This document shows, one piece after another, positions 1-64,000 of a stretch of DNA of 64,000 nucleotides. Position 1 is the first letter of the stretch; every line of letters starts with the position of its first letter. The stretch is taken from positions 95,824 through 159,823 of the forward strand of contig CAVZJB010000002.1 of assembly GCA_963775425.1 (NCBI GenBank), in the 5' to 3' direction. This DNA is from an uncultured delta proteobacterium. GTDB lineage: Bacteria; Myxococcota; UBA727; VGSZ01. The notes below the pieces were generated by a model. It searched no databases. It saw only the letters and a program-made list of their open reading frames with translations, and was not told where the DNA came from. The translations under genes and the position numbers were made by a program.

Positions 1-1214
1 TTGCTCACGACGAGCTGGCGCGAGCCGTTGCGCGTGGTGGAGAACACCAGCATGCGGCCGTTGGGCGAAAACGAGGGCTCTTCGTTGCTGCCCTGGTCCT
101 GCGTCACGCGCTTGATCTGGTTGCTGCGCAGGTCGAGGACGAAGATGTCGAAGACGTTGCGCTCGTCGCGCGCGGTGAACGCGATGTGCGTGCCGCGCGG
201 CGAGTACGAGGGCGTCTGGTTGTAGGTGCCCTGGAACGTCAGGCGCTTGGGCTCACCACCCGTGGCGCTCATCAGGTAGAGCTGCGGGTTGCCGGCGCGC
301 GACGAGACGAACGCGATCTGCTTGCCGTCGGGGCTCCACGACGGCGACGTGTCGATGCCCCACGACGACGTCAACCGCTTGATGGGGGTGCCGCTGCGGT
401 CGAGCAGATACACCTCGGAGTTGCCGTCCTGCGAGAGCGTCAGCGCGATGCGCGAGCCGTCGGGAGACATGCGGCCGCCGGTGTTCAGGCCGGGCCGCGA
501 CGAGATGCGCTTCAGCGAGTGATCGCTGAGCGAGATCTCGAAGAGGTCCGGGTTGTCCATGCGGTACGACGTGAACAGCAGGCTGCGCCCGTCGGGCGAA
601 AACGACGGGAGCAGGTTGAGCCCGCCGCCGTGCGTGACCTGCGCGGCGCCGTGGCCGTCCATGTCCATCACGAAGACCTGCTTCTCGCCGCCCACCTTCT
701 GCACGTAGGCGATCTTGGTGCGGAACACGCCCGGCTCGCCGGTGAAGTAACGGAAGATCTCGTCGCTGATGGTGTGCGCGAGCAGCCTCACGTCTTCCTT
801 GGTGCCGCCCAGGCTCTTGGTGAGCCCCTCCTTGGCCGACGCCACCTCGAAGCCGTGCAGCTCCACGGTGAGCTTGCCGTCGTTCTTCACCTGGCCCTTC
901 ACCAACCCCGCCGCGCCGACGTTCAGCCAGTCGGGGAATTTCACCGTAGACTGCGTGATGCCGTCGGTGTCGATGAAGCTCTTGGGGTCGAGCACGTGGA
1001 ACGCCCCGCATAACGTGAGGTCGTCGCGCACGATCTTGGTGATCTCGGCGGCGACGGCCTTGTCCTTGGCGGCGCCGGCCGCGACGCGCAGCTCGGGCAC
1101 GGCGATGGGGAACGGGCGGAACTCGCCGCCTTCGACGTCACCGATGATCGGACCGCCCTGCGCGTGCACGGCACCGGACAAGAGGAGGGCGGCAAAAACG
1201 GAGAGACGGATCAT
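1..1214 (-). CDS. tolB: Tol-Pal beta-propeller protein TolB (3' end runs off the window)
   Basis: ATG at 1214 gives a signal peptide (MIRLSVFAALLLSGAVHA), then a TolB N-domain (FRPFPIAVP...IVRDDL..CGAFHVLDPKSF) and PD40-type repeats (SPSWSPDGKQIAFVSSRAGNPQLY). It follows tolA and has no stop inside the window. Confidence 0.93.
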   Translation of the reverse strand, partial: MIRLSVFAALLLSGAVHAQGGPIIGDVEGGEFRPFPIAVPELRVAAGAAKDKAVAAEITKIVRDDLTLCGAFHVLDPKSFIDTDGITQSTVKFPDWLNVGAAGLVKGQVKNDGKLTVELHGFEVASAKEGLTKSLGGTKEDVRLLAHTISDEIFRYFTGEPGVFRTKIAYVQKVGGEKQVFVMDMDGHGAAQVTHGGGLNLLPSFSPDGRSLLFTSYRMDNPDLFEISLSDHSLKRISSRPGLNTGGRMSPDGSRIALTLSQDGNSEVYLLDRSGTPIKRLTSSWGIDTSPSWSPDGKQIAFVSSRAGNPQLYLMSATGGEPKRLTFQGTYNQTPSYSPRGTHIAFTARDERNVFDIFVLDLRSNQIKRVTQDQGSNEEPSFSPNGRMLVFSTTRNGSRQLVVS

Positions 1215-1250
1215 GGGACCTCGATGCACGGCCGCGCGAGCGGTCGCGCG

Positions 1251-2033
1251 TCAATTACAACTGACGGGACAGAAATTGATGCCGACGCCGGCCTCGACGA
1301 GGTCGCGCACCGGGGGCGGCGGCGCCGGCACCGGGGAGCTGCGCTTGGCCGCGGTGATGACGTCGTTGTCGAAGATGCTGTTGCCCGACGACTTGGCGAT
1401 CTTGGCGTCGAGGACCTCGCCGTCGGCGCCGACCTTGATGCTGAGCGTGGCCTTCAAGCGGATGCGCTCTTCGTCGGTGATGGTGTTGCTCACTTCCATG
1501 TGCCTGCGGATGTGCGCGATGAGCGAGGTGAAGTAGGTCTTCTTGATCTCGCCGTCGAGGGCGGAGCCGTCCTTGTCGCCGTCCTTCTTGCCCTCGTCCG
1601 TGGCCTCGCCGATGCGATCCTTGATGATGTCGGTGACGCTCTTTTCTTCGTTCTTCTTCTCGAAGTCCTTGAGGATGTCGGCCGCGGTGGGCTTGTCCTT
1701 GGCGTCGGGCTTCTCCTGGTCGGGCTTCTTCTTTTCGTCCTGCGGCTTGGCCCGCTTGTGCTTGGGCGGCGGCGGCGGCGCGGCGTCGATGCGCGGGAGC
1801 CAATCGGGCGGTCGTTCTTTGCCGAGCTTGACCAGGCGCGTCTTCACGATGGCCTGGTCGAGGTCGACCGCGGGCTTGGCGCGCGAGGGCGCGAAGATCC
1901 AGCCGGCGACCAGGCCGATGTGCAGGCCCAGGCTCAGCCCGCAAAACACCAGGAGCAGCCGCCGCTGGCGCGCGCGCCGGCTCTCCAGGGAGGCGACGCT
2001 CGTCGGGGGCAGGGTGCCCGGGACCTCACTCAC
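1251..2033 (-). CDS. tolA: TolA/TonB-family energy transducer
   Basis: GTG start overlaps the tolR stop (GTGA). It has a TM helix with the SxxxH motif (SLGLHIGL), a Pro/Lys-rich linker and a TonB_2-like C-domain (KSSGNSIFDNDVITAAKRSSPVPAPP). It lies between tolR and tolB. Confidence 0.85.
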   Translation of the reverse strand: MSEVPGTLPPTSVASLESRRARQRRLLLVFCGLSLGLHIGLVAGWIFAPSRAKPAVDLDQAIVKTRLVKLGKERPPDWLPRIDAAPPPPPKHKRAKPQDEKKKPDQEKPDAKDKPTAADILKDFEKKNEEKSVTDIIKDRIGEATDEGKKDGDKDGSALDGEIKKTYFTSLIAHIRRHMEVSNTITDEERIRLKATLSIKVGADGEVLDAKIAKSSGNSIFDNDVITAAKRSSPVPAPPPPVRDLVEAGVGINFCPVSCN

Positions 2034-2458
2034 TTCTTGGGCTCCGGCGACTTCTCCGGGTCCGTGACCATCGCCAGCGTCTCGGCGCCGCCGGCCTTGG
2101 CCGCGGCCATCACCTTCACCACGAGGCCGTAGGGGAGTGTCTGATCGGCGTGCAGATACAGCTCCTTGTCGCGCTTCAGCTTCTCGTTGGCCGACAGGAG
2201 CTCCGTGATCCTGTCGATGGGGACCTCGGTCTTGCCGATGTACGCCTTCCCGTCCTTGGTGAGGGTGAGAACGATCCGCTCCTCGGTTGAGGTCTTCATC
2301 GGCTCGGCGTTGGCGTCGGGCAGATCCACCTTCACGCCCTGCTGCAAGAGCGGCGCCGTCACCATGAAGATGACGAGCAGCACGAGCATGACGTCGACCA
2401 TGGGCGTCACGTTGATTTCGGCCATGGGGCCGCCGGTGGGCCGCGAAGAGAAAGCCAT
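2030..2458 (-). CDS. tolR: TolR/ExbD biopolymer transport protein
   Basis: Signature EINVTPMVDVMLVLLVIFMVTAP and ADQTLPYGLVVKVM. Confidence 0.93.
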   Translation of the reverse strand: MAFSSRPTGGPMAEINVTPMVDVMLVLLVIFMVTAPLLQQGVKVDLPDANAEPMKTSTEERIVLTLTKDGKAYIGKTEVPIDRITELLSANEKLKRDKELYLHADQTLPYGLVVKVMAAAKAGGAETLAMVTDPEKSPEPKK

Positions 2459-2520
2459 GGCGTCCGTTGTTAGCGAAGGCGGGATCGAATGTCACGCCGC
2501 ACCGGTGCTACAACGACCGG

Positions 2521-3195
2521 GTGCGCCAGGTGCTCCTCGCCGCGCTCGCCGTCGGTGTCGTGGTGGGAATCCTCGGCTGCGCCCCCGCGTTCGAAGAAGG
2601 GGACGACTGCCAAAACGGCTTCGACGACGACGGCGACGGGTTCATCGACTGCGACGACCCGGACTGCAAGCTCACGCCGGCGTGCGGTTTGTGCGGCAAC
2701 GGCAAGGTCGACTCCGCCGAGACCTGCGACGACGGCAACCGCGTGGACGGCGACGGCTGCTCCTCGCGCTGCACCCTCGAGCTGTGCGCCAACGGCCACC
2801 TCGATCCCGGCGAGGAGTGCGACGACGGCAACCTCATCCCCGGCGACGGCTGCTCCGCCGCCTGCACCATCGACACCTGCGGCGACCGCGTGCTGCAACG
2901 GGACACCGAGCAATGCGAGGACGGCAACCACAACGACGGCGACGGCTGCTCGTCGAGCTGTCGCGCCGAGCCCATCCCCGGCTGCGGCAACGGCGTCCTC
3001 GACTTCGACCCGCAGACGGGCATCCCCACCGAGGACTGCGACGACGGCAACAACACGAGCGGCGACGGCTGCTCGTCGGCCTGCAGGTTCGAAGGCTGCG
3101 GCGACGGCATCGTCGAGCCCACGCTCAACGAGCAGTGCGACGACGCCGACCCGTTCGCGCCCGCGGGCTGCCAGTTCTGCCAGCTCGCGCCCTGA
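2521..3195 (+). CDS. Lipoprotein with myxobacterial Cys-rich repeats (DUF4215/myxo_disulf_rpt-like)
   Basis: Lipobox ILGC and repeated CGNG..D.GE.CDDGN...GDGCS..C units. Confidence 0.85.
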   Translation: MRQVLLAALAVGVVVGILGCAPAFEEGDDCQNGFDDDGDGFIDCDDPDCKLTPACGLCGNGKVDSAETCDDGNRVDGDGCSSRCTLELCANGHLDPGEECDDGNLIPGDGCSAACTIDTCGDRVLQRDTEQCEDGNHNDGDGCSSSCRAEPIPGCGNGVLDFDPQTGIPTEDCDDGNNTSGDGCSSACRFEGCGDGIVEPTLNEQCDDADPFAPAGCQFCQLAP

Positions 3196-3222
3196 TGAGC
3201 GCGGCCCCTCCCCGGTGTCCGT

Positions 3223-4797
3223 TCAGGGCGACGCCTCGCCGAACCACACGCCCGGGCCGGTCGCGGCGGCCCGCGGCCGGCGCCGTGGCAGCACCAGGGA
3301 GAACGAGGCGCCGCCGTGCTCGCGCGCCTCGTACGCGAGCCGGCCGCCGTGGCGTCGGGCGACGGCGGCGGCGACGAACAGGCCGAGCCCCAACCCGCCG
3401 CCGGGGAGCGCCGCGCGCGCGAGGTTGAAGCGCTCGAAGAGGTCCGCGGTGCGGTGGCCGGGCACGCCGGGGCCTCGGTCGGAGACGCGGACGACGTCTG
3501 CGTCGTCGCTGTCGAGGAGCTCGACGTCGATGACGCCGGCGCCGTGCACGACGGCGTTGTCGACGAGCTCCTCGACGGCCTGTTGGATGAGCGCGCGGTC
3601 GCCGGAGATCGGCGGCGCGCCGCCGGCGACGTTGATGGTCCGGCCCGAGCGATGCCGCTGCGTCACCGCGGCGACGGCGTCGACGACGGCGTCTCCGACG
3701 TCGATGGTCTCGAAGCGCAGCTCGTGCTCGGACTGCAAGGCGGCGGCGGCGAGGAAGTGATCGACGAGGTCCGAGAGGCGCTCCACCTGACGTGCGACGT
3801 TGCGCGCGGCGGGGGCCTCGCGCTCCTCGTTGTGGAGCCGCCGCAGCAGCGAGTGCACCGAGAGCCGCAGCGCCGTCACCGGTGTGCGCAGCGCGTGCGA
3901 GGCGATCTCGATGACGGCGGTCTTGTACGCCTCGACCTCGCGGTCGCCTGTGACGTCCTGAAAGACGGTCACCGAGCGCTCCGACAGCGGACGTGAGCGA
4001 ACGATGTACGTGGTCACCGTGCCCGGCCGCTGGATGGAGATCTCGGTGGCGTCGACGGGCTCGCCGGCGAGCCCGCGGTCGATGGGGCTGTCCGCCGGGC
4101 CGAGGGGCTTGCCCTCGCGATCGAGCAGCGCGCGCAGGCCGTTGGCCGCCTCGTTGTCGGCGAGCACGACGCGGGCGAAGCGGTTGGCCAGCTCCGGCAC
4201 CTCGCCGGGCACCCCGACGAGCACGCCGACCGGGAGCTCCTCGAGGACCTCCTCCATGAAGCGCCGCTGCTCGGCGATCCTCTCCTGGCGGCGCGCGTTT
4301 TCGATCGCGAGCGCGAGGGTGGCGGCGAACCAGTCGACGAGCGCGCGGTCGTCGTCTTCATAGTGGGCGGGGGCGTCGTGGTAGAGCGTCAGCGCGCCGA
4401 CGACCTCGCCCGCGTAGACGAGCGGGACCAGCGCGATGCCGTGGAAGCCCTCGTGCCGCGCGGCCGCGCGCAGCCAGGTGTCCGGCTGCGCGTCGTCCTC
4501 GATGTCGTCGATGACGATGGTGTGCTTCGTGGCCTCGGCCAGGCCGCCCGGTCCGCGGCGGTAGTCGGCGACGACGGACTCGAGGTAGCGGCGGCTGAGG
4601 CCGTGCGCGGCGACCGGCCGGATGGGCGGCCCGCGAAACGCCGCGCAGCGATCGGCGTGGACGGCGGTGGCGAGCAGGGAGACGGCGGCGTCGAGGAGCG
4701 GGTCGATGGGCATGCCGGACGTGACGACGCCGGCGAGGTCCTCCATGGCGCGTTGGCGGCGCTGCGAGCGCTCGGGGGACGTCGGAGCGCGGGGCAC
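3223..4797 (-). CDS. GAF/PAS sensor histidine kinase
   Basis: GGAGG RBS before GTG 4797. GAF (LVPLVYAGEVVGALTL...ALAIENAR), H-box (SHALRTPV), N/G boxes (ELVDNAVVH, DRGPGV, GLGLGL). Confidence 0.9.
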   Translation of the reverse strand: MPRAPTSPERSQRRQRAMEDLAGVVTSGMPIDPLLDAAVSLLATAVHADRCAAFRGPPIRPVAAHGLSRRYLESVVADYRRGPGGLAEATKHTIVIDDIEDDAQPDTWLRAAARHEGFHGIALVPLVYAGEVVGALTLYHDAPAHYEDDDRALVDWFAATLALAIENARRQERIAEQRRFMEEVLEELPVGVLVGVPGEVPELANRFARVVLADNEAANGLRALLDREGKPLGPADSPIDRGLAGEPVDATEISIQRPGTVTTYIVRSRPLSERSVTVFQDVTGDREVEAYKTAVIEIASHALRTPVTALRLSVHSLLRRLHNEEREAPAARNVARQVERLSDLVDHFLAAAALQSEHELRFETIDVGDAVVDAVAAVTQRHRSGRTINVAGGAPPISGDRALIQQAVEELVDNAVVHGAGVIDVELLDSDDADVVRVSDRGPGVPGHRTADLFERFNLARAALPGGGLGLGLFVAAAVARRHGGRLAYEAREHGGASFSLVLPRRRPRAAATGPGVWFGEASP

Positions 4798-4850
4798 GAA
4801 GACTCCTCCCTCGGGCCTAGCGATGCCGAGGAGACGAGCCCAGCGGATCG

Positions 4851-7073
<2,223 letters not shown>

Positions 7074-7208
7074 AGCTGCCACCGCCCCTGCGTTGCACGA
7101 TCCGCGGGCGAGTGCCAGATGTTCCGCGCCTGCCGGCGGCCGTCGCGCTCGCCTGTTCGTCGTCGTCGACGGCGCCGCCGCGCCCGCGCCCGCGGGACGC
7201 GAAGCCCG

Positions 7209-7256
7209 GGGCCGGGTCTCTCCGACGCGGGGGACAAGCCCCCGCCCGACGGGTCG
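7209..7256 (-). repeat. REP-like palindromic extragenic repeat (copy A)
   Basis: Matches 20891-20938 at 44 of 48 nt. The minus strand reads GTCG-GGCGGGGGCTTGTCCCCCGC (hairpin). It lies between dnaX and the divergent gene. Confidence 0.75.
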
Positions 7257-7329
7257 GCGCCTCACCCGGCGCCGGTGGCCGGGGTGCCGCCGTCGTGCGA
7301 GCCTGCGCGCGCCCAACCGGGGGACCAAG

Positions 7330-10300
7330 ATGCGCACGTTCCAATCCGCCGCCCGCTCCTCCGTCGCCGCCGCCGCGCTCGCGCTCCTCGCCGGCGCGTC
7401 CGCGGCGAGGGCCGCGGACCTCGACACGACCGGCGTGCCCGACGCGCTCAAGCCGTGGATCCCGTGGGTGCTCCACGGCAGCGAGCGCGATCGCTGCCCC
7501 GAGCGCACCGACGGCGCGCGCGTGTGCGAGAGCCCCGGGCGCCTCGAGCTCGTCGTCGAAAAGACCGGCGGCTCCTTCACCCAGTCCTGGCGCGTCGACG
7601 CCAAGGCGCTCGTGCACCTGCCCGGCGGTCAGAAGCACTGGCCCCTCGACGTCGACGTCGACGGCCACCCCGCGGTCGTCGTCGAGCAGGGCGGCGTCCC
7701 CACGGTGGAGCTGCCGCAGGGCGAGCACGCCGTGCGCGGGCGCTTCTCGTGGGACGCCGAGCCCGAGTCCGTCGTCATCCCCGCGGCCACCGCGGCGGTG
7801 CGCCTCGTCGTCGACGGCAAGGACGTCCCCTTCGTCGACCGCGGCGACGCAGGCGACCGCGTGTGGCTCAAGCGCGACAGCGGCGGCGAGGCCCGCGAGG
7901 AGGACCGCCTCGACGTCACCGTGTTCCGCAAGGTCACCGACGGCGTACCGCTGCTCGTCGAGACCCAGGTGCTCCTCGAGGTGAGCGGCAAGGGCCGCGA
8001 GGTGGTGCTGCCCGGCGTCCTCCTCGACGGCTTCGAGCCGCTCTCGCTGGACAGCGAGCTGCCCGCGCGCCTCGACGGCGCCGCGCTCAAGGTGCAGGTG
8101 CGCCCCGGCCGCCACCTCGTCGACGTCGTCGCCCGCCGCGCCGTCGACGACCGCGCGCTCGTCGCGCCCGCGAAGATGAACGGCGACGAGGAGGTCTGGG
8201 TGTTCCAGGCCGACCACGCCGTGCGCGTCGCCAACGTCACCGGCGTCCCGTCCATCGTCGCCGAGCAGACCCGCCTGCCCGCCGCGTGGCGCGCGCTCCC
8301 CGCGTACCGCGTGCTCCCCGGCGAGAAGGTCACCCTCGAGCAGCAGCGCCGCGGCGACGAGAGCCCGCCGCCGTCGCAGCTCGTGCTGCGGCGCACGCTC
8401 TGGCTCGACTTCGACGGCGGCGGCTACACCGTCCACGACGAGCTCGGCGGGCGCTTCACCGGCGACCGCCTCGTGATGGGCAAGGGCACCACCCTCGGCC
8501 GCGCCTCCACCGGCGACGGCCCCGGCGACGCGTTCATCACCACCACGGCGAGCAAGGGGGAGAGCGGCGTCGAGGTGCGCTCGCCGAACCTGCGCGTGAG
8601 CGCCGACAGCCGCATCGAGGGCGGCGGCTCGTTCCCGGCGGTGTCGTGGGCCCACGACTTCCAGAGCGTCACCGAGCTGTTGCACCTGCCGCCCGGCTTT
8701 CGCCTGTTGCACGCCTCGGGCGTCGACGAGGTCGACAGCACCTGGGTGCGCTCGTGGACGCTGTTCGAGCTGTTCCTCGTCGTCGTCATCACGCTGGCCA
8801 TGGCGCGGCTGTGGGGGCCGCTCGTCGGCGGCGCGTCGCTCGTCACGCTGGTGTTGACCTTCCAGGAGCCGGGCGCGCCGCGCTGGCTGTGGGTGGCGGT
8901 GGTGGCGCTGGCGGCGCTGCACAAGGTGTTGCCGCCGTCGTGGGAGACGCGGGCGGTGGCGCGCGTCCTGAAGCTCCTGCGCCTCGGCGTGGCCATCACG
9001 GTGGCGTGCGTGGCGGTGGCGTTCGCGGTGCAGGAGGTGCGCGTGGGCATGTACCCCGTGCTCGCGCAGGAGTACCGCGCCGTCGGCGACGGCAGCACCG
9101 GCTATGGTGACGTCGGCGGCGCCGGCAACGGCATCCTCACGCTCACGCCGCAGGCGGAGCCGCCGCCTCCGCCGCCTCCGCCGCCTCCGCCGCCGAACCA
9201 GATGAACCAGATGAACGCGCCGGCGATGCCCAAGGGCGGCGCGGTCGACAACGACGGCAAGGACAACGCGTCGCCCGTCGAGGACGAGCTGCAGATCCAG
9301 GGCGATGGCGGCGGCGGCGGCGGCGGCCTGCGCGCGGGCTGGCTCTCGAGCGCCGACGACACGCGCGGCTCGTCGGCGTACGCGCAGAAGGTCATCCTGA
9401 AGAAGCAGAAGCTGCAGCAGATCGACCCGAACGCGGTGGTGCAGACGGGGCCGGGCCTGCCGCAGTGGGACTTCCAGTCGGTGCACCTGCGCTTCACCGG
9501 GCCCGTCACCAAGGACCAGCGCATCTCGCTCTTGCTCCTCGGCCCGCGCGTGAACCTCGCGCTCGCGTTCCTGCGCGTGTTGCTCGTGGCGTTCCTCGTC
9601 GTCGTCGCGTTCGGCTTCCCCGGCCGGAGCTGGCCCGGCGCCATCCTCAGGGCGTTTCGCGGCAAGGGCGCGCTGTTCGGCGCCGGCGGCGCGGCGCTCC
9701 TCGTCGCTGCGCTCGGCAGCGCGCCGGCGCACGCGCAGGGGGCGCAAGCGACGCCGCCCGCCGCCGTCCTCACGGACCTCAAGGCGCGGCTCCTCGAGGC
9801 GCCCACCTGCGCGCCCGGCTGCGGCTCCATCGCCCGCGTCGCGCTCGAGGCCGACGACGTCCGGCTGCGGCTGCGCGCCGAGGTGCACGCGCAAGCCGCC
9901 GTGGTGGTGCCGCTGCCGGGCGGGGACAAGCAGTGGAGCGCGGCCACCGTCGTCGTCGACGGCAGGCCCGCCGCGGGCGTGTCGCGCGACCAGGGCGCTT
10001 TGTGGGTGGTGCTGTCGCCCGGCCGCCACGACGTCGTCCTCGAGGGGCCGCTGCCCGGGCGCGACACCGTGCAGCTCGCGTTTCCCTCTCGTGCCGCACC
10101 ACGCGACGTTCTCGTCGTCGACGTGGACCCTCGACGGCGTCCACGAAGACGGCGTCCCGGACGCCAACCTTCAGCTCTCCCGCCGCGCGAAGGCGCCCGT
10201 GGGGGGCGCCGCGGCGGACCTCGCGGGGGAGGCGCCCGTGTTGCCGCCGTTCCTCTCCGTGGAGCGCTCGCTGCTCCTCGGGCTCTCCTACGAGGTGGAG

Positions 10301-11674
10301 ACGCGGGTGTCGCGGCTGTCGCCGCCGGGGACGGCGGTGGTGCTCGAGGTGCCGCTCCTGCCGGGGGAGAACGTCACCACCGAGGGCGTGCGCGTGCAGG
10401 GCAAGAAGGCGCTCGTGTCGCTCGGGCCGAACGACGTCGAGGCCACGTGGTCGAGCGTGCTCGCGCCCACCGACGCCATCGACCTCGTCGCCGCCAAGGA
10501 CGCGCCCTTCGTCGAGGTGTGGAGCCTGCAGGCGAGCCCGGTGTGGCACGTGGAGGAGGCGGGCATCCCCCCGCTCCACGACGAGACGCCGCGCGAGGGC
10601 GGCGCGCGCGCGTGGCGGCCGTGGCCGGGCGAGAAGCTGTCTTTGAAGGTGACGCGGCCGGCGGGCGTGCCGGGGCAGACGGTGACCATCGAGCGCACGT
10701 CGCAGACGGTGGCGCCGGGGCTGCGCTCCACGGACGTGACGCTCACCGTGGACATGCGCGCCTCGCGCGGCGGCGAGCACGTCGTCGCGCTGCCGGCGGG
10801 CGCGGAGCTCCTGAGCGCGACGGTGAACGGCGCGCAGCAGCCGCTGCGGCCGGCGGACGGGAAGGTGACCGTGCCGCTCGTGCCCGGGAAGCAGCGGGTG
10901 GTGTTGTCCGTGCGGGTGCCGACGGGGGTGTCGCTCTTGTTCCACACGCCGCGCTTCGACCTCGGGCAGAAGACGGTGAACGCCGAGATCCTGGTCTCCG
11001 TGCCGCAGGACCGCTGGATCCTGTTCGCGACGGGGCCGCGGGCCGGGCCGGCGGTGTTGTTCTGGAGCTTCATCGTCATCCTCATCCTCACGGGCATCGG
11101 GCTGTCGCGCGTGCCGTTTTCGACGCTGAAGACGCACCAGTGGGTGCTGCTCGGGCTGGGGCTGACGCAGGTGCCGCTCGTCGTCGCCGCGCTGGTCGCG
11201 GGGTGGTTGCTGGCGCTCGGTTGGCGGCGGCGGCAGGTGGACCTGCACCCGGTGCTGTTCGACCTGCGCCAGATCGGCCTGGCGCTGTGGACGCTGGCGG
11301 CGCTCGTGGGGCTGGTGGCGTCCATCCACGAGGGCCTGCTCGGCGCGCCGGACATGCAGATCGCGGGCAACGGATCGTCGGCGTCTCACCTGCGCTGGTT
11401 CGCGGACCACACCGAGGCGCTGTTGCCGTCGGCGACGGTGCTCACGGCGCCGATGCTCGCCTACCGCATCGCGATGCTCGCGTGGGCGCTGTGGCTGGCG
11501 TTCTCGCTCTTGCGCTGGCTACGCACGGGCTGGGCGGCGTTTTGCGAGGGCGGCCTGTGGCGCGCGATCCCGAAGGCGCGGCCGAAGCCCCCGCCGGCCG
11601 CCGCGAAGCTGCCCGAGGCGCCTCCGGGCGCGCCCACGAGCGCGGCGGTGCCCTCGGCGACGCCCAAGGAGTGA
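7330..11674 (+). CDS. Large (~1447 aa) exported/multi-TM hypothetical protein with one apparent +1 frameshift at ~10081-10090
   Basis: Signal peptide MRTFQSAARSSVAAAALALLAGASAARA and several TM clusters. Sensible sequence switches frame at gcg tttccctctc gtgccg (…LAFP|LVPHHATF…). Total length is 3n+1. Confidence 0.75.
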
Positions 11675-11751
11675 GCGCAAACCCGGGACTTCCCAGGCCG
11701 CGCCGGCTCTGCTACCCGAGCCTCGTCCTTCACCCTCGACGGGAGTCGACG

Positions 11752-11961
11752 ATGGCTGTCTGCGCGATCACCGGTAAGCGTTGGATGAACGGGAGCAAGG
11801 TCTCCCACTCCAACATCAAGTCCCCCAAGCGCTCCCACGCCAACATCCAGAGCAAGCGGGTGTTCGACGTCGAGAGCGGCCGCTGGGTGCGCGTCAAGAT
11901 CTCGGCGCGCGGCCTCAAGGTCCTCAACAAGAAGTCCCTTCGCGAAGCCCTGCTGGGCTGA
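11752..11961 (+). CDS. rpmB: 50S ribosomal protein L28
   Basis: MAVCAITGKRWMNGSKVSHSNIKSPKRSHANIQSKRV...VKISARGLK, with a GGGAG RBS upstream. Confidence 0.95.
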   Translation: MAVCAITGKRWMNGSKVSHSNIKSPKRSHANIQSKRVFDVESGRWVRVKISARGLKVLNKKSLREALLG

Positions 11962-12222
11962 CCCCGAGAGGTACGGGCCGCGCCGCCTGGTCCGGCGACG
12001 AGGCCCTTCCCCCTCCGGGCGCCCAGGTTCTCTTCGCGCCGAGAGGGGGCGGCGCAAGCAACGCCGCCGCCGTCCCCGCCGGCGGCGCTCCTTCCACGAA
12101 GCACCTCGCCGCGCACGCCTTGGGGACTCCGGCTCTCCTCGCTCTGTGCCACGCGACGTTCGCGGGCCCACGACATTCGTGGGCGGCACGAATTCGTGGC
12201 GCACGCGGCGGCGCGGGTACGG

Positions 12223-12528
12223 CTAGAAGCCGAGCTCTTTCTTGCGGTCTTCGGCCGTGGGCAGCGGCGTGCCCTTGGAGGAGATCACGGGCAGGCCCGC
12301 GGCGCGCTCCGCGTTGACCGCCACCCACTCCGTCTCCTTGGCGGGCACCTGGCGATCCTCGTAGATCGCGTGCACCGGGCACTGCGGCTCGCAGGCGCCG
12401 CAGTCGATGCAGGCGTCGGGATCGATGTAGAGCATCTCGTCGTCGCCGTGGAAGCAGTCGACGGGGCAGACGGTGACGCAGTCGGTGAAACGGCACTTCT
12501 GGCAGTTGGACGTGACGACGTAGGGCAT
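12223..12528 (-). CDS. fdxA: 7Fe-type (3Fe-4S/4Fe-4S) ferredoxin, FdxA family
   Basis: MPYVVTSNCQKCRFTDCVTVCPVDCF...YIDPDACIDCGACEPQCPV. Confidence 0.92.
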   Translation of the reverse strand: MPYVVTSNCQKCRFTDCVTVCPVDCFHGDDEMLYIDPDACIDCGACEPQCPVHAIYEDRQVPAKETEWVAVNAERAAGLPVISSKGTPLPTAEDRKKELGF

Positions 12529-12619
12529 GCGCCCCCCATAGCGACAACGACGCGGAAAACGCAAGTGCCGAGGGGGCGCCCTGCACCGCCAAAACGAAGG
12601 GCGGGTGGTAATAAGCCTC

Positions 12620-15052
12620 ATGCCCGTCGTCACCCGCCGCTCGACCCCCTCTCCCCGCGCCACCCGCGGCGCAAGCGGGTCGGCGCCCGCCGCCGCCGCC
12701 ACCGCGTCGACGGCGCGCGCGGTGACGGCCCCCCGGCGCGGCCGCAGCGGGTCGCAGGCCGGCGACAAGGCCGTCCCCGTCGTCATCAACGGCTTCGGCG
12801 GCAAGCCGTTCCCCACGGTGAACCTCACGCTCGTCCCCCAGCCCGGGCAGGTGGGCAGCCGCGAGGCGCACGCCGACATCGGGAGCGGCGGCTGGGTCAG
12901 CCGCGGCTACATCGACGTGCGCTACACCCCCGCCGTGGGCGGCGTCGACGTCGAGGTGGAGAGCCGGCACAGCAAGCCGTCCGACCCGAAGAAGTACAAG
13001 GGCGACGACATGGCCGTGTACCTCCAGGCCCGCGTGCGCGACCGCGGCAAGGAGCGGGTGGTCACGCTGGCCACCATGTTCGACGGCGTCTTCAACGACA
13101 AGGGCACCTCGTCGGCGGTGCGCCGCTTTCACGTCGACTACGACGCGGTCAACAAGTGGCTCAAGAAGAAGGCGCCGCACCTCGAGCTCAAGGTCGGTGA
13201 CCCGCTCGCCGTGCACGCCGTCTGGAAGGGCACGGGCCACCAGTGGGGCGGCTTCATGCGCGAGGGCTCGTTCGACGCGCCCGCGCCCATCGGCCGCGCC
13301 AACGCCGTCGACGCGCGCGCCGGCCGCATCGGGCAAGCGCCGACACCGGTGAGCGTCAGCGACGTGCAAAAGCCCATCGACATCACGCACAAGGTGCCGC
13401 CCGACCTGGTCAAGGCGTACCCGTTGGTGCTCGACAAGGGCGCCAAGCTCGTGTCGCGGCGCGAGCACGAGACCAAGTTCTGCCCGCGCTCGATGACGGA
13501 GCTCAAGAGCGTCACCAAGAAGCTCCTCGCCGTCTGCGACGGCGACGACAAGGCGCGCGAGAAAGCGCTGCTCGACATCTTCGGGCCCGACAAGGCCCTG
13601 TCCAAGGCGCGCGGCTACCCCGTGAGCGGCTGGAAGATCTCCACCACGGACCGCTACTACGAGCACGACGAGGACGGCGCCGTCGTCGTGGGCAAGGACG
13701 GGCTGCCCGTGGTGGCGCCCATGTTCGACGTCTATCAGGACGATCCGAGCCCCTCCGCCGGCAACAGGTTCCCGTTCGCGTCGAGCAACATGGCGGTGCG
13801 CTTCAGGGACGGCGAGATCGCCCACGGCGCCGTCGTCGGCAGCATGGGCAAGCTCAACATGAAGACGCCGCGGGTGGCGGACCCGTTCAGCCTCATCCAG
13901 ACGGGCCTCGAGCTGTCGCTCGACACCATCCCGGGCATCTCCAAGAACGAAGCGGCGATGAAACAGCTCGGGGACTTCCTCGACAACGCGCCGGCGCCGT
14001 ACAACCCGCTCCTCGAGCAGCGGAAGGTCGACGCCAACCTCGACGGCGCCAACGTGCAAAAGAGCGCCGTCGACAACCTCGCCGACCGCTACAAGCTCAC
14101 GCTCGAGCACGAGACCGGCATGGAGATCGAGGTCTCGCTCGACTTCGTGCACGCGGGCTTCATCTTCGAGGACAAGGTCGTCGAGGCCACCAAGGGCTTG
14201 AGCGACGCCAAGAAGTACGACCACTACGCGGCGCTTTTGAAGAAGCCCGACGCCGCCGTGGTGTGCGCCTCGGGGCCGCGGAAGACCGACCGCGGTGAGC
14301 TGAACACGGTGGTGTTCAAGGACGACAAGGGCCACCTGGTGATGGCCAACTTCTGGCTCGACGACAAAGGCAAGAAGCACGCGAGCGAGCACCCCGCCGT
14401 GCAGTTCCCGCAGGTCGAGATGGAGATGGACCACGTGCAGGCGCGCACCGTGGGCCCGGTGCAGGCGGCGTACGTGAACCCGAGCGAGGTGAAGACGCTC
14501 TCCGACGACGCCACCCAGGACAAGTTCCTCGCCGGTCTCTCGGACAAGGCGAGCATGAACGGCCCGCCCACGGCGCACGCGTGGGAAGACCTGAAGAACG
14601 CCAAGCTCTACGAGGAGCACAACTACCAGGAGCTCGCGCAGGCGGTGACGGCGTTTCGCACGCACTTCTTCCCGAAGGGCGTGAAGCCGGCGCGGCAGAA
14701 GGCTGCGCAGGCGCTGCAGCTCGGGGGGTACGTGAAGAAGCGGCCCCTCACCCTCGCGGGGAGCATCCCCTGGGTGCAAGGACGCGGCGTGTCCGTGAAC
14801 GTCGACTGGCAGAACCACGATCGCATCCTCATCTCGGGCATGCCCGGCGCCACGCTGGGCGAGCCGGCGACGATGGCGCTCGACTTCGACGGTTTCCCGC
14901 TGACCATCCCGCTCAAGAAGACCGCGACGGCCAAGGACGTCGCCGAGGCGGTGAGGGCCAGGCTCGCAGAGGCGGTCCTGTACGAGGTCGACGTCAAGCA
15001 GAGCACCGCCGACGGCCGCACCACGTACACCCTGACGGTGAGCGAGCGCTGA
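12620..15052 (+). CDS. Hypothetical protein with probable CYTH/triphosphate-tunnel domain and low-complexity N-terminus
   Basis: 810-aa ORF with host-like codon use. CYTH-like motifs occur in order: EHETKF, DVYQD...AVRFR, LNMK, IEVSLDFV, QVEMEMD. Confidence 0.65.
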   Translation: MPVVTRRSTPSPRATRGASGSAPAAAATASTARAVTAPRRGRSGSQAGDKAVPVVINGFGGKPFPTVNLTLVPQPGQVGSREAHADIGSGGWVSRGYIDVRYTPAVGGVDVEVESRHSKPSDPKKYKGDDMAVYLQARVRDRGKERVVTLATMFDGVFNDKGTSSAVRRFHVDYDAVNKWLKKKAPHLELKVGDPLAVHAVWKGTGHQWGGFMREGSFDAPAPIGRANAVDARAGRIGQAPTPVSVSDVQKPIDITHKVPPDLVKAYPLVLDKGAKLVSRREHETKFCPRSMTELKSVTKKLLAVCDGDDKAREKALLDIFGPDKALSKARGYPVSGWKISTTDRYYEHDEDGAVVVGKDGLPVVAPMFDVYQDDPSPSAGNRFPFASSNMAVRFRDGEIAHGAVVGSMGKLNMKTPRVADPFSLIQTGLELSLDTIPGISKNEAAMKQLGDFLDNAPAPYNPLLEQRKVDANLDGANVQKSAVDNLADRYKLTLEHETGMEIEVSLDFVHAGFIFEDKVVEATKGLSDAKKYDHYAALLKKPDAAVVCASGPRKTDRGELNTVVFKDDKGHLVMANFWLDDKGKKHASEHPAVQFPQVEMEMDHVQARTVGPVQAAYVNPSEVKTLSDDATQDKFLAGLSDKASMNGPPTAHAWEDLKNAKLYEEHNYQELAQAVTAFRTHFFPKGVKPARQKAAQALQLGGYVKKRPLTLAGSIPWVQGRGVSVNVDWQNHDRILISGMPGATLGEPATMALDFDGFPLTIPLKKTATAKDVAEAVRARLAEAVLYEVDVKQSTADGRTTYTLTVSER

Positions 15053-15132
15053 CCGCCGCGCGCCCGCCGCGCGCGCCGCTTCCTGCGGGGCGCTCCGTTC
15101 CCGCGCGCGGCGCCGGCGGCTATACGTCCACG

Positions 15133-17016
15133 GTGCCGCGCCCCTGCGTCTTCGTCGTCCTCGCCGTGCTCCTCAGCGGTTGCGCGCTGCACGAGAGCGG
15201 CGATCAGTGCGACGACGACCAGGACAACGACCTCGACGGCGCCGTCGACTGCGCCGACTCCGACTGCCTGCTCGCGCCCGCGTGCTCGCCGTGCGGTGAC
15301 GGCGTCCTTGACGACGCCGAGGCGTGCGATGACGGCAACCGCAAGGACGGCGACGGCTGCTCCTCCACCTGCGTCCTCGAGAAGTGCGGCAACGGCGTCG
15401 TCGATCCCGGCGAGCAGTGCGACGACGGCAACCTCATCGCCGGCGACGGCTGCGACTTCCGCTGCACCGTCTCCTTCTGCGGCAACGGGCGCTTCGATCC
15501 CGGTGAGCAGTGCGACGACGGAAACGCCGTGTCCGGCGACGGCTGCTCCTCCCGCTGCCTGATCGAGTCGGCCGTGCCCGCGGGCTGCGGCAACGGCGTC
15601 TTCGATCCCGGCGAGGGCTGCGACGACGGCAACACCCGCGACGACGACGGCTGCTCGCACCTGTGCCAGGTCGAATTCTGCGGCGACGGCATCGTGCAAG
15701 CCGGCCGCGGCGAGGAGTGCGACGGCGTCGCCGGCACGCCCCCGGGCGAGCTGTGCAGCGTCAATTGCATCATCCAGCACTGCGGCAACGGCGTGGTGGA
15801 GCCGGAATTCGGCGAGAGCTGCGACGACGGCAACCAGGTCTTCGGCGACGGCTGCAGCCAGTGCCACGTCGACCGCTGCGGCGACACGCTCCCCGGCCCA
15901 GGCGAGCAGTGTGACGACGGAAACCTCGTGAGCGGCGACGGCTGCTCGTCCACGTGCCGCACCGAATTCTGCGGCGACGGCGTCCGCGAGGCGCAGCTCG
16001 GCGAGATGTGCGACGACGGCGGCGCGGACTGCGTCTCCTGCACGCCGCTGCGCGTCTGCGCGGGCCCGCTGTGCTTCGCGGTGGATCGGGTGGAGCCGAG
16101 CGTTCAGCCGACGTCGGCGGCGGCCACGCGCCCGCCGGGTGGTGCCCCGGTGCTGTTCCTCGGCGCCGGCACGAACGCGCCGCTGTTCCGCTACGACCTG
16201 GTCGACGGCGCGCTCTCGAACGGCACCTTCGGCAACAGCTTCGTCACGGCGATGCGTGGCGTGGACCTCGACGGCGAGCTCGCCGTCGTCGCCGGCAGCA
16301 ACGACGGCGGCGCGGGGATCCTCGGCGCGGCCGGGAGCCTCGCGCAGCGCATGTTCCTGACGGCCCGCGTGGTCGACGTCGCCGCGGGCGCGATCGGCGG
16401 CGACCCCGGGACGGACCTCGCCGCGGTCTCCCAAAGCGCGCTCCTCGGCGTCTTCCTCGACGGCGTCACGCTCCTGAGCGTGTCGCTCGACGCGGTGGCC
16501 ACGCGGGTGGTCGCGGCGCCGCTCGAAGACGGCGCCGGCGTGGTGGTCGCGAGCGGCTCGCACCTGCGCGGCTTCGTCGTCGCCGGCGGCGCCCTCGTCC
16601 CCGCCGGCGACGCTGCGCTCGGCGCGCAGGTCCTCGACCTCGCCGTGGTCGACGTCGACGGCGACGGCGCCGACGACCTCGTGGCCCTCACCATCGCCCC
16701 CGATCAGCTCCTGGCGCTGAAGCTCGACGGCGCCGGCCTCCCGGCAGACGCGGTGCTCCTCGACGACGCCGCGGGCGCGGACTTCGTCACCACGGGCGAC
16801 GTCGACGGCGACGGCGCCGCCGACCTCGTCACGAGCCACCGGGACACGATCGTGCTCCGGTTGGCGAAGGACGGCTTCGCGCTCTCGCCGCCGCTGCCGG
16901 CGCCGCTGGGCGCCACGCGCGTCGACGCCCGCGACATCGACGGCGACGGCGACGTCGACCTGTTCGTGGGTGGCGGCTTGTCCCGACCCGACGCGGTGTT
17001 GTTCTCGCGCGAGTGA
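15133..17016 (+). CDS. Lipoprotein with Cys-rich (DUF4215-like) repeats and C-terminal FG-GAP/VCBS repeats
   Basis: Lipobox LSGC, about 8 CGNG..DPGEQCDDGN..GDGC-type repeats, and DVDGDGADDLV / DVDGDGAADLV / DIDGDGDVDLFV motifs. Confidence 0.85.
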   Translation: MPRPCVFVVLAVLLSGCALHESGDQCDDDQDNDLDGAVDCADSDCLLAPACSPCGDGVLDDAEACDDGNRKDGDGCSSTCVLEKCGNGVVDPGEQCDDGNLIAGDGCDFRCTVSFCGNGRFDPGEQCDDGNAVSGDGCSSRCLIESAVPAGCGNGVFDPGEGCDDGNTRDDDGCSHLCQVEFCGDGIVQAGRGEECDGVAGTPPGELCSVNCIIQHCGNGVVEPEFGESCDDGNQVFGDGCSQCHVDRCGDTLPGPGEQCDDGNLVSGDGCSSTCRTEFCGDGVREAQLGEMCDDGGADCVSCTPLRVCAGPLCFAVDRVEPSVQPTSAAATRPPGGAPVLFLGAGTNAPLFRYDLVDGALSNGTFGNSFVTAMRGVDLDGELAVVAGSNDGGAGILGAAGSLAQRMFLTARVVDVAAGAIGGDPGTDLAAVSQSALLGVFLDGVTLLSVSLDAVATRVVAAPLEDGAGVVVASGSHLRGFVVAGGALVPAGDAALGAQVLDLAVVDVDGDGADDLVALTIAPDQLLALKLDGAGLPADAVLLDDAAGADFVTTGDVDGDGAADLVTSHRDTIVLRLAKDGFALSPPLPAPLGATRVDARDIDGDGDVDLFVGGGLSRPDAVLFSRE

Positions 17017-17185
17017 TCCGCCGCTCGCCCGGTGCTGCGCCGGTGAAGCATCACGTGCGATCTCGACCCCGCACCCTTCGCGGGCGCTCCGGCGGCTGCG
17101 CGCGGCGCGCGCGGCATGCGGACGCGGTCGCAGCGGGTGGCACGGATCCCGCTTTGGGGTCGCTCACCTTCTGGAGAGCAAACAC

Positions 17186-18334
17186 ATGAAAGCAGACGTC
17201 CTCCTCCGTGCCCTTCCCCTCTGTTGTCTCTTCCTCGGCGCCGCCGATCAACGCGACTGCACCATCCACATCGTCACCGACAACGGCGAGGGCGAGGGCG
17301 AGGGCGACGAAGGCGAAGGCGAAGGCGACCCCGGCGAGGGCGAGGGCGAAGGCGAAGGCGAGACCTGCCAGACCGACGCCGACTGCGGCGACAACCAGTT
17401 CTGCGCCCTCGAGACCAACTGCCCGCCCTGCACCAACGGCGATCCCGCCTGCGAGGCCCCGTGCACCGTCGACGGCCGCTGCGTCGACATCACGCCCGAC
17501 CCGTGCTCGAACGTCGACTGCGGCCCCGGCTTCATCTGCGAGGACGAAAACGGCCAGGCGCAGTGCGTGCCCGTCAACACCGGCGACTGCCGCACCGACT
17601 CCGACTGCGGCCCGAACGCCTTCTGCGACTTCTCCCAGTGCGGCGCGGCCGGCGGCGGCACCGACGGCTCCGGCGGCTCCAACGATCCCACCGATCCGAA
17701 CGGCGGCGGCGCCCAGCCCGCGCCTCCCCCGTGCGACACCGGGACGTGCGTCGAGCTCCCGCCGCCCCCGTCGTGCCTCGACGTCGACTGCGGCCCCGGC
17801 TTCCACTGTGTCGAGGCGGACTTCGGCGCCCAGTGCGTCCCGGACGGCGACGGCTGCACCACCGACGACGACTGCGGCCCCGGCAGCCACTGCGAGACCT
17901 TCTGCGGCGCGGACCCGAATTGCCCGAACTGCGACGTCTGCGTCCTCGAGGGCCAGTGCGTGCAGGACGCCTGCCCCGAGCTGTGCGGCCCCGGCGGTGA
18001 GTGCGTCGTGAACCCCGACGGCAGCTTCGGCTGCGTGCCCGTGACGCCCCCGAACTGCACCTCGGACGCCGACTGCAACGGCGGCACCTGCAACGCCAAC
18101 GAGGTCTGCCTGCCGGACCCGAGCTGCGCGCCCGACGCCAACGGCATCGTCGCCTGCACGGACATCTGCTGGGGCTTCTGCCAGGACCCGCCGCCCCCGC
18201 CGCCGTGCCAGGCGGACAGCGACTGCCGCGACGGCGAGATCTGCGAGCTCACGACGAGCTGCCCGCCCTGCGCCAACGGCGACCCCGCCTGCGACGCCCC
18301 CTGCCTCGTCCAGGGCCAGTGCGTCGCCCGCTGA
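17186..18334 (+). CDS. Exported Cys-rich repeat protein with (GE)n linker
   Basis: Signal-like N-terminus, a GEGEGEG tract, and repeated C..D.DCG....C modules. The first and last modules are near-duplicates (CPPCxNGDPACxAPC). Confidence 0.8.
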   Translation: MKADVLLRALPLCCLFLGAADQRDCTIHIVTDNGEGEGEGDEGEGEGDPGEGEGEGEGETCQTDADCGDNQFCALETNCPPCTNGDPACEAPCTVDGRCVDITPDPCSNVDCGPGFICEDENGQAQCVPVNTGDCRTDSDCGPNAFCDFSQCGAAGGGTDGSGGSNDPTDPNGGGAQPAPPPCDTGTCVELPPPPSCLDVDCGPGFHCVEADFGAQCVPDGDGCTTDDDCGPGSHCETFCGADPNCPNCDVCVLEGQCVQDACPELCGPGGECVVNPDGSFGCVPVTPPNCTSDADCNGGTCNANEVCLPDPSCAPDANGIVACTDICWGFCQDPPPPPPCQADSDCRDGEICELTTSCPPCANGDPACDAPCLVQGQCVAR

Positions 18335-18363
18335 CCCGCGGCGCTCGTCCATGACCCGACCCG

Positions 18364-18400
18364 GCGCGGCCCCCTCCCCGAGGGGGCCGCGCTCTTTTCT
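18364..18400 (+). terminator. Rho-independent terminator
   Basis: 13-bp GC stem gcgcggccccctc/gagggggccgcgc followed by tcttttct, 30 nt after the stop at 18334. Confidence 0.75.
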
Positions 18401-18616
18401 GCGACCGGCCGCTCCCTCCCGCCGGTCGCAATTCGAGCGATCGTGCGGTGGCGGGAGGAACGCCGGGCGGAGGGCTTTTCCGCGGGGGCGGGCGCGGATC
18501 CGATCGGCGAAGTTTGTTTTTGATCACGCCGGCTTGACGCAACAGATCTCGACCGAGTGCGATACGGTGGGTGGATGTAGCATCCGACGTTTGCCCGATG
18601 TATGAGGTCGCCTACC

Positions 18617-20746
18617 ATGTTGCGCCGATCGCTTCCCCTCGCCCTCCTCGCTTCCATCGTCCTCGCTGCCGGCTGCGACGGCTGCCAGGAGCCGCTCACC
18701 GAGGTCCCGGGCTCGGAGCTGCCCGTCGGCGACCAGCACCAGGGGCGCGTGCTGACGTACGTCGGTGAAGAGCCGCTCACGCTGTTCCACGGGGACAACA
18801 CCACCCTCCGCTTCACCCGCAAGAACGCCGACGGCACGCCGGTGAAGAACGATGACATCACCATCGAGGTGCACGGCAGCGCGGTCAGCGTCCCCGGCGA
18901 CACCTTCGTCACCGACAGCGGCGGCGGCGTCGACGTGCCGGCCGCGGCGGGGCAGGTGGACGGGCAGGCCACCGTCGTCGCGCGCGCCACCGACCTCGAC
19001 GGCAGCATCGACGAGGCCGTCGTCCACATCAACGTCGTGCCGAACCCCGCGGCCACCCTCGTCGTCACCGTGGACAGCGACACGCGCATCCTCGTCGAAA
19101 ACGCCGCGGCGCGCGTCATCGTCGGCGCCCAGCCGCCGTCGTGCGCCGACCTCCTCGCGGGCGCGCCCGAGCCGTCGCCGCAGGTGACGTCCACGTTCAC
19201 GTACTTCCCGTCCACGCAGTCCTTCGCCGACATGCCCACGGGCGCCAGGGCCGTCGTCGTCGTCGACGGCCTCAACGCCGCCGGCGCCGTCATCGCGCGC
19301 GGCTGCGGCGAGACCGACGCGCTCCCCGGCGGCGGCGAGGCCGACGTCAACATCCTCCTCAGCCAGGGCAACACCACGCTCGCCGGCGACTACGACGTGC
19401 TGATGCACATGGCCCTCGGCGACGCGCTCCCGCACCCCTACGACGACGACATCGAATTCGTCACCGCGCTCCTCGCGGACCCCGGCGGCTTCGCGCTCTA
19501 CATGGCGCTGCGCGAGATCGATCGGCAGACGGGCTTCACCACCTTCGTCACGCACAACGGCGTCGAGGCCACCTACCGGCAGGTGGAGCAGGCCACGCTC
19601 ATCGACCCGAGCAGCTACCCCACGTGGTCGTTCGCGCGTGAGCAGCTCGACCAGCTCCTCGTCAACACGCTGGGGCAGACCTACGTCGACGTCACCAACG
19701 TCGGCGCCGGCATCCGCGACGTCGTCACCGACTTCGAGGTCGGCGCCCGCTTCGGCGTCACCGACAACGACGACGGCACGCTCGGCGTCAACGAGCAGTG
19801 GAAGGACATCGTCCTGTACTGGCCGCTCCCGTGCGCCGCCGGCGACCTCGCCTGCGCCCGCCGCCCGCTCACGCTCGACGACCTCAACCTCGCGCCGGTG
19901 ACCACGTCGTACGGCGCCGGCTACGACTACGCGCCCGACGCCGACGTCGCCGAGCGCTACGCGGTGACCACGGATCCGCACGGGCTCAACGTGCGCTACG
20001 GCGCGCTCCTCGTGGCCATCCTCGAGCAGGTGGTGTTCCCGAGCCTCCCCGGCGGCAGCCCCGGCGACAACTTCGGCGACTTCCTCGACAACCTCGTCGG
20101 CTGCAGCAACATCGCCGCCTCGCTCACCAGCGACCCGACGGCGTCGCAGTTCATCTCGGGCGTGTGCAGCACCGCCATGCAGGTGGCGGGCACCGAGATC
20201 GAGACGCGCCTCGAGGACCTCCAGCTCGACGCGTCCGATCCCTCGGTGCAGGGCCTGCAGTCGAGCGGCACCTTCGCGCTGCTCGACAAGGACCAGGACC
20301 TCACCACCGAGCTCGTCGCCGACTACGACTACCAGGTCGGCTGGTTCGACCCGAACAACCCGGGGACCTTCGACGACATCTCGACGCCCATCACCGGCGA
20401 CGGCGTCCGCGTGCGTCCCGCCTGCGACAACGACGGCGACTGCGTCGACGGCCTCGTGTGCACCCCGCGCCCGAGCTACCTGAAGATCGCCCACGCCGAC
20501 CTCGGCTGCAGCGCGGCCAAGGGCGTCGTCCCCGGCGGCCAGGCGTGCTCGGGCGACGCCGAGTGCGCCACCGGCCTGTGCGCCCCCGTCGGCGCCGGCG
20601 GCGCGCTGCAGTGCTACGCCGCGTGCAACGCCATGGCCGACTGCAGCGTCGGCGACATCTGCAGCGACACCGGCGCCGTCATGGACTTCGACCACGTGCT
20701 CAACGGCCTCGGCGACGTCCCCGTGCAGGGCTGCGCCGCTCCGTAG
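18617..20746 (+). CDS. Putative lipoprotein (Ig-like N-terminal part, Cys-rich C-terminus)
   Basis: MLRRSLPLALLASIVLAAGCDGC lipobox, a long acidic ORF and C-terminal C..D.EC.TG.C modules. Alternative start at 18602. Confidence 0.8.
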   Translation: MLRRSLPLALLASIVLAAGCDGCQEPLTEVPGSELPVGDQHQGRVLTYVGEEPLTLFHGDNTTLRFTRKNADGTPVKNDDITIEVHGSAVSVPGDTFVTDSGGGVDVPAAAGQVDGQATVVARATDLDGSIDEAVVHINVVPNPAATLVVTVDSDTRILVENAAARVIVGAQPPSCADLLAGAPEPSPQVTSTFTYFPSTQSFADMPTGARAVVVVDGLNAAGAVIARGCGETDALPGGGEADVNILLSQGNTTLAGDYDVLMHMALGDALPHPYDDDIEFVTALLADPGGFALYMALREIDRQTGFTTFVTHNGVEATYRQVEQATLIDPSSYPTWSFAREQLDQLLVNTLGQTYVDVTNVGAGIRDVVTDFEVGARFGVTDNDDGTLGVNEQWKDIVLYWPLPCAAGDLACARRPLTLDDLNLAPVTTSYGAGYDYAPDADVAERYAVTTDPHGLNVRYGALLVAILEQVVFPSLPGGSPGDNFGDFLDNLVGCSNIAASLTSDPTASQFISGVCSTAMQVAGTEIETRLEDLQLDASDPSVQGLQSSGTFALLDKDQDLTTELVADYDYQVGWFDPNNPGTFDDISTPITGDGVRVRPACDNDGDCVDGLVCTPRPSYLKIAHADLGCSAAKGVVPGGQACSGDAECATGLCAPVGAGGALQCYAACNAMADCSVGDICSDTGAVMDFDHVLNGLGDVPVQGCAAP

Positions 20747-20751
20747 CCGCC

Positions 20752-20938
20752 CGTGGGGCGCCCCTTGTCGGGCGCGTCGGAGCGCGCCGGCAACGTCCAG
20801 GCTCAGCACGTGGGGCGCCCCCTTGTCGGGCGCGTCGGAGCGCGGGGACGGGCGTCACGGGGTCGTCGGTGCCGACGTCGCGAATGGCGCGGGCCGGATC
20901 TGTCCGACGCGGGGGACGAGCCCCCGCCCTACGGGTCG
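20752..20938. repeat. REP-like cluster: two direct GTGG copies plus one inverted GTAG copy
   Basis: cgtggggcgcccc(c)ttgtcgggcgcgtcggagcgcg occurs at 20752-20786 and 20809-20844. The minus strand within 20891-20938 reads GTAGGGCGGGGGCTCGTCCCCCGCGTCGGA. Confidence 0.75.
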
Positions 20939-21261
20939 TCGACGGTGTCGTTGGCCGCCAGTCGATAGAGCGTGAAGCCGCCGACGGCCGCGCCGGCGAT
21001 TGCGCCGAGGGGCACGGCGAACGTGCCGATTTGCAGGCCGGCCATCGGGCCGTTGAGGTCGTCGGTGCACACGACGCCGGCCCGGCGGCACGGTGAATTC
21101 GCGCCGACAATCGCCGCGCCGATGAACGCGACGGCGACGCCGGCGGCCGCCCCGCCGACCCCGCCCAGCACGACGCCAGCGACCGCGGCGGCGGCGGGCG
21201 GCGGCTTGCTGTCGTCGACGGAGACCGGGCCCGCGGCGAGGGCAAGGGCGAAAAGCAGCAT
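20929..21261 (-). CDS. Small Gly/Ala-rich membrane protein
   Basis: 110 aa with a signal-like start and two glycine-zipper-like TM segments. Confidence 0.55.
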   Translation of the reverse strand: MLLFALALAAGPVSVDDSKPPPAAAAVAGVVLGGVGGAAAGVAVAFIGAAIVGANSPCRRAGVVCTDDLNGPMAGLQIGTFAVPLGAIAGAAVGGFTLYRLAANDTVDDP

Positions 21262-21345
21262 TGCTCGAGCGTAGCGCGCGGACTCCGCGCGGTCATCGCC
21301 GGCGCCGCTGCCATCATCGACGACGGGGGCGCGCCCCCGACGAGG

Positions 21346-22185
21346 TCAGCGGGCGACGGCGGGCAGCGGCGACGGCCGGGGGGCCTTGGGCGCGGCGAGC
21401 GTCCGGGTGCGCTCGCGGAGGGCGTCGAGCAGGGCCCTCTCGTGGACCGTCAGCGCCCGCTTCGGCGACGACACCAACGCAGCGCCGGCGTCTCCGGGGA
21501 CGTCGACGGCGACGGGGCCGCCCACGAACAGCGACTCGCGCGTGTCCGCCGACGGCGCGTTGTCCGTCACGAGCAGCGCGGCCCAGCCGACGGCGCCCTC
21601 GGCGAGGTCGGCCGTGAAGCGCTCCCACGTGCGGCCGTCGATCACCGTGCGCGACGACTCGTCCGCCGCCAGCGGCACGGTCTGCTCGCCGCCCTCCACG
21701 AAGAGGCCGGCGAATTCGGCGTCGGCGTGGTCGAAGTTGCCGTCCTCGCCGGCGCGGCCGAGCCAGACCTCGACGTGCAGCGGCTTGGTCGAGCTCTTGA
21801 GCTGCCCGATCACCGTCGCGCCCTGCGGGTTGCCCGACTTGGACATCAGCAAGAACGGCGTCTGCGTCGGGCTCGGCGCGACGACGCGCTCGATGTCGCC
21901 GTAGCTGCGGAAGTCGTTGGAGAAGCCGTACCAGCCGGTGCCCGTGAAGGTGACGAGCGGATCCTGGAAACGGTTGTCGACGGGCATGGTCCCGAAGAGC
22001 TTCTTGTGCTGCAGCGCGCGCACGTGCGGCGGCGGCGGCGGCGTCACCGTGGCGTCGTCGTTTCGCGCCACGAGGGGGTCGCGGCCCTGACAGCCGGTGA
22101 CGACCGTGGCGCCGAGGAGCGCGCAGGCGAGAGCGGCGCACAGCGAGGGCGCGACGGACGGCGAGGGCGGCTTTACGTTCAGCAT
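21346..22185 (-). CDS. Putative lipoprotein, hypothetical
   Basis: MLNVKP...ALLGATVVTGC lipobox. It starts 5 nt downstream of the S41-like gene, so the two are probably an operon. Confidence 0.75.
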   Translation of the reverse strand: MLNVKPPSPSVAPSLCAALACALLGATVVTGCQGRDPLVARNDDATVTPPPPPHVRALQHKKLFGTMPVDNRFQDPLVTFTGTGWYGFSNDFRSYGDIERVVAPSPTQTPFLLMSKSGNPQGATVIGQLKSSTKPLHVEVWLGRAGEDGNFDHADAEFAGLFVEGGEQTVPLAADESSRTVIDGRTWERFTADLAEGAVGWAALLVTDNAPSADTRESLFVGGPVAVDVPGDAGAALVSSPKRALTVHERALLDALRERTRTLAAPKAPRPSPLPAVAR

Positions 22186-22190
22186 CGTTT

Positions 22191-24383
22191 TCACTCCGCG
22201 AGCCAGGCCTTGGCGGCCTCGATGACGGTGTCCTTGCCCTGCACGGCGTCGCTCTGCCGCTGCAGGACGTTCGTGTCGGGGCGCTCGCCCGTCGACGTGG
22301 GGAAGTCGGTGTTGGCGTCGTCCTGGCTCGTCAGGAACAGCGTGTCCTGCACCTGCAGGCTGCCGCCGGCGAGCTCGCCGATGTGCGCCGGCAAGGACCA
22401 GATGACGCCGAACGCGCCCCACGTCGAGCCCGCGCCGAACACGCGGGTCTGGCCCGTGCGGCCGCGCAGGATCTTCGTGAGGTAGTCGTTGCCCGACACG
22501 TCGAGGCCGATGAGCACGGCGAGCTTGGAGTCCCCGGCGACGCCGAGGTGGTTGGTGGCGACGGAGCCGAACAGCCAGCGGAAGCCGTTGCCGCAGCCGA
22601 AGTAGTCCTGGCTGTTCGCCGAGCAGTCGACCACCGCCTGGCGCGCGGCGGCGAGGTCGTCGCCCTCGAGCCCGGGCAGGAAGTCCATGGCGTAGAGGTC
22701 GCCGGGGCTCGACAGCTCTCCACCAATCCAGTCGACGGCGTCGATGCCGCCGCCGTCGCCGGTGCGCTCGTCGAGCACGAGCTCGTTCGGGTCGTCGCCG
22801 AGGGCGCTGTCGACCTGATCGAACCACGCCTGGCCGCCCTGGCCGTACTGTTGGGGCACCCCGTTGATCACGAGGAAGCGCACGCCGTCGACGTCCTTGT
22901 GGCCGGCGAAGGCGTAGTCGGTGCTGGCGCCGGTGCTGTTGTCGGGCACCGGGCGCACGAAGCGGTAGTCGCAGGCGGCGACGTCCTCGTACTGCACGGG
23001 CGACTCGCCGTTGAGGACGGCGTCGCCGACGAGCGCGCCGAGGTCGAGGTCGATCTGCTGCACGTCGCCGGCGGCGCAGGGCGTGCCGTCGGTGTGGTCG
23101 CAGCGGGCGAAGGTGGCGACGGCGCCGGTGTCGAGCGCGGCGACGAAGATCTGCGGCGCCGTGACCACCGCGCGGCCCTCGGGGTCGCCGGGGTGCGTGA
23201 CGAGCCGGCCGGCCTGCGCCGCCCAATCGGCGGTGGGGATGCCGTCGATGGCGACGAGGGCGTCGCCGGGCTCGAGCCCCGCGGCGAGCGCGTTGGCGCC
23301 GGTCTGGAACACGAGCGGCACCTCTTGCGCCGCGCCGTCCACGGGCGGCAGCAGATCGGCGACGCCCTGGTGCACGCACACGCCCGCGTTCTGGAACGCT
23401 GGGTAGCCGACGGTGGGGGCGCTCGCGTGCCCGTCGACGAGCAGCGTGTACGCCTGGGTGAAGGTCGGCCAGAACGTCGACGCCTTGGGGTTGTCCTTCA
23501 GCGGCGTGAGCGCGTCGGCGACGAGCGACGCGCGGCTCTCGGGGGCGCGCCCGCCTTCGAACAGCGAGACCTCGAAGATGCGGCGGTCGACGTAGTCGTT
23601 GCGCAGGTCATCGTCGATGAGCGGTTGGCCGACGTGGATGGCGGCGTCGACGCAGCGGCCGAGGTTGCACAGGCCGGCGTCGCCGCAGTCCTGGCTCTCG
23701 GTGGGGAGCGTGCAGGAGACGGCGGGGACGAGCGCGTCGCCGAGGTCGACCGCGTACAGCCCGTCGATGAGCGCGCGCGCGCCGCTGTTTTCGGCGAGGC
23801 CGCCGTAGGCGCCGTAGACGGCCTCGTCGATGAGGTCGAGGCTGGTGGCGGGGACGGACTCGGCCCACGCGAAGTCGATGGGGCCCGAGGTCCACTCCTC
23901 CCAGCCGTCGTCGGTGACGTTGCCCGTCTGCTGGAAGGTGACGGCGCCGAGGTACATGGGCGCGGTGACGTCGCCGCCGTACCAGGTCATCGACGGGATC
24001 ATGCGCGTGCCCTGCGGCTTCTCCCAGAGCGTGAGCTGCACCCGGTGCCCGATGAGGTCGGTGAGGCCGGAGACGGGGATGCTCAGGTAGTTGAGGTCGC
24101 CGCCGGCGGCGAGCGCGCCGTCGCCCTCGAGGGCCACGCCGTCGTCGCGGGTGATGCGGCCGGCGACGCCGGCCTCGTCGAACTGCTGGTTGGTGAAGGC
24201 GTCGTAGCCCTGGATGCCGAGGCCCTCAAGGGCGGCCGCGTCGTCGAAGGACAGCGAGAAGGCCGCGTCGTCGTTGACGACCCTGCCGGTGGTCTCGTCG
24301 AAGCCCGCCGCGTGCGCGGGCGCCGCCAGGAGGGCGACGCCGGCCGCGACGAACGGGGGGAGCGAGAGAGCGAGGGCGCGCAT
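22191..24383 (-). CDS. Secreted S41-like (tail-specific) peptidase with PDZ-like segment
   Basis: Signal peptide ...APAHA. Motifs LVDGHAS, PDZ-like AAGLEPGDALVAIDG, LVLDERTGDGG (compare LDLRxNxGG), VLIGLDVSGND (putative catalytic Ser) and GSTWGA. Confidence 0.65.
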   Translation of the reverse strand: MRALALSLPPFVAAGVALLAAPAHAAGFDETTGRVVNDDAAFSLSFDDAAALEGLGIQGYDAFTNQQFDEAGVAGRITRDDGVALEGDGALAAGGDLNYLSIPVSGLTDLIGHRVQLTLWEKPQGTRMIPSMTWYGGDVTAPMYLGAVTFQQTGNVTDDGWEEWTSGPIDFAWAESVPATSLDLIDEAVYGAYGGLAENSGARALIDGLYAVDLGDALVPAVSCTLPTESQDCGDAGLCNLGRCVDAAIHVGQPLIDDDLRNDYVDRRIFEVSLFEGGRAPESRASLVADALTPLKDNPKASTFWPTFTQAYTLLVDGHASAPTVGYPAFQNAGVCVHQGVADLLPPVDGAAQEVPLVFQTGANALAAGLEPGDALVAIDGIPTADWAAQAGRLVTHPGDPEGRAVVTAPQIFVAALDTGAVATFARCDHTDGTPCAAGDVQQIDLDLGALVGDAVLNGESPVQYEDVAACDYRFVRPVPDNSTGASTDYAFAGHKDVDGVRFLVINGVPQQYGQGGQAWFDQVDSALGDDPNELVLDERTGDGGGIDAVDWIGGELSSPGDLYAMDFLPGLEGDDLAAARQAVVDCSANSQDYFGCGNGFRWLFGSVATNHLGVAGDSKLAVLIGLDVSGNDYLTKILRGRTGQTRVFGAGSTWGAFGVIWSLPAHIGELAGGSLQVQDTLFLTSQDDANTDFPTSTGERPDTNVLQRQSDAVQGKDTVIEAAKAWLAE

Positions 24384-24679
24384 GGCCGTGTGCCTCCGTG
24401 CGTGAAGCGATCAGACCGTGCACGTCTGCAACCTACATGCCGCATCTGTGAAGGCGCCTGTCGGCGCCTCCACTTGCGCCTGGCGGCGCGGCGCCCTCCG
24501 GGCGCGGCGGCGTCGGCAGCGTCCGAAGTCGCGCGCGCCGCGCTCCGTGTTCGATCGGCTGCCAGGGCGACTTCGGAGGCTGCCTCCGCCGCGCTTCTTT
24601 TTGGGGCTTGTCGGTCACGACAACGTCCACCGCGCGCAGAGAGGTGCGGCGCGTTTACGTGGGCCGCATCGTCGCTGCC

Positions 24680-26386
24680 TCAGGGGATGACGCCGTCGTA
24701 GGCGCGGTGGGCGCGTACGGTGCCGATCGGCGTGGTCGCGGGCAGGGCGGCGGTGTCGACCGCGGCGCCGTCCTTGTCGAGGGCCAACAGCACGAAGCGC
24801 ACGACGCCGCCGTCGTGGCTCGAGGCCGCGACACCCTGGAGCGCGAGCGGGGCGTCGGCACAGACGCGCGAGATGGGTTGGAAGTCGACGCCGTCGACGC
24901 TGCCTTCGGCGGTGGCGCACAGGCCGCCGTCCTCGACGACCAGGCGGCCCCAGGGCACGCTCTCCTCGTCGACGGTGTTCGGGGGCGCGAGGTCCGCGCG
25001 CGTCACCGTCGTCCCGCCGCCCGCCGTCGTGCGGCTCTGTGCGCGCAAGGGCTCGTTGTCCGCCGGGCGGCACACGGCGACGTACGGCGCGCCCGCCCCC
25101 GTCGACGCGCGCGCCATCAGGCAGACCTTGGCGAACTCCTGCACGTGGCTGTTCTCCGTCGACAACAGCGCCGTCCATGTGGCGGCGAGGGTCCCGTCGG
25201 CGAGGTCGTCGTGGAGGAACACGAAGTCGTCGCTCGTGCCCTCGATGTCGCCGGAGTCGACCTCCACCGCGAGCGCGCGCAGGTCCTCCGCGCGGCCGGC
25301 GCAGTCGGCGGCGGTGAAGCACGAAAACGGAAAGCCGTTCGCCTGGTGCGTCGTCGCGAACAGGTCCCGGTTCAGGTTGACCTTGTCCGTCGCGAGGATG
25401 GCGATGTCGTCGGCGAGGACGCCGTCCCACGTGCCCGCGTCGTTGACGCCGAACGCGCGCGCGACGAGGCCGGCGGCGTGCACGCCGCTCGCGAGCGCGC
25501 GGTCGCCGGCGTCGACGTTCAGGAACACCACGCCCGGCCGCGCGTCGTACGCGGCCAGGCCGCACGTGGTGTCGAGCTGCGGGGCGACGAACGCGTCGCG
25601 GGAGGCGCCGTCGTCGTCGCCGACGTAGGCGTCGAGGGCGCCGCCGAGGCCGCAGGCGCGGCCGCCGGTGAGGACGGCGAGGAACTTCCCGCGCAGCTCG
25701 ACGTCGGTGGGCCAGCCGCACGACGTCGTCACCGCGTCCCTCAAGGACGTCGCCGCCGGGCAGCGCTCGAGGAGCGCGCGCGCCGGGAACAGCGCGTCGC
25801 CGAGCCCGCCCTCGAGCGCGGCGTCGAGGTCGTCGGTGCCGTGGCCGTCGGCGGCCGTGAAGGCGCTCTTGACGTCGACGAAGATGGTGATCGGCTCGTG
25901 GTTCGGCGCCGCGCGATGAAACGCCATCAGGTTGCCGAGGCAGTCCGACAGGCGGTGGCAGGTGGTCCCCGTGTCGTTGTTGTCGTGGAACACGAACCAC
26001 TCGCCCGGCGTCGTCGTGAAGCCGCTCTTGTCCCGGTGGATGTCGAGCTCCAGGCTCCTGACGTCGTGGTAGCCGAGCATGTCGACCAGCGCCTCGTCGC
26101 GCTGGAACGCGTTGTGCGCCGACTTCTGGATGAGCGCGTCGTAGGGCACCCCAAGGTCACCTTCACCTTCGCCCTCGCCTTCACCTTCGCCCTCGCCTTC
26201 ACCCTCGCCCTCGCCCTCGCCCTCGCCCTCGCCCTCGCCTTCACCTTCGCCTTCGCCCTCGCCCTCGCCTTCGCCTTCGCCCTCGCCGGCGGCGGGCGTG
26301 CCGGGGCACCCGGCCGCGGTGACGACGGCGACGGCGAGGGGGAAGGCCAGGGGGACGGCGAGCACCAGGGCGAGCGACGCGCGCAT
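24680..26386 (-). CDS. Lipoprotein: (GE)n linker + Ca2+-dependent PI-PLC-like domain + C-terminal beta domain
   Basis: AAGC lipobox and a long (GE)n tract. PLC-X-like motifs QKSAHNAF, VRSLELDIH, WFVFH, TTCHRLSDCL, HEPITIFVDVK and WPTDVELRGKF. Confidence 0.8.
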   Translation of the reverse strand: MRASLALVLAVPLAFPLAVAVVTAAGCPGTPAAGEGEGEGEGEGEGEGEGEGEGEGEGEGEGEGEGEGEGEGEGEGDLGVPYDALIQKSAHNAFQRDEALVDMLGYHDVRSLELDIHRDKSGFTTTPGEWFVFHDNNDTGTTCHRLSDCLGNLMAFHRAAPNHEPITIFVDVKSAFTAADGHGTDDLDAALEGGLGDALFPARALLERCPAATSLRDAVTTSCGWPTDVELRGKFLAVLTGGRACGLGGALDAYVGDDDGASRDAFVAPQLDTTCGLAAYDARPGVVFLNVDAGDRALASGVHAAGLVARAFGVNDAGTWDGVLADDIAILATDKVNLNRDLFATTHQANGFPFSCFTAADCAGRAEDLRALAVEVDSGDIEGTSDDFVFLHDDLADGTLAATWTALLSTENSHVQEFAKVCLMARASTGAGAPYVAVCRPADNEPLRAQSRTTAGGGTTVTRADLAPPNTVDEESVPWGRLVVEDGGLCATAEGSVDGVDFQPISRVCADAPLALQGVAASSHDGGVVRFVLLALDKDGAAVDTAALPATTPIGTVRAHRAYDGVIP

Positions 26387-26495
26387 CGCGCGAGCATAGC
26401 CCGCGCGGTGGAAGGCCCGGTCCGCGCGTCGCCCGAGGACGAACGGGGCCGCGCGCTGCTCCGCGTGCGCGCGCCGCGTCGTCGCTCCGGTTGCG

Positions 26496-27059
26496 CTACA
26501 GCGACTCGTAGTGGGCGCGGGCGACGGGCTGGGCCTGCAGCCAGCGCAGGGCGTAGTCGACGAACGCCTCGGCGAGGGTCTCGGCTTCCCCGTGCTCGAC
26601 GGCGCCGCTCTTCACCAGGCGCTCGAAGGTGGCCACGCGCTCGGTGACCTCGTAGAGGCGGCGGCGGTCGAGGGGGCCGGAGGTGTTGTCGTTGAACCAG
26701 AGGATGAGCTGCTCGACCATGTCGAGCGACCACGGCCTCGTCGACAGCGGCGCGTACTGCGGGTGCTCCGCGAGCCATTGGTAGCCGCGCGCGATGAAGG
26801 TGCGCGCCAGGGGCATGGCGTCTTCCTCGACGCCGCCGCCCTCGACGCGGTGGACGAAGCGCAGGAAGTCGCGGACGTGTTTGCGGATGCCGTCGTCGTC
26901 GTAGGGCGGCACGCGGTCGATCTCGTGGAACGCGAGCACGGCGCGGCCGACCATGGCCTTGGTCCAACGCCCGTCGACCGGGCCGTTCGGCGCGCGCAGG
27001 ACGGGTGACACCCGCTCCGCCGCCGCGACCGCCCTCGACTTTGCCGCGTGCTTGGCCAT
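26496..27059 (-). CDS. Hypothetical protein made of two tandem homologous helical units
   Basis: The pattern W...MV...(V/I)L.F...P.D...R.V..G.VE..A..LA..F(I/V)....WL...P occurs twice. It starts 16 nt downstream of the TxKYPSD protein gene. Confidence 0.7.
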   Translation of the reverse strand: MAKHAAKSRAVAAAERVSPVLRAPNGPVDGRWTKAMVGRAVLAFHEIDRVPPYDDDGIRKHVRDFLRFVHRVEGGGVEEDAMPLARTFIARGYQWLAEHPQYAPLSTRPWSLDMVEQLILWFNDNTSGPLDRRRLYEVTERVATFERLVKSGAVEHGEAETLAEAFVDYALRWLQAQPVARAHYESL

Positions 27060-27075
27060 GGGGAGTTGTACCGCC

Positions 27076-28176
27076 TCAGCGGAGCTTGAGGGGCCCGATC
27101 GACTCGGTGATCGCGCCCGGCCCGCCTGTGCGCTCGACGTAGAATTCGCGCACACGGTTGGGATCGACGTCGGGCGCGTTCACCGTGAGCGGACCGAGGG
27201 GGATGAAGCCCGTGTACGCCCACCCGGACGTGGCGTCCTGCCCGAGGCTCAGCCGGGCGAAGCGCTCGCCACGGTGGGCTTCGATGACGCTGCCCTTCTT
27301 CCACGACAGCGAGCCGTCGTTCGCGCGCCCGAAGGTCCTGCGGATGGCACCCGCATGCGCGGCAGACACGTGGTGCTCCTTGCGCCCGCCGGTGACCGCA
27401 CCGCCGCCGTCCTCGTTGTCGGACGGGTACTTCATCGAGGTCATGGTGTGACCGGGCGGCGACGACGACGTCCCCGGGTCTTCCTCGTCGGACGGGTACT
27501 TGATGGTGAGCCGCGGGAACATGCCGAGCGCGTGTGCGGCGCCGGCGATCTCCGGCAGCGGCGCCGCCAACCACGCGCGCAGCTCCTCGAGCTCGACGCG
27601 CTTGAGCGGCATCGTCCTGGCGTGCGCGATGAGCCGCTCGAGCTCGGCCGACGCGTCGTGCAGCTCGCGCTCGGCGGCGCGCAGCTCGCGGGTCGCGGAC
27701 TTCGCGGCGTGGTCCGCGAGGCGAATGACCTGGGCCTTGGCGTGGTGCACGTCGGCGGCGGCGGCGTCCAGCCACGCGTGCACCTGCGCGAGGCCCCCGC
27801 GCACCGCGCGCGATCCTCCTCCGCGGACGAGCTGCTGCAGCCGCGCCCGGGCGCGCTTGAGCTTGTCGCCGGCGTCGGCGGCCTCCTCGCGTGCGGCCAG
27901 CCGGGCCTCGAGGGCGCGGGTGCCGGCGGACGATTTGCGCCCGGCGCCCTTGACGAAATCGACCAGGACCTGGCGCGCCTTCTCCGAGAGGTGGGTGGCG
28001 TCCTTGCCGTCGAGGAAGCGCTGGACGATGGCGGCGCCGTCGTCGGCCTCGCCGAGCTCCTTCAGGGCCTTTTCGGCTTCGGTCTTGGTGATGGTCGCCC
28101 GGCCCTGGGAGCGCGTCCGCCGCGCGGCCTTGAGGGAGGTGGCGAAGGCGGTCTCGGGGGCGACGGGGCGGGGCAT
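27076..28176 (-). CDS. Hypothetical protein carrying two microviridin/graspetide-like core motifs
   Basis: TIKYPSDEED at 27478-27507 and TSMKYPSDNED at 27409-27441 lie between a coiled-coil region and a ~100-aa C-terminal domain ending FYVERTGGPGAITESIGPLKLR. Confidence 0.75.
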   Translation of the reverse strand: MPRPVAPETAFATSLKAARRTRSQGRATITKTEAEKALKELGEADDGAAIVQRFLDGKDATHLSEKARQVLVDFVKGAGRKSSAGTRALEARLAAREEAADAGDKLKRARARLQQLVRGGGSRAVRGGLAQVHAWLDAAAADVHHAKAQVIRLADHAAKSATRELRAAERELHDASAELERLIAHARTMPLKRVELEELRAWLAAPLPEIAGAAHALGMFPRLTIKYPSDEEDPGTSSSPPGHTMTSMKYPSDNEDGGGAVTGGRKEHHVSAAHAGAIRRTFGRANDGSLSWKKGSVIEAHRGERFARLSLGQDATSGWAYTGFIPLGPLTVNAPDVDPNRVREFYVERTGGPGAITESIGPLKLR

Positions 28177-28305
28177 CACGGGTTGTTCTAGCGCGCGCGC
28201 GGGGTGTTTGGCGCCACTGGACAAACACCGGGGCGCGCGGGATCTTTCGCGTTCCTAGGGGGCCGCAGGGCCCGTACACGCGCTCGCGTAGTTGGGAAAG
28301 AAGAC

Positions 28306-28599
28306 ATGGCGAACAACGACAACAACCGTCTCTACGTCGGAAACCTCCCCTTCAAGACCACCGATGACGACCTCGGGAGTCTCTTCAGCTCCTTCGGCAC
28401 CGTGGGTCGCGCTTCGGTGGTGACCGACCGAGAGACCGGCCGCTCGCGCGGCTTCGGCTTCGTCGAGATGGGGACCCCCGACGAGGCGCAGGCGGCCATC
28501 TCCGCGCTCGACGGCAAGCCGTTCGAGGGGCGCAACCTCCAGGTGAACGTCGCGCGCCCGCGCGAGGATCGCCCCCGCCGCGGCCCCGGACGCTTCTGA
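28306..28599 (+). CDS. RRM RNA-binding protein
   Basis: RNP2 LYVGNL, RNP1 RGFGFVEM and DRETGRSRG. Confidence 0.95.
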
Positions 28600-28618
28600 G
28601 CCGCGTCCTCGCTGTGAA

Positions 28619-28649
28619 GAAAGAGCGCCCCGACGAGGGGCGCTTTTTC
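28619..28649. terminator. Bidirectional Rho-independent terminator
   Basis: aaagagcgcccc-gacga-ggggcgcttttt between convergent genes. Confidence 0.8.
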
Positions 28650-28695
28650 GTGCCGCCGCGTCCCGTGAAGATGTCGGTAACGCCGCTCCGCGCAG

Positions 28696-29832
<1,137 letters not shown>

Positions 29833-29956
29833 GTGACGAGCATAGCTCCGGGGCAACGGCGATGGATGGCCCATCCTCCCAACGTCCGTGGGGTAACGTG
29901 CGCGCGAGGCCTCCCGCAGGGAAGGCGCGCGAGAGAGAGAGACGGCCGGAGGGCAC

Positions 29957-30442
29957 GTGGACGAGCGGGAGATGATCATTCACAAGGACACCGTCAGCGT
30001 GGAGCTGTGCTCCACGCACGGCGCGCAGTCCCGCGGCGAGGTGTTCCTGCGGCCGCCCCAGGAGGGGACCGACCGCGGCGAGCGGCTGCTCGACGTCCTG
30101 GCCGAGCGCTGGTTCGTCCCGCTCAAGACACCGGAGCGGCTCACCTTCGTGGCAACACGCCACATCGCGTGGGCGCGCATCGACCTGCTCGCGGCCATCG
30201 ACGAGCTCGATCCCGAGGCCGAGGACGACGAGAGCAGTTGCACCGCCACCGTCGTCGTCGAGCTCAACTTCGGCGCCAAGCTCGAGGGCGTCGTGCGCTA
30301 CGCGCTGCCGCACCCGATGCGGCGGCTGGGCGACTACCTCGAGCGGCTGCCGTCGTTCTTCCCGCTCAGGACGGACGACTGGCTTTACCTGGTGAGCTCC
30401 ACCTGCGTCTCGTCGGTGACGCCGCTCGAGGAGAAACGCTGA
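29957..30442 (+). CDS. Hypothetical protein, translationally coupled to pilT
   Basis: GGAGG RBS, and the stop overlaps the pilT ATG (TGATG). It contains two similar halves (RLLDVL...FVPL / RLGDYL...FFPL). Confidence 0.75.
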   Translation: MDEREMIIHKDTVSVELCSTHGAQSRGEVFLRPPQEGTDRGERLLDVLAERWFVPLKTPERLTFVATRHIAWARIDLLAAIDELDPEAEDDESSCTATVVVELNFGAKLEGVVRYALPHPMRRLGDYLERLPSFFPLRTDDWLYLVSSTCVSSVTPLEEKR

Positions 30443-32088
30443 TGTTCCGCGCCATCGACCGCTTCGTCGCTGCCATTCGCCGCGGGGAGGGCGAGGAGAT
30501 CATCTTCGCCACGGGCCAGCCCGTGCGTGCGCGCAGCGGCGCGCAGGTGCGCGTGCTCCTCGCGCAGCCCGTCCGCTCCGACCAGATCCAGAGCATCCTG
30601 CAGGAGGTGGTGCCGCGCAGCATCGACCGCGGCTTCACCCTCGACGGCGACGCCACCTTCACCTTCGACGCGCCCGGCGGCCCGGTCACGGTGCACCTGC
30701 GCCGTCACCAGGGGCGGCTCGACGCCGTGCTGCGCCCCGCCCCGGAGACGCCGTCGCCGCCGCCGGCGCCGGCGCCGTCGGCGTCCTCGTCGCCGTCCTC
30801 CGCGCCGTCCTCCTCGTTGGGGGCGTCGCCGTCGTCCTCGCCGCCGCCGCCGTCGGTGGCGCGCTCGCCGTCGCCGTCGTGGTCGTCGACGCCGCAAGCG
30901 GCTCCCGCGTCGCCGGCGGCGCAGGCGCCTGCCGCCCCATCCCAGCTCGAGCAGGGGCCGCCGCGCAGCGACACGCGGCCGGTGCCGGCGTTTGCGCCCG
31001 GGCGCAAGCAGATCGATCCGCTTTTGCACGCGCTCGTCGCGCAGAAGGCGAGCGACCTGCACCTCACGGCCAACATGCAGCCGCGCATGCGCAAGGACGG
31101 CGACATCGGGCTGCTGCCGGGCTTCGAGCAGCCGCTGTCGCCGGACACCATCCGCAGCATGTTGATGGAGCTCGCCACCGCGCCGTCACGCGAGAAGTTC
31201 GAAAAGACCAACGACGCCGACTTCGCGTACGAGATCGAAGGCCTCGCGCGCTTCCGCGTGAACGCCTTCAAGGATCGCCGCGGCGTCAGCGGCGTCTTGC
31301 GCGTCATCCCGTCGAAGATCTTGACGGCCGACGAGCTCGGCCTGCCGCGCGCGGTGCGCGAGATGTGCTCGCTGCACAAGGGCCTCGTGCTCGTCACCGG
31401 GCCCACCGGCTCCGGCAAGTCCACCACGCTCGCGGCGATGATCGACCTCATCAACGGCGCCCGCAACGACCACATCATCACCATCGAAGACCCCGTCGAG
31501 TTCGTGCACCACACGCGGGGGTGCCTGGTGAACCAGCGCGAGGTGCACGTCGACACGGTCAGCTACGCGGCGGCGTTGCGCGCGGCGTTGCGCGAGGACC
31601 CCGACATCGTCCTCGTCGGCGAGCTGCGCGACCTCGAGACCGTCGCCATCGCCATCGAGACCGCGGAGACCGGCCACCTGGTGTTCGGCACGCTGCACAC
31701 CACCACGGCGCCGTCCACCATCGACCGCATCATCGACCAGTTCCCCTCGGACCGGCAGTCGCAGATCCGCGTGATGCTCTCGGAGAGCCTGCGCGGCGTC
31801 GTCGCGCAGACCTTGTGCAAGAAGGTCGGCGGCGGCCGCTGCGCCGCACTCGAGATCCTCGTGTGCAACACCGCGGTCGCGAACTTGATCCGCGAGGCAA
31901 AGACGTTTCAGATCCCGAGCTTGATGCAGACGCAGAAGCAGATCGGGATGCAGACGCTGAACGACGCGCTCTTCACGCTGGTGAAGGACGGCGCCGTCGC
32001 CCCCGACGAGGCCTTCCACAAGGCCGTCGACCGCACCGGCTTCAAGATGATGCTCGACCGCGCGCAGATCAAGCTGGGGGCGCATTGA
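30442..32088 (+). CDS. pilT: Type IV pilus retraction ATPase PilT with N-terminal extension
   Basis: ASDLHL, RFRVNAF, Walker A GPTGSGKSTT, TIEDPVEF, LREDPDIVLVGELRD, His box GHLVFGTLHT and AVANLIRE (AIRNLIRE-like). Confidence 0.93.
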   Translation: MFRAIDRFVAAIRRGEGEEIIFATGQPVRARSGAQVRVLLAQPVRSDQIQSILQEVVPRSIDRGFTLDGDATFTFDAPGGPVTVHLRRHQGRLDAVLRPAPETPSPPPAPAPSASSSPSSAPSSSLGASPSSSPPPPSVARSPSPSWSSTPQAAPASPAAQAPAAPSQLEQGPPRSDTRPVPAFAPGRKQIDPLLHALVAQKASDLHLTANMQPRMRKDGDIGLLPGFEQPLSPDTIRSMLMELATAPSREKFEKTNDADFAYEIEGLARFRVNAFKDRRGVSGVLRVIPSKILTADELGLPRAVREMCSLHKGLVLVTGPTGSGKSTTLAAMIDLINGARNDHIITIEDPVEFVHHTRGCLVNQREVHVDTVSYAAALRAALREDPDIVLVGELRDLETVAIAIETAETGHLVFGTLHTTTAPSTIDRIIDQFPSDRQSQIRVMLSESLRGVVAQTLCKKVGGGRCAALEILVCNTAVANLIREAKTFQIPSLMQTQKQIGMQTLNDALFTLVKDGAVAPDEAFHKAVDRTGFKMMLDRAQIKLGAH

Positions 32089-33005
32089 CGACGTCCGCGC
32101 GCTTCTCGCTCGCCGCCGCGCTCGCCGCCGCCGGGTGCGCCACGCCGCACCTCGACGATCCGCCGATGGCCGTGGAGATGCAGGTCACCGGCCTGCGCCC
32201 CGACGAGCGGGCGGAGCTCAAGCAGCGCGTGTGCGCCATCGACGGCGTCACCCAATGCCAGCTCGTCGACGTCCCCGCGCCGGAGCCGCCGGAGACGCCG
32301 GCGCGCGGGCGGCGCCACAAGCCCAAGCGCCCGCGCAAGGAGGCGGTGCCGTCGCCGGAAGCCAAGATCACCTTCGGCTACCGCGGCGCGCTCGGCCTGT
32401 TGCGCTACCGCATCGCCGAGCTGCCGCACCCGGGCCTCGAGGCGCTGAAGGCCGACGTGCAGCTCGGCTACCGCGGCTTCGACAACAAGGCGCCGAGCAT
32501 CGAGGTGCAGGAGCCCAAGGACGGCGTGGTCATCGCCAAGAAGCAGGTGCACGTCGTCGTCAAGGTGCCCGACGTCGACACCGCCACCGTCGACATCGGC
32601 GACGAAGAGGGCGAGCGCGCCGGCGAGCTGTTCTCGGCCGAGATCGGCTACCTGCAGGAAGGCGACAACGAGATTCTGATCAAGGCGGTGGATCAGGCGG
32701 GCAACGCGCGGGAGCAAACGCTCCAGGTCATCGTGGACACCACGCCGCCGGAGCTGCAGGTCGAGGTGGACATCCTCTCGTACGACAAGGCCGTGGTGAA
32801 GGGGAAGGTCTCCGGCGACGCGGCCACGATCACCGTCGACGGCCGCGAGGTGAAGCGCGATCTGTTCGGCGGCTTCGAGCAGGACGTCGCCGTCGACCCG
32901 GACAAGACCATGTGCGAGGTGGTCGCCGTCGACGACCACGGCAACAGCGTGACCATCAAGCGCTCCGTGAAGATCGCCTCGCCCATGTCGGCGGACTCGA
33001 AGTAG
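32085..33005 (+). CDS. Putative lipoprotein with Ig-like domains
   Basis: TTG overlaps the pilT stop. AAAGC lipobox and Ig-like hallmarks (LQEGDNEILIKAVDQAGN, DTTPPEL, AVDDHGN). Confidence 0.75.
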   Translation: MTTSARFSLAAALAAAGCATPHLDDPPMAVEMQVTGLRPDERAELKQRVCAIDGVTQCQLVDVPAPEPPETPARGRRHKPKRPRKEAVPSPEAKITFGYRGALGLLRYRIAELPHPGLEALKADVQLGYRGFDNKAPSIEVQEPKDGVVIAKKQVHVVVKVPDVDTATVDIGDEEGERAGELFSAEIGYLQEGDNEILIKAVDQAGNAREQTLQVIVDTTPPELQVEVDILSYDKAVVKGKVSGDAATITVDGREVKRDLFGGFEQDVAVDPDKTMCEVVAVDDHGNSVTIKRSVKIASPMSADSK

Positions 33006-33029
33006 GCAGGGGCGCGCCCCCGCGTCCCG

Positions 33030-33673
33030 TCAGGCGCCCGCGATCTGTTGCGTGTGCGCGATGAACGGCCAGCGCTCCTCGACGCGGTCGAGCATGAACG
33101 TGGCGACGTCGGCGCGGGTGATCTTGGCGCTGCCGCTGAAGCGGTCGACCTTGGCGACGTTGCCTGTGGCGCGGCCGTCGACGAGGAGCACCGGCCGCAC
33201 GCAGAACCAATCGAGCCCCGACGCGGCGAACACCTGCTCCATCGCGTCGAGGTCTTTGTAGGCGACGCCAATCTTCGACGTCAGCAGCAGGAAGCGCATC
33301 GCGAGGTTCACCCCGGCGGCGCTGTCGCCGACGCCGGCGGCGCTCACCGCCACCACGCGCTTGATCTCGCACTCGCGCATCGCGGAGACGACGCTGTGCG
33401 CCATGCTCTCGCACACCCGCGGCGACGAGCGGAGCTTGGCCCACGGGCTCGGGCCCACGCGGCGGTTGCCGACGCAGGTGATGACGGCGTCGTGGCCGGG
33501 GAGCTTCTCGAACGCGCCGGTGGTGGACACCTCGCGGCGCACCACCTGCACGCGCTCCGGCACGCTCAGGCGCGACGAGCCGCGCACGTGGGCCGTGACC
33601 TCGTGCCCCCGCTTGAGCGCCTGCTCGACGAGCTGCTTGCCGACGCCGCCGCTCGCGCCGAGGACGTACAGCT

Positions 33674-33677
<4 letters not shown>
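33030..33677 (-). CDS. NAD(P)H-binding oxidoreductase (flavin/biliverdin reductase B-like)
   Basis: MKLYVLGASGGVGKQLVEQALKRGHEVTA, SGLDWFCVRP and ITRADVATFML. Confidence 0.9.
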
Positions 33678-34672
<995 letters not shown>

Positions 34673-34861
34673 GACGCCTCCCGTCGATGCGCACGATACA
34701 CCCGGTCATCGGGGGCGCACGCGCCCGGGCGCGCCGCACGACGCGGCGGTCTCCTCCGTGAAGTCACACCGTCGCTGCGCGGGCCGACGCAGGGCGCGTG
34801 CGCGCAGTTGGCGTCCTTGCGACGTCGTCGTTGGGCATGAGCGCTGCAGCGTTGTCGCGCG

Positions 34862-35308
34862 ATGATTTCCCTTCCCTCCATCCGTCCGCGCGTCGACGCC
34901 AGTCCTCGCTTCATCGCTTTGGTGGTCGAGGACGAGCCCTCGGTGCGCGATCTGATCATCGAGGCCCTCGCTCACGTCGGGGTGCTCGGCCACGGCGTCG
35001 GCAGCGGCGAAGCCGCCGTGGCGTGGCTCGACGCCCACCGCGCCCCCGACCTCGTGAGCCTCGACCTGGTCCTGCCTTGGATGGGCGGCTTGCGGGTGTG
35101 TGAGCACCTGCGGGGCCATGTGCGGACGGCCCACGTGCCGATCGTGGTGCTGACGGGTCGCACCGAGATGCAGGACGAGGCGGCGGCGCTGGAGGCCGGC
35201 GCGGACGCGTTCGTCGAGAAGCCGTTCAAGATCCGCGACTACCTCGAGCAGGTCCGCTGTTTGCTTCCCCCGGGGCCGGCGCTCGAGGTGCCGGCCGCGC
35301 CGATCTGA
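34862..35308 (+). CDS. Single-domain response regulator
   Basis: LVVEDE, PDLVSLDLVLPWMGG, VVLTG and GADAFVEKPF. Confidence 0.92.
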   Translation: MISLPSIRPRVDASPRFIALVVEDEPSVRDLIIEALAHVGVLGHGVGSGEAAVAWLDAHRAPDLVSLDLVLPWMGGLRVCEHLRGHVRTAHVPIVVLTGRTEMQDEAAALEAGADAFVEKPFKIRDYLEQVRCLLPPGPALEVPAAPI

Positions 35309-35349
35309 CGGCGGGGCGGATCGTTACACCCGCGAGGCAGGAGGCCGCC

Positions 35350-35544
35350 ATGGACGACCAGACCTTCGAGGAAGAGCCGGTGATCGACCCCGTCTGCGGC
35401 ATGGAGGTGGTCGAGCCCGACGCCGCCCTCGCCGTCACCTACGAGGGCGAGACCGTGGTCTTTTGCAGCGAAACGTGTCGGGAGAAGTTCCTGCGCGATC
35501 CCGCCCGCTACGCCGGATCTTCGTCGATTATCCACGGCGGGTGA
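35350..35544 (+). CDS. YHS domain protein
   Basis: DPVCGMEV...YEGETVVFCSETCREKFLRDPARY, with an AGGAGG RBS. Confidence 0.9.
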   Translation: MDDQTFEEEPVIDPVCGMEVVEPDAALAVTYEGETVVFCSETCREKFLRDPARYAGSSSIIHGG

Positions 35545-35589
35545 CGCCTCCCCCTTCGCGACCGACGCACGGCCGGCTACAGAACGGGG

Positions 35590-38046
35590 GTGCGCTCTGC
35601 TGCCACGCTCCTGCTCGGCCGCGTCGATCCCCTCGCCGTGCTCGAAGCCATGGCCACCGATCTGGTGGCGCGCGGCGCGCTGTCGCCCGAGAAGGTGGAC
35701 GCGGCGCGCGAGGCGGTGAAGCAGGGGCGGCTGCCGTCGACCGCGCTCCTCGCCGCGGGCGCCGCGCCCGACCTGGTGCTGCGCGCGTTGTCGTCGGTGG
35801 CGAGCGTGCCGGTGGCGCCGCCGCGGGCGCACTGGATCATCGACGTGCGCGCGGAGATCGGCGTCGACGAGGCCACGTGGCGTGAGCTGCTGGCGTGCGC
35901 GGTGGGCATGTTCGACGGGCGCCCGCTGGTGGCCTTCGCCGACGTCGCCAAGATCGCCTCGAGCGCCGCGCTCGGCCTCCCCGATCACGCGCCCTGCGTC
36001 GCGCTCGAGCACGACGTGCGCGACGCGCTGTCCATCGCGCCGACGCCGTCGCGCGCGGCGGTGGCGTTCTTGGCGCCGCCGGAGGCGGTGTCGCAGGCGC
36101 TGCCGTCGGCGGGGTCGCCGTTCGGCCCGCTGACCCACCAGCCGCAGCCCGTGGCGGCGCGGCCGACGCGCCCGCCCGTCATGGACCGCACGCTGCTCGG
36201 CACCGGCGCCGTGGACAAGACGCTCCTCGGCACCGGCGCGGTCTCGCAGGCGTCGCTCGGGATGGAGCCGTCATCGTCACCGATGGCGGCGGTGCCCACG
36301 CCGGCGCAAGGGCCGACGGGCACGGTGCTCGGGCGCGGCGTGCACGCGCCGCCGTCGTCGCCGTCGTCGTCGTCGTCGCCGCCGTCGGGCCCGTCGTCGT
36401 CGCCGCCGCTGCAGGCGTCGGCGCCCGCGCCGGCGCTGGGGCCGTCGGGGACGGTGCTCGGCGCGTCGGCGCGGATGCCGATGCCCTCGGAGCTGCAGCC
36501 GGCGCAGCCGGACGCGTTCGCGGCGCCCGCGTCGGGCGTGGGGCCGGGCACGGCGTGCGGGCGGTTCGTCCTCGACAAGCTGCTCGGGCAGGGCGGCATG
36601 GCCACGGTGTATCTGGCGTCCGACGGGCGCGCGCCGGCGGCGGTGAAGGTGGTGCATGAGCACCTGCTGCGCTCGGGGCAGGGCGACGAGCTCAGGCGTC
36701 GCTTCCAGCGCGAAGCCGCGGCCATGAAGAAGCTCGAGCACAAAAACATCGTCGCGTGTCTCGACGCGGGCCGCGTCGGTGACACCGAGTACCTCGCCAC
36801 CGAGTACGTGGCGGGCGGCAGCTTGAGCTCCTTGTTGTTGAAGACGGGGAAGCTGCCGCCGTCGCTGGCGCTGTCTTTCTTCGTGGACCTCCTCGAGGGC
36901 CTCGGGCACGCGCACGAAAACGGCATCGTCCACCGCGACTTGAAGCCGGACAACCTGCTGCTCGATCCCGGTGGCACGCTCAAGATCGCCGACTTCGGCA
37001 TCGCGCGCGTGCAGGAGGGGACGCAGATCACGGCGACGGGGCGGACGGTGGGAACGCCCGCGTACATGAGCCCGGAGCAGGCCACCGGCAGCGCCCTCGA
37101 CGGCCGCAGCGACCTCTACTCCGCCGGCGTCATCCTCTACGAGCTGTTGACGGGGAGAAACCCGTTCGAGGGCGACTCGGTGGGGGCCACGCTCGCCAAC
37201 GTGATGACGGGCAAGGTGCGCCCCATCGGCGAGGTGGAGCCGGCGGTGCCGTTCCTCGTCGACGTCGTCATCGCGCGCTTGTTGCCCTATCGCCCCGACG
37301 ATCGCCTGTCGACGGCCCAGGTGGTGCTGGACGCGCTCGCGCCGCTGTTGCCGCGGGCGCGGCGCTTCGAGCCGTACCGCGCGCCGGTGATCGCGCGGCG
37401 CGCGGGCGCCGTCGAGGAGGCGATGCAGCAGGAGTGCGCCCTGTTGGTCGACGTCGCCAAGGCGGAGCAGAAGGCAGGAGAGCGGCTGCGCGCGGGGCTG
37501 GCGGCGTTTCGCGCGACGACGTTGCTGCCCGACCACAAAGACGCCAAGGCGGTGCTCGCGGCGCTCAACAGAGGGGGCGCGTTGCGCTTCTCGCGCTCGA
37601 CGACGCAGGCCATCTTCGCGCGCGAGTCCACCGTGGAGTCCCTCGAGGGCGCGGACAAGGCGCAGGCGCACCGGGAGATCGCCGCGGGCTACCTCGCCGA
37701 GGACAACCCCGCGCTCGCCGCGGTGCACCTGCGCCGCTGCGTGGCCCAGTTCGGCAACGACGAAGCGGCCCTCGAGACGCTCGCGCGCGTGCTGCCCGCC
37801 GACGAGGTGGAGGCCGTGCGCGGCATGCCGGCGCGCCTCGGGGAGATGCCGGCGTCGGAGAAGGCCACGGTGGCGTCGCGCGCCTGGCGGCCGCCATCGG
37901 CGCCGACCGCAGCCGTCGCCTCATCGGCGCAACCGGCCGAGCGCCGGGGCATCCCCGTGGCCGCCCTCGTCGGCGTCGGCGCCGTCGCCCTCGTGGCCCT
38001 CATCGCGCTCGCCTTCGCGCTCGGCGCGCTCCTCGGCCACAAGTGA
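35590..38046 (+). CDS. Hanks-type Ser/Thr protein kinase with degenerate T2SSE_N-like N-terminus and C-terminal TM
   Basis: LGQGGMATVY, AVKV, HRDLKPDN, DFG, GTPAYMSPEQ and DLYSAG. Pro/Ser linker, TPR-like helices and a terminal hydrophobic helix. Confidence 0.93.
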   Translation: MRSAATLLLGRVDPLAVLEAMATDLVARGALSPEKVDAAREAVKQGRLPSTALLAAGAAPDLVLRALSSVASVPVAPPRAHWIIDVRAEIGVDEATWRELLACAVGMFDGRPLVAFADVAKIASSAALGLPDHAPCVALEHDVRDALSIAPTPSRAAVAFLAPPEAVSQALPSAGSPFGPLTHQPQPVAARPTRPPVMDRTLLGTGAVDKTLLGTGAVSQASLGMEPSSSPMAAVPTPAQGPTGTVLGRGVHAPPSSPSSSSSPPSGPSSSPPLQASAPAPALGPSGTVLGASARMPMPSELQPAQPDAFAAPASGVGPGTACGRFVLDKLLGQGGMATVYLASDGRAPAAVKVVHEHLLRSGQGDELRRRFQREAAAMKKLEHKNIVACLDAGRVGDTEYLATEYVAGGSLSSLLLKTGKLPPSLALSFFVDLLEGLGHAHENGIVHRDLKPDNLLLDPGGTLKIADFGIARVQEGTQITATGRTVGTPAYMSPEQATGSALDGRSDLYSAGVILYELLTGRNPFEGDSVGATLANVMTGKVRPIGEVEPAVPFLVDVVIARLLPYRPDDRLSTAQVVLDALAPLLPRARRFEPYRAPVIARRAGAVEEAMQQECALLVDVAKAEQKAGERLRAGLAAFRATTLLPDHKDAKAVLAALNRGGALRFSRSTTQAIFARESTVESLEGADKAQAHREIAAGYLAEDNPALAAVHLRRCVAQFGNDEAALETLARVLPADEVEAVRGMPARLGEMPASEKATVASRAWRPPSAPTAAVASSAQPAERRGIPVAALVGVGAVALVALIALAFALGALLGHK

Positions 38047-38134
38047 TGACGACCTCCGTGCCGGCTTCGAGGGGGCGGGCCGTCGTCGTCGTTTGTGTCG
38101 GAGCCGGCGCCGCGCGGGCGTCGCGGGGGGGCGC

Positions 38135-40441
38135 GTGACCCTCGCCGTCGAACGGATGCTGTGGCGGCTCGACGCGTACGACCAGATCTGCGCGGCGTGC
38201 AAGCAAAACGGCGTCGCGCCGCTGCGGTTCCTCTCGTTTCGCCCGGAGAAGCTGCGCATCCGCATCGGCGAGTCGCTGATGCGCTCGCAGGTGCCCATCA
38301 TCTTCGCGCCCGACCTCGCCGACAGGCTCGGCGCGCTCCTGCCCAAAGCGGCCGTCCCGCTGTCGACGGGGGCGCCGTCGCCCGACCGCGACACGCTCCG
38401 CCGCTGGCTCGCGCTCGCGCAGATCGACGGCGACCTCGACGCCTACGACGTCGCCTCCTACGCCGCCGCCGACGACTTCCTGAACACCTTCGCCGCGATG
38501 TACGGCCGCTTCTTCGACGAGGCCAGGGGCGCCGGCAGCGGCGAGGAGACCGCCGCGTTCTTTCAGCTCGTCGCCTCTTCGTCGCTGCGAAACACGCTCC
38601 TTCATCGCATCGGCGCCAGCGAGCGCTTCTTCGGACTCGCCGCCCTCCTCGGGCACCTCTCCGATCGCGCCTTGTCCGCCACCGTCGACAAGGAGGGCGA
38701 GGGCCTCTCTGCGCGCCTCGGCCTCCTCCTCGCCGCCGCCAACTCGCCGCTGTCGTTGATGGGCTCGGCGATGGCCGTCGCCTCCCGGCCGGGCAACACC
38801 TACCGCACCATCCCGAGCGCCTATACGCGCGCCAAGGAAGCGCTGCGCACGCAGCTCGATCGCCCCGGCGCCCTCGACGTCCAGGCCCTGCGCGCCCGCC
38901 TCGCCGCCGAGCTCCTCGCGAGCCCGGACCGGCGCCGCGACCTCGTGCGCGCCATGCTCGCCGACGCCGTCCGCGACCTCGCGCTCCTGTCCACCTTCAC
39001 GCAGGGCAGCGAGCTGCGGGAGCTCGCCGGCAAGAGCGCCGTCCTCGCCGACGCGCTCTTCACGCCGCTCGGCCCCGAGAAGCTCAGGCGGCAGATCGAG
39101 CGGCACCCGCGCCGCGGCGAGGAGCCGCTCGGGCGCCTGCTCGTCCTCATCGACAGCGTCGGCGCCGTCCTCGCAGGCGACCTCGATCTCCTCAAGCGCA
39201 TCGGCTCCGTCGAGGAGCGCGCGAGCCTCGCCGCCGCCGGCGGCATCGTGCTCGCCCTCGACGAGACAGCGCTCGATCAGGGGCAGCAGGCGCTCGCCAT
39301 GGTGCGCCCCGTCCCGCCCGCCGAAGCGCGCAAGGCGCGCGACGACGGCCGCGCCTATTGGTTCGGCCTCGACGACGAGCCGCTCTTCCTGTTGCCCCGG
39401 CGCCGCGAGGAGGCGTTCCTCTTCGCGGACATGAAGGACTTCACCAAGCGCACCGCCGCCATCCACGAGGAGGCGATGGGCGACTTCTTGAAGCGCCTCT
39501 TCTACGAGCCCATCTTGAAGACGTGCGCGCACCTGATGCGGAACCCGGGCGCCCACGTCTCCGTCGTCAACCTGCTCGGCGACGCCGTCGCCGCGCGCGG
39601 CGACATCGGGTCCATGGTCGCGCTCGCGGTCTACGTGCGCCGGCTCCTCGAGGACGCCGCGGACGAGCTCGCGCAGGCGGCCAAGGCGGCCACCGCCGGC
39701 GTCGACCACGAGCTCGCGGAGATCACGCTCGAGCTGTCGCGCGTGGAGCAGGCGCTCGCCGCGCTCCCCGGGCACGGCACCGAGCGGCTGTGGCTCGAGA
39801 CGCAGCACAAGGAGCTCGAGGAGGGGCGCGCGCAGCGCCTCGCCAAGACCATCGGCTCCGGCCTCGAGGCCGGGGTGTTCATCGCGTGGGGCCCCGAGGC
39901 CAAGGTCATCGAGGTCGGCGGCGTCGACGTCGGCATGTGGCGCGTGGTCATCGCCGAGGCGCTCAACGCCGCCGCGCGCGGCACCAACCGCAGCGCGGCG
40001 CTCCAGGCCGAGCGCAACGGCGCGCGCGAGGCCGACGAGAAGGCCGCGGGGCGCCCGCTCGCCAATCCGTTCCGCGTACACACGTCGCCGGACCCGAACG
40101 ACGTCTCGTCGACGGGCGGCTTCCACAACGCCGGCGCCGCCTTGAGCGGCACCGCGCTCGCCGCCTTCCGCGACGCCGCGCGCGACCTGCACTTCCGGCC
40201 GCTCTCCATCCCGCGCGCGTCTTTGCCCCCGCGCCTGCAGAGGTACTGGATCACGCGCCCCGTCGAGGAGCTCGTGCTGTGCAGCGACGCCGCCAACCAT
40301 CCCGTCTTGCTGTTCAGGAAGAGCGGGCGAACCATTTTCAGGGGACTCGAGGTCGCAGGTGGAATTGACGTATGGGAAATCGTCCTCGTCGATCGAGGGT
40401 TCGGCAGGGACCTCGTCGACGCCATCGCCGAAGCCCGGTGA
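38135..40441 (+). CDS. Class III nucleotide cyclase-like protein (atypical)
   Basis: FLFADMKDFT (metal Asp1), NLLGDAV (Asp2), GVFIAWG and ALNAAAR (NxxxR). A coiled-coil insertion splits the domain. Confidence 0.7.
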   Translation: MTLAVERMLWRLDAYDQICAACKQNGVAPLRFLSFRPEKLRIRIGESLMRSQVPIIFAPDLADRLGALLPKAAVPLSTGAPSPDRDTLRRWLALAQIDGDLDAYDVASYAAADDFLNTFAAMYGRFFDEARGAGSGEETAAFFQLVASSSLRNTLLHRIGASERFFGLAALLGHLSDRALSATVDKEGEGLSARLGLLLAAANSPLSLMGSAMAVASRPGNTYRTIPSAYTRAKEALRTQLDRPGALDVQALRARLAAELLASPDRRRDLVRAMLADAVRDLALLSTFTQGSELRELAGKSAVLADALFTPLGPEKLRRQIERHPRRGEEPLGRLLVLIDSVGAVLAGDLDLLKRIGSVEERASLAAAGGIVLALDETALDQGQQALAMVRPVPPAEARKARDDGRAYWFGLDDEPLFLLPRRREEAFLFADMKDFTKRTAAIHEEAMGDFLKRLFYEPILKTCAHLMRNPGAHVSVVNLLGDAVAARGDIGSMVALAVYVRRLLEDAADELAQAAKAATAGVDHELAEITLELSRVEQALAALPGHGTERLWLETQHKELEEGRAQRLAKTIGSGLEAGVFIAWGPEAKVIEVGGVDVGMWRVVIAEALNAAARGTNRSAALQAERNGAREADEKAAGRPLANPFRVHTSPDPNDVSSTGGFHNAGAALSGTALAAFRDAARDLHFRPLSIPRASLPPRLQRYWITRPVEELVLCSDAANHPVLLFRKSGRTIFRGLEVAGGIDVWEIVLVDRGFGRDLVDAIAEAR

Positions 40442-42602
40442 CGTCCTGCGCGTGCTCGCGTCGGACGTCGCCGCCGCCCTCGGCCGCTGCCAGCGCGGCG
40501 CCGCGTTCTACGAGGCCGACCACCCGGCGGCCGTGCACCAGCGCCGCGAGCTGGAGCTGGCGGTGCAGGCGTGGCACGCGCAGGCGCGGGGCGACACCTT
40601 CATCGCCGCCGCCGGCGACGGGCTGTTGTTGACAGGCCTCGACCAGGGCATCGCCGACGAGTCCTGCAAGGCCCTGGCCCACGCGCTCATCACCCGGAGC
40701 GTCGTCGGCATCAAGCTCAAGGTGCCCACCACGCGCCACGACCTCGACGAGCTGGTGGCGTGCCTCGGCGAGTCCGACAAGCGCGTCCGCGCCGCCGGCG
40801 GCGTCACCAAGGTGCTCGCCGAGCGGAACGTGAAGTCCGTCGAGATCTTCGAGATGGACCTCGACAAGCTCATGGCCGGCGGCCCCGTCGACAACACCGG
40901 GCTCGATCCCCTGCTGGCCAAGGCGCTCAGCGAGATCCTGCTCCTCAAGCAGCGCGACAACCGCCGCGGCGCCGCCATCGAGCTCACGCTCGAGAAGGTG
41001 ACGTCGCCGTCATCGCTCGGCTCGCTGCTCGACGAGCTCATCGACGGCGCCGCCCCCGGCGTGGCCGATCAGCCACCGATCAAGTCGCGCGCGCAGACGG
41101 CGCTGTCGAAGACCAGCCTCGTGGGCGCGACCGCCGATGACCTCGCCGAGATCTGCACGGAGGCGTTCGGCAAGGTCACGGGCGGCGAGAACAAGAACCC
41201 CGAGGCGCTGGCGGAGGCCGCCAACGTGTTGTCGTCGGCGCTGGTGCGGCTGTCGCCCAAGGCGCGCTTCAAGCTCCTCGAGAAGCTCGCGGCGCCCGGC
41301 ACCGACGACGACGGCGTGGCCGCCGTGGGCCGCGCGGTGCCGAACGAGATCGTGCTGTCTGCGGTGGCGCAGGCGGTGATGGGCGAGGCGCGGGACAGCC
41401 AGCTCGCCATCTCCATCGGCAACCTCCTCGAGCGCCTGCGCCCGGTGGAGCGCGAACGCCAGCAGCTCCTCGACCAGCTCGACGACAGCGCGCGCCAGGC
41501 GGGCCGCCCGCTCGAGGGGCTGTTCCTGCAGGAGCTCAACGAGCTGTCGCAGCAGCAGAGCTTCGGCACGCTGGACCTGCCCATCCGCGAGACGCGCGAC
41601 GGGCTCACGCAGATCGCCAAGCTGCGCCAGACCACTGGCGGGCAGCCGGAGATCGTGATGCGCACGTTTTCGACGCTGCGCCCGGAGAACAAGTTCTTCC
41701 GCTCGGCGCGCCTGTTGTGCGGGATGTTGCAGCAGGAGCGCGCGGTGGCGGCGCCGACGCTGGCGGCGGTGCGCGGCTTGTTGGACGCCGTCGCCGTGGA
41801 CCCGTCGCTGCAGAGCGCGGGCGGCGCCATCATCCTCGCGTTGTGGAGCCGCGCCATCCGCGACGGGCCCAACAGCGCGGCGGCGCAGCAGCTCATGGAG
41901 GTCGCGCTGTCGAGGAGCGGGCCCGATTGGTGCGTCGAATTGCTCCGCCAGTTGCGCGGCAAGAGCGGCGCCGACCACGCGACGCTCCTCGGCGACTTCG
42001 TCAAGGCGGTGCTCTCCATCCACACGGGCGAGACGTTTCGCCGCGCGCTCGCCGATGGGCTCCAGGGCCTCGACCGCTCGGTGCTGCGCGTCATCGAGCG
42101 CCGCGTCGCCGAGTTTTCGCCGCTCGGCGCGGCCACGCTCATCGCGCGCGCGGGGCGCGACTCGCCGGTGGCGGCGGTGGCGCTGACGCAGGCGGCGCTG
42201 CGCTCGCCCTCCGCCGACGTGAAGGAGGCGGCGGTGCGCGTGCTCGCCGCGTTCCCGGCGGAGGACACGTTCGCCTTCCTGCGCCGCCTCACCGGGCTCG
42301 ACGGCGACGACAAGGCGGTGCAGGCGCTGCACGCGCAGAAGTTGCCGGAGACCCTCGTGCTCAAGCTGATGCGCACCGCCGTCGACGCGCTGGGCGCCTC
42401 GCGCGCGCCGGGCGCGGTGCCGGTGCTCCAGGAGCTGTTGTTGCGCACGCGCGTCATCGGCGGCGCCGGCTTCGACAAGATGCGCGGCCCCGTGGCGCGC
42501 GCGCTCTCCGTCAACAGCACCCCCGCCGCGCGCGCCGTCCTCGACGAGGGCAAGCGCTCCAAGAACCGGGCGATCCGCCTCGCCTGCGGAGGTCACAGTT
42601 GA
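40359..42602 (+). CDS. HEAT-repeat-like protein
   Basis: C-terminal HEAT-like units (LRSPSADVKEAAVRVLA, AVDALGASRAPGAVPVL) and an N-terminal FYEADHP domain. The start is uncertain (40359 or later). Confidence 0.7.
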   Translation: MELTYGKSSSSIEGSAGTSSTPSPKPGDVLRVLASDVAAALGRCQRGAAFYEADHPAAVHQRRELELAVQAWHAQARGDTFIAAAGDGLLLTGLDQGIADESCKALAHALITRSVVGIKLKVPTTRHDLDELVACLGESDKRVRAAGGVTKVLAERNVKSVEIFEMDLDKLMAGGPVDNTGLDPLLAKALSEILLLKQRDNRRGAAIELTLEKVTSPSSLGSLLDELIDGAAPGVADQPPIKSRAQTALSKTSLVGATADDLAEICTEAFGKVTGGENKNPEALAEAANVLSSALVRLSPKARFKLLEKLAAPGTDDDGVAAVGRAVPNEIVLSAVAQAVMGEARDSQLAISIGNLLERLRPVERERQQLLDQLDDSARQAGRPLEGLFLQELNELSQQQSFGTLDLPIRETRDGLTQIAKLRQTTGGQPEIVMRTFSTLRPENKFFRSARLLCGMLQQERAVAAPTLAAVRGLLDAVAVDPSLQSAGGAIILALWSRAIRDGPNSAAAQQLMEVALSRSGPDWCVELLRQLRGKSGADHATLLGDFVKAVLSIHTGETFRRALADGLQGLDRSVLRVIERRVAEFSPLGAATLIARAGRDSPVAAVALTQAALRSPSADVKEAAVRVLAAFPAEDTFAFLRRLTGLDGDDKAVQALHAQKLPETLVLKLMRTAVDALGASRAPGAVPVLQELLLRTRVIGGAGFDKMRGPVARALSVNSTPAARAVLDEGKRSKNRAIRLACGGHS

Positions 42603-43930
42603 GCGCCCTCACCGCCGACCAGGCGCGCGACCTCTCGTTTCGCCTCGCCGCCGCCTTCGCCGCCCGCCGCTTGTATGCGAGCGGCAACCCCGCGCTCCAA
42701 CGCACGCTGGAGTTGCTCTCCGCCAATCTCGCGCTCGCCTTCGCCGGCGGCGCCGAGGACGTGGGCGTGGCGCTCCTGTCGCAGGGCATGAGCGTCGCGG
42801 GCGTCCCGCTCTTGTCCCCCGTCGAGGGCGTGCAGAAGATGGCCGTGCACATGCGCCAACGCGGCATCGAGATCATCACCATCTCGAGGGGCGTGAGCCT
42901 CGCGGAGCTGGAGACGCTCTTTTCGCTGTTGAACGTGGACGCCGCGCAGCTCACCGCCGTCGACGTCAGCCAGTGGCTCAAGGACCGCGGCGCCGCCAAG
43001 GTGGGCGTGAAGCACCTCGAGCTCAAGGAGGGCAAGACCGTCCGCTCGATGCGCGAGCTGTACTCCACGGGCCGCGAGACCCTCGGCCGCGAGCTGTCGC
43101 GCTTGAAGGACAAGGGCACGCTGGAGGTCGGCGCCATCCAGGAGCTCGCGGGCACCATGCTCGACCTCGTGGTGCGCTCCGACGTCCCCATCACCACGCT
43201 GCTCGCGCTGCGCGGCCGTGACGACTACACGTTCCTCCACTCGATGAACGTGAGCCTGCTCGCGGGCGCGCAGGCCTCTACGCTGGGGCTCGACGAGGCC
43301 GCGGTGCGCGCCATCGGCCTCGCGGGGCTCGTGCACGACGTCGGCAAGACCATGGTGCCCGACGCCGTGGTGTTCAAGAGCGGCGCGCTGTCGGCGAGCG
43401 AAGCGGAGATGATGCGCAACCACCCGGGCGAGGGCGCGCGCATCCTGTTGCGCACGTCGGGCGGCACGGGGCTCGAGGCCATCGTGGCCAACGAGCACCA
43501 CATGGCCTACACGGAGGATCCGCACATCGCGAGCCAGCTCGTCGCCATCGCCGATGTGTTCGACAGCATCCGCAGCCTCCGCCCCTTCTCCGAGAGGACG
43601 CAGCTGCGCGCGGCGTTGCGCTTCATGCTCAAGCGCATGCGGCACCGCCTGAACCCGTATCTGCTGCAGCGCTTCTGCCTGATGTGCGGCATGTACATGC
43701 CCGGCGACGAGGTGCGGCTCACCACGGGCGAGCTGTGCCGGGTGGTGGCCAACAACGTCGAGCTCGGCAGCAAGCCCACCGTCGAGGTCGTCGACACCGC
43801 CGCCGGCCGCGCGCCGCCGGGCTCCGTCGCCGACCTCTCGCTGCCGCACCTGAGCGAGCTCGGCATCGTGCACGATCGCGTGCTCGCGTTCGACGACCTC
43901 ACGCCCGAGCTCGTCGACGCCGCCGGTTGA
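42599..43930 (+). CDS. HD-GYP-like metal-dependent phosphohydrolase lacking the GYP motif
   Basis: TTG overlaps the upstream stop. YTFLHSMNV, GLVHDVGK, KSGALS..E...MRNHP..GA.IL, EHH and IADVFDSIRSLRP. Confidence 0.85.
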   Translation: MSALTADQARDLSFRLAAAFAARRLYASGNPALQRTLELLSANLALAFAGGAEDVGVALLSQGMSVAGVPLLSPVEGVQKMAVHMRQRGIEIITISRGVSLAELETLFSLLNVDAAQLTAVDVSQWLKDRGAAKVGVKHLELKEGKTVRSMRELYSTGRETLGRELSRLKDKGTLEVGAIQELAGTMLDLVVRSDVPITTLLALRGRDDYTFLHSMNVSLLAGAQASTLGLDEAAVRAIGLAGLVHDVGKTMVPDAVVFKSGALSASEAEMMRNHPGEGARILLRTSGGTGLEAIVANEHHMAYTEDPHIASQLVAIADVFDSIRSLRPFSERTQLRAALRFMLKRMRHRLNPYLLQRFCLMCGMYMPGDEVRLTTGELCRVVANNVELGSKPTVEVVDTAAGRAPPGSVADLSLPHLSELGIVHDRVLAFDDLTPELVDAAG

Positions 43931-43939
43931 GCTCAAAGA

Positions 43940-44791
43940 TCAGCGCGGGTCTTCGGTCCAGGCGAGCTCGTTCAAGAACTCTTCCTTCGTGACGAGGCCG
44001 CGGCGGGCGAGGATGCGCATGAGGGCCCAGAACTTCTTCTCGAGCGCTTCGAGCGCCTCGAGGTCGGCGGTCTTCGGCGCCGCGGGGGACGGCGGCGACG
44101 AGCCCGGGGCCTGCGGGTCAGGGGCCTCGGCGGAGATGGGCGGCATCGAGAAGGTGCCCGTGGGCAAGCCCGCGTAGGCGTCGCCGGCGGCGGGCGGCGG
44201 CGCGCCCGTCGGCGGCGGCGCGTGCTTGGGCTCCAAGGCGGCGCCGACGACGACGGGGCCGCTGACCTCCTCGGTGAGGTTGAGCACCGGAGGGCCCGCG
44301 GGCGCGGCGCGCGCGGCGGTCTCGAATTGCAGCGGCGAGATCTCGACGCTCTTGCCCTGGTAGTGCTTCTGCAGGGCCTGATCGAGGCTCGAGATCTGCG
44401 CGATGGCCGGCTTGACGATGCAGCCGGTGGTGAACGCGATCTCGTCGATGGCGGTCATGTTCAGCGGGTCCGCCATCGCGAGCAGCAGGATGGGGCGCCC
44501 CTTGGCCTCCTTCACCGCGATGGGGAACACGTCGTACTGCTCGCAGACCCGCTCGGAGACGAGCTTGATGGCCTTGTCGTCGGGAGGCACCTTGGCGAGG
44601 TCCACCATCGGGATGCCGAGGAACTCGGAGAGCACCCGCGTGAGCGTGCCCTCGGCGATGAAGCCCTTCGTCACCAGCGCGGCGCCGAGCCGGATGCCCC
44701 ACTGCCGCTGGTGCGCGAGCGCGGCGTTGAGCTGTGGCACGTCTATGAGGTGCCGCTCGAGCAGCAACTCACCCAAACGCTTCCTCGCCAC
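43940..44791 (-). CDS. MshEN/T2SSE_N domain protein (putative c-di-GMP receptor)
   Basis: RLGELLLERHLIDVPQLNAALAHQ...RLGAALVTKGFI and LAMADPLN. C-terminal LMRILARRGLVTKEEF. There is no ATPase domain. GAGGAGG RBS before GTG 44791. Confidence 0.85.
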   Translation of the reverse strand: MARKRLGELLLERHLIDVPQLNAALAHQRQWGIRLGAALVTKGFIAEGTLTRVLSEFLGIPMVDLAKVPPDDKAIKLVSERVCEQYDVFPIAVKEAKGRPILLLAMADPLNMTAIDEIAFTTGCIVKPAIAQISSLDQALQKHYQGKSVEISPLQFETAARAAPAGPPVLNLTEEVSGPVVVGAALEPKHAPPPTGAPPPAAGDAYAGLPTGTFSMPPISAEAPDPQAPGSSPPSPAAPKTADLEALEALEKKFWALMRILARRGLVTKEEFLNELAWTEDPR

Positions 44792-44925
44792 GCTCACCTC
44801 CTCGCGCGCCACCGGGGCCTCCGGGGTTATCGCCGTCCTGTAGGCGAAGGTGCGATATCGGCGGGCGGCGCGCGCGAAAGCGGATCAGTTGCGCCAGAAA
44901 CCGCCGCGGCGGCTACGTTGGCGTC

Positions 44926-45435
44926 ATGCGGGACGGCCTCGACGACGTCGAGCTGCGCAGCGCCACCGTCGACGACGCCGTCGGGATCGCGCACGTCTAC
45001 GTCGAGACCTGGCGCGCGACCTACCCCGGCATGGTCCCCGAAAAGACGCTGTCGCGGCTGTCGGTCTCGACGCTGACGGAGGTGTGGAAGAAGGGCATCA
45101 CCGAGGGCGAGACCGTGATGGTCGCGTCGTCGGGCGCGCGCGTCGTCGGCTTCAGCTCGGCGGGCCGCGAGCGCTTCCTCAATCCCTTCTTTCGCTGCGA
45201 GGTCTTCACCCTCTACGTGTCCCCGGCGGCGCAAGGGCACGGCATCGGCTCCATGTTGCTCCTCGAGATGCTGCGCCGGCTGCACGGGCCCGTCGTGGTC
45301 TGGGTGCTCGCGGACAACGCCGGCGCCCGCCGCTTCTACGAGGCCCTCGGCGGCGTCCCGGTGCGCCGGCGCAGGGAGCGCGTCGGCGGCGCCTGGCTCG
45401 AGGAGGTCGCCTACGCCTACTTCGACGTCGGGTGA
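44926..45435 (+). CDS. GNAT family N-acetyltransferase
   Basis: LYVSPAAQGHGIGSML, VWVLADNAGARRFYEALG. Confidence 0.9.
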   Translation: MRDGLDDVELRSATVDDAVGIAHVYVETWRATYPGMVPEKTLSRLSVSTLTEVWKKGITEGETVMVASSGARVVGFSSAGRERFLNPFFRCEVFTLYVSPAAQGHGIGSMLLLEMLRRLHGPVVVWVLADNAGARRFYEALGGVPVRRRRERVGGAWLEEVAYAYFDVG

Positions 45436-45470
45436 GCCGCGCCACGGCGCGTGGCGGCACTGTCACTTCT

Positions 45471-46043
45471 CTAGCGGCGCAGGCGGTGGAGCAGGGTGCG
45501 GGCGCTCACGACGAACAGGAGGAGCGCGGCCGCGGCGACGAGGAGCGCGACGGTCCAAAACACCATCGAGAGCGCGGCCGCGCCGGCGCAGACGCCGTCC
45601 TCCGCGAGCGAATGCGCGGGGGCGCTCGTCCCCGCCGTGGCCGCGGACGACGCCGCGCGCACGCCGGTCCGGGCCACGTGCACCGCGAGCGCCACGCCGC
45701 CGCCGACGATGATCGCGAGGAGCGCCACCACCCACACCGGCATCTCGACGACGGCGGCGGCGAACACCAGCATGCCCGCCACCGTGCGCACGGGAGTGGC
45801 GAGCACGTCGAGCAGGTGGTGGATGAGCGGCACCTTGTCCGCCAGCAGCTCGAACGCGACGCCGACGCCGAGGGCGAGCAGCGCCGGCGCCCCCGCGATC
45901 CACGCGAAGTGCTCGCCGACGTCGACGAAGCCGAGCCGCGCCGCCACGCCGAGCATGAACAGCGGGAGAAACGCGCGCAGGCCGCAGCTCGCGGCGAGCG
46001 CGACGCCGAGGACGACGGAGGCGAGGACGGTGACGACTTCCAT
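45471..46043 (-). CDS. DUF4126-like membrane protein
   Basis: LGVALAASCGLRAFLPL, ELLADKVP...LD and SLAED. Confidence 0.8.
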   Translation of the reverse strand: MEVVTVLASVVLGVALAASCGLRAFLPLFMLGVAARLGFVDVGEHFAWIAGAPALLALGVGVAFELLADKVPLIHHLLDVLATPVRTVAGMLVFAAAVVEMPVWVVALLAIIVGGGVALAVHVARTGVRAASSAATAGTSAPAHSLAEDGVCAGAAALSMVFWTVALLVAAAALLLFVVSARTLLHRLRR

Positions 46044-46129
46044 GCCCCGAGTCTAGCGGCGCCACGCCGCGCGCGCCGGCCCGCCGTGTGACGCCGGTTC
46101 AGCGCGCGGCCGCTCCCTCCGGTCGCTGA

Positions 46130-47368
46130 TCAGACGGCAGCGTCGAGCGCCGCGCGGGTGTCCTTCAGCAGATCGTGCCAGCTCTCGATGCCGACCGAGA
46201 GGCGCACCATGCCGTCGCCGATGCCGGCGCGGTCGAGCTGCGCGTCGGACATCTCCGAGTGCGTCGTGGTGCGTGGGTGGCACGCGAGGCTCTCGACGCC
46301 GCCGAGGCTCACCGCGTTGCGCGCGATGGTCAAAGAGCGCAGGAACGTGAACGCCGCCGGGCGGCCGCCCTTGAGCTCGAGGGTGACGACGGCGCCGGGG
46401 TAGTCGCACTGCGCGTCACGGATGCGCACCTGCTCGGGGTCATCGAAGAGCGAGGGGTAGCGGACGCGCGCCACCGCGGGGTGATCGACGAGCGCCTCGG
46501 CGATGCGTTGGGCGTTCTTGCTCTGCTTGTTCATCCTGAGCGGCACGGTCACGAGCTGCCCGTTGAGCATCCAGCACTCGTCGGGCTGCAGGATGTTGCC
46601 GAGCACCGCGCGCGTCCCGCGAAGCTGCGTGACGAGGTCGACGTCCTCGGCGAGGACCACGCCCGCCAGCAGGTCGGAGAAGCCCGAGATGTACTTGGTG
46701 GCCGAGTACACGACGAGGTCCGCGCCCAGCGGCAGCGGGTGCTGGAACACCGGCCCGAGGAAGGTGTTGTCGACGACGACGAGCGGCTTGTCGGCGCGGG
46801 CGGCGGCGGCCTTGGCGGCGGCGGCGATGTCGCTCATGCGCAGCGTCGGGTTGGCCGGCGTCTCCACGAAGACGAGCTTGAGGTCCTTGGTCTCCGCGAT
46901 GGCGCGCTCGAGGCCCGCCGTGTCGCCAGCGTCGACGGCGACGGCGTGCACGCCGAGGGGCGCGAGCATGGCATCGAGGAAGAGCTGCGTGCCGCCGTAC
47001 AGGGGCGTCGTGTGCACCACGGCGCTGCCCGGCGGACAGAAGGTCAAAAACACCGACGAGATGGCGGCCATGCCGGAGTTGAACACCGCGGCTTCGACGG
47101 CGCCGGGCTCGAGCGGCACGATCTGGTCCTCGAGGATCTGCGCGTTCGGGTGCGAGATGCGCGAGTAGATCAGGTCGACGCTCTCTCCCGGCGCCGGCTT
47201 GGCCTTCCCGAGCGCGATCTCGAACGCGCGCGCCGCCGACTCCGGGCTCGAAAACACGTACGTCGAGCTGCGGAACACTGCGGGCCGCGCGGAGCCCACG
47301 GAGAGGCTCGGGTCGAAGCCGCGGGTGAGCACGGCCGTCTCGGGGCGAACGATGTACTTGCGCGTCAT
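46130..47368 (-). CDS. Cys/Met metabolism PLP enzyme (cystathionine gamma-synthase / methionine gamma-lyase family)
   Basis: YSRISHPN, FNSGMAAI, ETPANPT, VVDNTF, YSATKY (PLP Lys), AVSLGGVESL and RLSVGIE. Confidence 0.93.
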   Translation of the reverse strand: MTRKYIVRPETAVLTRGFDPSLSVGSARPAVFRSSTYVFSSPESAARAFEIALGKAKPAPGESVDLIYSRISHPNAQILEDQIVPLEPGAVEAAVFNSGMAAISSVFLTFCPPGSAVVHTTPLYGGTQLFLDAMLAPLGVHAVAVDAGDTAGLERAIAETKDLKLVFVETPANPTLRMSDIAAAAKAAAARADKPLVVVDNTFLGPVFQHPLPLGADLVVYSATKYISGFSDLLAGVVLAEDVDLVTQLRGTRAVLGNILQPDECWMLNGQLVTVPLRMNKQSKNAQRIAEALVDHPAVARVRYPSLFDDPEQVRIRDAQCDYPGAVVTLELKGGRPAAFTFLRSLTIARNAVSLGGVESLACHPRTTTHSEMSDAQLDRAGIGDGMVRLSVGIESWHDLLKDTRAALDAAV

Positions 47369-47415
47369 GACGCGCGGACCGTAGCAGGTCGCGATGAACG
47401 CGCTAGCGTCACGTC

Positions 47416-48159
47416 GTGGCCAGCCTCTTCGACAGCGATCGCTTCAACCGCGCGATGTTCTTTCCCCGGCCGGACACCTCTGCCGCGCCCGCCGGCGCCG
47501 CCGACCATGCCGTCGACGTCGGCGGCGCCGCGCTCCACCTCCGCTGGCACGCCGCGCCCGACACGCGGGCCGCGGTGTTGCTGTTCCACGGCAACGGCGA
47601 GGTGGTCGCCGACTATGACGGCTTCGCGCCGCTGTTTCGCGACGCGGGCGCGGAGCTCGCCGTCGTCGACTACCGCGGCTACGGCAGGAGCACGGGCACG
47701 CCCACGCTCCGCGCGGCGCTCGCCGACGCCCACGCCGTCTTCGCCTTCGCGGCCGCGCGCGCGGGCAAGCCGCTCATCGTCATGGGCCGCTCGCTCGGGT
47801 CCGCGTGCGCGGCGGAGCTGTATGGGTCGGTGGCGGCCGCGGGCGTCATCTTCGAGAGCGGCTTCACCGACTTGAAGAACCTCGTCCGCCGCCGCGGGAT
47901 GCAGCCCCCGGACGCCTTCGACGACGACGACGCTCGCGTGTTCGACCCGTTGCCGAAGCTCGCGCGGGGCAGCCTCCCCCTGTGCGTCATCCATGGTGAA
48001 CAAGACACCATCATCCCCGTCGCCGACGGGCGCCGCGCGTTCGAGAGCGCCGGCGCCGCCGTGAAGCGCTTCGTCGGCGTCGCCGGCCGCGGCCACAACG
48101 ACGTGTCCTTCGCGCCCGCGTACTGGGACGGCGTGCGCTGGCTCATCGACGCCGCCTGA
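47416..48159 (+). CDS. Alpha/beta hydrolase
   Basis: FHGNGE, DYRGYGRSTG, GRSLG (nucleophile), IHGEQD and GHND. Confidence 0.9.
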   Translation: MASLFDSDRFNRAMFFPRPDTSAAPAGAADHAVDVGGAALHLRWHAAPDTRAAVLLFHGNGEVVADYDGFAPLFRDAGAELAVVDYRGYGRSTGTPTLRAALADAHAVFAFAAARAGKPLIVMGRSLGSACAAELYGSVAAAGVIFESGFTDLKNLVRRRGMQPPDAFDDDDARVFDPLPKLARGSLPLCVIHGEQDTIIPVADGRRAFESAGAAVKRFVGVAGRGHNDVSFAPAYWDGVRWLIDAA

Positions 48160-48300
48160 AAAACCGCGTCGTCGTCGACAACGACCCGCCCTCCCGGTCC
48201 GACGATGGGTCGAGGGTCGTCCGGCCGGTGTGCGACCGACCGACGCCCGCCCCGGGCATGTGCGCGCACACGGCGCCGAAACTCTCTCGGGGAGACAACC

Positions 48301-50187
48301 ATGCTCGACGGCGTTTCGAACCAGATCGATCAGACCAAGCGGCAGCGCGCCCTCGACGCGCAGAGCGTCGACAAGGGCGGCGAGGCGCCTGTCGCGGCGC
48401 CCGCGTCGCCGCCGGCGGTGGCGCGCACGCCCGCGTCGCCGGCGGCGCAGAAGGCCGCGCGCGACGCGCAGGCGCAGCGGGAGCGCGCGGCTGCGGCGCG
48501 CGTGCCGGGCGCCGACCCGGTCGCGTCGCGGCCGATCCCCAAGCTCGACCCGAACAAGCCCGTCATGATCGTGGCGACGCAGTCGGGCGGCGCCGAGAGC
48601 GACAGCATCGTGAAGTCCACCGACGCGTATATGAAGAAGCAGGCGCAGGACAACGGCTTTCAGGTCGTGAACGCGTCGAACCTCTCGGGCGACGCCCTGA
48701 AGAAGTACGTGGCGGCGGTGGCGCGCGCGAACCCCAAGGCGTTCGCCGGCAAGAACACGGTGCTCTTCACCGGTGGCCACGGCGACATCATGACCAACGA
48801 CAAGGGCCAGGACCGCCACCAGATCGCGGCCAGCGAGGCCGATCACCGGGCCCGGCAGGTGGAGACCGTGCGCGACATCGTGAAGCCGGTGTTCGACGGC
48901 ATCAAGGACGCCACCGGCGCCGAGCAGAAGGTGTCGGCGTTCGTGTCGTCGTGCCGCTCGGGCGAGGCCGCGCAGGACGTCAAGGAGGTGTTCGGCGACG
49001 ACAACCACGTCGGCCTCGTGGCGTCGAGCACGCGTGACCAGAACAGCTTCGGCCCGGGAGAGCAGGGCATCGAGCAGGCCGCCATCGCGTTCGCGAAGAC
49101 GATGGCGAGGTCGTCCAAGGACCGCGCGTCGGCGGACGCCAACCACGACGGCAAGCTCACCATCGGGGAATTCGCCAAGCACTGGAACACCAGCCACGGG
49201 GGGCTCGGCTTCGTCGACCCGGGCGAGGAGCCGAGCCCGAGGCAGCCGCTGGTGAAGCGCCAGCAGAAGCTCGTCGTCGGCGGCAACCCCGACCTCACGC
49301 TCGTGCCCAGGGACGCCGGCGCCGACCACGACACCTCCTCCGACGGCTTGAAGGACGCGACGCACGCGGGACCGCTCCAGCGCGATGGGCTCGACGCCGC
49401 GGCCAAGCGGATGCAGAAGGAGATCCAGGGCGAGATGGGCTTCCGCCCGCGCATCGCCCGCGGCTTCAAGACCGTCGAGGAGACGGGCTCCGACGGCAAG
49501 AAGAAGGACCTGCCCGACGGCTCCACGGCGTTCATCCAGGAGGGCGGGACCGTCACCGAGACGCAGCACCCCGACGGCTCCTTCGACGTCAAATTGCCCC
49601 ACGGCGACTCCGTCCACTTCGATCCGGACGGCAAGCGCACCGAGCGCTACACGCGCGGGCCCATCGCCGAGCGCGTCGTGGACCCGAAGACCGGGCACAG
49701 GGAGATCGGCTACAGGGACGGCACCCGTGAGGTGCGCGAGGCCGACGGCTCCGGGTACCTGGAGAAGCACGGCAACAAGACGGCGCTGCCCGTGAAGGCG
49801 TGGCCGGGGACGGCGCCGGCGCAGCTGCCGAGCCCGGCGCCGCCGGACGGGGAGCCGAAGGTCTCGATGGGAAAGCACGGCGAGGAGATCGCCCGCTACG
49901 ACGACGGCACCACGGTGACGACCGCCCGCGACGGGAGCCAGGCCATCGCCTACCCGGACTCGAGCCCGCTGTCTCGCTCCGCGATCGACGAAAAGACCGG
50001 CAAAGAGACGCTCGAATTCCGCGACGGCCCGATCAAGAGCCTTCAGCGGCCCCTCGACGGCGCGCCCGGCACGACGACGACGACCTACCGCGACGGCACC
50101 CGCGAGGTGCGCACCCCGGACGGCCGCGGGTACTTCGTGCTCGCCGGCGGCCACCGCGTGACGCTCCCGATCGGCCGCCGCCACTGA
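48301..50187 (+). CDS. Hypothetical protein with clan CD (caspase/legumain-like) His-Cys motifs and C-terminal xxYxDG hairpin repeats
   Basis: VLFTGGHG, FVSSCRSG, LVASS..DQNS and ADANHDGKLTIGEF, followed by repeats YRDGTREVR, YDDGT and YPDS. No signal peptide. Confidence 0.6.
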   Translation: MLDGVSNQIDQTKRQRALDAQSVDKGGEAPVAAPASPPAVARTPASPAAQKAARDAQAQRERAAAARVPGADPVASRPIPKLDPNKPVMIVATQSGGAESDSIVKSTDAYMKKQAQDNGFQVVNASNLSGDALKKYVAAVARANPKAFAGKNTVLFTGGHGDIMTNDKGQDRHQIAASEADHRARQVETVRDIVKPVFDGIKDATGAEQKVSAFVSSCRSGEAAQDVKEVFGDDNHVGLVASSTRDQNSFGPGEQGIEQAAIAFAKTMARSSKDRASADANHDGKLTIGEFAKHWNTSHGGLGFVDPGEEPSPRQPLVKRQQKLVVGGNPDLTLVPRDAGADHDTSSDGLKDATHAGPLQRDGLDAAAKRMQKEIQGEMGFRPRIARGFKTVEETGSDGKKKDLPDGSTAFIQEGGTVTETQHPDGSFDVKLPHGDSVHFDPDGKRTERYTRGPIAERVVDPKTGHREIGYRDGTREVREADGSGYLEKHGNKTALPVKAWPGTAPAQLPSPAPPDGEPKVSMGKHGEEIARYDDGTTVTTARDGSQAIAYPDSSPLSRSAIDEKTGKETLEFRDGPIKSLQRPLDGAPGTTTTTYRDGTREVRTPDGRGYFVLAGGHRVTLPIGRRH

Positions 50188-50388
50188 CGCCGCCGGTCCG
50201 AAAAAGCGAATCGACGCGCTGATCTACCCGCGGAAATCCTCCCGCACCGGGAGTAGGACTGCTCAGGCGCCCGCGGTCGAATTGAGAAAAAGCGGACAAT
50301 GCGCGGAGCAAGGTTGAATTCCTCTCCGGGTTCCGAGGATGGTGCGCGAGCCACTTTGCAAAGGCTCGCTCGGAGCTGGGGAGATGAC

Positions 50389-53300
50389 ATGCTGAGATTC
50401 ACATGGCTGGGCGGCGTCAGCGCCGCGGTATTCACGACGATCGTTGGTTGCGCGCCCGCGTCCCTCGACGCTGACGCGCCCGGGACCGCCGCTCGCGCCA
50501 CGCTCAGCGCCACACTCGTCGTATCGCTCGACCAGACGAGCATCAACGAGGGCCAGGGCGACGTCATGCACGCCACCCAGGTGTGCGCCGACGCGCCCAC
50601 CGACGTGACCGCCACCGTGGACTGGGCGGACCCGGACGACCTCACACCCACCGCCGCCACCATCACGCCCACCATCGCGCTCGGCGGCGCCTGCCTCGGC
50701 GACGGCTTCATCGTCTGCGATCCCGCCGCCGAGCGCCTCGGCGCCGGCGGCAACGACGACGGCGTGTGCGACCCCGGCGAGACCTGCATGGTCTGCGACT
50801 TCGCCAAGCCGGCCGGCTACGCCGACAACCTCCCCGCCGACGCCTCCCGCACGGTGACCGTCACCTTCCAGCAGGGCGCCGCGAGCAGCGTCTCGCAGGG
50901 CGTGCCCCTCACCGTCCACAACGTCGCGCCCTCCATCATCGGCACCGCGTCGAGCGGTCAGCTCGCCGAGGGCGTCACCCGCACCTACTCGTCCACGGTG
51001 AACGATCCCGGCCTGCGCGCCGACGAGATCGAGAGCGTCGACTACGCCTTCACCAGCGGCGGCGCGCTCGCGCCGGACGGCGACATCCGCCACGACACCG
51101 GGCTGCTGCTCGCCGAGCAGATCCACTGCGACTGCGCGTCGAACGTCTGCTCCGAGGAGCCCGCCGACCTCCCGATCCCCGGCCTCGTCAGCGCGCACTG
51201 CCAGATCCCCGGCGCCGCCAACACCGACGACGACGTCCTCGCCTCGCTGCTCGACGATGACGGCAACCCGCTCAACTTCTCCGTGACCATCACCGATCAC
51301 GACGGCGCCACCGCCACCGACGCGTCGCTCAACGCCAACGTCGTGAACGTCCCGCCGCAGAACGTCCGCATCCCCTTGCTCTCCGTGAGCTCCGGCACGC
51401 CCACCGTCGTCGACGAGGGCTCCCTCGTCAATCTCTCGCTGACCTTCACCGAGCAGGGCAGCGACGACCTCGACATCGCCTATGACGTCGACACGCTGGC
51501 GGCCAACGCGGCCAACTTCAGCCCGGCGGACATCACCGGCACCGCGGCCATCACCAAGGCCTCCTACCCGGACTTCGATCCGGCCGGCGACACCACGCCG
51601 GTGCTCAACAACGGCTTCATCGACACCCCCGGGACCACGCAGTTCATCGACGACAGCGCGGGCATCCGCGCTCTCAAGACGCGCTTCGACAACCCCACCG
51701 GCACCACCCCGCTCGACCTCAAGGTCGCCGTGCGCGTCAACGACGACGACCTCGGCACCAACACGCAGAACCACTTCGTCCACGTCGTCGACGTCAACCC
51801 CGGCTGCGGCCTCACCGTCAGCACCCCCGGCCCCATCAACGAGGGTGACATCGTCACCTACACCGCCGTCGCCACCAGCGGCGCCCAGGACCCCGTGTTC
51901 GACCCGGTCAACGCCACAGGCTTCCGCTGGAGCCTCGACACCGACGACATCACCGGCTCCCCCGGCGACGGCCTCGGCTTCACCGTGGTCTCCGGCTGCG
52001 TCGGCACCGCCGACGCCGCTCCCGCGGCCTCCGACGCCACGGCCACCGCCACCTGCGTCATCCAGTACCTCGACGCAGACGTGTCCCGCGTCCACGGGAT
52101 GATCGCCACCTGCGGTGACGAGGACAGCACCAGCAACTCGCCCGAGCGCGACGTCGCGGTCAACAACGTCAAGCCCGTCATCGACGCCACCACCACCATC
52201 ACCGCCGGACCGCAGAACGAGACCACGCTGGCGGCCGCCGACAACGTCACCGTCACCGCGTCGTTCACCGACCCCGCCGGCGCCCTCGACGGCAGCTACA
52301 CCACCACGGTCGTGTGGGGCGACGGCACCGCGGACAGCACGGCGAGCACCGCCGCGCCCGGCACCTCCATCGTCCTCGGCCACCACTACCACGACAACTC
52401 GAGCTGCGACGGAGGGACCAACGGCGCCCTCACCAACACGTGCAGCGTGACGGTCACCACCTGCGAGGCGGACACGTCGCTGTGCAGCGCGCCGTTCCCG
52501 CTCAGCATCGTCATCGCCAACGTGCCCCCGACGCCGTCGGTCGACAGCTCGCCCACGCTCAACCAGCTCCTCGTCGAGGGTGTGCCCGTGAGCCTCGACG
52601 GATCCTTCGACGATCCGGCCGCGGACCTCGATGAGCAGTACGCCATCGACTGGAGCTGGAACGACTTCGGCACCACGCGCCACAGCACCCCGTCGCCGGC
52701 GGACTTCGTGGACCGCGCCACGGGCCCGGACGTCTCGGGCGGCCTGCTCTTCACGCAGGTGCCGGCCGGCACCACCAACGCCGTGCCCGTCACGCTCGTG
52801 GTCACCGACAACGACCTCGGCAGCGGCTCGGTCTCGCGCAACGTGAGCGTGCGCGACGACGTCCCCGTGGTCAGCATCGACTCGCTCGACTTCGCCAACG
52901 TCCGCGCCGGCGTCACCAACCGCAACGGCATCATCATCGCGGACGACGACGAGCTCGCCACGCCCACCATCCAGGTGACCGTCTCGCCGGAGACGCTGGA
53001 CGACCTCCTCACCCGGCTCGTGATCGACTGGGGTGACGGTACGCAGAGCACCCTCAACGCCGTCGCGAGCGGTGACATCCCCGCGCCCGACGAGTTCAAC
53101 GAGGAAGGCGACGTCATCACCATCGAGAAGCCCGCGCCGTACCCGGACTCCTCCGAGGGCCAGCCCAGCGGGCACTTCGTCATCACCGCCACCATCATCG
53201 ACGAGGAAGGCGTGGTGAACGCCGCCATCCCGGGCCGCAACCCGGTGGCCACGCAGAACGCCGTGGTGAACAACCTCGATCCCGAGATCGTGAGCATCAA

Positions 53301-56300
53301 CAACATCGACGTCGACAACGTCACGCCGGTGCCCACGCCCGTGATCGTGTCGGAGGGCCAGGCCGCCGTGTTCGTCGTGGCCTCCACCGACGAGGCGCCG
53401 CCGGATCGGCAGCCGCCCGGCTTCCTCACCCACTTCGATTGGGGTGACGGCACCAGCGAGGATCAGGGCGGCGCCATCGCCGGCGCCAACGCCGTGAGCC
53501 GCGCGGCGCACATCTTCCCGAACGTCGGCACCTTCGACGTCACCATCACCCAGCACGACAAGGACGGCGGGGCCAGCTTCCCGCAGCACGTGCAGGTCGA
53601 GGTGGTGAACGTCGCCCCCGAGATCACCGACGTGTTCACCACGCTGCCCGTCGCGGAGGGCGCCACCATCAACGGCGTCGCGCTCGTCGACAACCGCGGC
53701 GCGGACCCGCTGCACTTCTCGTTCAACTTCGACTGCGCCAACGCCACGCCCACCGACGCCGACTTCCCGACCGACCCGCGGCCCGTGGACGGCAACGGTG
53801 ACGGCGTCGCGGACGGCTTCGTCCCGAACAGCGCGGTCCTCACCCACGTCTACCCGGACGGCCCGCTCGACACGTTGATGTGCGTGCGCGTCTGCGACGA
53901 CGACGTCGCGCCCAACTCCTGTGACTTCGGCTCCGTCGCCGTCCACGTCGACAACGTCGCGCCCACCATCAGCCTCGCGGCGGTGCCGGCCAACGCCACC
54001 ATCGCCGAGTCGGGGACGGTCGCCATCACGGCCACCGTCGCGGACGCCGCCGGCGCGGCCGACCCGCTCAGCGTGCGCTTCGACTGCAACGACGACGGTG
54101 TGATCGACACCGGTGTCGGCGACGTCGCGGCCGACACCTCCTCGCCGTTCTCCACCACCTGCGCGTACGCCGACAGCGGCACGTTCACGGTGCGGGCCAC
54201 GGTCAGCGACGGCGACGGCGGCAGCGCCGAGCGCACGCTCACCGTGCACGTGAACAACGCGCCGCCCGCGGCGCTGTCGCTCTCGGCCAGCACGGTCTCC
54301 GAGGGCCAGCCCACGGTGTTCAGCGCCACCGCGTCCGACCCGGGCGACGATGCGTTGACCCTGCAGATCGACACCAACGGCGACGGCACCTTCGAGCTGC
54401 AGTCCGCGTTCGCGGCGGGCACCGGCTCGCGCGCGGCGTCGGCGTCGTTCGCGTTCGGCACCAGCGGCGACCGCACCGTCAACGGTCGCGTCTGTGACAA
54501 CGAGGGCGCGTGCACGGCGTACGCCCCGCTCGCGGTCACCGTGAACAACGCCGCGCCCACGCTCGTCACGGCCGCCGCGGCCGCGGTCAGCGAGGGCACG
54601 CCCACGGTGTTCACCGCCAACGGCACGGACCCGGGCAACGACCCGCTCGAGTTCGAATTCGACCTCGACAACAACAGCACCAGCGCGGGCGCCTTCACGG
54701 CCGACCTCTCGAGCACGAGCGGCACGGCCTCGGCCACCCTCGCCGAGGGCGCGCACCCGGTCGCGGTTCGCGTCTGCGACCTCGACCCGGTCACGCCGCT
54801 GTGCTCGGCCATCACGGTCATCACCGCCACCGTCAACAACACGGCGCCGGTCATCCAGTCCGTGAACGTCCCCGCCACGTCGCCTGAGGGCGCGAGCGTC
54901 ACGGCCGCCGTCTCGGCGACGGACGCGGGCAACGACGCGCTCAACTACGTCTTCACGTTCTCGAGCGGCGCCACCAACATCCGCGTCCCCGCGTCGGGCA
55001 ACCAGGCGAGCCCGCTCGCCTCGGCGGTGCTGCCGTTCGACGGCGCGTGGAACGTGTCCGTCGACGTCAACGACGGCGCTGCCACGGTGACCTCGCCGGT
55101 GAACCCGATCACGGTCACCAACGTCGCACCCGTGGTCTCGAGCCTCACCGCCCCCGCGGCGGTGGGCGAGGGCACGGCCACGGTGAACGTCTCCGCCACG
55201 GTGTCCGACGCCGGCGCGGGTGACAACCTCACCGTGACGTTCGACTGCGCCGACGACGGTACCGCCGACTTCACCGACGGCCCCGACACCGGCGCCGGCC
55301 TCGGCACGCTCACGCACAACTGCGCGGCGTCCTTCGGCCAGAGCGGCGTCTTCGTGGTGCGCGTGAGCGTCACCGACGACGGCGGCGCCAGCAGCGATCG
55401 CACGGCGGTGGTCCGCGTGAACAACGTGGCCCCCGCGGCCCTCACGTTCGCGTCGAGCACGGTCGCCGAGGGTCAGCCCACGGTGTTCACGGCCACGGCG
55501 TCGGACGCGGGCAACGACGAGATGACGTTGCAGATCGACGCCAACGGCGACGGCACCTTCGAGCTGTCGTCGGCGTTCGCGGGCGGCACCGGCACCCGCA
55601 CGGCCACCGCGTCGTTCCCGTTCGCCCAGAGCGGCACCCACAACGTCAACGCGCGCGTGTGCGACGCCGAGGGCGCGTGCGCCGCGTACGTCGCCGGCGG
55701 CGGCGTGGACCTCTCGGTGACCGTGAACAACGCGGCGCCCACGCTCACCGCGGCCGCCGCGGCCGACGTGAACGAGGGCTCGCCCACGGTCTTCACCGCC
55801 AACGGCACGGACCCGGGCAACGACGCGCTGCGCTTCGAGTTCGACATCGACAACAACAGCACCAACGCTGCGTCGTTCACGGCGGACCTGACGAGCGCGA
55901 GCGGCACGGCCCAGGCGAACCTCGCCGAGGGCGCGCACTCCGTCGCGGCGCGCGTCTGCGACCTCGACACCGCGCCGTTGTGCTCGGCCATCCAGGTCTT
56001 CACCACCACGGTGAACAACGTCGCGCCGGTCGTCCAGGCCGTGAACCTCCCGGCCAGCGTGGTCGAGGGCTCGAGCGTGACGGTGTCGGTGACCGCCACC
56101 GACGCCGGCAACGACACGCTGCGCTATGCGTTCACGTTCTCCGACGGCACCACCACCATCCGCGTCCCCGACACGGGTGATCAGACGCCGCCGGTCGCTT
56201 CGGCCACGATCCCGTCGAACGGCAACTGGAACCTGGCCATCGAGATCAGCGACGGCACCACCACCATCACCTCGCCCATCAACCCGTTCTTCGTGACCAA

Positions 56301-59300
56301 CGCGGCGCCTCTGGTGACCACGCTGACGGCGCCGTCCTCGATCGACGAGGGGAGCGCCACCGCCAACGTGTCGGCCAGGGTCTCCGATCCGGGCGTCAAC
56401 GATCAGCTCACGGTGGTGTTCGACTGCAACGACGACGGCGCGCCGGACTTCACCGACGGCCCGGCCACGGCGGCGACGTTGGGGCTCCTCACGCACAACT
56501 GCGCGGCGGCGTTCGCGCAGAGCGGCGTGTTCGTCACCCGCGTCACCGTCACCGACGACGACGCGCCCGTCCCGGCGAGCAGCGATCGCACCGCGGTGAT
56601 CCGCGTGAACAACGTCGCGCCCACGCTCGACTCGTTCACCGCCACCACGGTCGACCAGGGCCAGCCCACGGTGTTCACGGCCACGGCCAGCGACGCCGGC
56701 GGCGACGCCCTCACGGTGCAGTTCGACTTCCAGGTCGACGGCGTCTTCGACGCCACCGCGGCGGTCACCGGCGGCACGGCCACCACGAGCTTCGTGCTGC
56801 CGCGTGGCAGCCGCGACGTCGCCGCGCGCGCATGCGACGCGGAGGGCGCCTGCTCGGCCACCCAGCAGACGGGTGTCACCGTGAACAACGTGGCCCCGAC
56901 CGTCACCAAGGTGACGGCCCCGACCACGGCGGTCGCCGGCTCGCCGGTGACGGTGGCGGTCACCGCCACCGACCCCGGCAACGACGCGCTCACGTTCACG
57001 TACGTGTTCAGCCTCGGTGGCGTGGTGAAGGCGACCGTCGCCAACACCGGCCCCGTCGCCACGGCCACGTTCTCGGACGCGGGCAACTACACCGTCGCGG
57101 TCACCGCCAACGATGGCCAGGCCGACAGCGTGCCCAGCGCGAGCTCGTCGGCGTCGTTCGTCGTGACCGACATCAGCGTCACCGCGGTGGCGTTCGCCGA
57201 TCCCAACCCGGTCAACGAGGGCAGCCCGACGGCCATCACCGTGAACATCCCGTCCGGCACCGGTCCGTTCGTGGTGTCCTACGACATCAACGGCGACGGC
57301 GACTTCGACGACGCCGTTGACCAGAAGGACGTGGACTGCGCCGACGACCCCTGCACGGTGAACGCCACGTACCCGAACAACAACCCGGGCAACGCGCCGT
57401 TCCGCGTGCTCGCGCAGGTCACCGACACCGGCAACGGCGGCGCGGTCTCCACGGCGATCACGTCGGTCGAGGTGGACAACGTCGCCCCGACGCTCGACGC
57501 CATCACCGACCAGACCGTCGAGGAGCAGTCCGCGCTCACGGTGACGGCCACGGCCACGGACCCGGGCACCGAGGATGTGCTCGCGTTCTCGCTCGTGACG
57601 TCGCCCGACGGCATGACCATCGACTCCGCCTCCGGGCAGATCGACTGGACGCCGGACTTCAACCAGGCGGGCGACAACCCCGTCACGGTCCGCGTGACCG
57701 ACAGCGACGGCGCCGCCAACGACACGTCGTTCACGGTCACGGTGACCATCATCGACACCAACGCCAACGGCGTCTCCGACACCCAGGAGCGCCTGGTCAA
57801 CGGCGGTGAGCTGCTCTGCACCGACACCGCGTCGTGCGACGCGCTCGCCACCACCGACACGGACGGCGACGGCGTGAACGACCTCGCGGAGCTCGTGGCC
57901 GGGACCGACCCGAACACCAGCGACGCGCCCCAGGCGCCGACGATCATCTCGCCGGACAACGGGGTGAACGTGGGCACCAGCCGCCCGACCCTCACGGTGG
58001 CCAACGCCGTGAGCCCGCGCGGCCTGGCGCTCACCTACACGTTCTGCATCGTCGACACGCGCGTCGGCGGTGATCCGACCTGCACGGATCCGCGCATCGC
58101 CGAGGGACCGTCCACCACGGCGTTCACGGTGGACACCGACCTCGCCGAGGGCGGGCCGTACGAGTGGTTCGCCACCGCCAACGACGGCATCGCCGACGGC
58201 GCGGAGAGCGCGCACGCCACGTTCAACGTCAACGCGATCAACGAGGCGCCGCCGGCGTCGGAGAACCTGTCTCCGGCCGACGCCTCGCACTTCCTGCAGG
58301 GCGTGCCGCCCACGCTGGAAGGCCGCGCTGTCGTCGATCCCGACGGCGACGCCGTGAGCTACACGTTCGAGGTCGCCACCGACGACGCCTTCACGAACAT
58401 CGTGTCGACGTCGGCGGCGCGCTCGGTGCCGTTCTTCACGGTGCCGGACGCGTTGGATCCGGGCACGTACCACTGGCACGTGACCACGTCCGACGGCGTC
58501 CTGAGCGGCGCGGCCAGCACGGCCACCACGTTCGTCATCGACGAGTTCGTCGTGAACACGGCGCCGGGCGAGCCCGGCATCGATTCGCCGAACAACACCG
58601 TGGTGGCGAGCACCAGCGCCACCTTGACCATCACTGCCGCCACCGACCCCGAGGGCGACGCGGTGCAGTACGAGCTCGAGGCCGCCGACAACCCCGCGTT
58701 CGCCAACCCGCAGGCCTCCGGCCCGCAGGACGGCCTCACCTTCGACGTGAGCAACCTGAAGGAGGACAGCACCGTCTTCTGGCGCGCGCGCGCGTTCGAC
58801 GGCGAGCTGTTCTCGGATTGGGTCAACGCGGTGTTCGTGGTGAACGCCGAAAACGGCGCGCCGGCCGGGCTCGCCCTGTTGTCGCCCACCGACGGCGCGC
58901 TCCTCGACACGGCGCCGACCGCGTTCGTGGTGCAAAACGCCATCGACCCCGAGGGCGACCCGCTCACCTACACGTTCACCATCGCCAACGACAAGGAGCT
59001 CGCCGACGTCGTCCTCACGCAGGACGTGGCCGAGGGCAAGGGCACCACGTCGTTCGAGCCGGGCGCCGAGGCGCTCAAGCTCACCGCCGGGAGCACCTAC
59101 TTCTGGAAGGTGAGCGCGAGCGACGGCACCAACAGCGTCGAGGCCACGGGGAGCTTCAAGCTCTTCAAGGACAGCGCTGCGGTGGCCCCGACCGGTGGCT
59201 GCGGCTGTGACATGAACGGCAACAGTGGCGCCACGCCGCTCCTGGCGCTGTTCGGTCTGGTGGCCCTCGGCGGCCTCCGCCGCCGTCGCCGCCGCCGCGA

Positions 59301-59304
59301 CTGA
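50389..59304 (+). CDS. Giant MYXO-CTERM surface protein (~2970 aa) with PKD/Ig/cadherin-like repeats
   Basis: N-terminal IVGC signal and many V.NVAP and WGDG (PKD) repeats. An He_PIG/cadherin-like unit (PDGMTIDSASGQIDWTP) and a DTDGDGVND..E motif follow. It ends GGCGC...LLALFGLVALGGLRRRRRRRD. Confidence 0.9.
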   Translation: MLRFTWLGGVSAAVFTTIVGCAPASLDADAPGTAARATLSATLVVSLDQTSINEGQGDVMHATQVCADAPTDVTATVDWADPDDLTPTAATITPTIALGGACLGDGFIVCDPAAERLGAGGNDDGVCDPGETCMVCDFAKPAGYADNLPADASRTVTVTFQQGAASSVSQGVPLTVHNVAPSIIGTASSGQLAEGVTRTYSSTVNDPGLRADEIESVDYAFTSGGALAPDGDIRHDTGLLLAEQIHCDCASNVCSEEPADLPIPGLVSAHCQIPGAANTDDDVLASLLDDDGNPLNFSVTITDHDGATATDASLNANVVNVPPQNVRIPLLSVSSGTPTVVDEGSLVNLSLTFTEQGSDDLDIAYDVDTLAANAANFSPADITGTAAITKASYPDFDPAGDTTPVLNNGFIDTPGTTQFIDDSAGIRALKTRFDNPTGTTPLDLKVAVRVNDDDLGTNTQNHFVHVVDVNPGCGLTVSTPGPINEGDIVTYTAVATSGAQDPVFDPVNATGFRWSLDTDDITGSPGDGLGFTVVSGCVGTADAAPAASDATATATCVIQYLDADVSRVHGMIATCGDEDSTSNSPERDVAVNNVKPVIDATTTITAGPQNETTLAAADNVTVTASFTDPAGALDGSYTTTVVWGDGTADSTASTAAPGTSIVLGHHYHDNSSCDGGTNGALTNTCSVTVTTCEADTSLCSAPFPLSIVIANVPPTPSVDSSPTLNQLLVEGVPVSLDGSFDDPAADLDEQYAIDWSWNDFGTTRHSTPSPADFVDRATGPDVSGGLLFTQVPAGTTNAVPVTLVVTDNDLGSGSVSRNVSVRDDVPVVSIDSLDFANVRAGVTNRNGIIIADDDELATPTIQVTVSPETLDDLLTRLVIDWGDGTQSTLNAVASGDIPAPDEFNEEGDVITIEKPAPYPDSSEGQPSGHFVITATIIDEEGVVNAAIPGRNPVATQNAVVNNLDPEIVSINNIDVDNVTPVPTPVIVSEGQAAVFVVASTDEAPPDRQPPGFLTHFDWGDGTSEDQGGAIAGANAVSRAAHIFPNVGTFDVTITQHDKDGGASFPQHVQVEVVNVAPEITDVFTTLPVAEGATINGVALVDNRGADPLHFSFNFDCANATPTDADFPTDPRPVDGNGDGVADGFVPNSAVLTHVYPDGPLDTLMCVRVCDDDVAPNSCDFGSVAVHVDNVAPTISLAAVPANATIAESGTVAITATVADAAGAADPLSVRFDCNDDGVIDTGVGDVAADTSSPFSTTCAYADSGTFTVRATVSDGDGGSAERTLTVHVNNAPPAALSLSASTVSEGQPTVFSATASDPGDDALTLQIDTNGDGTFELQSAFAAGTGSRAASASFAFGTSGDRTVNGRVCDNEGACTAYAPLAVTVNNAAPTLVTAAAAAVSEGTPTVFTANGTDPGNDPLEFEFDLDNNSTSAGAFTADLSSTSGTASATLAEGAHPVAVRVCDLDPVTPLCSAITVITATVNNTAPVIQSVNVPATSPEGASVTAAVSATDAGNDALNYVFTFSSGATNIRVPASGNQASPLASAVLPFDGAWNVSVDVNDGAATVTSPVNPITVTNVAPVVSSLTAPAAVGEGTATVNVSATVSDAGAGDNLTVTFDCADDGTADFTDGPDTGAGLGTLTHNCAASFGQSGVFVVRVSVTDDGGASSDRTAVVRVNNVAPAALTFASSTVAEGQPTVFTATASDAGNDEMTLQIDANGDGTFELSSAFAGGTGTRTATASFPFAQSGTHNVNARVCDAEGACAAYVAGGGVDLSVTVNNAAPTLTAAAAADVNEGSPTVFTANGTDPGNDALRFEFDIDNNSTNAASFTADLTSASGTAQANLAEGAHSVAARVCDLDTAPLCSAIQVFTTTVNNVAPVVQAVNLPASVVEGSSVTVSVTATDAGNDTLRYAFTFSDGTTTIRVPDTGDQTPPVASATIPSNGNWNLAIEISDGTTTITSPINPFFVTNAAPLVTTLTAPSSIDEGSATANVSARVSDPGVNDQLTVVFDCNDDGAPDFTDGPATAATLGLLTHNCAAAFAQSGVFVTRVTVTDDDAPVPASSDRTAVIRVNNVAPTLDSFTATTVDQGQPTVFTATASDAGGDALTVQFDFQVDGVFDATAAVTGGTATTSFVLPRGSRDVAARACDAEGACSATQQTGVTVNNVAPTVTKVTAPTTAVAGSPVTVAVTATDPGNDALTFTYVFSLGGVVKATVANTGPVATATFSDAGNYTVAVTANDGQADSVPSASSSASFVVTDISVTAVAFADPNPVNEGSPTAITVNIPSGTGPFVVSYDINGDGDFDDAVDQKDVDCADDPCTVNATYPNNNPGNAPFRVLAQVTDTGNGGAVSTAITSVEVDNVAPTLDAITDQTVEEQSALTVTATATDPGTEDVLAFSLVTSPDGMTIDSASGQIDWTPDFNQAGDNPVTVRVTDSDGAANDTSFTVTVTIIDTNANGVSDTQERLVNGGELLCTDTASCDALATTDTDGDGVNDLAELVAGTDPNTSDAPQAPTIISPDNGVNVGTSRPTLTVANAVSPRGLALTYTFCIVDTRVGGDPTCTDPRIAEGPSTTAFTVDTDLAEGGPYEWFATANDGIADGAESAHATFNVNAINEAPPASENLSPADASHFLQGVPPTLEGRAVVDPDGDAVSYTFEVATDDAFTNIVSTSAARSVPFFTVPDALDPGTYHWHVTTSDGVLSGAASTATTFVIDEFVVNTAPGEPGIDSPNNTVVASTSATLTITAATDPEGDAVQYELEAADNPAFANPQASGPQDGLTFDVSNLKEDSTVFWRARAFDGELFSDWVNAVFVVNAENGAPAGLALLSPTDGALLDTAPTAFVVQNAIDPEGDPLTYTFTIANDKELADVVLTQDVAEGKGTTSFEPGAEALKLTAGSTYFWKVSASDGTNSVEATGSFKLFKDSAAVAPTGGCGCDMNGNSGATPLLALFGLVALGGLRRRRRRRD
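54250..57100 (+). repeat. Internal ~1.2-kb multi-domain duplication in the giant adhesin
   Basis: ~54250-55410 and ~55415-56610 encode near-parallel four-domain blocks (EGQPTVF.ATASD...TLQID.NGDGTFEL...NCAA.F.QSGVFV). A diverged partial third copy follows. Boundaries are approximate. Confidence 0.8.
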
Positions 59305-59471
59305 AACAGGCGTCGTCCGTGAGGCGCGCGCCGTCGACCTTCGGGTCGGCGGCGCGCGTTCTCTTTGTTCGCTTGCGTTCGAAGTCGTCGCCGGCGTGTG
59401 CGACGAACGGGGCCGGCTTCTGGCGTTCGCCCCGGGGACCCGTCGTATAGTCGCGCCACCTGGGAGCTTGC

Positions 59472-61313
<1,842 letters not shown>

Positions 61314-61407
61314 CCCCCCTTCGGAATTTTTCCGGGCGAGACAGAGCGCTCCCGAGGTGGCAGCATCATTTACGTGATGACGAACGATCTCATTCGTGGA
61401 GGCCGCG

Positions 61408-61704
61408 GTGCCCGTTGATCAGCGCGTGAACGCCGGCAAGCTCTGGCCGCTCCTGACCGCTATCGCCAAGTCCAAGGGCACGTCCACGCCGGGCGAGCTC
61501 GGCCCTCGCGTCGGCGTGGTCCAGCGCAGCGTGAACACGTCCCTCGAGCTCATCGCCGAGCAGTGCAAGCGCGCGGGCCTCCCGCCGCTCCCGGTGGTGG
61601 TCAAGGGCAGCCAGGGCGACGACGACGAAGCCTTCCAGCGCGTCTACGAGTTCGACTGGAGCTCCGTGAAGAACCCCTTCGAGCTCTTCCTCTCGACCAA
61701 GTAG
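61408..61704 (+). CDS. Small hypothetical protein (wHTH-like)
   Basis: GGAGG RBS before GTG 61408. Motifs T.GEL...G and C...GLPPLPVVV...VYEFDW. Confidence 0.6.
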   Translation: MPVDQRVNAGKLWPLLTAIAKSKGTSTPGELGPRVGVVQRSVNTSLELIAEQCKRAGLPPLPVVVKGSQGDDDEAFQRVYEFDWSSVKNPFELFLSTK

Positions 61705-62001
61705 CGCTCTCGAGCGAGCCGGGCGCCGCCGTACGGCTCCCGCGTGGGACGACGGCCGGGCCCGAGGGAGCCTGCGCGTGCGGCCCCGTGTGCCGCACGC
61801 GCCGGCGGAACGACCCGCGCCCCCAGCGATCTCGCCGCGATCTCCCCGCCGCGCGCCCGGCGCTCCCGCCCTCCTGGCCCCGCGCCGGGCCGTCGCCGGC
61901 GCCCGCGCCCGGGCGCTCTCGGCCGCGGGCGCGCGCAAGCAGGCCGCGCTGCTCCTCGACCGTTGGCGCCGCTGAGCCCGCCGCCGGCCCCGCGCCGCGA
62001 G

Positions 62002-62385
62002 TCACCCCTCGCGCTCCGCGTCCGCGGCCGCCTCGTCGGCGTCCTCGCGGGCCCGCAACTGCAGGGCATGGAGCAAGCGGTGCAGCGCCGGCGTCAGCAC
62101 GAGGGCGACGACCACGAAGTACGCCGAGCTCCCGGCGACCGCGAACACGCCGAGGAAGGCCTTGGCCGCCGCGGTGTCGAGCGGCGAGCGCGGGCCGTTG
62201 CCGGTGATGACGAGCGCGGCGTCGACGGCGGCGTCGAGCCAGCCGGGGACGCCCACGGCGTGAAAGCCGACGGCGCCGACGAGCACCAGGAGCGCATCGA
62301 GGCAGAGCCCGGCGAGCACGAAGAGGAGCATGCGTCGCACGAACGCGGACCACGACAACAGCGGTGCATCGCGCGGCTCGGACAT
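62002..62385 (-). CDS. Small two-TM membrane protein (ion-channel-like pore segment)
   Basis: Two TM helices flank WLDAAVDAALVITGNGP. C-terminal P.LHRLLH. Confidence 0.65.
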   Translation of the reverse strand: MSEPRDAPLLSWSAFVRRMLLFVLAGLCLDALLVLVGAVGFHAVGVPGWLDAAVDAALVITGNGPRSPLDTAAAKAFLGVFAVAGSSAYFVVVALVLTPALHRLLHALQLRAREDADEAAADAEREG

Positions 62386-62460
62386 GACCTCACACGTCGG
62401 ATCATGACAACGCTCCGGCTTGCGGCGCAGGTCCGGCGGATCCGCCGTCGGCGCAGCCGG

Positions 62461-63144
62461 CTACGGGGTGACGACGACGGTGCCGGACCACACGAGCTCG
62501 ACGCTGCCGTCCACGTAGCAGTCGACCAGGCCGTCGCACGCGCGGGCCGCCGGCTGCGCGAGGGCGTGGACGGTGAGTGTGTGGGGACCAGTCGAGCGCG
62601 CGCCCACGACGAGCACGCCGGCGTCGCCGTCGTCGTACACGGAGACGTCGGGGTCGGCGTCGACGGACGCGAGGGCGAAGTTGTCGAGGCCGCCGGGCGG
62701 CACGAGGTCGAGCGCCTCGCCGGCGCGGATGCGCGCGTCGAACGTGCTGTCGAGGCGCCTGTCGAGCAGGTGCGGGACCTCGATGTGGAGCGCCTCGTCG
62801 CCCTCCTGGATGTCGATGACGGCGTCGCCGGCGTCGCCGCGGTCGAGCGTGGTCGACAACGTGGGATAGATGCACTCCGAGCCCTGGGCCTGGAGGGGCC
62901 CGTCGAGATGAAAGACCGGCGCGGTCTTGTGGGCCTGGTCGATGGCGAGCGTGTGGTCTCCGGCGGTGCCGGCCACGCCGTCGTCGAGGCCGGGGCAGGC
63001 GGCGGCGTCGCCGAGGAGGGTGACCACCAGGCTCCGCCTGGCGCCGTCGCCGTCGACGCCGACCGTGGCCCCGTCGAACGCGCTCAGCGACGGGGCGCAG
63101 GCGGTGGCGGCGACGGCGGCGAGGGCGAGGAGCGAGCGCTTCAT
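62461..63144 (-). CDS. Putative lipoprotein
   Basis: MKRSLLALAAVAATAC lipobox. Confidence 0.7.
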   Translation of the reverse strand: MKRSLLALAAVAATACAPSLSAFDGATVGVDGDGARRSLVVTLLGDAAACPGLDDGVAGTAGDHTLAIDQAHKTAPVFHLDGPLQAQGSECIYPTLSTTLDRGDAGDAVIDIQEGDEALHIEVPHLLDRRLDSTFDARIRAGEALDLVPPGGLDNFALASVDADPDVSVYDDGDAGVLVVGARSTGPHTLTVHALAQPAARACDGLVDCYVDGSVELVWSGTVVVTP

Positions 63145-63201
63145 GCCGCTCCGTTCAGCATCGCCTGTGCCACACACGCGGATCACACCGCCGCCCTGGG
63201 C

Positions 63202-63528
63202 TCACCCGACGGCGACGAGCTCGACGTCGAAGATCAACGTGGCGCCGGGCGGGATGGCGCCGGGGAAGCCGCGGTCGCCGTAGCCGAGCTCCGGCGGGAT
63301 GGTGAGCTTGCGCTTGCCGCCGACCTTCATGCCGACCACGCCCTGGTCCCAGCCCTTGATGACCATCCCCTTGCCGAGCGTGAAACCGAAGGGCGTGCCT
63401 CGATCGACGGAGGAGTCGAACTTCTTTCCGTCCGTCAGCCAGCCCGTGTAGTGCACCTTCACCGCCTGGCCGGTCTTGGCTTCGTCGCCGTCGCCGACCT
63501 TGATGTCCTGAACCGCGAGCTCCGCCAT
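63202..63528 (-). CDS. FKBP-type peptidyl-prolyl cis-trans isomerase
   Basis: [44 protein letters not shown] and [13 protein letters not shown], with a GAGGAGG RBS. Confidence 0.96.
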
Positions 63529-64000
63529 CTCCGCCTCCTCGTTGGGGGCGTAGGGTCGCGCGTGAGCTGCCCCCGCCGCAACCTCGATGTCGAACGAGCC
63601 GTCGGCGGGGGATGCCTTGCGGCCTTCGGGCCTGCGCCGCTCCCCGGCCGTCGACGCGACCCAGCCAGACAGCGGCGGCCAGGCCCTCGGCGCGCAAGAC
63701 ATCCCACCGCCTCCTCTCGGCGGCAGGGACGAGGTGACTTCACGGTCGACGGCACGGCTCCCGGCTCCGGGCCTTCTCGGTGAACGCCGCCGCTCCCCGA
63801 CCGCGACGTCACCCTCGCCGCAACAGCGGCGTCGTCACCTACGATCGGCCCTCCGCCGTCCGCCTCTGCTCCGTCACTCCGGCCAGAGGCGCCGGCTGTC
63901 GCCGCCCGTGGAGAAGGCATGCTCGAGGCGGGCATGAGGAACTGCGCGCCCGCCGCTGGGAGACGGCAGGGCCGCAAGTCGTTCAGTCTTGCTGGCGTCG

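What the first reader, a model, noticed from the sequence alone, without database searches (positions are those of the whole stretch)
27076..28176. Microviridin/graspetide cores embedded inside a large multi-domain protein
Seen: a 366-aa protein carries TIKYPSDEED and (T)SMKYPSDNED, separated by a short Pro/Ser/Gly spacer. They sit between an N-terminal helical/coiled-coil region and a compact C-terminal domain. Established: TxKxPSDx(E/D)(E/D) is the microviridin core, cross-linked by ATP-grasp ligases (MvdD/MdnC make the esters, MvdC/MdnB the amide). Canonical precursors are short peptides with a PFFARFL leader, encoded next to the ligases. Here there is no such leader and no ATP-grasp gene in the 64 kb. 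Inference: this is either a protein-embedded RiPP modified in trans (a protease-inhibitor 'warhead' or a protease shield on a larger protein) or an unmodified motif with a new role.
Basis: partly seen in the sequence, partly recalled or inferred. Interest (0 to 1): 0.85.

Follow-up and report, generated by a model that had tools for sequence, protein, structure and literature searches.

The report
Protein-embedded microviridin cores, separate leader
A 366-residue bacterial protein carries two genuine microviridin-type protease-inhibitor cores in a floppy linker, while the leader motif and the cross-linking enzymes such cores need are encoded by separate genes elsewhere in the genome, a layout I could not find described for this class of natural products.

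Summary
The ORF at window 27076..28176 (-) encodes 366 aa with TIKYPSDEED and (T)SMKYPSDNED. It passes the curated cut-offs of Pfam PF12559 and NCBIfam NF033738. These are the only such motifs in six frames of the 8.26-Mb assembly.

But the genome is not ligase-free. Contig C3 carries a tight operon, TldD-TldE-MdnB-like-MdnC-like. Contig C8 encodes a 168-aa protein that ends in PFFARYL and has no core.

Fourteen homologous core-bearing scaffold genes carry 2-6 cores. In the 36 cores I tallied, every cross-link residue is conserved. Syntenic orthologues in a sister genus lack the cores, the leader-only gene and the ligase pair together.

The C-terminal alpha/beta domain is homologous (hhalign 99.6%) to the domain that precedes the leader in cis-encoded multi-core precursors of other Myxococcota.

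Best reading (about 0.6): a naturally split, rearranged microviridin system, cross-linked in trans. No biochemistry supports it yet. It is a new variant of a known kind and of high interest.

The parts
27076..28176 (-). Whole gene: 366-aa core-bearing scaffold protein (stop codon at 27076-27078)
   Evidence: ORF list and translation. The start agrees with 12 homologues. PF12559 and NF033738 are both over their cut-offs.
27523..28176 (-). N-terminal helical domain, residues 1-218. It includes the invariant W202-L203 and the near-invariant P206. Helix 206-218 (consensus PxPELxxAxxxLG) occurs only in core-bearing members.
   Evidence: AlphaFold2 model with helices 7-218 and mostly high pLDDT. Alignment A1. 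No profile homology to the N-domain of the leader-only family. Only generic helical-bundle matches in Foldseek/PDB.
27385..27519 (-). Predicted disordered linker, residues 220-264, holding both cores and a Pro/Ser/Gly spacer
   Evidence: pLDDT below 50 for residues 220-264. This stretch is cleanly absent from the syntenic coreless orthologues.
27478..27507 (-). Core 1, TIKYPSDEED (residues 224-233). Predicted links: T224-D230 ester, S229-E232 ester, K226-D233 amide.
   Evidence: Sequence. Positions. The link pattern is transferred from microviridin as described in review PMC7823629 (passages). This is inference, not shown.
27409..27441 (-). Core 2, T-SMKYPSDNED (residues 246-256). Predicted links: S247-D253 ester, S252-E255 ester, K249-D256 amide.
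   Evidence: Sequence. Ser at core position 1 also occurs in 2 other cores of the family: 3 of 36 are Ser and 33 of 36 are Thr. It shares a 15-nt identical stretch (aagtacccgtccgac) with core 1.
27079..27363 (-). C-terminal alpha/beta domain, residues 272-366 (...FYVERTGG...GP). It is homologous to the domain that precedes the PFFxRFL leader in cis-encoded multi-core precursors.
   Evidence: Stand-alone model: pLDDT 90.9, one helix plus a four-stranded sheet. hhalign of A4 against the L090 precursor: probability 99.6%, E 9.4e-24, 98 columns. No Pfam or NCBIfam family. No Foldseek PDB match at E <= 0.001.
26496..27155 (-). Downstream neighbour ORF (219 aa as listed; the real start is probably later, near 27060). 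Function unknown. It is conserved next to the scaffold gene.
   Evidence: tblastn finds it at 48-56% identity next to the coreless scaffold orthologues of G002, G004 and G006. No Pfam family. Its link to the system is positional only.

Best explanation
The 366-aa protein is a rearranged microviridin-type graspetide substrate, and the parts it needs are spread over three unlinked loci.

(1) The window gene supplies two TxKxPSDxED cores. They sit in a disordered linker between an unrelated helical domain and an alpha/beta domain. In related Myxococcota that alpha/beta domain sits directly in front of the leader of ordinary cis-encoded multi-core precursors.

(2) A 168-aa 'leader-only' protein on contig C8 ends in the ligase-activating helix PFFARYL and carries no core.

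(3) Contig C3 carries the operon TldD-TldE-MdnB-like-MdnC-like.

Proposed mechanism (inferred, not shown):
- In the cytoplasm the PFFARYL helix of the leader-only protein binds and switches on the ligases in trans, as the covalently attached leader does in canonical systems.
- The alpha/beta domain may act as a follower-side docking element.
- The MdnC-like enzyme makes the two lactones of each core and the MdnB-like enzyme makes the lactam. This yields two tricyclic cages with Ile and Met at the specificity position, which predicts subtilisin- or elastase-type serine protease inhibition.
- I lean (about 55:45) towards later release of the cages by proteolysis. The co-operonic TldD/E would trim unstructured peptide until it is stopped by a cage. 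The alternative is a permanently decorated protein.
For: Shown by sequence and computation:
- The cores are real and unique in the assembly.
- The ligase pair is at G000:C3:366332-367270 and 367321-368277, with E 8.5e-98 and 1.4e-56 to TIGR04184. The best solved relatives are 5ig9 (MdnC; E 2.9e-69) and 5ig8 (E 3.5e-59), followed by the chain named AMdnB.
- The four genes TldD, TldE, ligase A and ligase B abut or overlap, and there is no small precursor ORF. The Pfam PmbA_TldD domains are present. It is one of three TldD/E pairs in the genome. TldD/E also lie a few kb from the ligases in G013 and G017.

Leader-only protein:
- G000:C8:194656-195159 (-) ends ...PLPFFARYLVKQDGLRRQR.
- Homologues exist in G005, G008 and G010 and in two metagenome proteins.
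- A profile search of 1.84 billion representatives gave 22 hits. Of these, 19 are 113-172-aa proteins that end 4-7 residues after PFFAR[FY]L (PFLARYL in one) and have no core. One has the N-domain, the leader and one core. One lacks the leader end. One is unrelated.
- Its N-domain matches the N-domains of fused long precursors: G013, G017 and G056, at E 4.5e-7 to 2.9e-6 per genome.

Co-occurrence in the 41-genome relatives set:
- A scaffold with cores is present in 4 of 41 genomes: G000, G005, G008, G010.
- The leader-only gene is in the same 4 of 41. With the profile it is in 4 of 11 family genomes and 4 of 401 phylum genomes.
- All 4 are among the 10 of 41 genomes with MvdD-like ligases.
- Sister-genus genomes G002, G004 and G006 keep a syntenic scaffold without cores. 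They have no leader-only gene and only one ligase, which belongs to a separate clade.
- G003, G007 and G009 have no core-bearing scaffold, no leader-only gene and no ligase. G009 gave only a weak C-domain match.

Family:
- 11 scaffold proteins carry 36 cores. K, P, S, D, E and D are conserved in 36 of 36. Position 1 is T in 33 and S in 3. Positions 2, 4 and 8 vary.
- Three more metagenome members carry 5, 5 and 6 cores.
- The MdnC-like ligases of the split and long-precursor systems form a supported clade (98/97) that excludes the ligase of a canonical short precursor.

C-domain: it is homologous to the pre-leader domain of cis precursors that sit directly upstream of two ligases in 4 loci.

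From established knowledge (passages of review PMC7823629): PFFARFL is the recognition and allosteric helix of MdnB and MdnC, and neither enzyme modifies a core when the leader is absent. Leader added in trans, and leader moved to a follower position, work in engineered graspetide systems (PMC13003496, passages). The TldD/E 'pencil sharpener' is stopped by modified residues (PMC10885120, passages).
Against: - There is no mass-spectrometric, expression or activity data. Every functional step is inferred.
- The three loci are unlinked, so the link rests on co-occurrence in few and related genomes. Effectively these are two lineages, g1 and g4, so the pattern is suggestive and not statistical.
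- Both ligases score below the TIGR04184 equivalog cut-off: 328.7 and 193.4 against 475 bits.
- The MdnC-like ligase has His-His where MdnC has the leader-contacting Glu191/Asp192. The three other split systems have Ala-Ala. Canonical leader binding by this enzyme is therefore doubtful, and activation might go through the MdnB-like partner.
- The assembly is 94.55% complete, so a canonical precursor could lie in the missing part.
- G005 also has a canonical cis precursor with its own ligase pair. In that genome, ligase presence is not explained by the scaffold alone.
- Coreless orthologues show that the scaffold has a life of its own.
- The tree could not tell gain from loss of the cassette.
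- Pairwise dN/dS is 0.30-0.45 for the leader-only gene within g4 and 0.50-0.95 for the scaffold, at near-saturated dS. That is only weak evidence of constraint.
- TldD/E accept only unfolded peptides, whereas the N-domain is predicted to be folded. Release would therefore need another cut first.
Confidence: 0.6

Rival explanations
1. The cores are cross-linked by the C3 ligases, but the leader-only protein is not the activator. Recognition would be carried by the scaffold itself, through the alpha/beta follower domain and/or helix 206-218. The leader-only protein would be a regulator, a decoy or a chaperone of the ligases.
For: The C-domain is homologous to a pre-leader domain of cis precursors. 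The helix PxPELxxAxxxLG is present only in core-bearing members. The MdnC-like ligases of all four split systems lack the acidic pair that contacts the leader arginine. Leaders can work from the follower side in engineered graspetides.
Against: P-F-F-A-R-x-L is invariant in the 6 aligned leader-only proteins. The motif sits near the C-terminus in 19 of 22 library hits. Its only documented role is ligase binding and activation. The leader-only gene co-occurs exactly with core-bearing scaffolds. In the cis precursors the same alpha/beta domain still needs a PFFxRFL next to it.
Confidence: 0.17
2. The motifs are not modified. They act as linear protease-binding or other interaction loops on a protein with an unrelated function, and the C3 ligases serve another substrate that has not been recognised.
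For: The ligases are on another contig and score below the equivalog cut-off. Coreless orthologues show an independent scaffold function. The assembly is incomplete. Sister-genus genomes have an orphan ligase with no recognisable core.
Against: All six cross-link positions are conserved in 36 of 36 cores (position 1 as T or S), while positions 2, 4 and 8 vary freely. That is the pattern expected for cages, not for a linear binding loop. Cores, leader-only gene and ligase pair are present or absent together. No other microviridin-type core exists in six frames of the assembly. The ligases' best solved relatives are the microviridin enzymes.
Confidence: 0.12
3. A decaying remnant or an artefact: a former precursor gene fused by chance or by misassembly to a neighbouring gene, with the leader-only ORF being the pseudogenised other half.
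For: The split architecture looks like a broken long precursor. dN/dS values are not low.
Against: The same architecture recurs in 14 independent genes from different assemblies and metagenomes. The leader-only N-domain and the scaffold are not homologous, so they are not two halves of one gene. Leader-only proteins form a library-wide family with a conserved stop position: 19 of 22 hits. No stops or frameshifts occur in any part.
Confidence: 0.03

Closest known systems
Class II (multi-core) microviridin precursors, e.g. AMdnA of Anabaena PCC 7120 (review PMC7823629, passages; PMC5934393, abstract in a search listing only)
   Same: Tandem TxKxPSDx(D/E)(D/E) cores separated by short Gly-rich spacers. 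MdnB/MdnC-type ATP-grasp ligases. The product is expected to be a serine protease inhibitor.
   Different: Those are single peptides with one N-terminal PFFARFL leader and up to five cores, encoded next to the ligases. Here the cores lie mid-protein between two folded domains, no leader is present in cis, and the ligases, leader and cores are at three unlinked loci.
Cis-encoded multi-core precursors of other Myxococcota (loci L089-L094 found here). Uncharacterised 'microviridin' clusters are listed as conserved in Archangium, Cystobacter and Sorangium in PMC12224551 (table passage).
   Same: The same alpha/beta domain (hhalign 99.6%), the same core consensus and Gly-rich spacers, and ligases 49-55% identical to the window genome's MdnC-like enzyme.
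   Different: The order there is domain, then PFF[SN]RFL, then 7-13 cores. Two ligases lie 44-89 nt downstream in four loci. In the window protein the domain follows the cores and the leader motif is missing.
Engineered leader-in-trans, leader-fused-to-enzyme and leader-to-follower graspetide systems (PMC13003496, passages)
   Same: The principle that a leader need not be covalently upstream of the core to activate the graspetide ligase.
   Different: Those are laboratory constructs. That paper presents the in-trans leader only as an in-vitro method. Here the separation is genomic, conserved and forms a protein family.
Myxomiditide pathway, MyxD2 (PMC12848669; abstract and sections 5 and 7 read)
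   Same: A Myxococcota microviridin-type system with an MdnC-like ligase that lacks the Glu191/Asp192 leader-recognition residues and depends on partner ligases.
   Different: The myx precursors are short, carry PFFxRFx in cis, have a KxxEKxxE motif and are clustered with four ligases.
Corallotide CorA and the partner protein MirC (PMC13097080; abstract and sections 9 and 10 read)
   Same: A protein-sized (about 22 kDa) graspetide substrate with repeated modified motifs, and the idea that a graspetide ligase can need an extra protein.
   Different: A different motif (KxxxD isopeptide), a TIGR04187-type ligase, and everything encoded in one cluster. MirC is a SurA-like chaperone, not a leader carrier.
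TldD/TldE processing of microcin B17 (review PMC10885120, passages)
   Same: An M103 protease pair that trims a RiPP precursor until it is blocked by modified residues.
   Different: That review describes TldD/E as usually encoded outside RiPP clusters. Here a third paralogous pair is co-operonic with the ligases. A search for TldD plus microviridin returned only that review, which does not connect the two.

Membership tests
Microviridin/marinostatin precursor (Pfam PF12559 Inhibitor_I10; NCBIfam NF033738) | Core motif TxKxPSDx(D/E)(D/E) with all six cross-link residues | tested here: met
   Two cores, TIKYPSDEED and SMKYPSDNED. Ser replaces Thr at position 1 of the second.
Microviridin/marinostatin precursor (Pfam PF12559 Inhibitor_I10; NCBIfam NF033738) | Score over the curated family cut-offs | tested here: met
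   PF12559: 25.1 against 21 bits. NF033738: 28.6 against 26 bits. Only the core part of each profile is matched.
Microviridin/marinostatin precursor (Pfam PF12559 Inhibitor_I10; NCBIfam NF033738) | PFFARFL-type leader helix N-terminal to the core in the same polypeptide | tested here: not met
   The profile matches cover positions 50-63/63 and 33-45/46 only. No PFF motif occurs in the ORF. The motif is found on a separate 168-aa protein on contig C8.
Microviridin/marinostatin precursor (Pfam PF12559 Inhibitor_I10; NCBIfam NF033738) | Short precursor peptide encoded next to its ATP-grasp ligases | tested here: not met
   The protein is 366 aa with two folded domains. The only MvdD-like ligases are on contig C3, not on C2. 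Homologues on contigs of 6-36 kb also have no ligase in the flanks held.
Microviridin/marinostatin precursor (Pfam PF12559 Inhibitor_I10; NCBIfam NF033738) | Two omega-esters and one omega-amide per core (three -18 Da losses); serine protease inhibition | not testable with these tools
   Needs mass spectrometry and enzyme assays.
MvdD/MdnC and MvdC/MdnB ATP-grasp macrocyclases (for the C3 pair) | Full-length similarity to the microviridin ligases | tested here: met
   Best PDB relatives: 5ig9 (MdnC) at E 2.9e-69 for the downstream gene, and 5ig8 then AMdnB (7m4s) at E 3.5e-59 and 8.5e-51 for the upstream gene. That 5ig8 is MdnB is my recall.
MvdD/MdnC and MvdC/MdnB ATP-grasp macrocyclases (for the C3 pair) | NCBIfam TIGR04184 equivalog cut-off (475 bits) | tested here: not met
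   328.7 and 193.4 bits. No genome among the 41 relatives reached the cut-off either.
MvdD/MdnC and MvdC/MdnB ATP-grasp macrocyclases (for the C3 pair) | Acidic leader-contact residues equivalent to MdnC Glu191/Asp192 | tested here: not met
   The MdnC-like enzyme has His-His. The MdnB-like enzyme has Gly-Asp at the aligned columns.
TldD/TldE (PmbA) M103 metalloprotease pair | PmbA_TldD domains in two adjacent paralogous genes; HExxxH in TldD | tested here: met
   PF19289 and PF01523 are in both genes, and PF19290 is in TldD. HEAIGH is present in the TldD translation.
Leader-only protein family (defined here) | About 110-170 aa; conserved helical N-domain; C-terminal PFFAR[FY]L followed by 4-13 residues and a stop (4-7 in the 19 library hits); no core | tested here: met
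   The G000:C8 protein. Alignment A2 with invariant P, F, F, A, R, L. 19 of 22 library hits. No Pfam or NCBIfam family.

The most novel reading that the evidence does not exclude
This would be a naturally split RiPP pathway. The recognition leader has become a stand-alone protein that licenses the ATP-grasp ligases in trans. That frees the enzymes to install tricyclic protease-inhibitor cages in the inter-domain linker of a full-size folded protein. The former pre-leader domain now sits behind the cores as a follower. It would be the first natural case of a trans-acting RiPP leader and of protein-embedded microviridin cages, and a ready-made natural toolkit for cage-grafting onto proteins.
Probability: 0.45. 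Interest if true: 0.92.

Novelty: new variant of a known kind. Interest (0 to 1): 0.84.

Why it matters
RiPP genome mining, for example with RODEO or antiSMASH, assumes a short precursor with leader and core in one peptide next to its enzymes.

[quoted passage not shown] If the system found here is active, three things follow:
- Leaders can exist as separate genes.
- Graspetide ligases can work on folded proteins in vivo.
- A class of substrates is being filtered out systematically.

It would also give protein engineers a natural precedent, and natural parts, for installing protease-inhibiting cages in loops of arbitrary proteins with a leader supplied in trans. It would point to TldD/E as a dedicated maturation protease for microviridin-type products. 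The leader protease of microviridins has long been unclear. The title and abstract of PMC13039773 (search listing only) report a bifunctional protease for class I.

Tried and rejected
Chance was rejected. The expected count of the strict motif is 0.0012 per genome, and two copies lie 23 residues apart.

Assembly chimera or broken gene was rejected, because the architecture recurs in 14 genes.

'The scaffold is the other half of a split long precursor' was rejected. hhalign of the leader-only family against the scaffold family gave probability 0.2%.

My first leader regex over the genome missed the leader-only gene, because it has Tyr in PFFARYL. The gene surfaced through a weak NF033738 hit (E 0.43) and through reading the frame.

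Fold searches:
- Foldseek against PDB gave no match at E <= 0.001, either for the whole model (only generic helical bundles) or for the C-domain model.
- The pdb_via_wide library was not on the machine.
- The ESM Atlas search of the C-domain gave a best score of 0.88, below the 0.9 lead level. The SH3b-like names are not supported by anything else.

The scaffold tree without the cassette columns left coreless and core-bearing members on two sides of one branch. Gain versus loss is therefore unresolved.

dN/dS (NG86) was computed, but dS is 0.5-1.1 and codon bias is strong, so it is weak evidence.

The leader-only gene shows no shared synteny between g1 and g4.

Complex prediction was run with three chains: MdnC-like ligase, scaffold, and leader-only protein as the partner. 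The verdict was 'no answer (no support, and no evidence against)'. I do not use it as evidence either way.

The look-up of sequencing runs: none was listed, and no RNA holder was listed.

Supplementary files of papers were not opened. The supplements of PMC12848669 (667 ligases, Table S1), PMC13097080 (more than 20,000 predicted graspetides) and PMC8939145 may list some of these loci.

Literature searches that found no natural stand-alone leader or protein-embedded microviridin core:
- microviridin and graspetide terms
- TldD plus microviridin
- six phrasings of trans, stand-alone or split leader
- PFFARFL strings
The library lacks most subscription journals. Ahmed et al. 2017 and Li et al. 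2016 are known to me only through the review passages and from recall.
Full report
**1. The observation**

The window has 72% G+C. The ORF at 27076..28224 (-) reads 382 aa from a TTG, or 366 aa from the ATG at 28176. Twelve homologues begin at the equivalent of that ATG.

Residues 224-233 are TIKYPSDEED. Residues 247-256 are SMKYPSDNED, preceded by T246. The two cores share 15 identical bases.

Pfam PF12559 scores 25.1 bits against a cut-off of 21. NCBIfam NF033738 scores 28.6 bits against a cut-off of 26. Both are passed, but only the core part of each profile is matched.

In six frames of the 8.26-Mb, 18-contig assembly (94.55% complete), the general pattern [TS]x[KR]xPS[DE]x[DE][DE] occurs exactly twice, both times here. 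The strict motif is expected 0.0012 times by composition.

AlphaFold2 on a 13-row alignment gives three parts:
- a helical N-region, residues 7-218;
- a low-confidence stretch, 220-264, which holds both cores;
- a confident alpha/beta C-domain, 272-366. Modelled alone it reaches pLDDT 90.9.

**2.

A TIGR04184 scan of the own genome finds no MvdD-type ligase on the window's contig. It does find a tandem pair on contig C3, at 366332-367270 and 367321-368277, with E 8.5e-98 and 1.4e-56. A weak third hit lies on C14.
- The downstream gene is closest to 5ig9 (MdnC, the lactone-forming enzyme; E 2.9e-69).
- The upstream gene is closest to 5ig8 and then to the chain named AMdnB (E 3.5e-59 and 8.5e-51).
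- That 5ig9 is MdnC is stated in PMC12848669 and PMC7823629. That 5ig8 is MdnB is my recall.

Immediately upstream on the same strand lie a TldD gene and a TldE/PmbA gene (Pfam domains; HEAIGH in TldD). TldD-TldE and TldE-MdnB-like abut with tiny gaps. The MdnB-like stop and the MdnC-like start overlap, and there is no small ORF that could be a precursor. No core-like motif lies within the 20 kb fetched around the operon.

The genome has three TldD/E pairs. This one is 75% and 68% identical to the TldD genes that lie a few kb from the ligases in G017 and G013.

**3. The leader is on a separate protein**

The NF033738 scan gave a weak second hit (E 0.43) to profile positions 1-11 on contig C8. 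Reading that frame shows a 168-aa ORF at G000:C8:194656-195159 (-). It has a conserved helical N-part and ends ...GRPLPFFARYLVKQDGLRRQR, followed by a stop. No core follows in any frame.

The relatives G005, G008 and G010 each have a 125-143-aa homologue ending ...PFFARFLEHQKR-stop. Two metagenome proteins do the same. In the six-row alignment P, F, F, A, R, L and a following Q are invariant.

A profile search of 1.84 billion representative proteins gave 22 hits at E <= 0.001. I read all 22:
- 19 are 113-172-aa proteins in which the leader motif lies 4-7 residues from the C-terminus and no core is present. Some are the query sequences' own clusters. One has PFLARYL.
- P0033 (174 aa) has the same N-domain, the leader and one core.
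- P0027 matches only the N-half.
- P0034 is an unrelated ParB-like protein.

The N-domain is also found fused in long precursors that carry N-domain, PFFARFL and many cores:
- G013: 10 cores, directly upstream of two ligases.
- G017: at least 3 cores, with part of the locus masked.
- G056: 16 cores by regex.
- G012's 4-core PFFERFL precursor was not matched by the N-domain profile.

The leader-only proteins are therefore a real family. They derive from, or are ancestral to, the leader part of long precursors.

**4. The scaffold family**

A search of 5.8 billion proteins returned 9 hits: the protein itself, seven full-length scaffold homologues (P0003-P0009, 35-43% identical, 2-5 cores each) and the G013 long precursor. 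G005, G008 and G010 add three more, with 5, 2 and 3 cores.

A metagenome scan adds three further members with 5, 5 and 6 cores. In the last of these, all cores have Arg in place of Lys, as in marinostatin.

In the first 11 core-bearing proteins I counted 36 cores. K, P, S, D, E and D are present in 36 of 36. Position 1 is T in 33 and S in 3. Positions 2, 4 and 8 vary. Position 2 corresponds to microviridin position 5, which sets protease specificity (review passages).

None of the contigs with flanks held shows a ligase, TldD/E or a leader-only gene near the scaffold gene. These are 6-9.4 kb in G005, G008 and G010, and up to 10 kb on either side in the metagenome loci.

**5. Coreless orthologues and co-occurrence**

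In the sister genus g3 (G002, G004, G006), a gene with the same N- and C-domains lies in the same neighbourhood: lipoprotein, RRM protein, scaffold, 187-aa ORF. It lacks the whole cassette, from just after the conserved WLxxP to the start of the C-domain.

Among the 41 genomes of the relatives set:
- Core-bearing scaffolds occur in 4: G000, G005, G008 and G010.
- The leader-only gene occurs in the same 4. With the profile it is in 4 of 11 family genomes and 4 of 401 phylum genomes.
- MvdD-like ligases at E <= 1e-20 occur in 10, which include those 4.
- The g3 genomes have only one ligase each, from a separate, fully supported clade, and no NF033738 hit.
- G003, G007 and G009, in the same genus as G005, G008 and G010, have none of the three components. 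G009 gave only a weak C-domain match.

These genomes are kin. The pattern amounts to perhaps two or three evolutionary events, not 41 independent observations. Several of the genomes are only 76-89% complete.

The MdnC-like ligases of G000, G005 (contig C62), G008, G010, G012, G013 and G017 form a clade with 98/97 support. It excludes the ligase that sits beside a canonical short precursor in G005 contig C78.

**6. The C-domain is a precursor domain**

A scan of one genome per species (genome contigs) with a four-row alignment returned 25 loci. By their record titles, six of them (L089-L094) are MAGs of Archangiaceae, Archangium gephyra, Myxococcaceae and Myxococcales.

These six encode proteins of 318-441 aa (open-frame length). 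Each consists of a short N-tail, an alpha/beta domain, PFF[SN]RFL about 30 residues later, and then 7-13 cores. L092 is cut by the contig end.
- In L090, L091, L093 and L094, an MdnB-like and an MdnC-like ligase follow 44-89 nt downstream.
- In L089 the first ligase starts before the contig ends.

The C-domain profile of the window protein aligns to that alpha/beta domain with probability 99.6%, E 9.4e-24, over 98 columns. The domain has no Pfam or NCBIfam model and no Foldseek match in PDB.

So the 'compact C-terminal domain' is a module of bona fide, cis-encoded microviridin precursors, where it precedes the leader. In the window protein it follows the cores. The same domain also occurs in coreless paralogues: a family of about 294 aa, and G000:C11:106062-106334. 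Its role is therefore not restricted to precursors.

**7. How it most likely works**

Shown: the motifs, domains, homologies, gene content and co-occurrence described above.

From established knowledge (review PMC7823629, passages):
- The PFFARFL helix is the recognition and allosteric element of MdnB and MdnC. Neither enzyme modifies a core when the leader is absent.
- MdnC forms the T1-D7 and S6-E9 lactones, in that order.
- MdnB then forms the K3-E/D10 lactam.

Leader supplied in trans, and leader moved to the follower side, work in engineered systems (PMC13003496, passages).

Inferred:
- The leader-only protein switches on the C3 ligases in trans.
- The flexible linker presents the two cores.
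- The alpha/beta domain may provide follower-side docking.
- Two tricyclic cages form at T224/K226/S229/D230/E232/D233 and at S247/K249/S252/D253/E255/D256.

One caveat affects the detail. The MdnC-like enzyme has His-His where MdnC has Glu191/Asp192, and the other three split systems have Ala-Ala. The fused and canonical systems keep an acidic residue at the second position. In the myxomiditide pathway, an MdnC-like ligase without these residues is inactive alone and depends on partner ligases (PMC12848669, abstract and section 7). The leader-only protein may therefore act through the MdnB-like enzyme or through a ligase complex.

The fate of the product is open. In favour of release:
- TldD/E are co-operonic with the ligases.
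- The Gly-rich spacers are the same as in the 10-16-core precursors.
- Core number changes fast between homologues.

In favour of retention:
- The two flanking domains are folded.
- Coreless orthologues exist.
- TldD/E accept only unfolded peptides (PMC10885120, passages).

I put release at about 55%.

**8. Comparison with what is known, and novelty**

The core chemistry and the ligases belong to the microviridin kind. As a precursor, the protein fails two defining features, a leader in cis and a short peptide next to its ligases, so I do not file it as an ordinary member.

Myxococcota microviridin-type clusters are known as uncharacterised conserved BGCs (PMC12224551, table passage), and one has been characterised (PMC12848669).

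I found no description of three things: a natural stand-alone leader, microviridin cores inside a multi-domain protein, or TldD/E in a microviridin operon. The library lacks most subscription journals, and supplements were closed.

Makarova et al. noted, and excluded, large proteins that match core motifs far from ATP-grasp genes (PMC8939145, passage).

**Verdict**
- It is a new variant of a known kind.
- Confidence in the full split-system reading is about 0.6.
- Interest is 0.84.

Noticed in passing
L045 (G013:C8) 10246..11718 (-); L099/L084 (G056:C256); L057 (G017:C211): Long fused precursors with a helical N-domain of about 250 aa, PFFARFL, and then 10 (G013), 16 (G056) or at least 3 (G017, partly masked) cores. 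This is far more than the 'up to five' cores the review gives for class II precursors.
   Followed up: partly
L087 4291..5664 (+) (metagenome contig): A scaffold homologue whose six cores all read T-x-R-[YF]-P-S-D-N-[ED]-D. Arg replaces the lactam-forming Lys, as in marinostatin, so only the two esters could form. G012's precursor mixes Arg and Lys cores.
   Followed up: no
L049 (G002:C256), L051 (G004:C7), L052 (G006:C14): The sister-genus genomes with the coreless scaffold each have a single MvdD-like ligase. These form a separate, fully supported clade. No microviridin-type core lies within about 9 kb or anywhere in the genome by NF033738. The substrate is unknown.
   Followed up: partly
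L006 9294..10277 (-) and the aligned ligases of G005:C62, G008:C1107 and G010:C442: The MdnC-like ligases of all four split systems lack the acidic pair equivalent to MdnC Glu191/Asp192 (they have HH, AA, AA, AA). Those next to fused or canonical precursors keep Asp or Glu at the second position. This could mark a changed mode of leader recognition.
   Followed up: partly
G000:C3:368331-371131; G000:C16:233702-236397; G000:C16:959302-961649: There are three TldD/TldE-like pairs in one genome. Only the C3 pair is in the ligase operon. The others are about 30% identical to it.
   Followed up: no
L046 (G005:C78) about 7787..7960 (+), and L047 (G005:C62): One genome (G005) holds two systems. One is a canonical short precursor (PFFARFL plus two cores) directly upstream of a ligase pair. 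The other is the split system: an orphan ligase pair, a leader-only gene and a 5-core scaffold. This is a natural side-by-side comparison.
   Followed up: partly
window 24680..26386 (-) and 28696..29979 (-): Two predicted lipoprotein-like ORFs flank the locus and carry long Gly-Glu dipeptide runs ((GE)n) after their N-terminal hydrophobic segment. The second is conserved next to the coreless scaffold orthologues.
   Followed up: no
L018 (G000:C11:106062-106334), L021, L022, L026, L014: A paralogous family of about 294-311 aa shares the alpha/beta C-domain but has a different N-part and no cores. It has no Pfam family. The domain therefore has a role beyond microviridin precursors.
   Followed up: partly
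G000:C14:35366-35908 (+): A third, weak MvdD-like ATP-grasp match (E 9.4e-9, model positions 120-315). I did not examine it further. It may be another kind of ATP-grasp enzyme.
   Followed up: no
L044 5601..9149 (+) and L045 11757..15245 (+): In G017 and G013, a gene of about 1160-1180 aa lies between TldE and the ligases or precursor, on the opposite strand. From its sequence it looks like a hydantoinase/oxoprolinase. This is my reading; no family search was run.
   Followed up: no
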